Source: an uncultured cyanobacterium (GTDB taxonomy: Bacteria > Cyanobacteriota > Cyanobacteriia > Cyanobacteriales > Cyanobacteriaceae). From it: DNA of 64,000 nucleotides. Below, one piece after another: positions 1 to 64,000 of the stretch (within the stretch, counting starts at the first letter, position 1; every line of letters begins with the position of its first letter). Below the pieces are notes generated by a model. The model saw nothing but the letters and a program-made list of their open reading frames with translations, was not told the DNA's origin and did no database searches. The stretch is from contig CAVQBA010000004.1 of the NCBI GenBank assembly GCA_963710605.1, positions 1,280,001-1,344,000 of the forward strand. Direction: 5' to 3'. Position numbers and translations under genes: made by a program.

Positions 1-237
1 ATTTCGATCGCTTTACAAAATTCGGGTATGCTAACTTGGCAATTGACTCAAATAGAATATGCAGATGATTATAATCACAGTCAAAGATTGAGTCAATTTA
101 TGAATCAATGCTTAGAAAATAGAACTCAGATAAAAGTTAGTTTTTGGGATATTGGTTACAGTTATGAGGTAGGTTGCACACCTGCTAATGATTGGATTGG
201 GATTTATTCTTATGCAGAATTTGAGTATAATCCTTAA
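1..237 (+). CDS. 3' end of a gene starting before the window; C-terminus resembles nuclease A inhibitor (NuiA)-like domains
   Basis: Frame 1 is open from base 1 (ISIALQNSGMLTW...). The tail YEVGCTPANDWIGIY resembles the NuiA-type G-x-T-x-x-x-D-W-x-G motif. Confidence 0.45.
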   Translation: MSIALQNSGMLTWQLTQIEYADDYNHSQRLSQFMNQCLENRTQIKVSFWDIGYSYEVGCTPANDWIGIYSYAEFEYNP

Positions 238-336
238 CTTTAATGTTTGATAGCGATCGACAATTATCTAAAAACAACAAATACAATGTCTGTGTTTTAA
301 TTCTTCGCAAATAAATAGATTATTCTTATTGAAATT

Positions 337-3300
337 ATGATGGAACAACTTATACCCATTAACAATCAAGACTTACAAACTTTTATTACTAATCCTGAAT
401 CTTTGAAAATTCAAGATCCAGATGTACAAATTGCGATCGCTACTTACCCACAAACCCCCGTAGAGTTATTAGCAATCTTAGTAAATAGTGAATTACCTGA
501 AGTAGTTGAAGCCGTTCAATTACACGTTAATTATGCAGGAGAATTAAATCAAAATGGGTATGAGGTTGCCGAAGAAAAAATCAACTCTCGTAATTTGGGG
601 CAAAACGACAAGTTGGCAGTAGAGTTACTCAAAATTGCTCCTGTACCAGATTATTTTTTGAGTAAATGGGTACCGGCAGATCGTCTGATTGAGGGGTTAA
701 GCAATTCTTATTTACCTTTACGTCATAAAATATCTTTTTTAAGTAGATTAGCTCAAGATGAATCTTTAGAAGCTCGTTTACAAGTAGCAGAAGCGAAACA
801 AACACCGATCGCTATCTTACAAAATTTGATAGGCAATTTAGAATTACCAATTCGTTTGGCAGTCGAACATCATCCTAATTGTCCGCCACAACTAGTTTCT
901 TTAGTTAAAGGGCAACAAGAAATAGCCAGTGATTGGAATACGGATAAAGAGCAGTTGGAAAGTTTAAGTAACAGTAACTGGGATTGGATAAGACTCGCAG
1001 TGGCACAAAATCCCACTACTAGTGAAGAAACCTTATTAAAGTTAGCAGGAAATAAACTATATAAGATTCAATTAGCTGTAGCGAAAAATCCCAATACACC
1101 CGCAAGTATCTTAAAAGTATTAGCCCAAAATTCAAATCATGTACAAGTTGAGGTAGTTAGACATCCTAATGCAACTGAAGAGATTTTACATAGTCTGTTT
1201 GAAACTCAGCAAAGCGTGATCAAAAATCGTGAAAATTTACCCGCAAGTATTTTAGAAAGAATCTTTGATAACAGAGATAAAAATACTCCTGCTTGGAAAG
1301 ATCATAATTTTAGATATTATTTTCGGAAACAACCAAATACACCTACTTGGATTCTAGGCGAATTAGCTGATATTGATATTGAACAATTAACGGCAGAAAG
1401 ATTAGAGTTAGAAGGGAAAAATAACCGTAATACGGGTATTCACAAAAAATGGGTTAGTGATGATATAGAGTTTTTAGCTAATGTTGCTGAGCATTCTCAA
1501 GTATCAACAGAAATATTGGAAAAAATTATTGAGTATCCTAACCAAAATGCAAAGTTAGCCGTTGCTCAAAATAATAAAATTTCCCCACAATTAAAATTAA
1601 AGTTATTCAGGGATTTTATTAATGATAATTGGGATTATGAGTGTCAACAAAGAATTGTCAAAATAGCAGAGAATCCTGATACACCTGTAATCATTTTAGA
1701 AGAATTAATCAATAAAATCTCACCAACTAGAGCAAAACTAGTACAAAAACTGACCAATTTTACAACTGCAATTTCTGAGATTTCATCTTCTTTATTAGAT
1801 AAACTTAGCAATTTTATCGATCGTTATCAATCTCCAGAACAAATATTATCTGGACTTAGAAAAAATGAAAAATTGAGAAAAACGATCTTACAAGATTGGA
1901 CTCAATTAACCAATTCTTTAAACGAAGTTGAAACACAACATCTGATGGGAATAGCTCAGATAACATTTTTAGGAATTGGGATGAGTGGTAGTGGAATTCC
2001 AAGACAAGATCGAGGTTGGATTGATTATGGTTTAAATCAAAAGCAAATTAATAGAAGTGATTTTTTAAGCAATTTACCAGCAAATTATACTCTTTTTGGC
2101 GTAATTTCGTTGTTAGACAGAGACGATTATAGAGATCGTAGTTTTATAGAGATTATTGCGGCATTATTAAGAAATCCATCTACACCAATTAAGGCACATA
2201 GTCTTTTTTGGCAAAAACCACGACAAAAATTTGATTACAATAGTTTCGATCGCTATTCTCCACAAGCATCTTATTTACTTGCACTTGCACTAAATCCTGC
2301 TGTACCAGAAAATGAAAGAAAAGAATATTTAGAACAATTAGTTGATTGTGGTCATGGTAATGAAACGATCGCTAAAAACCCACATACTCCTGTTGAAATT
2401 TTAGCAAAAATGGTCAGCAAGAAATTAGTTCAACTATCTCTAGTTGCCAAAAATCCTAACTGCCCTGATTATCTTCTTAGACAAATTGTCGAACAAACAC
2501 AAAACACTAGTGGATACAATTATATTTTCCAAGAGGTAGCTCAAAATCCTAATGCTTCTATGGCTTTGTTGAAAGAATTAGTTTTAGCCAACATAGTAGG
2601 TGAAGATGTGTTAAAAAATCCGTGTCTTAATCTTCAATCTACTTATGAAATTCAACTAATAATTAATCAAAAAAAAGAAACTAAAGAAGCAAATAAAATA
2701 TTAGTAGAAAGAATCGATCGTGCTTATGCTTTAGCTAGAGTATTAGAAACAGGCGATCAATATACCAAAATTTTTGTTGCCAGTAATAATAAAACACCCA
2801 TAGAAGCATTAGAAAAATTAGCTCAAGATGAAGATAAAGGTGTTCGCCAAGCAGTAGCACAAAACCCTAATCTTTCTCCAAAAATAATTACCCAACTAGC
2901 TCAAGACAAAGATAGTTCTGTTCACTTAGGTTTAGTAAAATCAAGAAACAATCTATCAGTAGAAATATTACAAAAACTAGTCCAAACTGGAAATGAATGG
3001 ATACGCAAAGAAATAGCTCAAAATAACAATACTCCTGTCGTTATCCTCAAACAATTAGTTAGCGACAAAAAAAGACAAGTAGAAGTACTTACAAATCCAG
3101 CTACACCAAGAGATATTTTAGCGGAATATATACCCCAAATCAGTGACGAAAACCAGATAGAATCAATTCTTAGAGGTAGTAATAGTACTCAAAAGAAAAA
3201 TCCGAATATGCCAAGTGAAATACTCGAAAAACTATCTCATCATTCTAATAAAACTATTCGCCATTTTGTCGCACTTTACCCAACAATATCTAGCACTACT

Positions 3301-4344
3301 TTAAAACGTTTGGCTTTTGATAGTGATGACTTAGTTAGACAAACTGTGGTTGATAATCCTAATACATCTGCTGATATCTTACTAGAGATGGCAAAAGCAC
3401 TAGAAAACAATATTACTACTAGTATTGGTTCAGCTCATAGCGTCGCTTATAAAATAGCAGGGAGAAAAGAAACACCAGCACAAGGGTTAGATTATCTTGT
3501 CAAAATGCCAGTCTCGATGGTTCGTGCTACGGCGGTAAATAACGATAATATTTCGCTTGAAACCTTAGATTGGTTAGTTGATAATGAAACTCAGGAAAGT
3601 ATTTTAAGTTCGATCGCTCAAAAGCAGAAAATAAAACCTCAAACACAAGAAAAACTAGCTTCTCATCCATCAAATCAAGTTCGCTTAAATTTAGCAATGA
3701 ATCCTAATGCAACAGAAGACACTTTAAGCATTATTTATCTAACCATGATGACGGCACAAACCAACATCGGAATACAAATAGCAGTTGCATCTCATCCGAA
3801 TACACCAGTCAGTTTTTTAGAAAATTTATCAGAAGCTAACGATAAAATGATTCGTGCTGGTGTTGCCAGTAATCCTAATCTACCTCAGTATCTAATCGAA
3901 AAATTAGCAAAAGATGAATTAGTAGAAGTACATCGTGCTTTGAGCAAAAATAAAAATACACCAGAATTGATTAGAAATAGTTTTCAAGAGTTATCATCAG
4001 TAAGCCAACAAACTAACCAGAATAACCAGAAGACACAATCTTTAAGTCCTACTCTAAGAGGATTAAGTCGTATTTATAACCCCAAAACTGATGATTTACC
4101 AACCATATTATTAGAATATAGTAATTCCGATGTTGCTTTTGTCAGATTTATTTCTTTATTACATCCATTGACACCAGTAGAAATATTAGAAAATGGAGCA
4201 AATTCGGTTTCTTGGATAGAGCGTTATGCAGTAGCAGATAATCCAAATACACCAACACAAATCAAACAAAAACTGACACAAGATAGTAACCAAATTGTAC
4301 GATCGATTGCCAAAAATAATAAGGAGGAATTAAATTATTCTTAA
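337..4344 (+). CDS. Large leucine-rich-repeat-variant (LRV)/HEAT-like repeat protein, 1335 aa
   Basis: Many repeats of the form R-x-A-V-A-x-N-P-N-T-P-x-x-x-L-x-x-L-A-x-D. Confidence 0.85.
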   Translation: MMEQLIPINNQDLQTFITNPESLKIQDPDVQIAIATYPQTPVELLAILVNSELPEVVEAVQLHVNYAGELNQNGYEVAEEKINSRNLGQNDKLAVELLKIAPVPDYFLSKWVPADRLIEGLSNSYLPLRHKISFLSRLAQDESLEARLQVAEAKQTPIAILQNLIGNLELPIRLAVEHHPNCPPQLVSLVKGQQEIASDWNTDKEQLESLSNSNWDWIRLAVAQNPTTSEETLLKLAGNKLYKIQLAVAKNPNTPASILKVLAQNSNHVQVEVVRHPNATEEILHSLFETQQSVIKNRENLPASILERIFDNRDKNTPAWKDHNFRYYFRKQPNTPTWILGELADIDIEQLTAERLELEGKNNRNTGIHKKWVSDDIEFLANVAEHSQVSTEILEKIIEYPNQNAKLAVAQNNKISPQLKLKLFRDFINDNWDYECQQRIVKIAENPDTPVIILEELINKISPTRAKLVQKLTNFTTAISEISSSLLDKLSNFIDRYQSPEQILSGLRKNEKLRKTILQDWTQLTNSLNEVETQHLMGIAQITFLGIGMSGSGIPRQDRGWIDYGLNQKQINRSDFLSNLPANYTLFGVISLLDRDDYRDRSFIEIIAALLRNPSTPIKAHSLFWQKPRQKFDYNSFDRYSPQASYLLALALNPAVPENERKEYLEQLVDCGHGNETIAKNPHTPVEILAKMVSKKLVQLSLVAKNPNCPDYLLRQIVEQTQNTSGYNYIFQEVAQNPNASMALLKELVLANIVGEDVLKNPCLNLQSTYEIQLIINQKKETKEANKILVERIDRAYALARVLETGDQYTKIFVASNNKTPIEALEKLAQDEDKGVRQAVAQNPNLSPKIITQLAQDKDSSVHLGLVKSRNNLSVEILQKLVQTGNEWIRKEIAQNNNTPVVILKQLVSDKKRQVEVLTNPATPRDILAEYIPQISDENQIESILRGSNSTQKKNPNMPSEILEKLSHHSNKTIRHFVALYPTISSTTLKRLAFDSDDLVRQTVVDNPNTSADILLEMAKALENNITTSIGSAHSVAYKIAGRKETPAQGLDYLVKMPVSMVRATAVNNDNISLETLDWLVDNETQESILSSIAQKQKIKPQTQEKLASHPSNQVRLNLAMNPNATEDTLSIIYLTMMTAQTNIGIQIAVASHPNTPVSFLENLSEANDKMIRAGVASNPNLPQYLIEKLAKDELVEVHRALSKNKNTPELIRNSFQELSSVSQQTNQNNQKTQSLSPTLRGLSRIYNPKTDDLPTILLEYSNSDVAFVRFISLLHPLTPVEILENGANSVSWIERYAVADNPNTPTQIKQKLTQDSNQIVRSIAKNNKEELNYS

Positions 4345-4519
4345 TATTTCAAGCAGTAATTACCATTTATCAATCCAATTTTAAGTTCATGCCTATGAGC
4401 GTTTTCTATCAGCCTTAAATGACCCAATTCAAAGTAAGCAACACACACAACCAATTAAGATTATTCAATCGTCTGCTCACCCGATAACGAAGAAAAAAAA
4501 GATTGTCAATTCTTAATAA

Positions 4520-5602
4520 CTACTTATGTTTTGGTCTTCTCGGAGAGTTAATTGGACCTAAAATACTATTTAATATTCTTAATTGCTCTGCTGTACCCAT
4601 ACAAATTAAGGAATCACCAGCTTCTAGCAGACTATTACCTGTAGGGCCGGCTATTAAAGTTCCGTCAAAACGACGAATAGCAACGACTAACGCTCCTGAT
4701 TTTGATCTTAAATCTGTTTCCATCAAAGTTTGCCCCAAACAAGGACAAGTTTCTTGAGCTAATAAATATTCTTCGAGATAAAATGATTTTTCGCCTCCAC
4801 TAAGAATACCATCAACAAAATCCATTACCTGTGGGCGTAATGCCGCCGCCGCTAGTCTTTTACCACCTGTAATGTAAGGAGAAACTACTACATCTGCACC
4901 CGCTCTTTCTAATTTTTTGACGGCTTCTTCTGTACTAGCACGAGCAATAGCTCTAATTTTCGGATTTAAAGCTTTAGCAGAAATAACAGTATAAAGATTG
5001 TCAGCATCTGAACTAATTGCTGTAACAATACAAATAGCAGTTTCAATTTTAGCTAAAGAAAGATATTCATCTAAAGTAGCATCTCCTTGAATAACCAGAT
5101 AACCAAGTTGTTGTGCTTTTTCTATTTCTTCTATATCTGAGTCGATAATTATAAAAGGAATGGTTTCAGCGGCAAATTCACTAGCTACATAAGAGCCTGT
5201 TCTACCAAAACCACAAATTATATAATGATTTATTAGTTTATCAATCACGTTTCTTTTTTGTCTCAAACGAATGCCTTCTTGAAAATAACCTTGTAATAGT
5301 GCTTCTGTAAAACGATTGACTAAATAACCAATGGTAATCAAACCCATTAAAATTAAGACAATCGTAAAAAGTCGAGAACGTTCAGAAAGAGGATGTATTT
5401 CGCCAAAACCAACACTAGAAAGAGTTATCATTGTCATGTAAGCTGAATCTAGTAATGACCATTTTTCGATCAACCAAAACCAAAAAGTACCTGACAGAAA
5501 AATACCAAATAAGACGACACTACCTGCTCTAAGTTCTCTTTTTAGACGATAATAATTTTGCTCTGAGTTCGATCGACTCGCTTTGACATTTCGGGAGTAT
5601 AT
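4520..5602 (-). CDS. Two-TM potassium channel with RCK (TrkA-N/TrkA-C) domains; start uncertain
   Basis: Selectivity filter TLSSVGFGE and Rossmann motif ICGFGRTG. The frame stays open upstream of the track's TTG (5473) to 5626 and encodes TM1 (ELRAGSVVLFGIFLSGTFWFW). Confidence 0.85.
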   Translation of the reverse strand: MYSRNVKASRSNSEQNYYRLKRELRAGSVVLFGIFLSGTFWFWLIEKWSLLDSAYMTMITLSSVGFGEIHPLSERSRLFTIVLILMGLITIGYLVNRFTEALLQGYFQEGIRLRQKRNVIDKLINHYIICGFGRTGSYVASEFAAETIPFIIIDSDIEEIEKAQQLGYLVIQGDATLDEYLSLAKIETAICIVTAISSDADNLYTVISAKALNPKIRAIARASTEEAVKKLERAGADVVVSPYITGGKRLAAAALRPQVMDFVDGILSGGEKSFYLEEYLLAQETCPCLGQTLMETDLRSKSGALVVAIRRFDGTLIAGPTGNSLLEAGDSLICMGTAEQLRILNSILGPINSPRRPKHK

Positions 5603-5952
5603 TGTGCCAATCCTCTTAACTGTTGATCACTAACTGATTTGATTATAGATGACTTTTAGTTATTATTTCTTTTCGTTATTTGAATTATTTATAGATATTT
5701 AATTTTAATTTTAGGTTTTTTTAGAACCAATTAACTAAGAATTAGGCAATTTTTAATAGTTAAAGTATAAACTAGTAAGAATACAGCTAAAAGATCTATT
5801 GAACGCACCACACAACTTGATTAAATAATCTCGAACTATCAATTCTCATTATGGATTAGTGATCATTTTTCGCTTTGTCTGAGTTGATAATGATTACTTA
5901 GATAGAGTAGAATACAATAATTATTTAGTAAATTTAAATTGTCAATTCATAT

Positions 5953-6645
5953 TTGATGAAGACGCAAAAGCTAAGCGATATATTTTCTTTGTTTCGTAAT
6001 ATTAATATTGACATTTTAGAAAGATTTTTATCGATCGCTAACCTTGAAGAATACCAAGCACAAACAGTATTGATAGATGAAGAAAGTTGGGGTTCAAACG
6101 TTTACTTTATAGTTTCAGGATGGATAAAAAGAGAAACTATTGAGCCTGAGAACAAATATACTTTAGAAATAATGGGTAAAGGTAGTTTTATTGGTGAAGA
6201 AGGTATCCTAACTAATAACACTCTTAATAGTCAGATTGTTACTATTTCTGATGTCCAACTTTTAATTATTCCTGCTCAGCAATTTTTACAATTTTTATAT
6301 CAATATACTCAAATATTAAATCGGTTTTTAAGTATTACAATTAATCGGGTAAAAGAATATCAAAAATATTGTCAATTTTATCGTCAACCAATCAAAGTTA
6401 GATTAGCTACAATTTTAATTGATTTAGCTCAAAAATATGGTGAAGAAACAGACGAAGGTATTTTAGTTTATAATTTTTTAGAGCAAGATTTAGCTGATTT
6501 AGCTCAATTATCGATCGCCGAATGTCGGCAAATTTTATCTGGGTTACAACAAAAAAATTTACTCATAATTGAGTCTGATAGTGATAGTCTTTATTTTCCC
6601 AATTTAAAATTATTACATCATACGATCGGTAAGCTCGGTCAATAA
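5953..6645 (+). CDS. Crp/Fnr family transcriptional regulator
   Basis: cNMP-binding fold (VYFIVSGWIK...GSFIGE), then RLATILIDLA and a C-terminal HTH (EQDLADLA). Confidence 0.85.
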   Translation: MMKTQKLSDIFSLFRNINIDILERFLSIANLEEYQAQTVLIDEESWGSNVYFIVSGWIKRETIEPENKYTLEIMGKGSFIGEEGILTNNTLNSQIVTISDVQLLIIPAQQFLQFLYQYTQILNRFLSITINRVKEYQKYCQFYRQPIKVRLATILIDLAQKYGEETDEGILVYNFLEQDLADLAQLSIAECRQILSGLQQKNLLIIESDSDSLYFPNLKLLHHTIGKLGQ

Positions 6646-6739
6646 TAAAATTAATAATTAATAATTAATAATTAATTATTAACAATTATTTAAATAAGTA
6701 ATTAAGCGTTTGTCCTTAGAACTTTTATCGATCACATTT

Positions 6740-7381
6740 ATGAAATCAACAAAATATTATGTAGTTTGGAAAGGTAGAAAAACGGGAATATTTACAACTT
6801 GGGCAGAATGTAAGCAACAGGTTGATAAATTTGCTGACGCTAAATATAAATCTTTTAAAACTAAAGCGCAAGCCCAAAGTGCTTTTAATTCATCGCCACC
6901 TAATTACTACTCCAGCAAATCTAAATCTAAAGCCAATAAATCTGTAACTATAACCACACCGAGTAATGGGCAGATTATAGAGCAAAGTATCTCAGTTGAT
7001 GCTTCATGTTTAGGTAATCCCGGAATTATGGAATATCAAGGAGTAGAAACAATGACTAAAAAAATTTTATTTCGTCATGGCCCGATGAATAATGGAACTA
7101 ATAACATAGGAGAATTTTTAGCTCTAGTTGATGGTTTAGCCTATCTTCAGGATCATAATCAGCTTACAATGCCGATTTATTCAGATTCTAAAATAGCGAT
7201 CGGTTGGGTCAGAAAAAAACAACCCAAAACTACCTTAAAACCAAATTATCAAAACCAAGAAATATTTACTCGTCTAGAAAATGCGATCGATTGGCTAAAA
7301 AACAACTCTTATACTAATCCTATTTTAAAATGGGAAACACGATCGTGGGGAGAAATTCCCGCCGACTTTGGCAGAAAATAA
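6740..7381 (+). CDS. rnhA: Ribonuclease HI with N-terminal hybrid-binding (viroplasmin-like) domain
   Basis: KYYVVWKGRKTGIFTTWAEC hybrid-binding domain; catalytic motifs SVDAS, NNIGEFLA, IYSDS, WGEIPADFGRK. Confidence 0.9.
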   Translation: MKSTKYYVVWKGRKTGIFTTWAECKQQVDKFADAKYKSFKTKAQAQSAFNSSPPNYYSSKSKSKANKSVTITTPSNGQIIEQSISVDASCLGNPGIMEYQGVETMTKKILFRHGPMNNGTNNIGEFLALVDGLAYLQDHNQLTMPIYSDSKIAIGWVRKKQPKTTLKPNYQNQEIFTRLENAIDWLKNNSYTNPILKWETRSWGEIPADFGRK

Positions 7382-7579
7382 CAGATAACAGTGAACAATG
7401 AACAATGAACAATGAACAGTTAAAAGCTATAAGCTAAAACCTAAAAGCTAAAACTCAAAACTTAAAACCTAAAACCTAACTCTTAACTGTGAAATTGATC
7501 CCAGACCATGATAATCTTGATAGTGGCAAATCTTATTATAAATTAATAATTAAGTCAATAAATTAAAAGTATAAATTAG

Positions 7580-9028
<1,449 letters not shown>

Positions 9029-9279
9029 TTCGAAGAATGGAGAATGGAGAATTAACTAAAAAATAAAGGGTGATTACGCTCTGTCAAGTGTTTGGCATTC
9101 TGGATTTTAATGATAGTTCAAGCTATTTTTAAAATTACCTTTGTTCTTTATTCTTGAATTGACAGTTCATTTGGAGATAGGGGGTAGGTTGAGATTGCTT
9201 AATTTCTTTACCTATTCGCTATTTCTTCCTTTTTTTAACTATAAATAAAATTTAGATTATTAATTAATACATTAAAATT

Positions 9280-9675
9280 ATGGCTTTAACAGTAAGGGTA
9301 ATTACTCCCGATAATATAGTCTGGGATGATACTGCCCAAGAAGTAATTTTACCTAGTAGTACAGGGCAATTAGGTATTTTAAGCGATCACGCTCCTTTAC
9401 TAACTAGTTTAGATATTGGCGTTTTGAGAGTGCGTACTGATAAAGATTGGAAATCGATCGCCGTTATGGGTGGTTTTGCTGAAGTTGATAACAATGAAGT
9501 TAAAGTATTAGTTAATACTGCTGAATTAGGCGACAGCATCGACAAAGAAGAAGCGACTTCTGCTTTAACCGCCGCTGAAAATGCTTTAACCTCTGCTGGT
9601 GATGACTCTCGTGAAAAAACAAAAGCATCTCAGAATATTAAAAGAGCAAGAGCAAGATTACAAGCCGCTGGTTAG
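9280..9675 (+). CDS. atpC: F0F1 ATP synthase epsilon subunit
   Basis: LTVRVITPD...[12 protein letters not shown]...MGGFAEV; directly follows the beta subunit gene. Confidence 0.97.
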
Positions 9676-9704
9676 TCTGCGTCTATTTTCTGATGACATT
9701 TATT

Positions 9705-9745
9705 AAAAGCGATCGATTAGTTATAATTAACATCGATCGTTTTTT
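9705..9745 (+). terminator. Probable intrinsic terminator after atpC
   Basis: Stem AAAAGCGATCGAT / ATCGATCGTTTTTT with an inner stem and T-tract, 30 nt after the stop codon. Confidence 0.6.
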
Positions 9746-10803
9746 ATTGAAAAGATATAATAAATAGGTTTATTTTTTGTTTCTAATTCTGTTAAAATAA
9801 CTTATTTTTTTTACTTTACGATCGTTTTTTTACTCTTGATAATTATTCTAAACTATGTCTTTAAATTAACTCTCTTCACACAGTAATATTTAACTTTATT
9901 ATTCTAAATTATTTTTTATATATTTGGTTTTTGTTTGATAGTAAATACTACATTATCAACCCTCTTTAATATTAATTATCGTTGTAAAGAATATAATAAT
10001 ACCTCACATTTTTTTGTGATGGAAAGGGCTATTTTCTTCTTCCTTTGAATGAAACAGCCCTGCCTTACTAAAGGGGACTTGAAAACAATTATGAGACACT
10101 TTGCTATATCTAAATTTAAGTTTAATTTATTAAACGAACAGGATATTAGCCTTGCACGATAGTTCAAGGCGGGTTTAATACTTTGTTTTTGTTATTATTA
10201 TTGTCTAAATCGAAAAAGGAAAAAGGAAGTAAAGCAGATAATTAATTTTGCGTACCGACTTATTGCATCTATCTAATGAAAAAAATCGATTAATGAGTAA
10301 AGAATAAAGGATAAGAACAGAAAATCAAGAATATTAAAGCGTTAATTATCATCTAGTCAATTATCTAACTATACACAATGATGACCGAACCATTTTTTAT
10401 ACGGTTGACGCTAATCCATAATAGTGTGATTCGTAGTGAGCTATCATTTACAATAGAAATTAATAATTAAATTATAAATATTTTTTTGATAAAGATAACT
10501 TTTTATCTAGTTCAATAATGATGATTAAAATCGATCGAAGATAGTTAATTTTAGAGCTAATTGTTTTCGTGTTATTAGAAAGCAAAGATCATTTGATTGG
10601 TGCTTCTAACCATAGGAAGATGTTAATTGTCGGTTTTTTCTCTTTAATAGTTTATATAATAATAAATTTTTTTCAATTTATGAATATTAATTTGCTTAGT
10701 TAATATTCACTGCAACGTTCGACTTAAACTGATAATTAATTATCAATCAATAGTAAACGTTATTAAATTATTTTGCAATTTTATCAATCGGAGATTTATT
10801 TGT

Positions 10804-11919
10804 ATGAATGGCAATATCAGAGTAGGTAATCTATTTGGGATACCGTTTTATGTCAATCCTTCATGGTTTATAGTTTTAGGGTTAATGACTCTAAGTTTTG
10901 GTACAGATTTAGCAATTCAAACCTCCCTTTCAGGTGCTTATCCTTGGATTTTGGGTTTAGCTACTTCTTTATTACTTTTTGGTTCGGTATTAGCCCACGA
11001 ATTAGGACATAGTTTTGTCGCTATTTCCCAAGGCATTGAAGTAAAATCGATCACTTTATTCATTTTTGGTGGTTTAGCGGCGTTAGGAAAAGAATCAGAA
11101 ACCCCTGAGCAATCTTTTCTAGTTGCGATCGCAGGACCACTGGTAAGCTTGATCTTGTTTGCTATTTTAACAGTAGTACTCAACACATCTTCTTTACCTT
11201 TATTCTTGAATATTATTGTTTCTTTACTCGCATATATCAACCTTGTTTTAGCTTTATTCAATATGATTCCTGGCTTACCCCTTGATGGTGGTAATGTCTT
11301 AAAAGCGATCGTTTGGAAAGCAACAGGTAATCCTCAAAAAGGTGTAATTTGGGCAGGAAGAGTTGGACAGTTTTTTGGTTGGACAGCAATTTCGATCGGT
11401 ATTTTAGGTACATTACAAGTACTTCCTTATGGAAGTTTCTGGACAGTATTTATCGGTTGGTTTTTACTCAAAAATGCAGGCACAGCGGCTCAATCAGCCA
11501 GTTTTGAAGACAAGTTGAAAAAATATTCGGCTAGTGATGCTGTTTCAATTGAAAGCCCAGTTATCAAAGAAAATTTAACTTTGCGTCAATTTGTTAACGA
11601 ATATGTTATTGGTAAACAGTCTTGGCAGAAATTTTTAGCTACCACAGAAGAAGGTAATTTAGTTGGTGTATTACACGTTAAAGATTTACCCTCAGTACCC
11701 ACTTCTAAATGGAATGAAGTTTGTGTAGCTGATTTGATGAAATCGACTGAAGATGTCAAAACTGTCAATGATACAGTACCATTATTAGACGTAATCAAAT
11801 TACTTGAAAAACAAACAGAATTGGAGCTAACTGTAATTAAAGAAGACGGAGAAGTACTCGGACTAATAGAAAAACAAGGTATAATAAAATTTCTAGAATC
11901 TAATCTGACTACCGCTTAG
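10804..11919 (+). CDS. Site-2 protease (M50 family) with C-terminal CBS domains
   Basis: HELGH zinc motif, AGPLVS, NMIPGLPLDGG, CBS-like C-terminus. Confidence 0.92.
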   Translation: MNGNIRVGNLFGIPFYVNPSWFIVLGLMTLSFGTDLAIQTSLSGAYPWILGLATSLLLFGSVLAHELGHSFVAISQGIEVKSITLFIFGGLAALGKESETPEQSFLVAIAGPLVSLILFAILTVVLNTSSLPLFLNIIVSLLAYINLVLALFNMIPGLPLDGGNVLKAIVWKATGNPQKGVIWAGRVGQFFGWTAISIGILGTLQVLPYGSFWTVFIGWFLLKNAGTAAQSASFEDKLKKYSASDAVSIESPVIKENLTLRQFVNEYVIGKQSWQKFLATTEEGNLVGVLHVKDLPSVPTSKWNEVCVADLMKSTEDVKTVNDTVPLLDVIKLLEKQTELELTVIKEDGEVLGLIEKQGIIKFLESNLTTA

Positions 11920-12075
11920 CCTATAGTTAATTATCTGCTGTTGTTATCAATAAACAAGCATAAAAACTAAAGGCGTAAAACAAAACAGTCTAAACTTGAT
12001 TAAATACTAAAGATTTCTTTGTTATTTCATATTCTGAAAATATAATTTAACTCAAGTATCAATAATATATTGACT

Positions 12076-13101
12076 ATGCAAAATTTACGGACAGCAGTAA
12101 TTAACTATTATGACGTTCTAGGAGTACCAAACAATGCTACTCCAGAAGAAATCAAAAAAGAATTTCGTCGTCTAGCTAGACGCTATCATCCTGATTTGAA
12201 TCCAGGAAACAAAGAAGCGGAGGAACAATTTAAGCAAATTAATGAGGCTTATGATGTTCTTTCGGATAAGGTAAAACGTCAGCAACATAATAATCAGCTT
12301 TTTACTGTTAAACGTCGATTTGTCCGTAGTACCCAAAATCAAAATCGTAATAATGGCTTTGGTTTTAAGAAAAAACCAGTCAATCAACAAAGTCAGGGTG
12401 AGGAGCAAACTACTAGAGTACCTCAAAACAAAAATCCTTATCAAACAACGATTAAAACTACTCTTAATACGAACAGTAATCGTACTTCGACAAATGATGA
12501 TTTTCGCCCTGGTGTAAACAAAACCATCAAGTCAGCGACTCCTCCTCCTCCTTCTGCCCCACCACCAATTCGTAGTCAGCCAAAAGATATTGAAGCAAAA
12601 TTAACTTTACCCTTGACAAAAGCTTATGAAGGTGGTAGAGAAAGAATAAGATTAGAAGATGGTCGTTCTTTAGAAGTTGATATGCCTCCTGCTATGTATC
12701 ATGGGCAAAAAATCCGTCTTAAAGGACAAGGTATCCGTGGCGGTGATTTATATCTTAAGATTTTAGTAAAATCCGATCCCTTTTTTCAATTAGAGGGTTC
12801 GGATATTTGTTGTGAGATACCCATAACACCTTCAGAAGCGATCGTTGGTGGAGCAATTGAAGTACCGACGATTGATGGTTTAGTACAAATGAATATACCT
12901 TCAGGCATTAAATCAGGACAAAGATTAAAATTAGCAAACAAAGGTTATCCTAATATTAGAGGCGAAAGAGGAGACCAATTAGTTATTTTAAATATCGAAT
13001 TTCCTCCAGATATTAGTGATGCTGAAAAAGAACTTTACGCCAAAATTAGAGAAATAGAGCAGTTTAATCCTCGTCATAAATTAATTGAAGATTTTAGTTA
13101 A
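12076..13101 (+). CDS. DnaJ-class chaperone (J domain + DnaJ_C, no zinc finger)
   Basis: NYYDVLGV...YHPD J domain; C-terminal IRLKGQG and VPTIDG. Confidence 0.92.
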
Positions 13102-13338
13102 ACAATTAATCAATTCAAAATTAAGTTATTTGTAAAGACGTTACATAGTGCAACGTCTTTTATTAATCGTCATAAGCTGTCAAAAGGGCAAAGGTGATTT
13201 TTGCTCATTAGCTTGTACTACCATCAAAAATAATTACGCCAATCAATGGAGTAAGCTAAAAATTTAAAAATTAATTATTTTAATCTTTTATCCTTCTTTC
13301 TTTCTTACTCATTACTTATTACTCATTACTCATTACTC

Positions 13339-13785
13339 CTACTTTATCCCCGTGCCATAAGCCATAACTTCGATCGAAATTAAACCTTGTTTACCTGGTG
13401 TATTACCACTAATACTAGAAGTTTCAAAACGAACATTAAGAATCTGAGTAGCACCCCAAGCCATAGCACTTTCTTTCATTCTCAAAATAGCTTCTCTACG
13501 TCCTCTGTCTAATAAACTTTCAAAAACGACAACTTTACCACCGAGTAAATTACGTAGTGCAAAAGCAAAAAGTTTAAAATAATCAGCCGAAATCACAACA
13601 CTACCAATAAATAATTGAGAATCACGGGCTTCGGGAAGCTTATCTTTTTTACCAAAAGTCATCATGGGCAAATGAACAGTTTTTCTCTCTCGTATTTTAA
13701 TATTCTGGTAATGTTTTTTTTCAAAATAGTTTCCAGCAAAATAACCTATACCGATCAAAATCAAAAAAATGGTTATGTCTATCAT
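13339..13785 (-). CDS. YbjQ-like (putative heavy-metal-binding) protein with N-terminal TM anchor
   Basis: RNLLGG...LLDRGRREAILRM...GATQILNVRFET; overlaps the paralog stop by 4 nt. Confidence 0.8.
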   Translation of the reverse strand: MIDITIFLILIGIGYFAGNYFEKKHYQNIKIRERKTVHLPMMTFGKKDKLPEARDSQLFIGSVVISADYFKLFAFALRNLLGGKVVVFESLLDRGRREAILRMKESAMAWGATQILNVRFETSSISGNTPGKQGLISIEVMAYGTGIK

Positions 13786-14114
13786 TGTTTATCCATCCTT
13801 GTTGCTACTCTAACTGCTGTACCATACACAAATAATTCTGCCGCCCCTTGAGCAACAGAAGAAGTGGCATAACGAACATTAACTACTGCATTTGCACCTA
13901 ACATATCAGCTTGAGAAATCATTCTTTGAGTTGCTTCTTCTCTAGCTTCTTGCAATAATTCGGTATATCCAACTAATTCACCGCCAACTATATTTTTTAA
14001 TCCTGCTAGAATATCTTTACCAACATTTTTTGCCCTAACGCTACTACCTTGAGCAATACCATAATGTTGAGTTATCTCTTTACCCGGGACACCTTCTAAG
14101 GTTGTAATAATCAT
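13782..14114 (-). CDS. YbjQ/UPF0145 family protein
   Basis: MIITT...GKDILAGLKNIVGGELVGY...GANAVVNVRY...YGTAV. Confidence 0.9.
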   Translation of the reverse strand: MIITTLEGVPGKEITQHYGIAQGSSVRAKNVGKDILAGLKNIVGGELVGYTELLQEAREEATQRMISQADMLGANAVVNVRYATSSVAQGAAELFVYGTAVRVATRMDKQ

Positions 14115-14385
14115 AATTATTAGTAATTATATTTTTTATGACTAATTTACGATAGCTGAATCTTATCTCAACCAAGATAAATTATTAACCATTGTTTACA
14201 ATCGTCAAATAGTTGATAGTTGATAGTTGATAGTTGATAGTTAATTATTTACTATTATTAAGTACACTCACCATCCCCCTAAATCCCCCTTACCAAAGGG
14301 GACTTGCAAATATAAACTGTACCTCATAATTATGGGAAACGCTATAGTTAATTATTTACTATTATTATCTGTATAGTCAAAGGTT

Positions 14386-15159
14386 TTAACTGTAGTCAAC
14401 AAATATAGTTAAAACAGATAAAATAAGAGCCTCGCTCCATTCGACAGTTGCTCCATAAGTATCTCCTGTATGTCCTCCTAATTTGTAATTAAACCACCAA
14501 CCGACAATAAGTGCGATCGTAATAGAAAGTAAATTAATCAAAAGAATAAAAACAAGTGAATGATGAAGGTAAAAATATTCTCCTAGCACGACAGGAACAA
14601 TAAATAAAGAAGCCAAAATAAGATCAAAGGGTAAAACCAAGTTTTCTTTCAAAAAAGCTCCCTTACCTTCGGTTCTCAGGTATGGGTAAAAAACGATCGC
14701 CATTAGTTGCCCCCAACGCCCCCAACTCATCGCTAAAATCAAACCCCACCACCAATTATTATTTGAAAGAGAAAATAAAGCCCCCCATTTCAAAGCTAAA
14801 ACAATAATCGCCGCCATTACACCAAAAGCACCTGTATAACTATCACGCATCACTTCTAGTTGACGATTAGTGTCTCCTCCAACTATAGCTAAACCATCGG
14901 CAGTATCCATCACACCATCCAAATGTAATCCACCAGTTAACGAAATAGCGAAAGCAACCAAAAAAATAGCCGTCATTAAATTCGGAAAACCAACTAACAC
15001 AAATAAGTAACCAATGATACTCAATATACAACCAAGTAAAATACCAATCCACGGTAACCAGACAGCAATTCTGATGAAATTAAGAGCTAATGCAGAAGGA
15101 AGATTAATTGTCGTGTAAAAAACTAACGCTCCCAAAAATGATGAAAGGAAATTTTTCAT
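14386..15159 (-). CDS. cobS: Adenosylcobinamide-GDP ribazoletransferase (cobalamin synthase)
   Basis: TGGLHLDGVMDTADG, MRDSYTGAFG and GGHTGDTYGA motifs. Confidence 0.93.
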   Translation of the reverse strand: MKNFLSSFLGALVFYTTINLPSALALNFIRIAVWLPWIGILLGCILSIIGYLFVLVGFPNLMTAIFLVAFAISLTGGLHLDGVMDTADGLAIVGGDTNRQLEVMRDSYTGAFGVMAAIIVLALKWGALFSLSNNNWWWGLILAMSWGRWGQLMAIVFYPYLRTEGKGAFLKENLVLPFDLILASLFIVPVVLGEYFYLHHSLVFILLINLLSITIALIVGWWFNYKLGGHTGDTYGATVEWSEALILSVLTIFVDYS

Positions 15160-15639
15160 AATCAAAAAAAAATTATTAATTAACCTGAACAAAAATTTAA
15201 TTTTAGGTTAAGATTAGGTGGGAACAAAAAAACAATTGATTATAACTTTTAATTTTGTGATCAATACTAAATTAAATATTGACTGTTTTGTCAAAAAAAT
15301 ATAGCCTATAACAGAGTCAGTATTTTGTTTTTATTGTTTAATTAATTTTGGACAGAATATATGTATTTTCAGTGCTTATTTCCACTCATCAAGTAAGACA
15401 ATGGTGTTTTTTACTGAGCAAAATTAACTGATAAATAAGACTATTTTAGCATTATGAAAACTAGTCGATTAAGAAAAAATTATCTATAATTAGATAAAGA
15501 TAATTTGCTCTAGAAACTTGAGATGTTAAAAAAATTAACTTTTCTTAACATTAAGTAACAAAGAGCTATTTGATCAACTGTTTTAAGTTTAATCAAACCC
15601 AATTATTTAGCATAGAGATAAAAAAAAGGTCAATAAATC

Positions 15640-16092
15640 ATGAATCATCAAACCAACAATTGTCACTTAGTTGCACCCTGTATTATTGAATCAGGTATTT
15701 TAGTGAACAAAGAAGATATCAAACGTCTGCTTAATGATTTGACTCAAGTCCGTTATGTACACGATATTGATGGGGTTGTGCAAAATCAAGGACAAGGTTG
15801 GATTTTAGAAGTATTTAATGATTTAACTCAAGCCACAATGATTGTTAATAATAGTTTATATATTAATATTCAAAGTTTTGATTATCTCAAAGTTAATCAA
15901 GTTAGTCCTTATGAAACACATTTTGATTTGATTCAAGATAACCGTACAATACGTTTAATTCCGATGGCAACTGGAAGTCAAGAACACCAACAACAAACAT
16001 CAAAAAATCTGGGTTTTAGCAGTTTTGATGAAATGATGGGAGAAGTTTTTTCAGCAAAATGGGATGTACAGTCAGACGAAGATTTTGTCTAA
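15640..16092 (+). CDS. Hypothetical protein
   Basis: Clean 150-aa ATG ORF with an AAGG-like SD; no family recognised. Confidence 0.75.
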   Translation: MNHQTNNCHLVAPCIIESGILVNKEDIKRLLNDLTQVRYVHDIDGVVQNQGQGWILEVFNDLTQATMIVNNSLYINIQSFDYLKVNQVSPYETHFDLIQDNRTIRLIPMATGSQEHQQQTSKNLGFSSFDEMMGEVFSAKWDVQSDEDFV

Positions 16093-16377
16093 ATAAAATA
16101 GTTTAGTTCAGACAATTTAAGTACAGAGGAAAGTATTAAGTAGGTGTTGTATTTGTATTGGATTGGCTATTTATTTAAATGTAAACAAAAAGCCTTTCAA
16201 TCAAAGTTTAAGTAAGTTACAGTGAACAAATAAATAAGTTTCTTGGGTAAAAAAATAGAGATAATATTATCTTGTTTCAAAAGGGAGAGAATCAAAGAAA
16301 AGTTCTAATTTCGCTTTAATATCTGTTTAACAGTAAAGTTAATCATTCATTGTTTTGACAACGATCGTATATATTGA

Positions 16378-17535
<1,158 letters not shown>

Positions 17536-17939
17536 TTAAAAGTTAAGAGTAAATCGACTTTGGGTTTATGCCATAAACCCCTACAGTTTTCTTGCTTGAA
17601 TTAAATTGTAACTATCAATTAATAAAAGTTGTCCCTCGCAATGTTTACATCAAGACGACAATGAATAGCTTCTTATCTTGTTTAATCGATCGTTACTTAG
17701 TCGTCATTTTTGTTACGAACATTATATTGTTATTACTAAATAATAATACATAGTGTTCTGCTTTTTATTTAATCTAAATACAGTTAGTTAGTTATATCTA
17801 GTAAGTCCCCCACTCTCCCCTTTCAAGGGGAGATGCAAAATAGGCAGAGGGGTCGGGGGGATTTAGGGGCTTTAAGCGGCTGTAAAGGATTAAGAGGGGA
17901 TTAGGAAATTTAGAGGGGGATATTAAAAAAAGTATTCAA

Positions 17940-18704
17940 TTAAAACAGTTCGATTATATTTTTTACTCTCTTAATATTTTCTTCAAGCTCCTCTAAAGTA
18001 TTACCATTACTTGAAGATTTCGGTTCATCATTTGTTTTTGATTGAGGTAAATTCAAAGTAACTGGTGGCTTTGAATCTGGAGTACTACTAGGAGGTAACT
18101 GCGAAGCAGACATAGAAATTAAATGAGCATCAATAAAGTAAAGTGCAGAACAGCGAAAACCAGAACTACCTAGTGAGTGAGAACATACAACTTCAATGGC
18201 AATGTTATCAATATTATTAAGATCGAGTACCATTGTCTTTAACTCTCCTGCATGAACTTTGTGATAGCCCTGAGGTACTCCGTCTAGATACACCTGAACT
18301 GTTACATAATTTTGTTTGGGATTTCCTATTGACACCATGTTGTAAGCATTATCTTCAATGCCAAAACTTAGTCGTAAAGTATTAAATGAATTGTTGCGTT
18401 CTTGAATTCCAGAGGTTAATGTTACTTTTTCTCCATTATAAAGTCCATTGCTACTCTTATTAAACCAAAAAATAGGAGAATGTAATTGTCTTTCGATTGA
18501 AACATTTCCACCATTGTTGGTATATAATCTGGTGTAGCGTTGAGAGCTAATCCATCGATAGGGAAATGAAAGTAAGGGAATCGAATCACCAGAACTTTTT
18601 TGTGGGCGTTGTGCTTGAGTATCTTTTACGTTTAAATTAAACAAAGTCAAACCAAGAACACTTAACGTCGTTACTTTTTTAAGTAGATTAATAGTTAATT
18701 TCAT
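17940..18704 (-). CDS. Secreted hypothetical protein with a beta-rich (NPCBM/galactose-binding-like) domain and Pro/Ser-rich tail
   Basis: Sec signal ending TQA; LSFGIED...VQVYLDG...LDLNNIDNIAIEV pattern. Confidence 0.6.
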   Translation of the reverse strand: MKLTINLLKKVTTLSVLGLTLFNLNVKDTQAQRPQKSSGDSIPLLSFPYRWISSQRYTRLYTNNGGNVSIERQLHSPIFWFNKSSNGLYNGEKVTLTSGIQERNNSFNTLRLSFGIEDNAYNMVSIGNPKQNYVTVQVYLDGVPQGYHKVHAGELKTMVLDLNNIDNIAIEVVCSHSLGSSGFRCSALYFIDAHLISMSASQLPPSSTPDSKPPVTLNLPQSKTNDEPKSSSNGNTLEELEENIKRVKNIIELF

Positions 18705-19515
18705 TGTGGGTTAATAATTTTGTTTTTATCTATAACAGAAAACGGCTTATCAAAGCAACATTATTATAAATTGATTAAGTCCTCCAAACTTGTAGATTTT
18801 AGTGGGCTTTAGAGGATTAAGAGGGGATTGAGAGATGAGTCAGAGGTATATATATTAAAAAAAGTATTCAATTAAAACGAATCGAATATACCTTTTATGG
18901 TCTTAATAGTTTCTTCAAGCTCTTCTAAAGTATTGCCATTATTAGGAGATTTCGGTTCGTCTTTTCTTTCTTCTTCTGTAGGAAACTTCAAAGTAACTGG
19001 TGGCTTTGAATCTGGAGTACTACTAGGAGGATACTGCGAAGCAGACATAGAAACTAAGTGAGCATCAATAAAGTAAAGCTCAGAACATGAATAATTTTTT
19101 GAGTGAGAACAGACAACTTCGATCGCAATGTTATTAACATTATCAAGAATCGAGTAACATTGTCTCTAACTCTCCTGCATGAACTTCGTAATAGCCCTTA
19201 TCTACTCCGTCCGAAAACACCCTAACTGTTACATAATTTTGCTTAGGATTTCCACTTGACACCATTCTAGAAGCATTGTCTTCAATGCCAAAACTTAATC
19301 TTAAAGTATTAAACGAATTGCTGCGTTCTTGAATTCCACAAGTTAATGTTATTCTCTCCCCACTGTAGGTCGTACTAAACCAGAAAACAGAGGAAAATAA
19401 TTGTCTTTCGATTGAAATATTTACACTATTCTTGCTGTTTAATCGATTGTAGCCTATAGAGCTAACCCATCTACAGGGAAAAGAAAGTAAAGGTTTAGAA
19501 TCACCAGAATTTTGT

Positions 19516-21234
19516 CAGCAATTCTCATTTTGAAGAAGAATATATGTAACACAACAATAATTATATTGTAAATATTCATAATTAAATCTAAATTAGACGA
19601 TTATCAGTTCTGATTTTTCTTTTCTTTGTTATATTACATCAGCACTTCAAAAAAATAGTCATCACAAACTAGACCTAATTTTCTTGCTTGATAAAAATTA
19701 GGCTTCTTTCTGTGATATTCATTACTTCAAAATCAACTTACCTTTACTGTTTATTTTTTCTCTTTTTAACTTGTGTTGATTAACTTTCTTTCTTCTCCTT
19801 CCGTTAGTACAAATATGAATAAATCCTGCCAACTTTCAAACCATATATATTTCAATAACGCTCTTATATCATTAAAAAATGTTTTTCTCCTCACTAATTT
19901 GTCTCTAATTTTTTGATAGTTAACATTCACTAATTCTAAAACATTGTGAAAGAGAAATCCTAGTAGATTTAATGATAACAATATTTCGGACAAATTCTCT
20001 TGCCCATGACCAAAATTATGTTCAAAATTATATCCTTGATTTTTCAAGATATTATTACCTTCATTTTCTACTTTCCATCTTGTTCTTCCCCCTTTTATTA
20101 TTACTAATATATTGTCTTCTTTTAATTTATGATTAGTGATAAAGCTATTATAATAAATTACTTTATTCTTAATTCTATCAATTATCTCGACCTCATACCA
20201 ATTGACCATTAAGCTTGGCTTTTTTTCTCTCATTGGTACATTATTTACATACTTATAACGATAAATTATCGGTCTTCCTTTTTCATATTTTTTGATTTCT
20301 CCTTTCTTTATTTCTTCATTTTTTTCTAAAAAATCAAGCCATTCATATAAACTTTTATGAGATGATGGTAAAGCCACAAATATAAAATTATATCCTTGTT
20401 TTATCGCTAATTCACATATTGGCTGACGAGAATAAGAATCATCTCCCAATAAGGTTATTTGATTTTTTTCTTGGTCATTTGAATTTCGTAATAACCACCT
20501 TTTTACCGCTACGTTTTCACAATCTTGCTTCGTTTTACCATCCTGTTTTCTAATAAATTCAGGCTCTAAGTTAATTACTTGTTTTTTGTTTGGTGAGACG
20601 ATAACTGGAGTAATTACTTGATGATAATAAGTTGTTTCACCATTTCTATGATTGCGACAATTACAATGAGGACAATAAATCTTTTTAGAGGAATAATATT
20701 GGGTTCCATCCAATGCTACTAATATTTGATTTTCTAAGTATTCAAACTGTTTCATGATTTTATTTTCATCTAACCATTGAAATACCCTTTTAAATGTGGG
20801 AAAAACTATTTTTGCACTTACAGGGTCTAACAGTGTTCGCAGTTGATTATCAGATGGTACTTCTTCTAAACCAAATAAACTTAATGCATTATCTTTCCCT
20901 TTTTGTTGCTTCATCGAACGTTGATGTTCTAAAAAAGAAGGTAACTGGGTAAAAAAGACCGAAAACGCTGCCATAACAGCCTCAGAAATTTGATATTTGA
21001 TGTTTTTTCCAGTTCTTTTATCTGGTAATCCATTTAATTCTTGACGCAAAAATTCAATTAACTGTGATGGTTCGAACTCAGGACTTTTTTTCATGTAGTA
21101 TGAAGTTGAAGCAAAAATTAAGATTTTATTTCAAGTCACATCTATCATAACCACAAAAATTACTTCCGAGAACTATGATTCTTGTTTGTAAACAAAAGAA
21201 ATACGCTCTATTTTTTCCATAATGAGAATTGCTG
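19516..21234 (-). mobile_element. Complete 1719-bp insertion sequence (DDE transposase, ISNCY/IS4-like)
   Basis: Perfect 14-bp TIRs CAGCAATTCTCATT (19516-19529) and AATGAGAATTGCTG (21221-21234). 9-bp target duplication GAATTTTGT at 19507-19515 and 21235-21243. Confidence 0.95.
19766..21094 (-). CDS. DDE transposase
   Basis: VALDGT, LLGDDSYS and RWKVENEGNNILK motifs; lies inside the TIRs. Confidence 0.92.
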   Translation of the reverse strand: MKKSPEFEPSQLIEFLRQELNGLPDKRTGKNIKYQISEAVMAAFSVFFTQLPSFLEHQRSMKQQKGKDNALSLFGLEEVPSDNQLRTLLDPVSAKIVFPTFKRVFQWLDENKIMKQFEYLENQILVALDGTQYYSSKKIYCPHCNCRNHRNGETTYYHQVITPVIVSPNKKQVINLEPEFIRKQDGKTKQDCENVAVKRWLLRNSNDQEKNQITLLGDDSYSRQPICELAIKQGYNFIFVALPSSHKSLYEWLDFLEKNEEIKKGEIKKYEKGRPIIYRYKYVNNVPMREKKPSLMVNWYEVEIIDRIKNKVIYYNSFITNHKLKEDNILVIIKGGRTRWKVENEGNNILKNQGYNFEHNFGHGQENLSEILLSLNLLGFLFHNVLELVNVNYQKIRDKLVRRKTFFNDIRALLKYIWFESWQDLFIFVLTEGEERKLINTS

Positions 21235-21583
21235 GAATTTTGTTGTGGGCGTTGTGCTTGAGTCTCTTTTACGTTTAAATTTAATAAAGCCAAACCAAGA
21301 ACACTTAACGTCGTTACTTTTTTAAGCAGATTAATAGTTGATTTCATAGAGATTAAGTTTGTTTAAATTTAAGTTTATTAATAGGAGTAGCTAATCGTTA
21401 ATAGGTAAGTTTTTCATTCGTTTTTTCTGATTACGGAAAAATTTAAGTTAAATATGCATGAGTTGATTTTTTTATAGCAATTATTAATTAAATGAAGTAC
21501 AAACCAATCCCCCTAAATCCCCCTTTGAAAGGGGGACTTGCCAATTTTAACTGTAGCTCATAATTAAGATAAACGCTATATTC

Positions 21584-23224
21584 TTAAATTGATAATTCAA
21601 ATGAATTCATTATAACTTCATTAAAAATTTTTTCATATTTTTGATATTCTTCTGTTTCTGCTTGATAAATAAAGACATACGCCTTCTGATTATCCAGAGT
21701 TATCAATTCTTTTGTTTTTATTTCTTGTCCTTGATCATTAAAATAACGATAAACTCTAGAATATCCTTTAAGATTATTTTCACCAATTGACACCATCTCT
21801 TCTTCAAGAATCTCTAGCTGAGAATATTGTTTTTTAAGATGTCTTTCTTCAGTTGTTTTGACATAATCAGATAAAGACTGAAGTCCAATATCTTCTTCTA
21901 CACGAACAAATATTTTATTGGTCAATTCTGATTCGTTTTTCTCATGGCTTACAGGAAAAAATTCAGCTACCACTGGATTAAACATACTGTAACCACTATC
22001 TCTTTTGCTCCAATTTAAAGGATAGTCAATTTTAAACTGACCATTAGGTGCTTCGTAAACAGTAGTTTCGACAACATTTGTTTTTTGTAATAGTAATGGT
22101 AAGGTATTAATTCCTAAAAAAGTGAGTATAGCAGAAACTATAATAATGAATCCTCGCTTTTTCAGAAAAAAAGGTGGTTCTTTTTCTATTTCTATACCAA
22201 GTAACCATAACCAGTTTTTTAACCGATCGGGTTTTTCTACTTTTTGAATTCTTTCAGAAGTGATTTTTTTCTCATCTTGTATAGCATCAAGTAAAATTAG
22301 CCATTCATCGATCGTCGGACGGTTTTTGAACTCTGTTGTCATCCCTATTTGAATAACTCGATCGAGCTTTTCGGAAATCTGTTTATTCAAAGATTTTGGT
22401 AATACCAAAGATTCCCCTTCACCTCGTTTGGCAGTTGTGGTTGGTACTTCTCCTGTTACTAAATAGTAAAGTGTTGCCGCTAAAGAATAAACATCTGTGT
22501 ACGAGCCTAGTTCGGCTTCAGAAGGATTTAGTTCGGGGGCGGCATATTTACGAGTTAATTGACCGCTAGTTGGTTGCAAACTATTTTTTTTGAACTTAGT
22601 AACTGTACCAAAATCGATTAAAAGTGCTTTTGGTTCGGGGTTATCGCAAATCAAAATATTCTCTGGTTTAATGTCTCCGTGAATGTATTGATTAGCATGA
22701 ACAACTGCTTCGAGAGCTTCGCTAATCTGCCGAATGAAATATAAGGCTTCGGATTCGTCAAGACAACTATTACGATAGACTAGAAATTCTTTGAGATTTT
22801 TTCCTTCAACATAATCCATGACGATACACCACTTACCGCTATTTCGATCTTGAATTATGTCTTGAGTTGGAACAATGTATTTGTGTTTAAACCTATTGTG
22901 ATTAAAGGCTTCTTGTACTAGCTTACCTCTTGACTTTCCTTCGTCGTTTTGAGAATTAGATTGCCGAACAACTTTAATTGCTACTTTTTGATTCTCTTCA
23001 TCTGAAGCCAAATAAGTAATACCATTACCACCCTTCCCTAGCTTACGATCGATTATATAAACTCGATCGTCATATGTCCAGATTTCGTAGCCTTTACGCC
23101 AAAATTTCATTTCACCACAACCTCGATCGCTCTTCTGTTTTTTTAATGCCTCTAACGGAGAAATAGGGAGAGAATTGGTGGTTTTCTCCTGTTCGGTTTG
23201 GTTTAATAATTCTTTGTTTCCCAT
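21584..23224 (-). CDS. Membrane-anchored Hanks-type Ser/Thr kinase with C-terminal PsbP/DcrB-like extracytoplasmic domain
   Basis: GKGGNG, VAIK, HGDIKPEN, DFG and APE motifs; TM GFIIIVSAILTFLGI; FKIDYPLNW. ATG at 23224 avoids overlap with the upstream gene. Confidence 0.88.
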   Translation of the reverse strand: MGNKELLNQTEQEKTTNSLPISPLEALKKQKSDRGCGEMKFWRKGYEIWTYDDRVYIIDRKLGKGGNGITYLASDEENQKVAIKVVRQSNSQNDEGKSRGKLVQEAFNHNRFKHKYIVPTQDIIQDRNSGKWCIVMDYVEGKNLKEFLVYRNSCLDESEALYFIRQISEALEAVVHANQYIHGDIKPENILICDNPEPKALLIDFGTVTKFKKNSLQPTSGQLTRKYAAPELNPSEAELGSYTDVYSLAATLYYLVTGEVPTTTAKRGEGESLVLPKSLNKQISEKLDRVIQIGMTTEFKNRPTIDEWLILLDAIQDEKKITSERIQKVEKPDRLKNWLWLLGIEIEKEPPFFLKKRGFIIIVSAILTFLGINTLPLLLQKTNVVETTVYEAPNGQFKIDYPLNWSKRDSGYSMFNPVVAEFFPVSHEKNESELTNKIFVRVEEDIGLQSLSDYVKTTEERHLKKQYSQLEILEEEMVSIGENNLKGYSRVYRYFNDQGQEIKTKELITLDNQKAYVFIYQAETEEYQKYEKIFNEVIMNSFELSI

Positions 23225-23315
23225 GAAGAATTTGAGTTCTAAAATGAGTTGGATAACAAGGTCATTATAATACAATAATAATTTCTCCAGAAAAACTAGA
23301 ATTTGCTTAAAAGAA

Positions 23316-24137
23316 TTAATTAACGATTTTAATTCCTTTAAAACGATAGCCTTTACCGACGACAGTGATAATATATTCAGGATCGGAAGGATTTGTCTCG
23401 ATTTTATTTCGTACCCGCATCGCAACCCCATTAACTGCATTAGGCGTATGACCGAAACGATCGTCCCACAAAGCATCAATCAATTCTTCATATGTACATC
23501 GTACTGCTCGTCCTTCATTAGCATGATTTTGTCGGATCATGTATTCAATAAAATCTAGTTCTTGCTTGGCAAGATAAATCTCTTCTCGATTACGTCCTGT
23601 TTTCCAGAAGAGAACACCTTCACTTAAACTAAAAGCAAGTTGGCGAGTATGCTCAAGTTGTTCGATGGTATCTGTTAGATCTTCTAGTAACGTCATTTCC
23701 CAAAAGCAGAGCTTATTATCGGGAACAGAAATTTTACCAACAATCAGAATTGTATCTCCTTGGTGAAGACGAATTCTTCCTTCTGAGCGGACATCAATTT
23801 CAGTTCCGCCTTCAGCACGCCGTAAATAAGTTCCATCAGTACTCGGCTTACCTCCAGAATTAAATTCGTCATCAATTACATACCAGTAGTCAGTATTACA
23901 TTCCAAACGACACTGTTGCCTTGAGACTATCTTCTTCCTATTTTTAGGAGTTGGTAAAACCAAATCGTTTTCTTCCGATCGTCCAATAGTCACTAGTTTG
24001 CGATCTTGAAGAGAGTACCAACCCTCTTCGCCATCTGGAGTTTTAATTTTTAAACCCGGAAGTTCTGGATTTTCTGGGATTGGTTGTTCGATCGTATTCA
24101 TACTTTTTATTAATGACTGCTCTATTGTTGTGTACAT
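23316..24137 (-). CDS. FHA domain + OmpR-type winged-helix transcriptional regulator
   Basis: FHA: TIGRSEENDLVL...VSRQQC...STDGTY. wHTH: YEELIDALW...RVRNKIETNPSDPEYIITVVGKGYRF. Confidence 0.88.
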   Translation of the reverse strand: MYTTIEQSLIKSMNTIEQPIPENPELPGLKIKTPDGEEGWYSLQDRKLVTIGRSEENDLVLPTPKNRKKIVSRQQCRLECNTDYWYVIDDEFNSGGKPSTDGTYLRRAEGGTEIDVRSEGRIRLHQGDTILIVGKISVPDNKLCFWEMTLLEDLTDTIEQLEHTRQLAFSLSEGVLFWKTGRNREEIYLAKQELDFIEYMIRQNHANEGRAVRCTYEELIDALWDDRFGHTPNAVNGVAMRVRNKIETNPSDPEYIITVVGKGYRFKGIKIVN

Positions 24138-24437
24138 TATATTTTCTTTTGAAGCTACTATCGGTTATGTAATACCAATTCCAATAAAATTTGTAACAGT
24201 TACTATTACCAAGTCCCCCTAACGCGCGGGGGATTTAGGGGGATTGATTTGTCTTTTTGTTGTTTAAATTTGGTATAACTTGAGTATATAAAAGATAGTT
24301 CAGTTAGAGCAATGTAAACTAAATTGAATTTGAATTTAAAAAATCACAACTTATATTATTTTCAAAAAATAATGTTATAAATCGATCCCCCTAAATCCCT
24401 CTATCCCCCTCTATCCCCCTTTCAAAGGGGGAAGGCA

Positions 24438-25238
24438 TTAAAGATGCTTCGCTTCTATATTAGATCCTACGTATTCTTGCTTTTGAGTTCCCCAAATCAA
24501 ATTAGTATCAGGGATTGTACCGTTAAATTTAACATTAGTGACAATTTTTCCTGTGTACTTACGACTTTGAATTCGCATTATCACCCGACCTAGATTAGGT
24601 TCTAGACGCTCATAACGACGAGTAACGATCGCATTCCCACGAGTTTCGTATTCTGCAAAGGAAATACCTTTAATTTGTTTACCTGTTTCGGGGTCGTAAT
24701 CTCCCGACCAACTAGACCAATCTTCATATGTCTCACGCCAAGGAAACACTAAATCGGCTACTTCTAAAGGAGAAAAACCTTTATCTGCTAAAACTTTACT
24801 CGATCGATCTATTCCTACGGCTGTAGGACCTGTAAATTGAGCAGTTTCTATTCCATAATTGTTACTAGGTTGAATAATCGAAAAACCAGGATTTGGTCCT
24901 ACATCTTCTTGCTTTTGAGTTCCCCAAATCAAGTTAGTATCACGTATTGTACCGTTAGGAGTTCGATTTTGGGTAAAACCTTGTTCCTGAAAATTTTGTT
25001 GTGCTGTGGTCATTGCAGACTGAGTTACAGGAGGTGGAGAAAAAATATGATTAACCAACTTTACCCCTGCATAAAGAATTAGATCATTAAATATATTACC
25101 AGTAGTTTTTCTACCTAAAAGAAAGTCAAATATCTCAGATGATTCAGCAGGTTTTGGGAAAAAAATGCTTGAAGAAGTAACAGCAGAAGCACCTCCTAAG
25201 ACAGCGAGTTTAGTAAACTTTCTTCGATTTAGCGACAT
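24438..25238 (-). CDS. Tat-exported hypothetical protein
   Basis: GGAGG SD before ATG 25238; twin-arginine signal MSLNRRKFTKLAVLGG...PAES. Confidence 0.8.
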   Translation of the reverse strand: MSLNRRKFTKLAVLGGASAVTSSSIFFPKPAESSEIFDFLLGRKTTGNIFNDLILYAGVKLVNHIFSPPPVTQSAMTTAQQNFQEQGFTQNRTPNGTIRDTNLIWGTQKQEDVGPNPGFSIIQPSNNYGIETAQFTGPTAVGIDRSSKVLADKGFSPLEVADLVFPWRETYEDWSSWSGDYDPETGKQIKGISFAEYETRGNAIVTRRYERLEPNLGRVIMRIQSRKYTGKIVTNVKFNGTIPDTNLIWGTQKQEYVGSNIEAKHL

Positions 25239-25459
25239 ACAACCTCCATGATGATTATTACTTAGGGTTTTGACAACAAGTCTTGATGTTATTTCGCCAG
25301 AAAACAAAACTATTTATTACTATAATAATAACCTGAGTTTTTATTAAACAAATTGAAACTAAATTTATTTTATAATAAAAAATTATTTGAGCTATTTAGT
25401 ATTTTTTTACATACTCACTTTTTTTTAGTCAACTAATTGTAAGTCTTAGTTTTTTTTTA

Positions 25460-26083
25460 ATGCAACTAAAATCGTTTTTATCTGTACTAATAAGTTTTAC
25501 AGTTTCCTTGGGAGCAGTTGTTAGTATCACCCCACCTAGTTCGGCTAATCTAACTCTCGATGAGTTTTCATGTAAACAAAATGAAGATGGAGATTATGTA
25601 ACATATATTAGGTTTAAAACAGAACCTAATGTATATTATGAGTTAGTACGTTGGATTTATTATCAGACAGATGAATGGTCATTTCAAAGACGTTGTAATC
25701 ATGTAACTAAAAAATTTCAAGCTTTATCGGATAATGGCTGGTTAAATGAAATTGGTATAGGTCGTTCAAATGGTCAACCTATTCTCTGTGGCGTTCGCTC
25801 ACCCCAAGATTATTGTCCTAGTGGTAATGTTGATAATATTTTAGTTACCCTTCCTCCAGGATCGAATCCTGACTTCGCAAGACATAGATTATGGGATGTG
25901 GGAAATCGATCGAGAAAAGAGCCACTTTCTTTATGTGGTGCGGGGGACAACTGCGAAAAGCTGATAACGATCGAGAATGGACAACGTTATCTGAATATGG
26001 ATGTACTTAAAAGAATCATTAGAGAAAATGAAACGCCAATTGATGAAAAAAGTTTTAATTCGATCGATACTCTGGTTGATTAA
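25460..26083 (+). CDS. COP23 (circadian oscillating protein) domain secreted protein
   Basis: Signal peptide; FSC...VRW...WSFQRRC...KFQ...GRSNGQPILC...ILVTL pattern. Confidence 0.8.
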   Translation: MQLKSFLSVLISFTVSLGAVVSITPPSSANLTLDEFSCKQNEDGDYVTYIRFKTEPNVYYELVRWIYYQTDEWSFQRRCNHVTKKFQALSDNGWLNEIGIGRSNGQPILCGVRSPQDYCPSGNVDNILVTLPPGSNPDFARHRLWDVGNRSRKEPLSLCGAGDNCEKLITIENGQRYLNMDVLKRIIRENETPIDEKSFNSIDTLVD

Positions 26084-26162
26084 AATATATAGCAAGTAAC
26101 GAGTAAGGAGTGGACATCTCTACCACCGCTTACCCTTCTTTCAAAGGATGGAGAACTCTATT

Positions 26163-26374
26163 TATAGTCGTTTAAAATAACAATGAGACAATTTTCGAGA
26201 TTAAGTTTTAGTTTAATTTATTAAACGGTATCTATTAGCCTTGTCAATTTATTGCAAGGCGGGTTTCGGGTTCTTCTTTTTACTATTATTTATACTGTCT
26301 CAAGCGGTCGGACCCCGCGACGACGGCAAGTCGCAAGGGAACGCCGACCAAGAAAACTTAATTAAAACAACTAT
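26163..26374. mobile_element. MITE-like element with a nested GC-rich short dispersed repeat
   Basis: Ends TATAGTCGTTT / AAACAACTATA; internal part is homologous to 10085-10200. Confidence 0.55.
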
Positions 26375-26447
26375 AACTGTTTAAAACAACTCGTTTACTA
26401 CTATATTTTCAAGATTAAATAATCATTTTCTAATTAAATTTATCGCT

Positions 26448-27917
26448 ATGTTTAATTTTATTAAAAAGTTTCCTCTCGCCATATTATTATTAAGTGTAAC
26501 AGTAGCAACAAACCTAGTACAATTTCCAGTAGTCGCACAGCAGTTAAACAGCTCTGAGGTGTTGGATAAGTTGAAAAAATTATCAGTACGTATAGAGGGG
26601 TTACAAAGTGGTTCTGGAGTGATTGTGGATCGTAAAAAAGATGGAGATGGCTATATTTATACTGTGCTGACAAATGCTCATGTAGTTGCCAGTTCTGGTT
26701 CTTATCAGGTTATAACTTATCATGATGAAAAATATGATGTTTCTTACGACCAGATTAGGGTTTTTGAAAATCAGATCGATTTAGCAATTTTACAATTTAA
26801 CACTCAGACATACTATCAAGTAGCTGAATTAGGAGATTCTAGCCGTCTTCAGTCTCATGATGATGTTTGGTTTGGAGGTTGGGCAGAAGACATAAACCAG
26901 AATTCCGATAAACCTTCTGATATACAATACGACACAAGAATTATCAAACTGCTCGATCGTCAAGAAGAATCTTGGTGTACAGAGAAAACAATATTCTGTG
27001 GTTATAAAATTTTTTATAAAGAACCTGGACATCTGGGTATGTCTGGTTCACCTGTGTTAGATCTTAGCGGTTATTTAATTGCTATTCATGGTGGCTCACA
27101 TTGTCCAGGTGGTGGACATAGTTGCGGAGGTTGGGCAATCCCGATTAATACTTATAGAGAAAGTGAAGGAATTGACTTTAAACCTCTTCCACCAAAAATT
27201 TTACCACTACAAAATTTGGTTGCTCTGGGGGAAAGCAAAGTAAAAAATGGAGACTATGCAGGGGCGATCGTCGATTACACTAAAGCTATAGAAGAAAATC
27301 CTCGTAACTTAGATGCTTACTACAGAAGGGGTGAGGCTTATTATGCCCTGAAGAAGTATCCAGAAGCAATTAATGACTTTGACGAATATTTAGGTCTGAA
27401 TCCCAACAACTACTATGGCTACTTCTATCGAGGTCGTATTTATGCCGATCGACAAGATTACCAAAGGGCAATTTCTGACTATAATAAAGCCATTGAGATT
27501 AAATCCGACTTCGCTAAGGCTTACAATAACAGAGGTTATGCTCGTTTCCAATTAGGAGATACGCAAGGGGCGATCGTTGATTACACCGAAGCGATCGAAC
27601 TTAATTCAGATTATGCTAAAGCCTATTACAATCGTGGATTAGTTTTTGGTCGTTATTTACAAAAGTACGAAGACGCTTTAGCCGACTTAAATCAAGCAAT
27701 TAATTTAAATCCAGAAAATGCAGATGCTTATTTTATCAGAGGCATCATATACAATTCAGTTGAAAAAAGAGATCGAGCAATTAATGACTTTACCGAAGCT
27801 ATTCGTCTTCGCCCCCATTTTACAGAATCTTACGAAAACCGAGCTTTAGTTTATTACTTTATAAATGAACGTGATTTAGCTCTCAAAGACTTAGAAGATG
27901 CTCTCGATTCTTTTTAA
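26448..27917 (+). CDS. Secreted trypsin-like serine protease with TPR repeats
   Basis: Catalytic triad TNAHVV / DLAIL / GMSGSP; repeated AYxNRG TPR units; signal peptide. Confidence 0.92.
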   Translation: MFNFIKKFPLAILLLSVTVATNLVQFPVVAQQLNSSEVLDKLKKLSVRIEGLQSGSGVIVDRKKDGDGYIYTVLTNAHVVASSGSYQVITYHDEKYDVSYDQIRVFENQIDLAILQFNTQTYYQVAELGDSSRLQSHDDVWFGGWAEDINQNSDKPSDIQYDTRIIKLLDRQEESWCTEKTIFCGYKIFYKEPGHLGMSGSPVLDLSGYLIAIHGGSHCPGGGHSCGGWAIPINTYRESEGIDFKPLPPKILPLQNLVALGESKVKNGDYAGAIVDYTKAIEENPRNLDAYYRRGEAYYALKKYPEAINDFDEYLGLNPNNYYGYFYRGRIYADRQDYQRAISDYNKAIEIKSDFAKAYNNRGYARFQLGDTQGAIVDYTEAIELNSDYAKAYYNRGLVFGRYLQKYEDALADLNQAINLNPENADAYFIRGIIYNSVEKRDRAINDFTEAIRLRPHFTESYENRALVYYFINERDLALKDLEDALDSF

Positions 27918-28279
27918 AAGCCAAAAAAATACAAGAGGTTATCAACGAACTTTAGACCGTATTAGACAAATTTTAGGGGAGAGAATAATATTAGTATATA
28001 AAAACTAATAGAGATAAATCCATTACCTTATATAAATATTGTACCGAATCTCCTTTGCTCTCCTTTGCTACAACTATAGTTGTTTAAATTAAGATTAGGA
28101 TAGCGTTGATAATCGTAAAAATGTGAGCCTATACCCCGACAAGCAATTATCATTGCAAGTCTCCCCTTTGAAGGGGAGGGGCTGTCTCCTGAATTCATTT
28201 CAGGTGAATGGAATACGCCCAGTGAGAAACAAGAGGGGTTGCCGAAAGTATAAGTAATCACAAATTCATTCGGTTATAA

Positions 28280-28774
28280 TTATTGCAACTGTTGTAGTTG
28301 TCTTTCAGCCTCGCTAATCTGTTGTTGAATCTGTTGTAGTTGAGCTTCAGCAATTTGTTGTTGAACTTCTAACAGTTGTGTTTCTTTTTTAAGACGCTCC
28401 ATTCGTATTTGGTGAGAATTCGATCGTCCAGGTTGATATATAACACCTAGATAGACAGTAACGTTACTAGAATCAAGAGTATTAAGTCCTACTGACATAT
28501 TAAAACCCCAATCGTTTTCAGTATTAGCTGGTGTGTAAATCGGATTATCTAAGGGATAATTAGGGACATTAAACTCATTAATATTAGTATTTTGAACGTT
28601 ATTTTGATTGGGTATTTGAATAACATCGTTAAAGTCACCATCGATCGTCGATGCTGGATTAGCCGTTTGTTCTGCTGTTTGAGCAAAAATAGGTTTAACT
28701 GCTACTCCTTCTAAGAAAAAAAAAGCTAATATTATGGAAGTAATCCAAAAGGATAATTTTTCATTCAATTTCAT
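28280..28774 (-). CDS. Secreted protein: Asn/Gln-rich region, amphipathic beta-hairpin, C-terminal Gln-rich coiled coil
   Basis: Signal ending IFA; WGFNMSVGLN-TLDSS-NVTVYLGVIYQP; heptad Q/L tail; ATGA overlap with the upstream gene. Confidence 0.75.
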   Translation of the reverse strand: MKLNEKLSFWITSIILAFFFLEGVAVKPIFAQTAEQTANPASTIDGDFNDVIQIPNQNNVQNTNINEFNVPNYPLDNPIYTPANTENDWGFNMSVGLNTLDSSNVTVYLGVIYQPGRSNSHQIRMERLKKETQLLEVQQQIAEAQLQQIQQQISEAERQLQQLQ

Positions 28775-29262
28775 CTGACATCAATAACTAAGATTTGATT
28801 AATTTGACCGCTACCTGAGATATTTTGGACAACTTGTGTATTTAATCCGATAAACTCAACTTTAACTAAGGAGTTAGCTGGATAGTAATTCCCGCTGATA
28901 GCAACTCTATGTCTTCCTTTAGCTAAAAAAGGTGACAAATTAATTTGCGTACTATGCTTGTTAAGTGTTTGAATTACTTTCCCATCAAGTTTAATATCGC
29001 CTGTTAATTCGGCGGTAACGTTTGGGGTAGCAACTGTTAATATATGAGGTTGTCTCAGGGCTGTGGCATCTAGGGTAACTGTTGTTTGTTGAATGCTTTG
29101 GTTTAATCCGAAAAGTCGATCTACCTCTTTAAACTCTTCTCGATCGCGATCGACTTGATTTGTTTCCAAAGTGGGAAAAATAGAGTTATCATCTATATTA
29201 GGAAATTCTATACAAAATGGTATAGAAACAATAATAACTAAAGAAAAAATTTGATAATTCAT
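28771..29262 (-). CDS. Exported hypothetical protein with predicted all-beta C-terminal domain
   Basis: Hydrophobic N-terminus; alternating beta pattern (HILTV, GDIKLDG, QINLSPFL, VKVEF, ILVIDVR). Confidence 0.75.
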   Translation of the reverse strand: MNYQIFSLVIIVSIPFCIEFPNIDDNSIFPTLETNQVDRDREEFKEVDRLFGLNQSIQQTTVTLDATALRQPHILTVATPNVTAELTGDIKLDGKVIQTLNKHSTQINLSPFLAKGRHRVAISGNYYPANSLVKVEFIGLNTQVVQNISGSGQINQILVIDVR

Positions 29263-29392
29263 TAGTTTTAACTCAAAGAATATTTTTTATTTGCTAATTG
29301 AATGTCGTTATTACCTAAGAGGATAAGTCGCTCAAAAATTAATTGATTATCCTCTTAGATACGATCGAGCAATGAAATATAGAATCTAGAGT

Positions 29393-29776
29393 TTAATATT
29401 CAAAACGATCGGCGGGATTGATAATGTCCACAATTACTCCGTTTTTAAACTGAATTGTTTGACTGTCAATTCCAGTTTCATTACCTTCACTTTCTTTAAT
29501 AGTTTGATTCACCTCTCTATTTTGAGTGGGTGTGCCTCTGCCTCCCGTGTTTAGTTGTACCCCTGTCGTCGATTGTACATTACCAGTACAGCGAGGATGG
29601 CTAGTCATTTTTCTTTTTGTTTCTCTGTTTGCAGGTTGCTTTGAGCCACTCAAATTAGCCTGAATAGACATATCACTTTGGATACATTGGGCATTAACAG
29701 CATTAGGGAAAATGGTTGCACAACAAACAAAAGCAAACAATACCAATTTTGGGTTTAAAAATTTTGTGAAATCCAT
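29393..29776 (-). CDS. Small secreted protein with two internal Gln/Asn/Gly repeats
   Basis: Signal ending VNA; IQSDMSIQANLSGSKQP aligns with VQSTTGVQLNTGGRGTP. Confidence 0.8.
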   Translation of the reverse strand: MDFTKFLNPKLVLFAFVCCATIFPNAVNAQCIQSDMSIQANLSGSKQPANRETKRKMTSHPRCTGNVQSTTGVQLNTGGRGTPTQNREVNQTIKESEGNETGIDSQTIQFKNGVIVDIINPADRFEY

Positions 29777-29901
29777 ATACTTTACAAGATCAATTTGTAT
29801 GCGTTAAAAAAAGATAAATCGGCTATTATTTATAATGAATAGTGCTAGTAAAACCAACACTATTCGTGAAATCTCCAATATAGAGATTAGACTCAAGATT
29901 A

Positions 29902-30213
29902 TTAACGATTATTGACTCTTCTTTGAGGACGAATTACAGAGCGTTGGTCGCTTTCTTGGACGCAAATATTTCGTTCCCCAACAATGTCACAGTATTGGTC
30001 TTGTTTTTGAATACCAACTTCTGTACGAGAAAAACCATCACGTTCGGTTTTTGAATCTTGATTTGTTCGTTGATAGCTGCTACTATCTGTTCCTGTAATC
30101 ACGCTTGTTTGACGAGAGTCTTGCGCAGTGCCAGTATCAGCAAAAGTAGGTGATAATGGAATCGCTCCAAAAATGGCACAAAAAAGTACAGCAGAAATTA
30201 AATTTTTGTTCAT
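29902..30213 (-). CDS. Small secreted protein with two 24-aa Gln-ladder repeats
   Basis: AAGGAG SD; signal ending TFA; pattern Q-x3-Q-x3-I-x-G-x2-(S/N)-x3-Q-x3-Q-x-S occurs twice. Confidence 0.82.
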   Translation of the reverse strand: MNKNLISAVLFCAIFGAIPLSPTFADTGTAQDSRQTSVITGTDSSSYQRTNQDSKTERDGFSRTEVGIQKQDQYCDIVGERNICVQESDQRSVIRPQRRVNNR

Positions 30214-30487
30214 GATTGTTCTCCTTATTGAGAATAAATTTATTAGCCTTTCGACTATAATCCCATTTTGCCTCAGTCTTTTTTATGTGTCGATGTAGAT
30301 AGAAAATTTTAATTAGGCTAGAAAAATTTTATTTTAAATTCAATTCTAGTCTAAATTATATTGACAGGTAAAACTACTAGTTTGTGTAGAGTACAAGTAT
30401 TTTAATTACCCGATTCGAAAGAAATTTTAGCCCTAAATAATATAGATATATTTAATATTTTTAGGACTAAAGTCCTTACTACAAACT

Positions 30488-30808
30488 TTAATTTTTAAGT
30501 ACTTGTGCGATCGCTTTTTTCTGTTCGTCGTCGTATTGCCAACGTTTGAGAAATTTTTGGTATTCTCCTTCTCCTTGCTCGATTGTTTCTTGTAATTTTT
30601 GAGTTTTTGTTTCTGTTTGAGCTAGATTTAATTTGTCGATTAATTCTTTACTTCTTTGAGTTACTCTCGCTGATTTATTTGCCATTTCTTCATCATTGTT
30701 GCGGTGATGGGCAAGTTTCATGGCAGTTGACATAGCCACGTTTTTAACTAATAATTCGCTGACAATTTCAGGTGAGCTTTTTAAACCATCAATAATTCCT
30801 GTAGATTG
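30488..30808 (-). pseudogene. Probable 3' remnant of a hypothetical gene
   Basis: Protein-like frame (GIIDGLKSSPEIVSELLVKNVAMSTAM...FLKRWQYD) runs upstream of the GTG at 30739 to a stop at 30809-30811, with no SD or ATG. Confidence 0.5.
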
Positions 30809-31148
30809 TCATCAACCCAAGAAACCAAGTCTAAATCTAGATTGACTTCTAGCTCAATTTATTACCCCGAACTGAGGTTATTTACTAATATGAGAGATGA
30901 AAAAGAACACTACAGATAAAATCAAGTTAAAAGTGATTAAGTAAAGGTTAAATATTATTCAACCCCTACAGTCGTTTAGTTATTTAAAAAAAATTGATGA
31001 CGATTATTCTGCTGTCAAAAGTTTGTTGATAGCTCTTCATTTGGGTAATTAACATAACATTAGTTACCACTCGTGTTGTTCACATTAAAACTACTAGCGA
31101 GACGTTATTTTTTTTTGTCTCATCAATCGTCACAAATCAATTTTTCAG

Positions 31149-31181
31149 ATCAAATACTATGGTATTACTCAATGATTACAC
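31149..31181 (+). repeat. Copy A of a ~30-50 bp three-copy repeat
   Basis: ATCAAATACTATGGTATTACTCAATGATTACAC; 28/33 identical to 35288-35320. Confidence 0.8.
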
Positions 31182-31308
31182 GTGTTGTTGCGATTAAATT
31201 AACTATCAACTCTTAATTTTTAACTTTTAACTACAAAGGTGGGCAATGCCCACCCTACATTTTTGATTAAAGACGATCGATTCAGATCGAAATATTGTCA
31301 ATTGTTAA

Positions 31309-32779
31309 TTATCTTCCGCCGACGGTAATTGAATCAACTTTAATATGAGGTTGCCCAACAGTAACATAAACACTACCGCTAACTGAGCCACAGAAACCAG
31401 CCGCCAAACCAATGTCTTTAGATGACATCGAGATTTTGGTCATAATTTCTTTAGCTTCACCGATAAGAGTCGCACCTTTAAGAGGTTTGGTAATTTTACC
31501 GTTTTCAATGAGATAGGCTTCATCAACACCAAAGTTAAATTCACCAGTATGACCAACACTTCCGCCACCCATTTTTTTACAATAGATACCTTTGTCCACA
31601 GAAGAGAATATATCATCATTACTAAATTCTCCAGGAGCAATATAGGTGTTACGCATCCGAGATGCCGCAGGAAAACTATAGTTTTGTCTTCTGCCACTAC
31701 CAGTACGAGGATGACCTGTGCGTAATGAACCTGCTCTGTCAGCTAAGAAATTTTTTAAGATACCGTTTTCGATTAATAAGGTACGTTGAGGTGCCATACC
31801 TTCATCGTCCATATCGATCGTACCGAAAGCATTTTCAGATAATCCTTCATCCCACGCAGTTAGGTTTTCATGAGCAATTTTTTCACCTTTTTTATCGATG
31901 AAAGGAGTACTCTTACGTTCAATTTGAGTAGTTTCGAATAAATGTCCACAGGCTTCATGGAAGATAACTCCACCAAATTGATTAGCCATAATTACAGGAT
32001 ATTGACCTGATTCGACATAATCAGCGTAAAGCATTTTACCAGCTGAATCGGCTACTTCTTCAGCAACATCATTATAATTCCAAGTACGTAAAAAGTCTGG
32101 ATTGCTTGTGTCTCCATCTCTTTTACCGATCGAAGAACGATTATCACCATCAGCACAAAGAAGATTATAACCGACTGATTGAGTTAAACGAATATCACGA
32201 GCAAAAATACCATCACTAGACGCAACTAAAACTTCTTGCCAGTCACGGAAATAAGCGGCACGACGAGATTGGACATGATTCGCTTTTTTAGCTAATTGTT
32301 GATTAGCACCAAGTAACACATCTCCCATTTCTTGCATATTACTACAGTTACCTAACCATGCGTCTTTGTTCTTTAAGGTTGGCATAATCTCGGAACATTT
32401 CTAAATTGATTTCGGGAACAAAAGATGCTCCAGAAGGTGTGTTGAGAGCTAAGATTGATAATGCTTTTTCTAAGGCTAGTTTTAATCCGGTAAAAGAAAG
32501 ATCGTTAGTGCTGACATAACATTCACCTTTACCTTTAAAAACTCTTACCCCTGCACCTGTGGCGAGTCTGGGGGTGATACTAGTAATACGATCGTCTTCG
32601 GCTAAACAACTAATATAATTACTTTTTTCGAGGAAAAATTCGACAAAATCCGCACCTGCCGCCCTTCCTAAACCTAGTAAGGTGGAAAGTGGTTTTTCCC
32701 ATGTTAAATCAAAACGATCGTGACTAGGACTATAGGATAAATTAGGAATTTCACGGGATACTAGTAAGGTTGGAGACAT
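31309..32779 (-). pseudogene. tldD: TldD/PmbA family metalloprotease split by a +1 frameshift (real or sequencing error)
   Basis: N-part [10 protein letters not shown]...GAGVRVF; C-part FHEACGH, GSGRRQ, RMRNTY, CGSVSG. Removing one base near 32380 gives ...[12 protein letters not shown]. Confidence 0.85.
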
Positions 32780-33281
32780 ATAATTATTAACTTTTCTCTT
32801 TACTTTTTACTTTGATTCTTACCCCTATTCTACTACGCTCAATCTGTAATTCACATTCTTAGTCATTAATAACCATTGCTTATTCTTTATTTATCTTTGA
32901 TTTAAAATTAGAATAAAAGCGGTTTTTGGCACTTCATTCTTTCAATCGATCGTTTTCGCTGATTTTGCCTATTTTTGCCCGATTTTGACCGTTGACTTTT
33001 AAGTACAAATTTCGTATTATGACACTTACAGTGTTGGGTTAGTTACTTTGTCAATTTTTGAAATTATCTACCTCAAACTATAGTAAAAAGGTTAAAACGT
33101 AATATCTCTACATTTAGCTTAATTTAACTTAGCAATTCTGTGGTGTAACTGTTTATGAAGGTAAGCTTGACAAATAAGACCAATACGACTAAAAAATATA
33201 CAAGTTTTAATCTTCCTCATCAACTCGATCGAATTAATAATTAATAATTTAATAGAAGTAAAAGCGAGCTTTTTTATTTGA

Positions 33282-33330
33282 CAAAGATAGATAATCATCT
33301 AGTAATACCATAGTGTTCGATATAACTGAT
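33282..33330 (-). repeat. Copy B, inverted relative to A and C
   Basis: Core 33292-33322 TAATCATCTAGTAATACCATAGTGTTCGATA is the exact reverse complement of 35287-35317. Confidence 0.92.
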
Positions 33331-33565
33331 GATAAATAGACTATACATAGTAGTTGATATTCTTTACTCCTTACCGATTAACTATCTAGTTCACAAAGCA
33401 TTGATTAGTCTTGTCCCTTGTACGAGCGTCCTTCAATTGAAGGTTTTATTTTAAATAGTTAGTCTTCTGGTTGAAAATCGATCGATTTATTGACTTAATA
33501 GAATGTCAACAGAAAAATATATAATTGAAGAGAAAAAATAAATTAAGAAAAAAATAACGAACTTA

Positions 33566-34054
33566 ATGACCAAAATGAGTGGAACTTTACAACCAGCTTG
33601 TCATTCTAGTAATAACACTTTGCCAAACGAGCGTCAACCTTGGGGACAACATTTAGTCCTAGACATCGGTGGTTGTAACGACAATATTTTAACCAAAGAA
33701 AAGATTAGTAATTTTGTGCAAGAATTAGTCTGTGCGATCGATATGGTTGCCTATGGTGAACCACAAATCGTTCATTTTGCTGAACATAGTTATGAAGCCG
33801 CTGGTTATTCTTTAGTTCAATTAATCGAGACATCCGCCATTATGGGGCATTTTAGTGACCATAATCGTGATGCTTATTTAGATATCTTTTCTTGTAAAAA
33901 ATTTGATAATCAAATAGCTATCGATGTTGTGCAAAAACACTTTGCCCCTAACAAAATCAAAAGTGTTTGTCTTAATAGAGGCATAAATTTACCCTCAGAT
34001 AATAGCGTTGTTTCTCGAGTCAATTATTTATCTCAAGTTACCAGCACAACATGA
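33566..34054 (+). CDS. Pyruvoyl-dependent S-adenosylmethionine decarboxylase (SpeD)-family proenzyme; substrate uncertain
   Basis: WGQHLVLDIGGC, GYSLVQLIETSAIMGHF and AYLDIFSCK motifs. Confidence 0.85.
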   Translation: MTKMSGTLQPACHSSNNTLPNERQPWGQHLVLDIGGCNDNILTKEKISNFVQELVCAIDMVAYGEPQIVHFAEHSYEAAGYSLVQLIETSAIMGHFSDHNRDAYLDIFSCKKFDNQIAIDVVQKHFAPNKIKSVCLNRGINLPSDNSVVSRVNYLSQVTSTT

Positions 34055-35154
34055 GTTTGAAGACACCTTATTATTTAATCGACGAGAGTAAGTTGCAACA
34101 AAATCTCGATCGAATTAATTTTGTCCGTCAAAATTCGGGTGCCAAAGTTGTTTTAGCTTTAAAATGTTTTGCGACATGGGCAACTTTCAAACAAATACAA
34201 CCTTTTTTAGATGGTACAACTAGTAGCTCATTTTATGAAGCCAAACTAGGTTATGAAGAATTTGGTAAGGAAGTTCATGCTTATAGCTGTGCTTTTTCTC
34301 AAGCTGATATTGATCAGTTAAAGGGATTTGCTGATAAGGTGATTTTTAACTCTCTTGCTCAATTACAAAGGTTTCACCGTGATTTAGAGCCAATAAATTT
34401 AGGATTAAGAGTCAATCCGCAAATAAGTTATTCAGATTATCAATTAGCTAATCCCGCTAGACGTTATTCTCGTTTGGGCGTAATTAATCAGCACGATATT
34501 GAGCAAAATCTATCTTTAATTAACGGTGTCATGCTACATTACAATTGTGAAAATAGTGATTATGACAATTTTGCTACTGTTTTAGATCAGATTGTCGATC
34601 GCTATAGCCATATTTTACAACAGTTAGATTGGTTAAGTTTAGGAGGTGGTATTAGTTTTACTCAACCTGATTATCCGCTACTAAAATTTAGCGATAAACT
34701 CAAAGCGATTAGCGATCGTTTTAAAGTACAAATATACTTAGAACCGGGAGAAGCAGTTGTTTCGCAAACTACTTATTTGGTGGTAGAAGTGTTAGATATA
34801 GTCTATAACGAAATTGAAATTGCGATCGTTAATAGTTCATTGCAAGCACATCTACCAGACTTATTAATTTACAATGATTCAGCTCAAATTGCGTCACCAT
34901 CAGCAGGAGAATATCGTTATATGATAGCAGGGCAATCTTGTTTAGCAGGGGATATTTTTGGCACTTTTGGTTTTGAAAAAAAATTGCAAATCGGCGATCA
35001 AATTTGTCTAGCCAATGCAGGAGGTTATACGATGGTGGAAAATAACTGGTTTAATGGTTTAAGCAAACCCTCGATCGTCATTCGCAAAAGTAACGGTGAA
35101 GAACAAATAATCAAACAATTCTCTTACAGTGATTATAAATCGTCTTTGTCGTGA
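34051..35154 (+). CDS. nspC: Carboxy(nor)spermidine decarboxylase
   Basis: TPYYLIDE, LALKCF (PLP lysine), SRLG, LGGG, YLEPGEA, SCLAGD and WFNG; ATGA overlap with the upstream gene. Confidence 0.9.
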   Translation: MSLKTPYYLIDESKLQQNLDRINFVRQNSGAKVVLALKCFATWATFKQIQPFLDGTTSSSFYEAKLGYEEFGKEVHAYSCAFSQADIDQLKGFADKVIFNSLAQLQRFHRDLEPINLGLRVNPQISYSDYQLANPARRYSRLGVINQHDIEQNLSLINGVMLHYNCENSDYDNFATVLDQIVDRYSHILQQLDWLSLGGGISFTQPDYPLLKFSDKLKAISDRFKVQIYLEPGEAVVSQTTYLVVEVLDIVYNEIEIAIVNSSLQAHLPDLLIYNDSAQIASPSAGEYRYMIAGQSCLAGDIFGTFGFEKKLQIGDQICLANAGGYTMVENNWFNGLSKPSIVIRKSNGEEQIIKQFSYSDYKSSLS

Positions 35155-35275
35155 AAACCATCTTTTTTTGTGAACAAATTGTCAGGTGATTTATCCAATC
35201 AGAATATACCATTGCCTTAATACTGTAAGGGTTGAATATTACTCAACCCAAAACTTGAGAATTCTGGTGTTAATT

Positions 35276-35327
35276 ATCAGTTGTCGTATCGAACACTATG
35301 GTATTACTAGATGATTACGCATCTTTG
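35276..35327 (+). repeat. Copy C of the three-copy repeat
   Basis: Reverse complement aligns to 33282-33330 with a 31-bp perfect core, 3 mismatches and one short gap region. Confidence 0.92.
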
Positions 35328-35408
35328 GGTATGTAAAAAGTAAAAAACAAAAAGCATTAATGGTTTGACTGTTATTATCTGTTAATTATAAAAATTAATC
35401 TATTGTCA

Positions 35409-36629
35409 ATGAAAAAAAACGTCTTAATTATCGGTGCAGGAGGTGTAGCTAATGTCGCTGTTCATAAATGTGCTCAAAATAATGATATCTTGGGAAATAT
35501 TAACATCGCCTCTAGAACGATCGATAAATGTAATCAAATTATCGAAAGTGTCAAACGTAAAAATAGTTTAAAAGATAAACAAGGTCAACTTAAAGCTTAT
35601 CAATTAGATGCCTTAGATATTGAAGCTACCATCAAATTAATTGAAGAAACTGATACCCAGATTGTGATTAATTTAGGTACAGCTTTTATTAATATGTCTG
35701 TGCTTCAAGCTTGTCTTAAAACAGGAGTTGCTTATATTGATACAGCAATTCACGAAGAACCTGATAAAATTTGTGAAACTCCCCCTTGGTATGCTAATTA
35801 TGAATGGAAATATTTAGCAGAATGTCAAGACAAAGGAGTCACCGCAATATTAGGAGCAGGATTTGATCCAGGCGTAGTTAACGCTTATAGTGCTTATATG
35901 GTCAAACATCACTTCGATCGAGTAGAAGAAATTGATATAGTTGATGTTAATGCTGGTAATCACGGTAAATATTTTGCCACAAATTTTGACCCCGAAATTA
36001 ATTTTCGAGAATTTACAGGCGGCGTTTGGACGTGGATTGATAAACAATGGCAAAAGTATCAAACCCATGAAATCAAAAAAACTTACGATTTACCTATTGT
36101 GGGTGAGCAAACAGTTTATTTAAGTGGTCATGATGAGTTGCACTCATTATCAAAAAATATTGACGCTAACAGTATTCGTTTTTGGATGGGGTTTAGTGAT
36201 CATTATATTAACTGTTTTACCGTCTTAAAAAATATTGGCTTACTTTGCGAGCAACCCGTAACTACCGCCGAAGGTTTAGAAGTTATACCGCTAAAAGTGG
36301 TTAAGGCTTGTTTACCTAACCCTGCTTCTTTAGCTGAAAATTATCAAGGTAATACATTTATTGGTAATATTGTCAAGGGAGAAAAAAATGGTCAAGAAAA
36401 AACAATGTTGATTTATAATACCTGTGATCATGCTCAATGTTATCAAGAAGTAGAATCTCAAGCTATTTCTTATACTGCGGGTGTACCGCCAGTCGCTACG
36501 GCGATATTAATTGCGAGGGGCGATTGGGATTGTCATTCAATGAAAAATATCGAAGAATTAAATCCTGATCCTTTTCTTGAATTACTAGCTAAAATAGGTT
36601 TACCTTCAGTAGTTAATAGTTTATTGTAG
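35409..36629 (+). CDS. Carboxy(nor)spermidine dehydrogenase/synthase (saccharopine dehydrogenase family)
   Basis: IIGAGGV, YIDTA, GFDPGVVN, FATNFDPEINFRE, HDELHSL and ISYTAGVP motifs; adjacent to nspC. Confidence 0.9.
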   Translation: MKKNVLIIGAGGVANVAVHKCAQNNDILGNINIASRTIDKCNQIIESVKRKNSLKDKQGQLKAYQLDALDIEATIKLIEETDTQIVINLGTAFINMSVLQACLKTGVAYIDTAIHEEPDKICETPPWYANYEWKYLAECQDKGVTAILGAGFDPGVVNAYSAYMVKHHFDRVEEIDIVDVNAGNHGKYFATNFDPEINFREFTGGVWTWIDKQWQKYQTHEIKKTYDLPIVGEQTVYLSGHDELHSLSKNIDANSIRFWMGFSDHYINCFTVLKNIGLLCEQPVTTAEGLEVIPLKVVKACLPNPASLAENYQGNTFIGNIVKGEKNGQEKTMLIYNTCDHAQCYQEVESQAISYTAGVPPVATAILIARGDWDCHSMKNIEELNPDPFLELLAKIGLPSVVNSLL

Positions 36630-36707
36630 ATATGATCGATCTCATCTATAATTTATTTATTCACTCTAGACACTCTAGACACTGTTATCTGGATTACGGT
36701 TTAATTT

Positions 36708-36971
36708 ATGTCCCAAAAATATAATTCTCGTGTTTATGTTACTCTACGACCATCAGTCTTAGATACGGCTGGTACTGCTGTAAAATCAGGATTACAACAG
36801 TTAGGTTATCAAGGAGTAGAAGATGTTAGGATTGGAAAATATATTGAAGTGACTTTATCTGCTGATAACCAAGACGATGCAGACAAACAATTACATAAAA
36901 TGTGTGATCAATTATTAGCTAATCCTGTCATTGAAAATTATTCTTTTGAGTTAAATACAGTAGAAGAATAA
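36708..36971 (+). CDS. purS: FGAM synthase subunit PurS
   Basis: VTLRPSVLD, VRIGKYIE and MCDQLLANPVIENY motifs. Confidence 0.96.
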   Translation: MSQKYNSRVYVTLRPSVLDTAGTAVKSGLQQLGYQGVEDVRIGKYIEVTLSADNQDDADKQLHKMCDQLLANPVIENYSFELNTVEE

Positions 36972-37056
36972 ATTGATTAGAGAAAGATAAATAAGTAGAT
37001 TTTTTTTGAAGTCTGTAGCAAGTTTTACTGTTTAAATAAGCAAGATAAGGTAGCAA

Positions 37057-37737
37057 ATGAAATTTGGTGTAGTTGTTTTCCCTGGAAGTAATTGCGATCG
37101 AGATATAGCAATGGTAACCGATGGTATTCTTAATCAACCCACTCGTATGATATGGCATCAAGAAACCGATATTGATGATCTTGATGTGGTAGTAGTACCC
37201 GGTGGGTTTAGTTATGGTGATTACCTGCGTTGTGGTGCAATAGCCAGATTTTCACCTGTAATGAAAAGTATTGTGGCTCATGCTAAGGCTGGTAAATTAG
37301 TTTTGGGTATTTGTAATGGTTTTCAGGTACTTACAGAAGTTGGTTTATTGCCAGGGGCGTTAATTCGTAATCGAGATATGCACTTTATTTGCGATCGAGT
37401 TTCGGTTAAAGTAGAAAATAATACTTCTGTCTGGACAAAAGGTTATCAAGAGCAAGAAGTGGTTTGTTTGCCTATCGCTCACGGAGAAGGTAACTATTAT
37501 GCTGATGAAGATACATTAAAGTCTTTAGAAGATAACGGACAAATATTATTTCGTTATTCTAGCTCTACAGGTAAAATTAATAATGAAAGTAATCCTAATG
37601 GTTCGTGTCATAACATTGCTGGGATTACTAACAAACAAGGAAATGTATTAGGTATGATGCCTCACCCAGAAAGAGCAAGTGATCAACTTTTGGGTTTAAC
37701 TGACGGTAAACCACTTTTTGCTAGTTTGCTAACTTGA
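37057..37737 (+). CDS. purQ: FGAM synthase glutaminase subunit PurQ
   Basis: [25 protein letters not shown] and GMMPHPER motifs. Confidence 0.97.
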
Positions 37738-37878
37738 ATTGAAAAGATGAATAAATAATGGAGATAAATACCTGCTTCGCACTTTTTTGGTAAAACTAAA
37801 TATATCTGATGTGGTCATGAAAAGTAATCAACTCTGAACTCTGAACTCTTAACTTTTAACTCTTAACTTTTAACTCTT

Positions 37879-38559
37879 ATGTCAACGATCGAAAAACTCA
37901 TTTCTCAAATAAAAACCGAAGCCCAAAAAGAAGAATTTCCTGTAGATATAGATGTTTATAAATCAGCGGATAAAGATCCAAATGAACCAATTTTATATTA
38001 CGGTAATTTAGAAAGTAATATTTGTTTTTTAGCTCGAGATTTGGGTAGAGATGAGGTAATAGCCGGGCAACCATTAATCGGTGCATCTGGGCAATTAGTT
38101 CGGCAAGGTTTTTATCAAGCAATCCATCAAGAAAAGACTGAGGATAAAACTAAACTAGATTCAATTAAAGATCGTTTGATTTTAACCAATACAGTACCTT
38201 ACAAGCCACCCGGAAACAAAGCATATTTACAAAAAGTCAAAAAAAGATTTCGTCCTTTCATCGCTCAATTATTAGTATGTTACTGGCAGGGAACACAAAT
38301 AATTACATTAGGTACAGAAGCGTTTAAATGGTTTAAAGATTATTCAACTAAAGAAGAGATTGAGCAATTTTGGTCACAAGGTGATTCACGTTATCAAAGT
38401 AGTTTGCAAGTTAATCTCACTGCTAAAAATGATGATGGCGAAACAAAAAACAAATTAGTAACTGTTTATCCTTTACCTCATCCTTCACCTTTAAATCAAA
38501 AATATTATAATAAATTTCCTCATATGTTACAAAATACTATTTCTCAACTTGATTTTTAA
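37879..38559 (+). CDS. Uracil-DNA glycosylase superfamily protein
   Basis: ARDLGRDE...GQPLIGASG, TNTVPYKPPGN, IITLG and LPHPSPLN motifs. Confidence 0.82.
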   Translation: MSTIEKLISQIKTEAQKEEFPVDIDVYKSADKDPNEPILYYGNLESNICFLARDLGRDEVIAGQPLIGASGQLVRQGFYQAIHQEKTEDKTKLDSIKDRLILTNTVPYKPPGNKAYLQKVKKRFRPFIAQLLVCYWQGTQIITLGTEAFKWFKDYSTKEEIEQFWSQGDSRYQSSLQVNLTAKNDDGETKNKLVTVYPLPHPSPLNQKYYNKFPHMLQNTISQLDF

Positions 38560-38760
38560 AATAACCGACGTTTACGTACTCATGTTTCGGTTGTTAGGTG
38601 TTTAGAATAATTGACAATTGACAATTGATAATACTTCTTCCTCATTACTCCTTACTCATTACTTTTCTTTTTTTAATCTCGAACTCAGCTTAGCTATATT
38701 GTATAGTTTAGAGATAGAAAGTTACAAATAGAACAATTATTAATTATTAATTATTAATTA

Positions 38761-41700
38761 TTAATTATCGATGAATTTTTCTAATTTACTGGTCAAAATA
38801 TCAGGAGTGATTGGTTTACTAATATAGTCACTCATTCCTGCTTCTAAACATTTTTCTTGCGCACCTCTCATTGCATTCGCCGTCATGGCAATAATTGGTT
38901 TATTTTGGTTATGTATTCCTGCTTCACCTTGTCTGATTAATTTAGTCGCTTCATAACCATCCATTCGTGACATCAAACAATCCATTAAAATTAGATCGTA
39001 GCTAGATTCAGGAGAAGTTTTACTTAAGATTTCGATTGCTTCTATTCCATTCTTAGCAACTGTAATATTATTTAATCCTTGTAATCCTAAAAGCCCTTTG
39101 ACAACAATCTCATTGGTTTCATTGTCTTCTACTAATAAAATACGAAAACTATGTAACTCAGGAGATAAATTATCTAATTTACGATTATTGATTGTTGATG
39201 ATGAACTATCTGTCGTAGTCGGTTTCGGTTGAGGACAACGAATTAGCTCTTTGGCATTACTAACTTTTGTTAAAATCTCTAATAAATGGGTAACTACGAA
39301 AGGTTTAGACAGATAATATTTTATTTCTAATTCAGAAGAATAATTAGCATGACAATCGTGAGTCATTAAAATAATTGGTATTGGTTGAAAATAGGCATCA
39401 GCTTTAAGTAAAGTAATTAATTCTAAACCATTAATCATCGGTAGTTGTTCATCAATAATCATCACATCAAATAAACAACCAGAAGGTATTTGACTGATTT
39501 TAGATGAGTTATTCATTGTTTTACACAAATTCCATGCTTTAATCCCATCTACTGATTCGGTTACATCAACTCCCCAAGCTTCTAATTGGTTAGTTAAAAC
39601 TTGACGGCTAGTATCATTGTCTTCGACGACTAAAACAGATAAACCATTTAAGGAAGAAGAAACTGTAGTTGCTTGAGTTGGGTTTACCTCACTCGCTTGT
39701 AACTTGACTGTAAACTCAATCTTAGTTCCTTGATCGATCGTACTTTGCACTTTTATATTACCACCCATTAATTCACATAAATTTTTACAAATAGCTAATC
39801 CTAACCCTGTACCACCATATTTACGAGTTGTACTAACATCTACTTGAGTAAAATGCTCGAATAGACTATCAATTTTTTCTTCACGAATGCCTATACCAGT
39901 ATCTTCTACTATGGTATGTAAAATTAGATCGTTGCCTAAATTTTCTAAACGGCATTTGATCATAATTTCCCCTTGCTCAGTAAATTTTAGGGCATTACCG
40001 ACCAAATTAGTTAATATTTGTCTAAAACGAGAAGGATCACCTTTAACAAAGGTATCGTTTCTATATGGTAAGTCTAAGATTAATTCTAAACCTTTTTGAC
40101 GAGCTGGTAAAGTCATGGAACTAACAAAGTCGTTAATTTCTTGATAAAGATCAAAATCGATTATTTCTAAATCTAGTTGACCTGCTTCTATTTTAGAAAA
40201 GTCAAGGATATCATTAATTAAAGTTAGTAATGATTGAGCACTTGATTGAGCTATTTGGACGTAGGATGCCTGTTGAGAGTTAAGCTTACTTTTTTGTAAA
40301 ATATCAAGCATACCAATAACACCATTCATGGGCGTTCTAATTTCATGACTCATATTAGCGATAAAAAGACTTTTGGAGTTATTTGCTAATTCGGCTATTT
40401 TTTTCGCTTTCAAATATTTTTGAGCTAAATGATTACGTTGTTCTACTTCTTTTTGTAATGATGTATATAATTCTGCTTGTTGGATAGCGATCGCAATTTG
40501 AACTGATAATCTTTTTAAAAAGGATATTTCTGACTCTTCCCACTTTCTGGTGTAAGAACATTGATTGACAATTAATAAACCCCAAAGTTTTTCACTAGAA
40601 TTTTGAACACAAGTAACAATTGGAGCAATTAAGCAACTACTAATATCAAAGTTAGTGAGTAATTCTAAATATTGCTCATTATCAGGTGCTAGTGATAATT
40701 GATCATTAAATTGATAAATTTCACCATTTTGATAACTATCTAGCGAAGTAAGTGGACAATCTACACTGGCAATTTCCATTCCTAAACAAGCTTGCCAAGG
40801 TTGGTTTACAGATTCGGCGGTAATAAAACCTTTATTTTCTTTTGCTAACTGATAAATAAATGTTCGATCGCTATTAAGAAAACCTCTAACTTCTCTAACT
40901 GTAGCCGATAAAACATCTTCTAGATTTAAAGAGCGACGAATTCTTAAAGATATATCACTAATAATTTGTTCTTGTTGTTGAGAACGAATTAAACGAATTT
41001 CTGATTTAACTTTATTGGCAACGGCTTTAACTGTATCTTGTAATTTAAGTGGCGTTAAGTCGTTTTTAACTAAATAATCAGCCGCTCCTTCTTTCATGGC
41101 TTTAACAGCACGTCTTTCGTCTCCTTGACCTGTTAAAATGATAGCGGGTAAAATACTAGTTGGGTAATCTGGAGCAATCTTATTGAGAAATTCAATCCCA
41201 TCACCATCTGGTAAACTAAGATCGATTAAAAGTACATCAGGACGTTCTACTTTCCACAAGTCATAGCCTTCTTTTAAGGTTTCGGCTTCTAAATAAGTAT
41301 AAATATGTGTTTGATCTGAATTAAAATAACGAATATATACTTCACGATCGATCGGCGAATCATCAATCATCAATATTTTGATTTTATTCTCTGATAATAG
41401 GCAATAATTATTACTGTTATTATCTGAAGTAGGAATTAAATTATCTAATCTACTGGTAGTTGTATCCGAAATTAGATTTAAAAGTTGGCTAGAGATATCT
41501 TTTTTATGTACATAATCTATTGCACCTAACTTAATTGATTTAGCCGCTATTTGTTCATTACCTTGTCCTGTCACAATCACCACAGGTACATTAATGCCAC
41601 TATCTTGTTTTTCCTTCATGATTTTTAGCAACTCTAAACCATCCCCATCAGGTAAAATCAAATCTAAAAAGATTAAATCAGGTTGTTCATCTTGCCATAA

Positions 41701-41868
41701 CTTAATTCCTTCTTGTAAAGTCTCCGCTTCTAAAATATTGTATTCACGAGAGGAATCTTGCTCTAAATAACGAATATATGTTTCTCGATCGCTTTTTGAA
41801 TCCTCAATTAAAAGAATTGTTATCACTAATACTTCTTGATTATTTTCGTTCGATGGTTTGTTGGACAT
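38761..41868 (-). CDS. Hybrid histidine kinase REC-REC-GAF-HisKA-HATPase-REC-REC
   Basis: ANMSHEIRTPMNG H-box, NLVGNALKFT, DTGIG, GGTGLGL; four receiver domains; GAF ending LWGLLIVNQC...RKW. Confidence 0.93.
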   Translation of the reverse strand: MSNKPSNENNQEVLVITILLIEDSKSDRETYIRYLEQDSSREYNILEAETLQEGIKLWQDEQPDLIFLDLILPDGDGLELLKIMKEKQDSGINVPVVIVTGQGNEQIAAKSIKLGAIDYVHKKDISSQLLNLISDTTTSRLDNLIPTSDNNSNNYCLLSENKIKILMIDDSPIDREVYIRYFNSDQTHIYTYLEAETLKEGYDLWKVERPDVLLIDLSLPDGDGIEFLNKIAPDYPTSILPAIILTGQGDERRAVKAMKEGAADYLVKNDLTPLKLQDTVKAVANKVKSEIRLIRSQQQEQIISDISLRIRRSLNLEDVLSATVREVRGFLNSDRTFIYQLAKENKGFITAESVNQPWQACLGMEIASVDCPLTSLDSYQNGEIYQFNDQLSLAPDNEQYLELLTNFDISSCLIAPIVTCVQNSSEKLWGLLIVNQCSYTRKWEESEISFLKRLSVQIAIAIQQAELYTSLQKEVEQRNHLAQKYLKAKKIAELANNSKSLFIANMSHEIRTPMNGVIGMLDILQKSKLNSQQASYVQIAQSSAQSLLTLINDILDFSKIEAGQLDLEIIDFDLYQEINDFVSSMTLPARQKGLELILDLPYRNDTFVKGDPSRFRQILTNLVGNALKFTEQGEIMIKCRLENLGNDLILHTIVEDTGIGIREEKIDSLFEHFTQVDVSTTRKYGGTGLGLAICKNLCELMGGNIKVQSTIDQGTKIEFTVKLQASEVNPTQATTVSSSLNGLSVLVVEDNDTSRQVLTNQLEAWGVDVTESVDGIKAWNLCKTMNNSSKISQIPSGCLFDVMIIDEQLPMINGLELITLLKADAYFQPIPIILMTHDCHANYSSELEIKYYLSKPFVVTHLLEILTKVSNAKELIRCPQPKPTTTDSSSSTINNRKLDNLSPELHSFRILLVEDNETNEIVVKGLLGLQGLNNITVAKNGIEAIEILSKTSPESSYDLILMDCLMSRMDGYEATKLIRQGEAGIHNQNKPIIAMTANAMRGAQEKCLEAGMSDYISKPITPDILTSKLEKFIDN

Positions 41869-42055
41869 AGTGGCGTCAAGTCATTCGCATATTACTAAAA
41901 ATATTACTTTTAACAATATAGCAAAATTACTATTAATTTTTGTTAAGAAAAGTTAGTATATACTCTCCTTTCATAATGTTGATTAACAATTAGCAACCAA
42001 AAGTTAAAAGTTAAAAGTTAAGAGTTAAGAGTTAAAAACTGACACTTGACACCTT

Positions 42056-42147
42056 CATTCTCAATTCTCAATTCTCAATTCTCCATTCTCAATTCTCAAT
42101 TCTCCATTCTCAATTCTCAATTCTCCATTCTCAATTCTCAATTCTCC
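42056..42147. repeat. Heptamer tandem repeat (AATTCTC/CATTCTC)n, ~13 units
   Basis: Read directly. Similar heptamer arrays lie near 6647-6690, 7390-7420, 13305-13338, 14211-14242, 37829-37878 and 58478-58527. Confidence 0.9.
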
Positions 42148-43997
42148 AAGTATCCTCTAGGAGTAATTAATAAGTTTTGATATTGTTTAGTGTTGCTATT
42201 ACCAATCATGACAGTGGTGAGCATATCGATCGAATTATCTAACATAAGAGCCAAAGTTGTCAAAGTAATTTGTTCGTCTTCTCGACCAATAGAACGAGCG
42301 ATCGCTACTGGCGTGTTAGGATGACGATACTCTAAGAATATACTTTGTAATTTTACTATTTGTTCTTGTCTAGTTTTCGATCGAGGATTATAGATAGTAG
42401 TCACAAAATCAGCACTAGCGGCGGCAACTATTCTTTTTTCAATCACATCCCAAGGTGTCAACAAATCACTCAAACTAATTGCACAGAAATCGTGCATTAA
42501 TGGCGAACCGATTTTAGCCGCTAAACTTTGTAATGCTGTAATCCCAGAAAATACTTCTACAGAAGGAGTTTTTCCATTCCAACCCTGTTGAGCTAAAATT
42601 TCTAAAACTAACCCCGCCATCCCGTAAATACCACAATCTCCTGACGAAATCACAGCTACGGTTAAACCCCAACTAGCTAATTGAATCGCTCTTTGGGCTC
42701 GTTGTTTTTCTTGGGTAATAGAATAAGACTCGATTATTTGCTCAGGGCGTAGTAATGTTTTGATTAAATCAATATACAAACCATAACCAATAATTACATC
42801 AGCTTCTGCTAAAGCGGTTTGAGCGTAGTTAGTTAGATATTTAAGATTACCAGGACCTGTCCCAATCAGATATAATCTACCTTGGTGAGGATTATACTCT
42901 AATGAAGACTCAGCGATCGCTATTGTAACTGCCCCTTTTTCGGTTTCCTCTTTAATAATCTGTTTGGAGACAATTAAATTAGCGGTGTTATTTTCCCAAT
43001 CAGTAAAACTTGCACCTTTAATTGCCGAGGCTTCAGCTACACTGGGAGTACCAACTTCAGATTTTACTATTTTAGAAGGATTCGGTACTGCAATATTTTT
43101 TAATTCTTCTGCCGAATAAGTTTGTAAAGGTAAATTCAACTCTTCGGCTAATTTGAGAATACCTACTTCATCACTTTTAAGATCAATTGTAACAATTGAA
43201 GCGATCGATTCTTCTGCTAAATTATACTTACTCAAAACTTGAATTAAAGCCGATCGAATTAAAGAAAAAGAAGTATTTCGCTCACAACCAATTCCTACCC
43301 ACAATACTTGAGGATGCCAAGAAACAAAGTTGAGGTTATTAGTTGTAATATTTTGCTTTGTACCAATATAAATCATACTGTTACATTTCGAGTGACTATC
43401 TTCAGTAAATACAAAAGGATGAGATAGTGGTAAGCGTTTTTGCCACCACTTTAATCCTGCATCTTGTTTTACTAAAGTAGTTTGATTACGGGTAATATCA
43501 GCCGCAACACTCGTCCAATCACCCTTCCCTTTTCGCCAACCAAATATATCACCAAAAGTATCTATCGGGGGAAGATTCAAAGCAAAAGAAGCACTAGTAA
43601 TAATTGGTTGTGCATTTAACTGATAAGCAATCAACTCAGTTAATTTATCTCCTTGTGCTTGATGCCCACCAACTAAACTAATTACAGAATCAAACTCAGG
43701 AGAAATAACAATGATTGCAGGGTCATTTTTTTTACTTTGTAATAAAGGAGCTATTAAACGTACCACAGCCCCAATTGTCAGACTAAAAACGATCGATTTT
43801 GATTCAGACCAAATTTGTTCGATATGTTTAGCTAGACTATCATCATAGTATTGTGTCTGAACTTGCGTTTGTTGTTCAAACTTACTAGACAACCACAAAA
43901 CACCATCTGTATTTTCAACTAAAACCGATAATCGATCAACATTGTGAAGATTGACAGTAATAAAATTTAAAGGCTGATAATCACTAAAAATTGACAT
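42138..43997 (-). CDS. cobJ: CbiG-CobJ(CbiH) fusion, precorrin-3B C17-methyltransferase
   Basis: CbiG: GAVVRLIAP, GGHQ, VGIGC, SVAEASA. CobJ: IGTGPG, SSGDCGIYGMAG, HDFCAISLSDLLTPW, TPRGY. Confidence 0.93.
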   Translation of the reverse strand: MSIFSDYQPLNFITVNLHNVDRLSVLVENTDGVLWLSSKFEQQTQVQTQYYDDSLAKHIEQIWSESKSIVFSLTIGAVVRLIAPLLQSKKNDPAIIVISPEFDSVISLVGGHQAQGDKLTELIAYQLNAQPIITSASFALNLPPIDTFGDIFGWRKGKGDWTSVAADITRNQTTLVKQDAGLKWWQKRLPLSHPFVFTEDSHSKCNSMIYIGTKQNITTNNLNFVSWHPQVLWVGIGCERNTSFSLIRSALIQVLSKYNLAEESIASIVTIDLKSDEVGILKLAEELNLPLQTYSAEELKNIAVPNPSKIVKSEVGTPSVAEASAIKGASFTDWENNTANLIVSKQIIKEETEKGAVTIAIAESSLEYNPHQGRLYLIGTGPGNLKYLTNYAQTALAEADVIIGYGLYIDLIKTLLRPEQIIESYSITQEKQRAQRAIQLASWGLTVAVISSGDCGIYGMAGLVLEILAQQGWNGKTPSVEVFSGITALQSLAAKIGSPLMHDFCAISLSDLLTPWDVIEKRIVAAASADFVTTIYNPRSKTRQEQIVKLQSIFLEYRHPNTPVAIARSIGREDEQITLTTLALMLDNSIDMLTTVMIGNSNTKQYQNLLITPRGYLEN

Positions 43998-44127
43998 AAA
44001 AAAGTCGAGAGTTAATTATTAATTATTAATTGTTAATTGTTACTTTATTCCATAGAATGATCATAATTCACGTTAATATGACTTAATAGCATTGTCATTA
44101 CATGAGACTTACCAATAAAATTGTATT

Positions 44128-45228
44128 ATGATTGGAGAAATTTCTTACACTCAAGAGATATATCATCTTCTGACTTTTCTAGTTGCCATGAATGTAGTTT
44201 TGTGGTGTACGCCCGTAGTCAAAAGTATTGGCTTGAAATGTGGTTATGTCGATAAACCAAATGCTCGCAAAATACATCATCTACCAATTGTACGTATTGG
44301 CGGAATAGCTATTTTTGCTGGTACAACAGCGGCTTTACTGATTGTCTGGTGGTTAGGAGGATTTGGGGTTTTATCTCCTGAAAAAGATGCTGAAATCTGG
44401 GGTGTAACCATCGGTGCTATCCTTTTCTTTTTTATTGGTTTGGCAGATGACTTATTTAGTTTATCACCTTCTTCACGTTTATTGATGCAAGCGATCGTTG
44501 CTTCTTTTGCATGGTATAAAGGTGTCAAAATTAGTTTTTTTAGTATTCCTTTTGGCGATTCGATTATTAATATAGATATGTGGTGGTTGAGTTTACCGAT
44601 TACCGTCATTTGGTTAGTGGGAATGGTTAATGCAGTTAATTGGATTGATGGCTTAGATGGTTTAGCCGCAGGAGTTTGTGGGATAGCGGCGGTGGTAATG
44701 TTAGTTGTCAGTTTATTCATGAATCAACCAGCGGCGGCATTGTTAGCGGCGGCATTAGCAGGAGGTGCATTAGGTTTTCTGAGGTATAATTTTAATCCTG
44801 CCCAAATTTTTATGGGTGATGGCGGGGCATACTTTATGGGTTTTATGTTAGCTGGTGTAGCTGTCATTGGTATTTCTAAAACCGCAGTGGTAACGGCTGT
44901 ACTTTTACCTTATGTTATTTTGGCAGTACCCATTTTAGATATGTCTTGGGTAATTCTGTCTCGTGTTTTACAAGGTAAGTCTCCTCTTTTAGCCGATAAT
45001 CGACATTTACATCATCGATTGTTAGAAGCTGGTATTTCTCAACGTTTAACCGCAATGTATATTTATTCTCTTACTTTGTGGGCAGGAAGTTTAGGTTTAG
45101 CTTTTTCAGGTTTTCCTAGTGGCGGAGTTTATGCGGCTGGGGCAACTATGTTACTTTTTTATACTACTTGGTATGTCTGGAAAAATCGACGAACAAAATC
45201 AAAAACGATCAAGATTAAACAAGATTAA
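44128..45228 (+). CDS. MraY/WecA/TagO-family glycosyl-1-phosphate transferase
   Basis: DKPNARKIH, GLADD, NWIDGLDGLA, IFMGDGG and HLHHRL motifs. Confidence 0.92.
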   Translation: MIGEISYTQEIYHLLTFLVAMNVVLWCTPVVKSIGLKCGYVDKPNARKIHHLPIVRIGGIAIFAGTTAALLIVWWLGGFGVLSPEKDAEIWGVTIGAILFFFIGLADDLFSLSPSSRLLMQAIVASFAWYKGVKISFFSIPFGDSIINIDMWWLSLPITVIWLVGMVNAVNWIDGLDGLAAGVCGIAAVVMLVVSLFMNQPAAALLAAALAGGALGFLRYNFNPAQIFMGDGGAYFMGFMLAGVAVIGISKTAVVTAVLLPYVILAVPILDMSWVILSRVLQGKSPLLADNRHLHHRLLEAGISQRLTAMYIYSLTLWAGSLGLAFSGFPSGGVYAAGATMLLFYTTWYVWKNRRTKSKTIKIKQD

Positions 45229-45421
45229 TGGATTGACAGGATTATTTATTGGCGATGAAAAATTGACAATTGACAATGTTTAAACGTTTTAGCTTTATTT
45301 ACTATTTTTTAAGATATTACAAGTGATTTAATTTTATTAGATAAATTATGAAGTATATTAAGTTGAAGAAAGACGATCGACTATACTTCAATTATTAACT
45401 ATTAACTATCAACTATATAAA

Positions 45422-45661
45422 ATGTCTTTAAAATACAATAACAATCAATCTCAATATCAATTAAAAGTAGAAGATAATGATCAAAAAATTGAAGCTTGGT
45501 TAACCGAAAATATTAGTAATATGTCTCCTGAAAAAGTAGATCAACTTATTACTGAAAATCAAATATTAATTAATAAATCCGTTTGTAAAAATAAAAATAC
45601 TATTCTTAAACAAGGAGACGAAGTTATTGTTAATGTACCACCTGATTTTTCTGAAAAATAA
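45422..45661 (+). CDS. Stand-alone copy of the RluD N-terminal S4 domain (small protein or duplication remnant)
   Basis: Aligns over its whole length with the first ~79 aa of 45813..46745. Confidence 0.7.
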   Translation: MSLKYNNNQSQYQLKVEDNDQKIEAWLTENISNMSPEKVDQLITENQILINKSVCKNKNTILKQGDEVIVNVPPDFSEK

Positions 45662-45812
45662 TTCGATCGAATAAGTAAAGATTAGATATATATCTTGATC
45701 ACAACAATTACGCAAAAAATGGTAAGTATTAATTACTAATTATTAATTATTCACTTATACTGAATAATACTTTAAATATGCTTTCAGTCTTATTAGCTAT
45801 TCATGATTTTAA

Positions 45813-46745
45813 ATGAGTTTAGAAAACGATAATAATCAATCTCAATATCAGTTAAAAGTAGAAGACGATGGTCAAAGAATTGATGCTTGGTTAGCTGAAA
45901 ATATTAACCCAATATCTAGAACTAGAATTCAAAAACTAATTAGTGAAAACCAAATACTAGTTAATAAATCTGTTTGTAAAAATAAAAAAATAATTCTTAA
46001 ACAAGGAGATGAAATTGTTGTTAATATTCCTCCTCCTGTTTCTTCTGAATTAATTGCTCAAGATATTCCTTTAGATATTCTTTATGAAGATGAATATTTG
46101 CTCGTTATCAATAAATCTGCTAATTTAGTCGTACATCCTGCCCCCGGACATTATCAAGGCACACTTGTCAACGCACTTTTAGCTCATTGCCCCGATTTAA
46201 AAGGGATTGGTGGTGTCGAACGCCCCGGGATTGTTCACCGCTTAGATAAAGATACCACAGGTGCGATCGTAGTAGCGAAAACAGAACCCGTTTTACACCA
46301 TCTTCAAGCTCAAATTAAAGCTAAAACTGCCCAAAGAGAGTATCTAGGAATAGTTTATGGTGCTCCACCTACACACAGCGGTATAGTTGATTTACCTATA
46401 GGTAGAAATCCTCACGATCGTAAAAAAATGGCGATCGTTCCTGTCGAAAAAAATGGTAAATCTGCGGTAACTCATTGGCAAATAGAAGAAAGAATCGGTA
46501 ATTATAGTTTGATGCACTTTCGCTTAGAAACAGGGCGTACTCATCAAATAAGGGTACATATTAGCCAGTTAGGACACTCGATCGTAGGCGACCCTTTGTA
46601 TAGTTCTGGACGTAATTTAGACGTTAATTTAACGGGACAGGCTTTACACGCTGTTCGTTTGACTTTAATTCATCCGATAACCGAAGAAACTATCAGTGCG
46701 ATCGCTCCTTTACCTCAAGAATTTGAAACCTATTACGAATTTTGA
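45813..46745 (+). CDS. rluD: RluA/RluD family pseudouridine synthase
   Basis: S4 domain, VVHPAPGH, HRLDKDTTG, TGRTHQIRVH, GDPLY and QALHA motifs. Confidence 0.9.
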   Translation: MSLENDNNQSQYQLKVEDDGQRIDAWLAENINPISRTRIQKLISENQILVNKSVCKNKKIILKQGDEIVVNIPPPVSSELIAQDIPLDILYEDEYLLVINKSANLVVHPAPGHYQGTLVNALLAHCPDLKGIGGVERPGIVHRLDKDTTGAIVVAKTEPVLHHLQAQIKAKTAQREYLGIVYGAPPTHSGIVDLPIGRNPHDRKKMAIVPVEKNGKSAVTHWQIEERIGNYSLMHFRLETGRTHQIRVHISQLGHSIVGDPLYSSGRNLDVNLTGQALHAVRLTLIHPITEETISAIAPLPQEFETYYEF

Positions 46746-46825
46746 GACAGAAACAATAAGAATGAAGAGTAAAGGATGAATAATAATTGAGAATGAATAA
46801 TTAGTAATCATTTTGAAAAAATATC

Positions 46826-47530
46826 ATGTCAGATTTAATTTACTATTTAGAAAAAATCGATCGTTATGTAGAGCAATATTGCAATACATCTAATAATAGA
46901 GTTTCTATATTAGCAGAAGGAATATCTCGTGAAGAAATCGATCGTCTTATTTTTGACCAAGTACAATTTTATACTAAGCGTAATCCCAAGTCTAACTTAA
47001 ACAATATTTCATTCAATCCTTGTGAAGATTTTTATCAATTACATCAATGGCATAATGGAGCAGAATCATATTCTCAAATTACAGAGTTTTCTGATAGTAT
47101 CGAATATATCTCATTTCTGAATGAAGAGATATATTGGTACGACCTCAAATCTACATTGAATATTAATGAATCAGGAGTAAACTGTAGCTTATTTTTAGAT
47201 GAAGGAGGAGGCTCTTGTTTAACAAGTAACAAAAAATTGCATCAAGAATCTAAAATTTTCTTCGATTGGGAAAGTGATAGTTGTTGTTCTTTAACTGAAT
47301 TTATCAAAGGTTATGCAGAAGTATTAGATATTACTCTTAATCTTTTATTTGAAAAAGGCAACTTTGATGGAGATTATAAAGATCGTTTAGAAAGCTGGGA
47401 AAATATTGTTATAACTTTAAATGAAAATCAGGAAACAAATTGGGCGTTTAAATGGCTAAGTATTACAGGTTTTTTAAATGCTGCTTTAAATGTTGAGGGA
47501 TATGACTCTAAGTTATGGTACTCTTTATAA
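46826..47530 (+). CDS. Hypothetical protein, possibly SMI1/KNR4 (SUKH)-like
   Basis: LAEGISREEID...PCEDFYQLHQWHNG...SLTEFI matches the usual SMI1/KNR4 motif order. Confidence 0.55.
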   Translation: MSDLIYYLEKIDRYVEQYCNTSNNRVSILAEGISREEIDRLIFDQVQFYTKRNPKSNLNNISFNPCEDFYQLHQWHNGAESYSQITEFSDSIEYISFLNEEIYWYDLKSTLNINESGVNCSLFLDEGGGSCLTSNKKLHQESKIFFDWESDSCCSLTEFIKGYAEVLDITLNLLFEKGNFDGDYKDRLESWENIVITLNENQETNWAFKWLSITGFLNAALNVEGYDSKLWYSL

Positions 47531-47789
47531 CAAAATTCGCTTGTCACTCAAACAAATAAAGATGGTAGCTAATAATTTGATTCCTAACTTCCACCTTCAA
47601 AGATATTTATTTTGGCGTTATTCTTTGATTTGGCAAAAACCTTAATATTTCGGCTGTTTGATTTATTGACGATGATTTAAAGCTCAGTTATAAATAAATT
47701 GATTAAAGTTGACGATCGATGCCTAACCCATCCTACTACTGAATCAAGGGTGCAATACCTTGCACCCCTACAAAAGAATATCTAATAAC

Positions 47790-48491
47790 TTAAGGTAAAT
47801 CAAAAAGCAAAATTTCGCTATCATCTTTATTGGCTACGATCGTAATTTGTTGTTCTTGAGTTATACCTGCACCGTCACCTGCTGTTAAAACTCGATCGTT
47901 AACTTCTATTGAACCTTTAGCTACTTGTATCCATACCGATCGATCATTGTTGTTAGTATAATCAACTCGATCGCCATTATTTAACGAGCCGACATATAAA
48001 TTGACATCCTGATGAATTTTAACCGAATTGTCTCTACCATCTTCTGATACAACTAGTTGTAACTTACCTTGATTAGCTTGAAAATCGAAATGTTTTTGTT
48101 CGTAACTAGGTTTAATGCCATATTGATTCGGTGTAATCCAAATTTGTAGAAAATGGACTGGGTTAGTATCCGAAGCATTGTATTCACTATGAGCGATACC
48201 CGTACCTGCCGACATTCTTTGTACATCCCCTGGGCGGATAATTGAACCATTACCGATACTATCTCTATGCTCTAATTCTCCTTTTAAGACATAAGAAATG
48301 ATTTCCATATCTCGGTGAGAGTGAGTACCAAATCCTTGCCCAGCTTTTACTCTGTCTTCATTAATTACTCTTAACTTATTAAATCCCATCTGATTAGGAT
48401 CATAATAACTACCAAAGGAAAACGTATGTTTGCTATCAAGCCAACCAAAATTAGCATTACCTCTTGCTTGGTTAGAACGAATAGTAATCAT
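47790..48491 (-). CDS. Pirin family protein
   Basis: WLDSKHTFSF, GFGTHSHRDMEI, MSAGTGIAHSE and FLQIWI motifs. Confidence 0.95.
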   Translation of the reverse strand: MITIRSNQARGNANFGWLDSKHTFSFGSYYDPNQMGFNKLRVINEDRVKAGQGFGTHSHRDMEIISYVLKGELEHRDSIGNGSIIRPGDVQRMSAGTGIAHSEYNASDTNPVHFLQIWITPNQYGIKPSYEQKHFDFQANQGKLQLVVSEDGRDNSVKIHQDVNLYVGSLNNGDRVDYTNNNDRSVWIQVAKGSIEVNDRVLTAGDGAGITQEQQITIVANKDDSEILLFDLP

Positions 48492-48542
48492 CGTTTATAC
48501 CTCCTTTCTCTTTCCTTTTTTATCTATATCTTAATTATGCAC

Positions 48543-48561
48543 TGTCTATTATAAAATGACA
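48543..48561. promoter_or_regulatory. Candidate LysR operator in the pirin/LysR divergent gap
   Basis: Dyad TGTC-N11-GACA between the divergent genes. Confidence 0.35.
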
Positions 48562-48612
48562 ATAAGCAATTTTATTGACATATTGTATCTATTTTAAGGA
48601 CAATATTAGATT

Positions 48613-49521
48613 ATGGATAAATTTGAAAGTATCAAAGCATTTACCAAGGTAGTTGAAGAAGGAGGATTTGCGGCGGCGGCTCGTAAAATGCAGTTGTCTC
48701 GCTCTTCTGTGAATAAGTTAGTAATTAATTTAGAGAATCAATTAGGAGTACAATTACTTTATCGAACTACCCGTCAAGTGACACCTACAGATACAGGTAG
48801 AGTTTTTTACGATCGTTGTTTGGCTATTCTATCTAGTTTAGAAGAAGCAGAAATTTTAGTCAGTCAACAACATGAGCAACCAAAAGGAATATTGAAAATC
48901 AATGCCCCGATGTCTTTTGGTATTTCGTTTTTAGGAGCAAAAATAGCTGATTTTATGGCTGAGTACAAGCAAGTTAAAATACAATTGACTTTAGAAGATC
49001 GCTTTGTCGATCCGATCGCTGAAGGTTATGATTTAGTGATTAGGATTGGTTCGCCTATTTCTTCACCTAATTTAGTGGTCGATCATTTAACGACAATTCC
49101 TCGTGTAATTTGTGCTTCTCCTGGTTATTTAGAAACTCATGGCATACCTCAAAATATTTCAGAGTTAAAAAATCATGCTTGTTTGACTTATGGTTATTTA
49201 GCAACAGGTTGTCAGTGGCTATTTATTAATTCAAATGGTGATGAAGAAACAGTTAAAATTGAAAGTATTTTTTGTTCTAATAATGGCGAAACTCTTAGAG
49301 ATATAGCTGTCAAAGGTTTAGGCATTGCTTTGTTACCTACTTTTATCGTCGTTCGAGAATTAAAGGAAGGACGATTACAAGTTATTTTATCTGATTATCA
49401 ATGTCCACAATTAAATCTAAGTACTATCTATCCTCTTCATCGACATTTATCTACCAAAATACGATTATTTAATCAATTTCTACAAGAATGTCTAACACCA
49501 GAAAATAATCAAAAAGTTTGA
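48613..49521 (+). CDS. LysR-type transcriptional regulator (CrgA/DmlR-like)
   Basis: GGFAAAARKM...LENQLGVQLLYRTTRQV HTH plus a substrate-binding domain; divergent from pirin. Confidence 0.95.
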   Translation: MDKFESIKAFTKVVEEGGFAAAARKMQLSRSSVNKLVINLENQLGVQLLYRTTRQVTPTDTGRVFYDRCLAILSSLEEAEILVSQQHEQPKGILKINAPMSFGISFLGAKIADFMAEYKQVKIQLTLEDRFVDPIAEGYDLVIRIGSPISSPNLVVDHLTTIPRVICASPGYLETHGIPQNISELKNHACLTYGYLATGCQWLFINSNGDEETVKIESIFCSNNGETLRDIAVKGLGIALLPTFIVVRELKEGRLQVILSDYQCPQLNLSTIYPLHRHLSTKIRLFNQFLQECLTPENNQKV

Positions 49522-49538
49522 GGTGATATAATAGCTTA

Positions 49539-49887
49539 TTACTGACCGATAGTAATCACCCTACGAATCTCTTCGTTACGAAAACCGATCGCCAATAGTT
49601 TTCTCTTGCTGGCAAAGTGTTTTCAAATAGCCATAGTTGATACAAAGTACTGACGTAAAGACTATTCTTATTAGCAAACATACCCATACATCGATCGAGA
49701 GTACGTTCAAATACAGATAACTTACCGTCGGTTTTTAAACCAATAAACCAATAAAAAATATTTTACCTGCTTGATAAGTCGTAAAAGCAAGAGATCACTT
49801 TTGTTTATATAATCAAGAAGTAAATTGCCGAAAAGCATCAATTTCTAACAATCTTTAGTCAGATTTTAGTGTTTGAGGATTAGTCAT
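49539..49887 (-). pseudogene. Decayed TIGR03032-family gene (~0.7 kb internal deletion, nonsense codons, 8-bp duplication)
   Basis: Both ends match 53257..54315 (MTNPQT... and AIGFRNEEIRRVITIG), joined near 49595. Confidence 0.9.
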
Positions 49888-50047
49888 TTTAATAATTTAC
49901 TTAGACAAATAATTGCTATATGCAACCTAATAATTAAGCCATATTTTAATTGCATCATCTTCCAAAAAATGTTAAATTAATTACCTTCAATGTACGATGA
50001 TTAACACAATTAAACAATACTTCAAAAATTAAAAAAATTAATTTATT

Positions 50048-52123
50048 ATGAATGTTATTAGCACCTTTGAACTAAGTAGCCTAAATGGAAGTAATGGTTT
50101 TGTTCTCAACGGTATCGATCAAGGCGATCGATCGGGACGTTCTGTTAGTAGTGCAGGAGATATTAATGGAGATGGTTTTGATGACATAATTATTGGTGCA
50201 CCGACCGCTTCTCCTAATGAGGATCAGACTCCGGGAGAAAGTTATGTAGTGTATGGTCGCGCGAATGGTTTTTCTCCATTGATTGAGTTATCTTCACTTG
50301 ATGGAAGTAACGGTTTTAAAATTAATGGTATTGATGACAGAGATCGATCAGGACGTTCTGTTAGTAATGCAGGGGATGTCAATGGAGATGGTCTTGATGA
50401 CATAATTATTGGGGCACCGCTTGGGGATGCCAATGGCAATGATACAGGAGAAGCTTATGTTATATATGGTAGTACGAACGGTTTTTCTTCATCAATTGAA
50501 TTATCCTCACTTAATGGAAGTAACGGTTTTCAAATCAATGGTCTTGATGACAGAGATAATTTCGGACAAGATGTCAGTTACGCAGGGGATGTCAATGGAG
50601 ATGGTCTCGATGACATAATTATTGGTGCAGATCGTGCCGATCCCAATAACATAGATGAAGCGGGAAAAAGTTATGTCGTGTTTGGTAGCATAAGCGGTTT
50701 TGCTCCTGAAATTGAATTATCCTCACTTAATGGCAGTAATGGTTTTGTTATCAACGGTATCGATAGTCAAGATAATTCAGGACGTTCTGTTAGTAGTGCA
50801 GGGGATGTCAATGGAGATGGTCTTGATGATGTAATTATTGGTGCACCTTTTAGCGATGTTAATAACGATGACGCAGGAGGAAGTTATGTCGTGTTTGGTA
50901 GCACAAGTGGTTTTACTCCTGAAATTGAATTATCATCACTTAACGGCAGTAATGGTTTTAGAATCAATGGTATCGATTTCCAAAGTAAATCGGGTTTTAG
51001 CGTCAGTAGTGCAGGGGATGTCAATGGAGATGGTATTGATGACGTAATTATTGGTGCATCGTTCGGCGATGATAATCTTAATGAGACAGGAGTAAGCTAT
51101 GTAGTATTTGGTAAGACAAGCGGTTTTGCTCCTGAAATTGAATTATCATCACTTAATGGCAGTAATGGTTTTAAAATCAATGGTATCGATCCCAATGATT
51201 TTGCGGGAGAGAGAGTCAGTAGCGCAGGAGATTTCAATGGTGATGGTCTTGATGACATAGTTATTGGTGCTAGATCAGCCGATGCCAATGGCGATTCATC
51301 AGGGGAAAGTTATGTCCTGTATGGTAGCACAAGCGGTTTTGCTCCTGAAATTGAATTATCCTCACTTGATGGTAGTAATGGTTTTGTTATCAACGGTATT
51401 GATAGTTTTGATAGTTCAGGACGTTCTGTCAGTAGTGCAGGGGATGTCAATGGAGATGGCTTTGACGATTTAATTATTAGTGCAGATGGAAGCGATCCTA
51501 ATGACAAGCGGCAGGCCGGAGAAAGTTATGTAGTGTTTGGTTTTTCCAGTTCTTTAACCTTGATGGGAGGTACTGCTCAAATTGCTTACGTTGCCTATTA
51601 TGGCAGACCAGCCGATAACGGCGGACAAGCTTTTTGGAATCAAGTACTTAGCGATAATAATATTAATTATTCTCCTCGTACTGGCGATTCTTTGACAGGA
51701 AACGATCTAGATACTTATAACCTAGTTGTTAATGATTTTGGTAATGCAGAAGAAGCTAATCGTATATTCGGAGCGTTAAATAATCGAGATAAAGTCAATA
51801 CGGTTTATAACTTTGCTTTTGATCGTGATGGAGATACTGGAGGTTTAGACTTTTGGACAGATCAGCTCGATCGAGGTAATGTAAGCTTAACTTCTTTTGC
51901 GATGGAAGTAGCATTGGGTGCACAAAACGAAGATATTATTACTTTAACTAATAAAATTGAAAGTGCCAATTTATTTTCTAGTTCGATCGATACACCCGCG
52001 GAAACTCAAGCTTATACGGGAAATACGGGAGAAGTATTTGGACGAGATTGGTTAGCAGGATATGGAACACAAATCGCCAGTCAAACGCAAGTTGATAATG
52101 CTTTGACCGATTTAGTCGGATAA
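50048..52123 (+). CDS. FG-GAP (integrin-alpha-like) 7-repeat protein with DUF4214/S-layer-anchor-like C-terminus
   Basis: Seven AGD-x-NGDG-x-DD repeats; C-terminal YVAYYGRPAD and FDRDGDTGGLDFW. Confidence 0.88.
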   Translation: MNVISTFELSSLNGSNGFVLNGIDQGDRSGRSVSSAGDINGDGFDDIIIGAPTASPNEDQTPGESYVVYGRANGFSPLIELSSLDGSNGFKINGIDDRDRSGRSVSNAGDVNGDGLDDIIIGAPLGDANGNDTGEAYVIYGSTNGFSSSIELSSLNGSNGFQINGLDDRDNFGQDVSYAGDVNGDGLDDIIIGADRADPNNIDEAGKSYVVFGSISGFAPEIELSSLNGSNGFVINGIDSQDNSGRSVSSAGDVNGDGLDDVIIGAPFSDVNNDDAGGSYVVFGSTSGFTPEIELSSLNGSNGFRINGIDFQSKSGFSVSSAGDVNGDGIDDVIIGASFGDDNLNETGVSYVVFGKTSGFAPEIELSSLNGSNGFKINGIDPNDFAGERVSSAGDFNGDGLDDIVIGARSADANGDSSGESYVLYGSTSGFAPEIELSSLDGSNGFVINGIDSFDSSGRSVSSAGDVNGDGFDDLIISADGSDPNDKRQAGESYVVFGFSSSLTLMGGTAQIAYVAYYGRPADNGGQAFWNQVLSDNNINYSPRTGDSLTGNDLDTYNLVVNDFGNAEEANRIFGALNNRDKVNTVYNFAFDRDGDTGGLDFWTDQLDRGNVSLTSFAMEVALGAQNEDIITLTNKIESANLFSSSIDTPAETQAYTGNTGEVFGRDWLAGYGTQIASQTQVDNALTDLVG

Positions 52124-52591
52124 AAATGAAAATAGTTTAACTAAAATTAATCTTTTATAAATTGTCATAGACAAAAATAATATTTGATCGTCAATTTTAA
52201 AAATACCTTAATCTTAATTAGTTTATTCTCCTATCTTTTTACTGTAAGTAGCTTTTTTATAACAGAGTTTGATTTTTATCTGGATGTTTTATCTGGCTTT
52301 ATCTGTTGCCGGCTTAATTTAATTTGGTATTATATTCGGTGATAAGTAGAAAGTGAAAAGTATTAATTATTATTTAAGGTATTTCTATGGCTAAAATCTG
52401 TTATTTTTGTCCTAATTTTGAAAAACTAGATGAAGGCATTCATGAAACCTATTGGCGGGTATGACAATTACGTTAACAAAGAGATCATACATATGATGCA
52501 ATAGTAGTATTCAATTCTTAATTTTTTAGTCTCGATCGTTGTTTTTCCTCAATTCAAGCTTGTTTAACTTCTTTACCAAAAAGTACAAAAC

Positions 52592-53087
52592 CGATCCGAT
52601 CGCTGAAGGTTACGATTTAGTGATTAGAATTGGTTTACCTACACCCTCACCTAATTTAGTGATTCATCCACTAACAAAAATTCCTCGTGTAATTTGTGCT
52701 TCTCCTATTTATCTACAAACTTATGGAATACCCAAAAATATTCAAGAGTTAAAAAACCATGCTTGTTTAAATTATGGCTATTTAACTACAGGTTGTCAGT
52801 GGCAATTTATCAATTCAGATGAAGAAGAAGAAACCGTAAGAATTGAAAGTTTTTTTTGTTCTAATAATGGTGAAATTCTCAAAGATATTGCAGTTAAAGG
52901 TTTAGGGATTGCTTTGTTACCTACTTTTATAGTCGATCGAGAATTAAAGGAAGGACGATTGCAAGTTATTTTGCCTCAATATCGCTCTCTAGAATTAAAT
53001 CTCAGTATTATTTATCCCCTCCACAGACATCTTTCTACTAAAATTCAATTACTCAAGCAATTTTTACAACAATGTTTGAGTAATTGA
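52592..53087 (+). pseudogene. 5'-truncated duplicate of the LysR gene (no HTH)
   Basis: Similarity to the intact LysR starts abruptly at CGATCCGATCGCTGAAGGTTA (52592; cf. 49009). Confidence 0.88.
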
Positions 53088-53101
53088 AAACGATCGTTTA
53101 G

Positions 53102-53236
53102 TAAGTAGCTCCACTTAATTAAACGTAAAATAGACTTATGTTAGTAGTTAGGGCTTTAGCCCTTGTGTTAATAGCGTTTTGAACCGCCATTAAGGGGTAA
53201 CTACTAAATGCGTGTTTATTTAGTTTGAGCTACTTA
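53102..53236. mobile_element. 135-bp MITE-like element containing a REP-like palindrome
   Basis: 10-bp perfect TIR TAAGTAGCTC / GAGCTACTTA with further imperfect pairing inward. Confidence 0.65.
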
Positions 53237-53256
53237 TGATATGAGAGAATAGTATG

Positions 53257-54315
53257 CTATTTGCCGATAGTAATCACCCGGCGAATCTCTTCGTTACGAA
53301 AACCAATCGCCATTGGTGTTAACTTATTTGGTAAAACTACTACATCAAATAGTTCGATGACGCATCCTTCTATATTAAGACTATGAACTATATCCCCTGT
53401 CGTTAAATTAATAATCAAAATCCCACAACGAGGACTAATTTTTTCTTTCTCCAAACGATCGTTGAAAGCCAAACTAGAAAAACTTTTATTCTCTCTAGAT
53501 TTTGATAAACCAACGATCGCAAAATTATCATAAAAAGCCATCCCTCTTAGATAACCAGGACAAAAAGTAACGGGAATAAATTCGCCACGATCGAAATCTA
53601 CATAACCAAATTCACCCTTCCCTGAATTATGTACCCATAACTTTCCTTGATAAAAACGAGGAGAATGAGGCATCGATAAACCCGTTGTTATAATTTCATT
53701 TGTCTGCATATCGATAACACAACCACCATCATTTCGATGCTCCCGCCAGCCATCAAGTATATTACTCTGACTTACCGCAGTTACATAACGAGGTTGCCCA
53801 TCTCTAAGTGCTAAACCGTTTAAATGACAGCGATCTTCTGCCGCTAGTTTATCAATAAATGGCGGTTTCCATAAAGGAGTAAAACTATGGGTAGTAGAGA
53901 CTGTGGCGACACAATTGAATAGAGTATTGACAAATACTATTTTTCCATCTTCTAATACTACCAAATCGTGAATATCCAAATCTCCTGTCACATAACTCAT
54001 TTGAGGAACGAAATAACTATCATAACCTCGATAATTTTCTCCTGCTGATAAAGTATTTTCAAATCGCCACAACTGATATAAAGTACTAACGTAAATACTA
54101 TTTTGGTTAGCAAACATACCCATACAACGATCGAGAGTACGTTCAAATACAGATAATTTACCCTCGGTTGTTAAACCTACAAAAAAGATTTTACCTGCTT
54201 GATAAGTAGTAAAAGCAAGAGATAACTTTTGTTCGTATAGCCATGAAGTGAATTGCCGAGAAGCGTCAATTTCTAAAAACTTTTGGTCGGATTTTTGAGT
54301 TTGGGGATTAGTCAT
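53257..54315 (-). CDS. TIGR03032 family protein
   Basis: SLAFTTYQAGK, TGDLDIHD, EDRCHLNGLA, GLSMPHSPR and FCPGYLRG motifs. Confidence 0.9.
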   Translation of the reverse strand: MTNPQTQKSDQKFLEIDASRQFTSWLYEQKLSLAFTTYQAGKIFFVGLTTEGKLSVFERTLDRCMGMFANQNSIYVSTLYQLWRFENTLSAGENYRGYDSYFVPQMSYVTGDLDIHDLVVLEDGKIVFVNTLFNCVATVSTTHSFTPLWKPPFIDKLAAEDRCHLNGLALRDGQPRYVTAVSQSNILDGWREHRNDGGCVIDMQTNEIITTGLSMPHSPRFYQGKLWVHNSGKGEFGYVDFDRGEFIPVTFCPGYLRGMAFYDNFAIVGLSKSRENKSFSSLAFNDRLEKEKISPRCGILIINLTTGDIVHSLNIEGCVIELFDVVVLPNKLTPMAIGFRNEEIRRVITIGK

Positions 54316-54630
54316 TTTAATAATTTACCAAAAAAATTAGCACAACGCTCTCACGATAATTTTAATTTAAAGGCAATCGCACTTCAAGCATTTAGTTTAT
54401 TTATTCTTATTCAACAGTATCTTCTGGCGAGCGAATAAACTCAAAATAAAATAGTTTTGAAGGCGAGCGAAAAATTATCTCAGTAAGATTATTAACAACT
54501 GTGAAAATTGGTAATTATTCGATCGAATTTTCCTTTTCTTAGGAAGCTTTAAGTATTGTATGAATTATATATCATTGTATCAATTACGTATTATTATCTA
54601 CTTAGTCAAAAAAACTAAAGTGAATCTGTG

Positions 54631-56718
54631 ATGAGCAATCCTATTTTTGAACTAAGCAGTCTGAACGGAAATGATGGTTTTGTGATTAATGGTATCGATG
54701 AAAACGATTTTTCAGGAATTTCTGTCAGTAGTGCAGGAGATGTCAATGGCGATGGCATTGATGACCTGATTATTGGTGCCAAAGGAGGCCGTCCCAACGG
54801 TGAATATTCAGGAGAAAGTTATGTCGTCTTCGGTAGCACGAGTGGTTTCTCTTCATCCTTGGAGTTATCTTCACTTAATGGTAGTAATGGTTTTGTGATC
54901 AATGGTATCAATGAAGACGATCGCTCGGGAAGTTCTGTCAGTAATGCGGGGGATGTTAATGGCGATGGTATTGATGACCTAATTATTGGTGCGAGAGGAG
55001 GCGATCCCAATGGTCGTAATGGTGCGGGAGAAAGTTACGTCGTCTTTGGTAGCACAAGTAGTTTTTCTTCATCCTTAGAGTTATCTTCACTTAATGGAAG
55101 TAATGGTTTTGCCATTAATGGTATCGATGAATTCGATCGCTCGGGAAGTTCTGTTAGTAGTGCGGGGGATGTCAATGGCGATGGCATTGATGACGTTATT
55201 GTCGGTGGGAGAGGAGGCGATACTAATGGTATATTTTCAGGAGAAAGTTACGTCGTCTTTGGTAGCACGAATGGTTTCTCTTCATCCTTAGAGTTATCTT
55301 CACTTAATGGAAGTAATGGTTTTGTGATTAATGGTATCGATGAAGGTAATTTTTCGGGAAGTTTGGTCAGTGGTGCGGGGGATGTTAATGGTGATGGCAT
55401 TGATGACCTGATTATTGGTGCATATAGGGCAGATCCTAATAGTCGTTATGCGGCGGGAGAAAGTTATGTAGTCTTTGGTAGCACAAGTAGTTTCTCTTCA
55501 TCTTTGGAGTTATCTTCACTTAATGGAAGTAATGGTTTTGTGATTAATGGTATCGATGAAAGTGATTTTTCGGGTCGTTCGGTCAGTAGTGCGGGAGATG
55601 TCAATGGTGATGGTATTGATGACCTGATTATTAGTGCCACAGGAGGCGATCCCAATGGTCGTGATAGTGCGGGAGAAAGTTATGTGATCTTTGGTAGCAT
55701 GAGTGGTTTCTCTTCATCCTTGGAGTTATCTTCACTCAATGGAAGTAATGGTTTTGTAATTAATGGTATCAATCAATTCGATCGAACGGGAGGTTCTGTT
55801 AGTAGTGCGGGGGATGTCAATGGCGATGGCTTTGATGATCTAATTATTAGTGCATATACGGCAGATCCCAATGGTCGTAGTGGTGCGGGAGAAAGTTACG
55901 TAGTTTTTGGTAGCACGAGTGGTTTCTCTTCATCCTTGGAGTTATCTTCACTTAATAGAAGTAATGGTTTTGTGATTAATGGGATCGATGAAGGTGATTT
56001 TTCAGGTCGTTCGGTCAGTAGTGCGGGGGATGTCAATAAAGACGGTTTTGACGATCTAATTATTGGTGCAATTCATGCCGATCCCAATGGTCGTAATAAG
56101 GCGGGAGAAAGTTATGTCGTCTTTGGTTCTGCTGGTAATCCCGCTCCTTTAACCTTAAAAAGAGGAACTGCTCAAATTGCCTATGTTGCCTATTATGGCA
56201 GACCTGCCGATAACAGCGGACAAGGCTTTTGGAATCAAGTTCTTACCGATAATAACATCAGCTATTCTCCTCGTAATGGCGATTTGTTAACTGGAAATGA
56301 AGAACCCGTTTACAACCAATTCGTCAACGATTTTGGTAATAGCGATGAAGCTAACCGTATTTTTGGCGGGTTAAGTAACCGCGATCAAGTCAATACGGTT
56401 TATAATTTTGCCTTCGATCGAGATGGAGAAGTTGGAGGTTTGGATTTTTGGACGACTCAGCTAGATTTAGGTAATGTGAATTTAACTACTTTTGCGATGG
56501 AAGTAGCATTGGGTGCACAAAATGAAGATATTGTTACTTTAAATAACAAAATTACCAGTGCCGATTTATTTAGTAGTTCGATCGATACCCCCGCAGAAAC
56601 TCAAGCTTATACGGGAAATACGGGAGAAGTATTTGGACGAGATTGGTTAGCAGGATTTGGGACAAATGTAGCCAATCAAATGCAGGTGGATACTGCTTTA
56701 ACCGATTTGGTGGGGTAA
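54631..56718 (+). CDS. Second FG-GAP 7-repeat protein with the same C-terminal domain
   Basis: Seven FG-GAP repeats; C-terminal ~180 aa closely similar to that of 50048..52123. Confidence 0.88.
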   Translation: MSNPIFELSSLNGNDGFVINGIDENDFSGISVSSAGDVNGDGIDDLIIGAKGGRPNGEYSGESYVVFGSTSGFSSSLELSSLNGSNGFVINGINEDDRSGSSVSNAGDVNGDGIDDLIIGARGGDPNGRNGAGESYVVFGSTSSFSSSLELSSLNGSNGFAINGIDEFDRSGSSVSSAGDVNGDGIDDVIVGGRGGDTNGIFSGESYVVFGSTNGFSSSLELSSLNGSNGFVINGIDEGNFSGSLVSGAGDVNGDGIDDLIIGAYRADPNSRYAAGESYVVFGSTSSFSSSLELSSLNGSNGFVINGIDESDFSGRSVSSAGDVNGDGIDDLIISATGGDPNGRDSAGESYVIFGSMSGFSSSLELSSLNGSNGFVINGINQFDRTGGSVSSAGDVNGDGFDDLIISAYTADPNGRSGAGESYVVFGSTSGFSSSLELSSLNRSNGFVINGIDEGDFSGRSVSSAGDVNKDGFDDLIIGAIHADPNGRNKAGESYVVFGSAGNPAPLTLKRGTAQIAYVAYYGRPADNSGQGFWNQVLTDNNISYSPRNGDLLTGNEEPVYNQFVNDFGNSDEANRIFGGLSNRDQVNTVYNFAFDRDGEVGGLDFWTTQLDLGNVNLTTFAMEVALGAQNEDIVTLNNKITSADLFSSSIDTPAETQAYTGNTGEVFGRDWLAGFGTNVANQMQVDTALTDLVG

Positions 56719-56902
56719 ATAGAGACGTAGCTAGCAATATTTTTATTAAATTATATCGCTAGATATACAACTTATCGACCCCTCTACATCTCCCATTCAA
56801 GGGAAGACTTAGGACAGTTTTATCTAAGCAAAACTATTAGTAAGATTGAATCGAAATGGTATGACCGAGTAAAGATGTCAAGAAGCAACAACTACTTAGT
56901 TA

Positions 56903-58408
56903 TTAACTTTCAGCGATCGATCGTTGTTTTTCCTTAATCCGAGCTTGTTTAGCTTCTTTACCAAAAAGGACAAAACCAAAAATTAACCAAAAAGCTAATA
57001 AAACAGAGGTGACGATTAACATCGTTACTGAACCAAAATTAACAATCAAAATAGGTGCAGCGGCTGTAAATAAACCACCACCGACGATCGGTTCAAAAAA
57101 TAATTGTTTATAAGCAAAACTTTCAAATGCTTGTGACTTGTTATGAGGATCAACCATTCTTAGTAATAAAATACCAGTTGCTGTCACTCCCATTGATTGC
57201 CCCATATCACCAATACCCCTTTCAAACCAAAATTGAGGAATCAAACGAGGAGCAAGAAAGACGAATGCAAATATATTCCAAGCAATACCAACGACACTTA
57301 GAATCACGAATACGCCTAAATTACCACCTAATACTTGAAGCGAAATAGAAGCCAAAGCAGAGACAATCACTACATCAAGAGCCAAACCTGCTAAATTATC
57401 CATTAACGATCGTCTAATTAATAACTGTAAATTTAATTTACGTAAACCTAACTGAACTATAATTCCACCCAACAAAGTCATTGGAAACAAAGGTACATAA
57501 TCAACTATTTCTAAACCAGTTAATCCCCAAGTGAAAGACTCGATAATTTGTAATAGGTGTAAAATTAACCAACCAATTACTACAGCTAAACCAATAAAAC
57601 CAAAATTAAGCGAAAGAGGATCGATTAATAAGTTTTTAGTCAACTCTTTTCTTCTAGAGCGAATAAACTCTTCTCTTTCTTCCTTTTCTTTTTCTTCTTC
57701 ATCTCGTCTTTGTAAAACTTCCTTAGGAACTATTCCTTCATATTCATCAAGTTCAGGATAGTTTATTTTAGCACTTTCAATATACTCTTTTCTTCTACCC
57801 CAATTAACTAAAAATGTTCCTACTACTATCCCTGAAATAATCCCTACAGTAGCTAATCCTACCGCCAAATCTCCTCCCTCGGCAAAACCTAACTTAGCAA
57901 AAGTATCTTGCATACCTGCGGCTGTACCATGCCCTCCTTCAAAAGCAATCTCGATTAAAGCCCCAACTGTCGGATCGACATTAAATACAGGTACTAAAAT
58001 TAGTAAAGTAACGAGTAATCCTAATACGTATTGTCCCCAAGCGATACTTTGTCCAAAAACAACTTGTGGAGCGGCTTTTTGCCAAATACTTTTCAAGTTA
58101 GGTATCGATTCACCTAAAAATAAGGCGGCAAAGACGATATTAATAAATACTGAGGGTGCTTGTTGCCAAACTGTTCTGATTTCAGGGGAAAATAATCCTC
58201 CAGCAATAATTGTATTTTCTCCTAAAATGTTAGATGCGATCGTGCCTAAAACTTCAGGACCTAAAATTAACGCTAAAAAACCTGCAATTACAGATTCTGG
58301 TAAATATAGTTTTTGTAACCAAGTTGATTTTTGTTGAATAACACGCCCAATTAATATCAGTAAGCCGATTATAACTAGAGCAAAAAATACGTCTTTTAAA
58401 TTAAACAC
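56903..58408 (-). CDS. gltS: Sodium/glutamate symporter
   Basis: LYLPESVIAG, AFEGGHGTAAG and GQSMGVTATG motifs; multiple TM segments. Confidence 0.85.
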   Translation of the reverse strand: MFNLKDVFFALVIIGLLILIGRVIQQKSTWLQKLYLPESVIAGFLALILGPEVLGTIASNILGENTIIAGGLFSPEIRTVWQQAPSVFINIVFAALFLGESIPNLKSIWQKAAPQVVFGQSIAWGQYVLGLLVTLLILVPVFNVDPTVGALIEIAFEGGHGTAAGMQDTFAKLGFAEGGDLAVGLATVGIISGIVVGTFLVNWGRRKEYIESAKINYPELDEYEGIVPKEVLQRRDEEEKEKEEREEFIRSRRKELTKNLLIDPLSLNFGFIGLAVVIGWLILHLLQIIESFTWGLTGLEIVDYVPLFPMTLLGGIIVQLGLRKLNLQLLIRRSLMDNLAGLALDVVIVSALASISLQVLGGNLGVFVILSVVGIAWNIFAFVFLAPRLIPQFWFERGIGDMGQSMGVTATGILLLRMVDPHNKSQAFESFAYKQLFFEPIVGGGLFTAAAPILIVNFGSVTMLIVTSVLLAFWLIFGFVLFGKEAKQARIKEKQRSIAES

Positions 58409-58594
58409 GATAAGTTTTTTTGAGTAAGGAGTAATAAGTAAGAAGTAATGAGTAAGAAATAATGAGTAAAGAGTTTTAATTGTTCATTGTTCATTGTTAA
58501 CTGTTCATTGTTAACTGTTCATTGTTTAGTATAATTCCTGATAGTTTATGCTCATCATAGATTATGTTTTTAATCAAATAAATTTTAAAAAAAT

Positions 58595-59206
58595 ATGTTA
58601 ATAGCACTTATTTCTCTCAAAGGTGGAGTTGGCAAAACTACTACTGCAATACATTTAGCTACTTATTTACAAAGTAAAAAACCAACATTGTTAATTGATG
58701 CCGATCGTAATCGTTCTGCTTTAGTTTGGTCAACCAACGATAATTTACCTTTTACTGTAGCATCTCAAGCGGGTTCTACAGCTTTTATTGCTCAACACGA
58801 ATACATCATCACAGACATGAAAGCAGGACCAGAAGAAGCCGATTTAGTTGATTTAGCTAGAGCTCATGATTTAGTTATTCTACCTACAACTCCTAATCAT
58901 CTTGATTTGAATTCCACAGTCAGAACGGCAGAAATATTTGCTAAACACAATATTACTAATTATAAAGTTCTCTTGACAAAAGTTGACCCTCGTACTACCA
59001 GTAGCAAAATGGCTAAGTTATTTTTAGAGGATCAAGAGTTACCAATATTTAAAGCCCAAATACCTTTATTAGTTGCTTTTGAAAGAGCATCCCAACATGG
59101 GAAAACAGTTAAAGATTATAGTAACGATCGAGCTAAAAAGGCATGGAAAAAATATCAAGAAGTAGGTAAAGAAGTTCTCAAATATTATCAAGAAAATAAA
59201 GTTTAA
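58595..59206 (+). CDS. Short ParA-family ATPase
   Basis: Deviant Walker A KGGVGKTT, LLIDAD and VILPTTP motifs. Confidence 0.9.
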   Translation: MLIALISLKGGVGKTTTAIHLATYLQSKKPTLLIDADRNRSALVWSTNDNLPFTVASQAGSTAFIAQHEYIITDMKAGPEEADLVDLARAHDLVILPTTPNHLDLNSTVRTAEIFAKHNITNYKVLLTKVDPRTTSSKMAKLFLEDQELPIFKAQIPLLVAFERASQHGKTVKDYSNDRAKKAWKKYQEVGKEVLKYYQENKV

Positions 59207-59256
59207 TCTAGTTAATAAAGACGTTACGCGCGTAACGTCCCTACATACTTTATAGT

Positions 59257-59631
59257 TTAATCGATCAAATCATCTTTAGTCAGTAAAACTTTAACTTTAT
59301 CTACTCCGCCCCAAATATCGTCATAGGAAATTTTGAGTAAAGAAAGGATACCAATTAAAATTAAAATATTACCAAAAATAAAATTACGATCGTATAAATA
59401 TAAACCAACAATCACAATAAAATAAGGAGATAAAATACTACTAATTTTTTCGACCAATTTAACTGTTGGAGATTCTTCTTGTTCAATTTCTAGCTCAATT
59501 TCTGACCTTAATTCATCAGTTAGTATTTCGTTAGTAGTAACCCGATTAATTTCGTCAACATCGTTAATAATAAGCTCATCCACAAGCGGAGTTTTATCGA
59601 TTTTTGGTTCTTGATTTCCTCTGCTAAACAT
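59257..59631 (-). CDS. Hypothetical membrane protein (2 TM)
   Basis: Acidic N-terminus; LSPYFIVIVGLYLY...GNILILIGILSLL. Confidence 0.7.
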   Translation of the reverse strand: MFSRGNQEPKIDKTPLVDELIINDVDEINRVTTNEILTDELRSEIELEIEQEESPTVKLVEKISSILSPYFIVIVGLYLYDRNFIFGNILILIGILSLLKISYDDIWGGVDKVKVLLTKDDLID

Positions 59632-59828
59632 ACTTTTATGATGCTCCTTTACGTTAGTTTATTCATTATATGTTGATAATTCCACAGGTAGTCATAAGGT
59701 TAATCAGATTTTTAGCTCAAATAATTAACTTGTTATGACAAAATCATTTCTCTCGTAGGTTGGGTTAAGCCTAGAACAATTTAAGCGATAAACGATACAT
59801 AAAAAAAAGCGAAACCCAACAGAAATAC

Positions 59829-59921
59829 TATAGCAGAGAACGAGTTTGCTCTTGGCACTCAACCACCCCTAACCCCTCCTTGCTAAGGAGGGGAACTTGA
59901 TTTAACTTATTTACTGCTATA
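59829..59921. repeat. Short TATAGCAG...CTGCTATA element enclosing a CCCCT...AGGGG palindrome
   Basis: 8-bp terminal inverted repeat. Related C/G-rich palindromes lie near 14273, 17803, 21507, 24211, 24385, 28157 and 56778. Confidence 0.6.
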
Positions 59922-60020
59922 CGGTTCAAAGAATCATTACAAAATTAGCAATAACCTTTGTGATTCCTTAAACCGAAATTGTTTTATTCTGCTTATTGAA
60001 AGTAAAATTAAAATCAGTAT

Positions 60021-61523
60021 TTACCGAAGCCAAAAATCAGGTAATAAATTTTCAGTGAGAGTTTTGAGATTCTGATTAATTGTACGAGCAAGTTGAATAT
60101 GAGGTTCATCTTTTTCTACGGGTACAATATAAGCGTTACTACCTTCATTTAAATGGTTAACTACCTGATTCGCCGCTTCTAAACCCGTGACATAAGCCTT
60201 TTCTTGCGACCATGAACCGTGATCGGTTACAATCCAATCACCACTCATAAACAAATTAGGTATATCGGTATTAACTCTGAGTAAGTTTTGGTAACTACCA
60301 GGGGCAAAATGAGTTACACCTTGAGATATTTTAATCACGCTACTGTCGATAATTTGAGCAGTACCAAATTCGCTAATACAAGTAGCCAAATCTTGATGTA
60401 CTTTTTTGATTATTTGTTCGTCAGTCATAGCTAATAGTTGATTGGCATGATAAAAATCAACTTCAACTACCGTACCAGCTTCGTCTTTGTATTTATCATG
60501 AAGGTTATTAAGATCGAAGAATGTCCAACCTGTCGTATCATCAAAACCAAAACAAGCATTTGAAGGTAAAGGTATATTAACACGTCGATCGAACCATAAT
60601 CTTACAGCTAAAACATCGATCGAATTTAGATTCATTAAATTACGGAATTGACGATATTTACTAAGGGTATTACTTTGACGCACAACTTTTTTCATCCCTG
60701 CAATACTAATCCCCGAAATTACCGCATCCGCTTCAAAACTTTCCTCTCCACAAATAACAGCCGTTGCTTCACCTTCATCATTAACAGCTATATCGGTAAC
60801 TTTTTTACCAATCAACACTTTTGCACCTAACTGTCTAATCTGTTGAATCCAAGGTTGAAAAATCATCTCTCCTACCGTGCCACGACACCAAACCACATCA
60901 AAATCGGGTTGATGAGCCAAAATAAAATAATATAACATCCCTAAAGCCGCCGCCGCACTACATTGTTCGCCTGGTGCAAATAAACCAACTAACAACATTG
61001 GCTCAAAAGATTCCTTGTATAATTTAGCGGATACACCGTACTCACGAAATAATTCTCTAGCACTAATTTTGTCGTATTTAAGCCATGCTTCGTGAGAATT
61101 ATCAAAATCTACTACCGCCGACATTAAAGGTAACGCTGAAAGTCGATCGAGTAACGGTAAACGGAAAAATTGAGGATAGACAAATGTACCTAATGGGCTA
61201 GGTAAACGAGGCTCATTTTGAAAGATAGGTGATTCGGTTTCTAAGCCATAAGGAGAGTATTGATTGGAGCGAGTAAAAGCAGTAAAAGGATTCAGTTTTA
61301 ATTCTCTAATCAAGCGAAATATATTTTGATAAGGATACCAAAAACCATGTATTCCTGCTTCCACACTACGCCCTTTTTCTGTTTGCCAACCCGCAACTAA
61401 TCCTCCTGCTTGAGGTGATGCTTCGAGTAAGGTGACATCATAACCTTGTTTGGCTAAATGATAAGTTGCACCTAAACCTGCCCATCCTGCACCGATAACT
61501 ACTACTTTCTTTTTTTCTGACAT
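60021..61523 (-). CDS. FAD-dependent oxidoreductase (amine oxidase/carotene desaturase/HpnE-like family)
   Basis: VIGAGWAGL, LLEASPQAGG, EAGIHGFW and SGDW...SQEKAYVTGLEAAN motifs. Confidence 0.85.
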   Translation of the reverse strand: MSEKKKVVVIGAGWAGLGATYHLAKQGYDVTLLEASPQAGGLVAGWQTEKGRSVEAGIHGFWYPYQNIFRLIRELKLNPFTAFTRSNQYSPYGLETESPIFQNEPRLPSPLGTFVYPQFFRLPLLDRLSALPLMSAVVDFDNSHEAWLKYDKISARELFREYGVSAKLYKESFEPMLLVGLFAPGEQCSAAAALGMLYYFILAHQPDFDVVWCRGTVGEMIFQPWIQQIRQLGAKVLIGKKVTDIAVNDEGEATAVICGEESFEADAVISGISIAGMKKVVRQSNTLSKYRQFRNLMNLNSIDVLAVRLWFDRRVNIPLPSNACFGFDDTTGWTFFDLNNLHDKYKDEAGTVVEVDFYHANQLLAMTDEQIIKKVHQDLATCISEFGTAQIIDSSVIKISQGVTHFAPGSYQNLLRVNTDIPNLFMSGDWIVTDHGSWSQEKAYVTGLEAANQVVNHLNEGSNAYIVPVEKDEPHIQLARTINQNLKTLTENLLPDFWLR

Positions 61524-61740
61524 AATAATTGCAGATGATTGTAAACAAATGTTAACTACCATTATGACAATTAATATGAGAAAGTATCCTACGAAGGTTT
61601 TAGAGTAACTAATTTAAAAATAGAATTATAATACTGTTATGAATAAAGGAGTAAGAGAATGGATATAAAGAGATCGAGATAGCTATGCTAATAAATAACA
61701 TTTATTTCTATTTTGATAATTAAAAACAGAGTAATTAAAT

Positions 61741-62481
61741 ATGAGATTAGTATCGCAGTCTGTAGAGCTACAAAATGCTTTTAAAGCAAAAGTGAAGCAA
61801 AAAGTATCAAGACAACAAGAAAAAATAAAAGACAAATTTAATAATGATTATTTTGCAAGTTTTGTTAGTTTTGGTACTTCATTACAACAAAGCAGAAATA
61901 ATTTTATTGGTAATCTAGGAGAATTATCGGTTTCAGTATTGTTAAATTTATTACCTCATGATTGGGTAATGTTTAAAAATGCTTTAATTCCAACAACTAA
62001 TGGTAATTTGACAGAAATAGATTTATTAATAGTTGGCAGTAAAGGTATTTTTTTGATAGAAGTAAAAACTTGGAGAGGTGCTTTTTGTGCTTATCAAGAT
62101 CGATGGAAAATGAAACAAAATAATCAATGGATACCTTTACAAAATAGTCCGTCTCGTCAAAGTTTATATCACTTAGATATTTTTTCTAGTTGGTTAAAGA
62201 AAAACGAAATTACGATCGCAGATTGTAAAATGTATGCTCCTGTGGTATTCAATCTTGTCAAATGGTTAGGAATAACAGACTGTTGTGTACCTATATTCAA
62301 AAATCAAATAGAATTATTAAAATACATCAAAGAGTGTCCTGATTGTTTGAGTAAATCTGAAATTGAAATTGTTAGTAGTGCGATCGAAAATTGTAAATTA
62401 AAACTAACTAATAACATTTCAAAAAATAGCACATCTAGACCAAAACAAAAACCAATCTTACGAAAAAAATCTCAGTTTTGA
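61741..62481 (+). CDS. NERD (nuclease-related) domain protein
   Basis: GNLGE...EIDLLIVGSKGIFLIEVKTW...SPSRQ. Confidence 0.85.
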   Translation: MRLVSQSVELQNAFKAKVKQKVSRQQEKIKDKFNNDYFASFVSFGTSLQQSRNNFIGNLGELSVSVLLNLLPHDWVMFKNALIPTTNGNLTEIDLLIVGSKGIFLIEVKTWRGAFCAYQDRWKMKQNNQWIPLQNSPSRQSLYHLDIFSSWLKKNEITIADCKMYAPVVFNLVKWLGITDCCVPIFKNQIELLKYIKECPDCLSKSEIEIVSSAIENCKLKLTNNISKNSTSRPKQKPILRKKSQF

Positions 62482-62631
62482 TTAATCTGACTTAGTATCA
62501 TACGTAATTTACAACTAACAACAAAGAATATTAAATAATTTTTTTAATTGTTTGTAGATTGGCTTCGATTAATTATAGAGATTTTACTTAGTCATTCGAT
62601 CGATCGTTCATTATTATCTGTTATCTGGTTT

Positions 62632-63777
62632 ATGGTTAAAAATTATTCTTCTAAATCGCAACAACAAAGAGCATGGATTAATATTAATCATCAAGCATTT
62701 ATTCACAATGTCAAAACGATTAAAAATTTTCTCTCACCTGATACTCTTTTTATGGCGGTGATTAAAGCCGATGCTTATGGGCATGGAGTAGTAAAAGTTG
62801 CTAGAACTATTTTGGATGCAGGAGTTGATGAAATTGCGATCGCTACTTTATCTGAAGGGATAGAATTAAGAGAAGCTGGTATCACTGCACCGATTATGAT
62901 TTTAGGGGCAATTAATACCGCTGAGGAAGTTAAACAAATAATTGAATATAAACTTGAGCCAACTTTATGCACTCCCCAACAAGCTCTAGTTTTTGCCGAT
63001 ACAGTCGCTAGTTTAAATACTAATTTATCAGTACATTTAAAGTTAGATACAGGAATGTCAAGACTTGGTACAAATTGGCAAAATGCAGTTGATTATGTCG
63101 AGTATATTCAGCAGTTTAACCATTTACAAATAAAAAGTATTTATTCCCATTTAGCTACCGCCGATGATGAGGATAAAACTTTTATGTACACACAACACGA
63201 TCGTTTTAAGCAAGTAATTGAGGCGTTAAAATCAGCAAATATTGATCTTCCTCGTTTACATTTAGCTAACTCCGCAGGTACTCTTAACGATCGATCTTTA
63301 CATTATGATATGGTAAGAATTGGACTAGCTTTATACGGTTTATATCCTTCACCTCATCTTCAACACAAACCAAAATTACAACCACCTTTAGAAGTTAAAG
63401 CTCGGATTACGCAAATAAAAACTTTACCAGCAAACACAGGAGTAAGTTATAGTCATACTTTTGTGACGAAAAAAAAGACTAAAATAGCGATCGTGGGTAT
63501 TGGTTATGCTGATGGTATTCCTCGTCTTTTATCTAATAAAATGCAAGTAATTATTAACGGTAAATTAGCGAATCAAATTGGTAATATTACAATGGATCAA
63601 TTAATGTTAGATGTAAGTGATTTTCCTGAAATAAAAGTAGGTCAAATCGTTACTTTATTAGGAAAAGAAAAAGACATAGTAATTACAGCAGATGACTGGG
63701 CAAATACGATCGGGACTATTTCTTGGGAAATTTTATGTGGTTTTAAAAATCGTTTACCCAGAATTAATTTAGCTTAA
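62632..63777 (+). CDS. alr: Alanine racemase
   Basis: AVIKADAYGHG, HLKLDTGMSRLG, HLANSAG, GYADG and TMDQ motifs. Confidence 0.97.
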   Translation: MVKNYSSKSQQQRAWININHQAFIHNVKTIKNFLSPDTLFMAVIKADAYGHGVVKVARTILDAGVDEIAIATLSEGIELREAGITAPIMILGAINTAEEVKQIIEYKLEPTLCTPQQALVFADTVASLNTNLSVHLKLDTGMSRLGTNWQNAVDYVEYIQQFNHLQIKSIYSHLATADDEDKTFMYTQHDRFKQVIEALKSANIDLPRLHLANSAGTLNDRSLHYDMVRIGLALYGLYPSPHLQHKPKLQPPLEVKARITQIKTLPANTGVSYSHTFVTKKKTKIAIVGIGYADGIPRLLSNKMQVIINGKLANQIGNITMDQLMLDVSDFPEIKVGQIVTLLGKEKDIVITADDWANTIGTISWEILCGFKNRLPRINLA

Positions 63778-64000
63778 CTATAGCAAGAAACCAGTTACTT
63801 AGGACATTATATTTAAGATATTTTCCCTTTGAGCAAGACAGGACTGTCTCAAAGTTGCTCATAAATTAGAGCTGTAACTGTTATGGGATAAAGTAAAAAT
63901 AGATTTTAAATTATGAGTTTTTTAAAAGTAGATGAAAAAGGCGAGATTCATCATTTTTCGTGAAAAACATTTCATTACTCATTACTTCTTACTCATTACT

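Follow-up and report, generated by a model that had tools for sequence, protein, structure and literature searches.

Four small genes in a stretch of cyanobacterial DNA belong to a conserved module that is found only in cyanobacteria and whose protein families are all missing from Pfam and NCBIfam. The genes lie in a window of 64,000 nucleotides, which is the whole stretch that was analysed, and their products are called A, B, C, and D here (Table 1). In its full form the module has the order A(n)-E-B-C-D, where E is a fifth family that is not present in the window. Our best reading, offered tentatively, is that the window carries a reduced version (A-B-C-D, lacking family E) of a modular operon not described before, through which cyanobacteria might assemble a fibre or other polymer outside the cytoplasm.

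Table 1. Positions of the genes and of the RNA stem-loops between them, numbered from the first nucleotide of the window
Feature	Positions	Strand	Description
Gene A	29902..30213	-	103 aa ORF; Sec-type signal TFA/DT, mature part ~78 aa, Q/S/T-rich
Gene B	29393..29776	-	127 aa ORF; signal VNA/QC, mature start Gln-Cys
Gene C	28771..29262	-	163 aa ORF; hydrophobic N-terminus, variable linker, ~107-residue beta-sandwich
Gene D	28280..28774	-	164 aa ORF; signal IFA/QT, ~55 aa Q/N-rich, hairpin, ~47 aa coiled coil
RNA stem-loop, A-B intergenic	29837..29865	-	Perfect 13 bp; fold of 29777-29901 (minus strand), z -3.0, 0/200 shuffles as good
Long RNA stem-loop, B-C intergenic	29312..29361	-	~15 bp; fold of 29263-29392 (minus strand), z -3.9, 0/200 shuffles as good

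An earlier note on this DNA had described four co-oriented genes, and the four ORFs indeed occupy exactly the span 28280..30213. The start of D overlaps the stop of C by 4 nt (28771-28774), which is compatible with the translational coupling that had been proposed for this pair. Between A and B, the predicted stem-loop might act as an attenuator or stabiliser that sets how strongly A is expressed relative to the genes downstream. The GC content of the cluster (0.33-0.35) does not differ from that of its flanks and thus gives no hint of recent transfer. A scan for promoters and terminators was uninformative, with 15 promoter-like sites versus 10.7 +/- 3.5 in shuffles. Rfam had no matches over positions 27000-31500, and no sequencing runs, RNA runs included, are listed as containing positions 28200-30300.

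Export signals were judged from the h-region and the AXA-type site as read in the sequences. A, B, and D each have both of these elements, and the signal is kept in their homologues. The claim that all four proteins carry such signals needs to be narrowed, because window C has a hydrophobic N-terminus but neither K/R residues nor an AXA site, whereas its homologues have canonical signal peptides. The residues Q, N, G, S, and T together make up 45% of A, 47% of B, and 44% of D, compared with 31% across 19 long ORFs from the window.

Neither Pfam nor NCBIfam had a family over its cut-off for any of the four window proteins, which agrees with the earlier statement that no Csg or Fap homology can be recognised. 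Pfam also had nothing over cut-off among 28 diverse members of families B, C, D, and E, and it gave 0 hits for window A and B at E<=1. The best match from profile searches of the PDB with A, B, C, and D was no better than E 0.08. A literature search that included locus tags found no paper on the module, with subscription journals and bioRxiv supplements lying outside its scope.

The cluster had been put forward as an undescribed cyanobacterial system of exported proteins, and it does recur as a module. Its gene order, the conservation of which the earlier note had named as a check, is indeed conserved: A (one to five tandem copies within the fetched flanks), often E, then B, C, and D was found at 31 of the 46 loci that were anchored on D, from many cyanobacterial lineages. 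The module is rare and patchy, occurring in 2-5% of the sampled genomes. Among 401 cyanobacterial genomes, D was found in 8, A in 9, C in 17, and B, the most widespread family, in 20. Every A-positive genome of this sample (9/9) and 7/8 of the D-positive ones have B, and 13 genomes have B and C together. Where D is solitary (five genomes), C is encoded elsewhere in four and A elsewhere in three. The module occurs in bloom-forming Nostocales and in other lineages too; by their record titles, carriers include the bloom formers Dolichospermum, Aphanizomenon, Nodularia, and Raphidiopsis, the true-branching Fischerella, and symbionts such as Prochloron.

Family A comprises 141 clusters. The window protein matches the family profile at 6.6e-27 and is the sole copy in its own genome, whereas up to 11 A matches per genome occur elsewhere. 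Other A-family proteins have two or three Gln/Asn/Gly repeats with a repeat length of 33-47 residues, and the internal repeats of the homologues P0016 (z 16) and P0038 (z 15) were not equalled in any of 200 shuffles each. Paired repeats of this type, which the earlier note had seen in two of the window proteins, are thus strong in the homologues of A, but in the window they are weak in B (z 3.7; 1/200 shuffles as good) and not significant in mature A (z 0.5; 59/200 shuffles as good). The Gln register is conserved in the family, given that Q56 and Q103 of P0016, which occupy equivalent repeat positions, are nearly invariant among 111 sequences. Mature A of the window is Q/S/T-rich (Q 14%, N 5%, G 5%); its first repeat, as read from the sequence, has no G-x-G-N turn, and its second hairpin turn is flanked by C-x8-C. 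Window A is a degenerate, single-copy representative of a tandemly amplified family of two-hairpin repeat proteins.

In an AF2 model of P0016, four strands, each 17-19 residues long, pair into two hairpins; the pLDDT is 75-81 in the core and 63.6 on average, which amounts to modest confidence. Foldseek found nothing significant for this model in the PDB. Prediction of a homo-oligomer from four copies of P0016 residues 25-116 scored 0.03 against a mark of 0.42, a result that counts neither way. Comparisons by hhalign of A with B (56.9%) and of A with D (41.7%) included the signal peptides and so are not evidence of kinship.

Family B (41 clusters, with every cluster that has a source name called hypothetical) has two nearly invariant cysteines, C31 and C63, and a conserved C-terminal motif, V-x-V-D-V-x-N-P-A-D. 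A lipobox-like A-G/C is present in some of its homologues. Conserved Cys pairs are present in families A and E as well. The all-beta domain that had been assigned to C is well supported by an AF2 model (mean pLDDT 80.4), in which residues 57-163 form a block of nine strands at 93-98. This region is confidently modelled as an Ig/Fn3-like beta-sandwich, and its structural matches are generic Ig-like ones only (Foldseek best E 1.7e-3; VIA best Z 6.5), with neither CsgC nor other named families among the matches listed.

Family D is small, with 15 clusters among 5.8 billion proteins and 30 representatives at E<=1e-3 among 1.84 billion proteins. In the ESM Atlas, the nearest cluster to both D and its homologue P0012 is one of cyanobacterial hypothetical proteins. 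Members share the conserved motif NTENDFGFNxSVGxNTLDSSNVTVYLGxIYQPGR, which is predicted to be an amphipathic beta-hairpin. In the window protein, the alternation of hydrophobic and polar residues places the putative hairpin at residues 86-118, and 10 of the 14 a/d heptad positions are hydrophobic in the 47-residue stretch that follows, in keeping with the earlier description of a hairpin plus coiled-coil protein. As for the outer-membrane anchor or pore that had been proposed, D cannot be an obligatory one. Three complete genomes have A-E-B-C but no D at E<=1e-5. Also counted against an obligatory role are two genomes or loci that have only a short D', without hairpin and coiled coil, and three of the 46 D-anchored loci at which B and D occur without C.

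From these features we infer the role of each family, the polymerisation, and a location beyond the inner membrane. All products of the module would leave the cytoplasm by the Sec route. The A family might provide the polymerising subunit, built from long beta-hairpin or beta-arch repeats, two or three per protein, that are rich in Q/N/G/T and have no hydrophobic core of their own. B, which is the most widely kept family and has one conserved Cys pair, could be a base, adaptor, or nucleating subunit, and the Ig-like beta-sandwich of C would suit a periplasmic chaperone or adaptor. D may be an optional envelope anchor that oligomerises via its coiled coil, inserts or docks via its amphipathic hairpin, and exposes a Q/N-rich segment at its N-terminus that is similar to half of an A repeat. 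The outcome would then be a fibre or layer, rich in beta structure, that lies on or within the cell envelope. The set of roles in the earlier note (major subunit, nucleator, chaperone, and anchor or pore) is upheld to the extent that a conserved exported cluster with tandem A genes exists, but the one-to-one assignment is not, given that window A has no significant repeat, B is the most widespread family, and E was missing from the scheme. The fibre reading has other findings against it: the module encodes no outer-membrane channel, D is absent from the three A-E-B-C genomes, the model of A is of modest confidence, and the Csg tests described below are negative. Furthermore, the Cys pairs of A, E, and B could fit small, folded, disulfide-stapled proteins just as well as unfolded amyloid precursors.

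These same cysteines suggest an explanation in which A through D, with E where it is present, are small structural or protective proteins of the periplasm or outer membrane that form discrete complexes rather than fibres, for example in a tether or in a stress or desiccation module. The presence of Sec signals only, with no means of crossing the outer membrane encoded alongside, is consistent with such an envelope complex. Its coiled coil gives D the length and type of periplasm-spanning tethers such as the Lpp-like ones, and modular loss of C or D fits loosely coupled partners. However, tandem amplification of A to at least five divergent copies is more typical of structural subunits, as is a long-strand repeat without a hydrophobic core, and the rare and patchy spread argues against a housekeeping role in the envelope. 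We judge a non-fibrous complex to be somewhat unlikely, though it is the most probable of the rivals.

A functional amyloid or fibre confined to cyanobacteria, working in the manner of curli with no shared parts, is unlikely in the detailed form that can be drawn for it. Here the tandem two-hairpin Q/N subunits of A would polymerise outside the cell on a base of B, C would be the periplasmic chaperone that keeps A soluble, and D, in the genomes that have it, would be a minimal envelope anchor or pore of a new kind in which each protomer contributes one amphipathic hairpin and a periplasmic coiled coil while presenting an A-like template.

It is less probable still that the A proteins are released as soluble effectors, either beta-sheet proteins that bind surfaces, ice, or polysaccharides or Sec-dependent peptides for antimicrobial competition, with B, C, and D serving in maturation, immunity, or retention. 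Small secreted genes that are multi-copy and diverge quickly (A homologues are only 14-39% identical to the window copy) are also typical of bacteriocin-like or binding-protein arrays. The flat, Q/N/T-rich beta surfaces are similar to those of ice- or glycan-binding solenoids, the non-significant Foldseek rows for the A model (E >= 0.16, TM ~0.1) include ice-binding proteins, and several carriers are MAGs whose record titles give cold or mat habitats. On the other hand, the module lacks a double-glycine leader and encodes neither an ABC exporter or peptidase nor a membrane protein of immunity type, and PHROGs and PADLOC matched 0 of 7 proteins.

Whichever of these readings is correct, the module comprises five unannotated protein families that form a clear genetic unit in carriers that include ecologically important bloom formers. 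Should A polymerise, the module would be an example of a fibre system that is built with no known secretion channel, and D would represent a minimal anchor of new design; should A not do so, the families would nonetheless be markers of an undescribed envelope module.

Like chaperone-usher pili, the module combines tandem subunit genes with a periplasmic Ig-like protein, and fimbrial subunits and chaperones are among the weak Foldseek rows for C (AggA at E 1.7e-3, SfaE, Caf1M). Those matches are generic Ig-like ones at TM ~0.2, however, and C has a single Ig-like domain whereas PapD-like chaperones have two. Likewise, the A model consists of two long hairpins and not of an Ig-like pilin fold of the kind that undergoes donor-strand exchange, and no gene for an usher or other large outer-membrane protein is present at any of the 46 loci.

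In the Fap system of Pseudomonas (fapABCDEF), too, genes for several small secreted proteins are grouped in one operon built around a repeat subunit, and the A model has FapC as its highest Foldseek row, although this match is not significant (E 0.16, TM ~0.1). FapF combines a coiled coil with beta-strands, and D pairs the same elements on a much smaller scale, in 164 aa with a single hairpin. Searches of the four window proteins with Pfam and NCBIfam and of the 28 relatives with Pfam found no FapF-type 12-strand barrel, FapD C39-type peptidase, or FapB/FapC repeats.

Among cyanobacteria, the EbfG proteins are the only matrix or fibre proteins found in the literature searched. An EbfG protein is reported to form amyloid. 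The module shares with the EbfG1-4/PteB biofilm proteins of Synechococcus elongatus PCC 7942 the character of a cyanobacterial cluster of small secreted proteins: in that strain the cluster encodes four such proteins linked to the matrix or biofilm, and the EbfG proteins have a double-glycine secretion motif (PMC4997328). A, B, and D instead carry classical signal peptides with AXA sites, as the earlier note had recognised in finding no leader of the EbfG type, and no gene for a C39 peptidase-ABC exporter, the type that cleaves double-glycine leaders, adjoins the module.

It is highly improbable that the module is genuine curli that has diverged very far, with A homologous to CsgA or CsgB and exported through a CsgG-family protein encoded elsewhere. 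Curlin_rpt (PF07012) matched none of 34 A-family proteins (0/26 plus 0/8) at E<=10 and was not found in the genome that contains the window (84.9% complete), with the E. coli control positive. CsgE and CsgF (PF10627, PF10614) had 0 matches there at E<=1, in searches whose E. coli control exceeded the cut-off. CsgC has an Ig-like sandwich fold, as C is modelled to have, and C may still be a chaperone of the CsgC type. The hhalign probabilities against E. coli CsgA, CsgB, CsgC, and CsgF were at most 1.3% (at most 0.6% for A, 1.2% for C with CsgC, and 0.1% for D with CsgF). CsgA was not recovered in the PDB profile search with A, and none of the HMM and profile tests tied a component of the module to Csg proteins. 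The genome does have one CsgG-family (PF03783) gene, at 193.8 bits, but it lies unlinked on contig 2 among unrelated neighbours, and none is in the module. Of 41 relatives, 20 have this family, but it was not found in G034 or G039, the two that are D- and B-positive, each of them 99% complete. Moreover, genuine CsgG makes up only 26% of PF03783 hits according to Table 1 of PMC3521004.

The most curli-like members are those of a three-repeat A subfamily from other genomes. In 8 of these proteins, 27 units fit X6QXGX2NX10, given as the minimal curli motif in PMC3521004, whereas window A reads as having no Q-x-G-x-x-N. When the subfamily is aligned with E. coli CsgA (pairwise E 9e-4), the QxGxGN[ST]A motifs of the two fall in register, and one member is named 'Curlin' in UniRef. 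Comparison of its repeats with Csg repeats by unit-level hhalign scored 9.1 versus 4.1 +/- 1.8 in a column-shuffled null (1/100 as high), but was rejected because one and the same Q.G..N anchor had served to cut both sets and because hhalign gave a probability of 0.4%. Overall, the module differs from the curli system of E. coli and Salmonella (csgBAC-csgDEFG; type VIII secretion) in its lack of detectable homology, CsgE/CsgF partners, and a linked or co-occurring channel gene, in repeats of 33-47 rather than about 22 residues, in its conserved Cys pairs, and in the new families B, D, and E. What it has in common with curli is a general plan, namely small Sec-exported subunits with Gln/Asn/Gly-rich strand-turn-strand repeats, tandem duplication of the subunit genes, a small Ig-like accessory protein in the operon, and one subfamily of subunits whose repeats fit the minimal curli motif.

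It is a firm result that genes A, B, C, and D form a genuine cyanobacterial operon, which encodes Sec-exported proteins and has gone unannotated. The four genes are arranged head to tail, the start of D overlaps the stop of C by 4 nt, and the A-B and B-C spacers (125 and 130 nt) each carry a stable RNA stem-loop (z -3.0 and -3.9, respectively; 0 of 200 shuffles folded equally well in either case). The GC content of the cluster is not distinct from that of its flanks. Export signals, which the earlier note claimed for all four proteins, are present in A, B, and D as a hydrophobic segment followed by an AXA-type site, but window C retains only the hydrophobic segment, with neither a basic n-region nor an AXA site; canonical signals occur in C homologues. 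Also, Q+N+G+S+T account for 44-47% of mature A, B, and D, compared to 31% in 19 long window ORFs. None of the four proteins scores over cut-off for a Pfam or NCBIfam family or matches the PHROGs and PADLOC models, their profiles match no solved structure, and no published description of the module was found in the literature outside subscription journals and preprint supplements.

Features in the window (plain coordinates) and in compared loci (prefixed coordinates)
Feature	Position	Strand	Product
Gene A	29902-30213	-	103 aa ORF
Gene B	29393-29776	-	127 aa ORF
Gene C	28771-29262	-	163 aa ORF
Gene D	28280-28774	-	164 aa ORF
COP23-family and protease-TPR genes	25460-27917	+	
Inverted repeat	28161-28190		
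Split TldD/PmbA gene	31309-32779	-	two overlapping ORFs
TldD/PmbA domain 1	32348-32779	-	ORF
TldD/PmbA domains 2-3	31309-32385	-	ORF
D' variant	L057:2763-3071	-	
D' variant	L058:3770-4066		
Ala-rich proteins followed by C	L059:1963-3180		
Ala-rich proteins followed by C	L060:2106-3328		
Cluster 37 protein	L029:3367-3738		
Cluster 37 protein	L049:3300-3665		
CsgG-family gene (L050)	G000:C2:168961-169584		270 aa

The genes convergent with D encode a COP23-family protein and a trypsin-like protease that is secreted and has six TPR repeats fused to it. Elsewhere these neighbors are not kept beside the cluster, and its flanks hold PIN, MltA, and CemA genes. The G+C-rich inverted repeat, which lies some 100 nt past the stop codon of D, is terminator-like on the plus strand by scan; on the minus strand it folds into a stem of 7 bp. 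It may serve the convergent genes on either side as a bidirectional terminator. Elsewhere in the window, a TldD/PmbA metallopeptidase gene is split by a frameshift that is either the mark of a pseudogene or an assembly error.

The gene order is conserved well beyond the window, a check that the earlier note proposed. D is a small family: it has 15 clusters among 5.8 billion proteins, and an HMM run exhaustively against 1.84 billion proteins brought up 30 representatives at E<=1e-3. A pattern scan of species genomes yielded 43 D loci, cyanobacterial in every case by record title, both in Nostocales (among them Dolichospermum, Aphanizomenon, Nodularia, Raphidiopsis, Fischerella, Calothrix, and Rivularia) and beyond (Prochloron, Coleofasciculaceae, Leptolyngbya-like MAGs, Chamaesiphon, and Aphanothece). 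When ORFs were clustered over 46 D-anchored loci (these 43, the window, and two loci of relatives), the order A..B..C..D was kept in 31; three have B-D without C, one has A, C, and D, one loses its upstream part at a contig end, and 10 have D alone by the ORF clustering used. Among five genomes with stand-alone D that were checked, C lies elsewhere in four and A in three. Within the 4-kb flanks A occurs in one to five tandem copies, and an additional secreted family, E, stands between A and B in 26 loci. The ORF clusters 'A2' (14 loci) and 'c7' (13 loci) form this single family (hhalign 96.8%, E 2e-10), which neither the window nor its closest relatives (L007, L008, L009, and L019) carry. In Synechococcales MAGs, the place before D is taken by another secreted protein, 121-123 aa long (cluster 37); it aligns weakly to B and shares its C-terminal V-V-V-D-V-x-I-P motif.

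The gene set is modular. Among 401 evenly drawn cyanobacterial genomes searched at E<=1e-5, B matches in 20, C in 17, A in nine (a lower bound, because A is divergent), and D in eight, with at least one family in 25. B is present in all nine A-positive genomes and in seven of eight D-positive ones, the remaining D match being a fragment; B and C co-occur in 13, and all four families score in only two, the window's own and G276. These co-occurrence counts are given without a statistic, as related genomes are not independent. In the window's taxonomic family, D was found in none of 19 other genomes searched, and A, B, and C in none of six each. One genome (G293) has an A(5)-E-B block about 200 kb away from D, and loci L057 and L058 end in a short D' variant of 98-102 aa, consisting of the Q/N-rich N-terminal part of D and a basic tail, with neither hairpin nor coiled coil. 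In two Nostocales genomes, A, E, and B are replaced before C by two unrelated secreted Ala-rich repeat proteins with a motif like A-x-T-A-x-G-N-A-T-A, so the clients of C may be of more than one kind.

The A family comprises 141 clusters in a profile search, and source names that include an organism are all cyanobacterial except for two MAG records labelled Methylacidiphilales. Functional names range over 'hypothetical', 'filamentous hemagglutinin', 'opacity protein-like surface antigen', 'autotransporter', and once, in UniRef, 'Curlin'. Four members (P0018, P0038, P0050, and P0121) bear inconsistent automatic labels, including 'outer membrane autotransporter protein'; Pfam backing is recorded for no listed member, and scans of the last three give nothing over cut-off. 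A typical member has two repeats of about 33 residues spaced 47 residues apart, and one subfamily has three. The Gln/Asn/Gly repeats described in the earlier note are borne out in homologues, whose self-alignments score 15-16 sd above shuffles and in which Q56 and Q103 of the two-repeat member P0016, at equivalent repeat positions, are nearly invariant across 111 sequences, but not in window A itself (z 0.5). Judged by its sequence, window A is a degenerate member, with a first turn of G-T-D-S replacing G-x-G-N; a C-x8-C pair brackets its second hairpin turn, as in L007, L010-L012, and L027. An AF2 model of P0016, built from this alignment, predicts two hairpins made up of four strands, each 17-19 residues long; its confidence is modest (mean pLDDT 63.6, with 75-81 in core blocks). 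Foldseek gave this model no significant match; its first rows, FapC (twice) and a CsgA fibril, carry no weight because E is 0.16-2.4 and TM about 0.1.

Mature B begins Gln-Cys; two of its Cys are nearly invariant, and a strand motif at the C-terminus is conserved. Its 41 clusters are called hypothetical wherever a source name is given. Residues 57-163 of C are predicted to form a nine-strand Ig/Fn3-like sandwich (AF2, pLDDT 93-98) with generic structural matches (at best E 1.7e-3 in Foldseek and Z 6.5 in VIA). D is the best conserved family (homologues 46-69% identical to window D), and its invariant motif P-x-N-x-E-N-D-x-G...G...P-G flanks two strands that, by sequence reading, alternate strictly between hydrophobic and polar residues. 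A heptad coiled coil follows (hydrophobic a/d positions 10 of 14), and the N-terminal segment resembles half an A repeat by reading and a weak hhalign score (41.7%, signal peptides included).

A is amplified in tandem, its long Q/N/G/T strands lack a core and keep a conserved register, B constantly accompanies it, and an Ig-like partner is frequent. Taken together, these features are best, though still tentatively, explained by a polymerising subunit (A) with helper proteins, roles that we infer. D may be an optional anchor; it cannot be an essential pore, since three genomes (G175, G303, and G268, each 99% complete) have A(4-7)-E-B-C with no adjoining D and no D anywhere at E<=1e-5. The same proteins might instead build a non-fibrous envelope complex, which is somewhat less probable, or be released as binding or antimicrobial proteins, which is improbable.

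True homology to curli, which is unlikely, would draw on the three-repeat A subfamily, in which the minimal curli repeat X6QXGX2NX10 (available excerpt of PMC3521004) fits 27 units in eight proteins and whose member P0038 aligns to E. coli CsgA with QxGxGN[ST]A motifs in register, though at a pairwise E of only 9e-4. However, none of the 34 A-family proteins tested matches Pfam Curlin_rpt, the profiles of the four window families reach probabilities of at most 1.3% when compared by hhalign with E. coli CsgA, CsgB, CsgC, and CsgF, and Curlin_rpt, CsgE, and CsgF have no match in the window's own genome. Its CsgG-family gene (PF03783, 193.8 bits) lies on another contig, alone among unrelated genes (an NAD-dependent epimerase-like gene on one side and an unknown gene on the other), and the product lacks a lipobox because its signal region has no Cys. 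The same excerpt counts only 26% of PF03783 hits as true CsgG. Members of this family are present in 20 of 41 relatives, as well as in Synechococcus elongatus, but were not found in G034 and G039, two relatives that carry B and D. On these results the module is not a curli system; what it shares with curli is its design. EbfG proteins, in turn, carry double-glycine leaders (available excerpt of PMC4997328), whereas the window module uses classical signal peptides.
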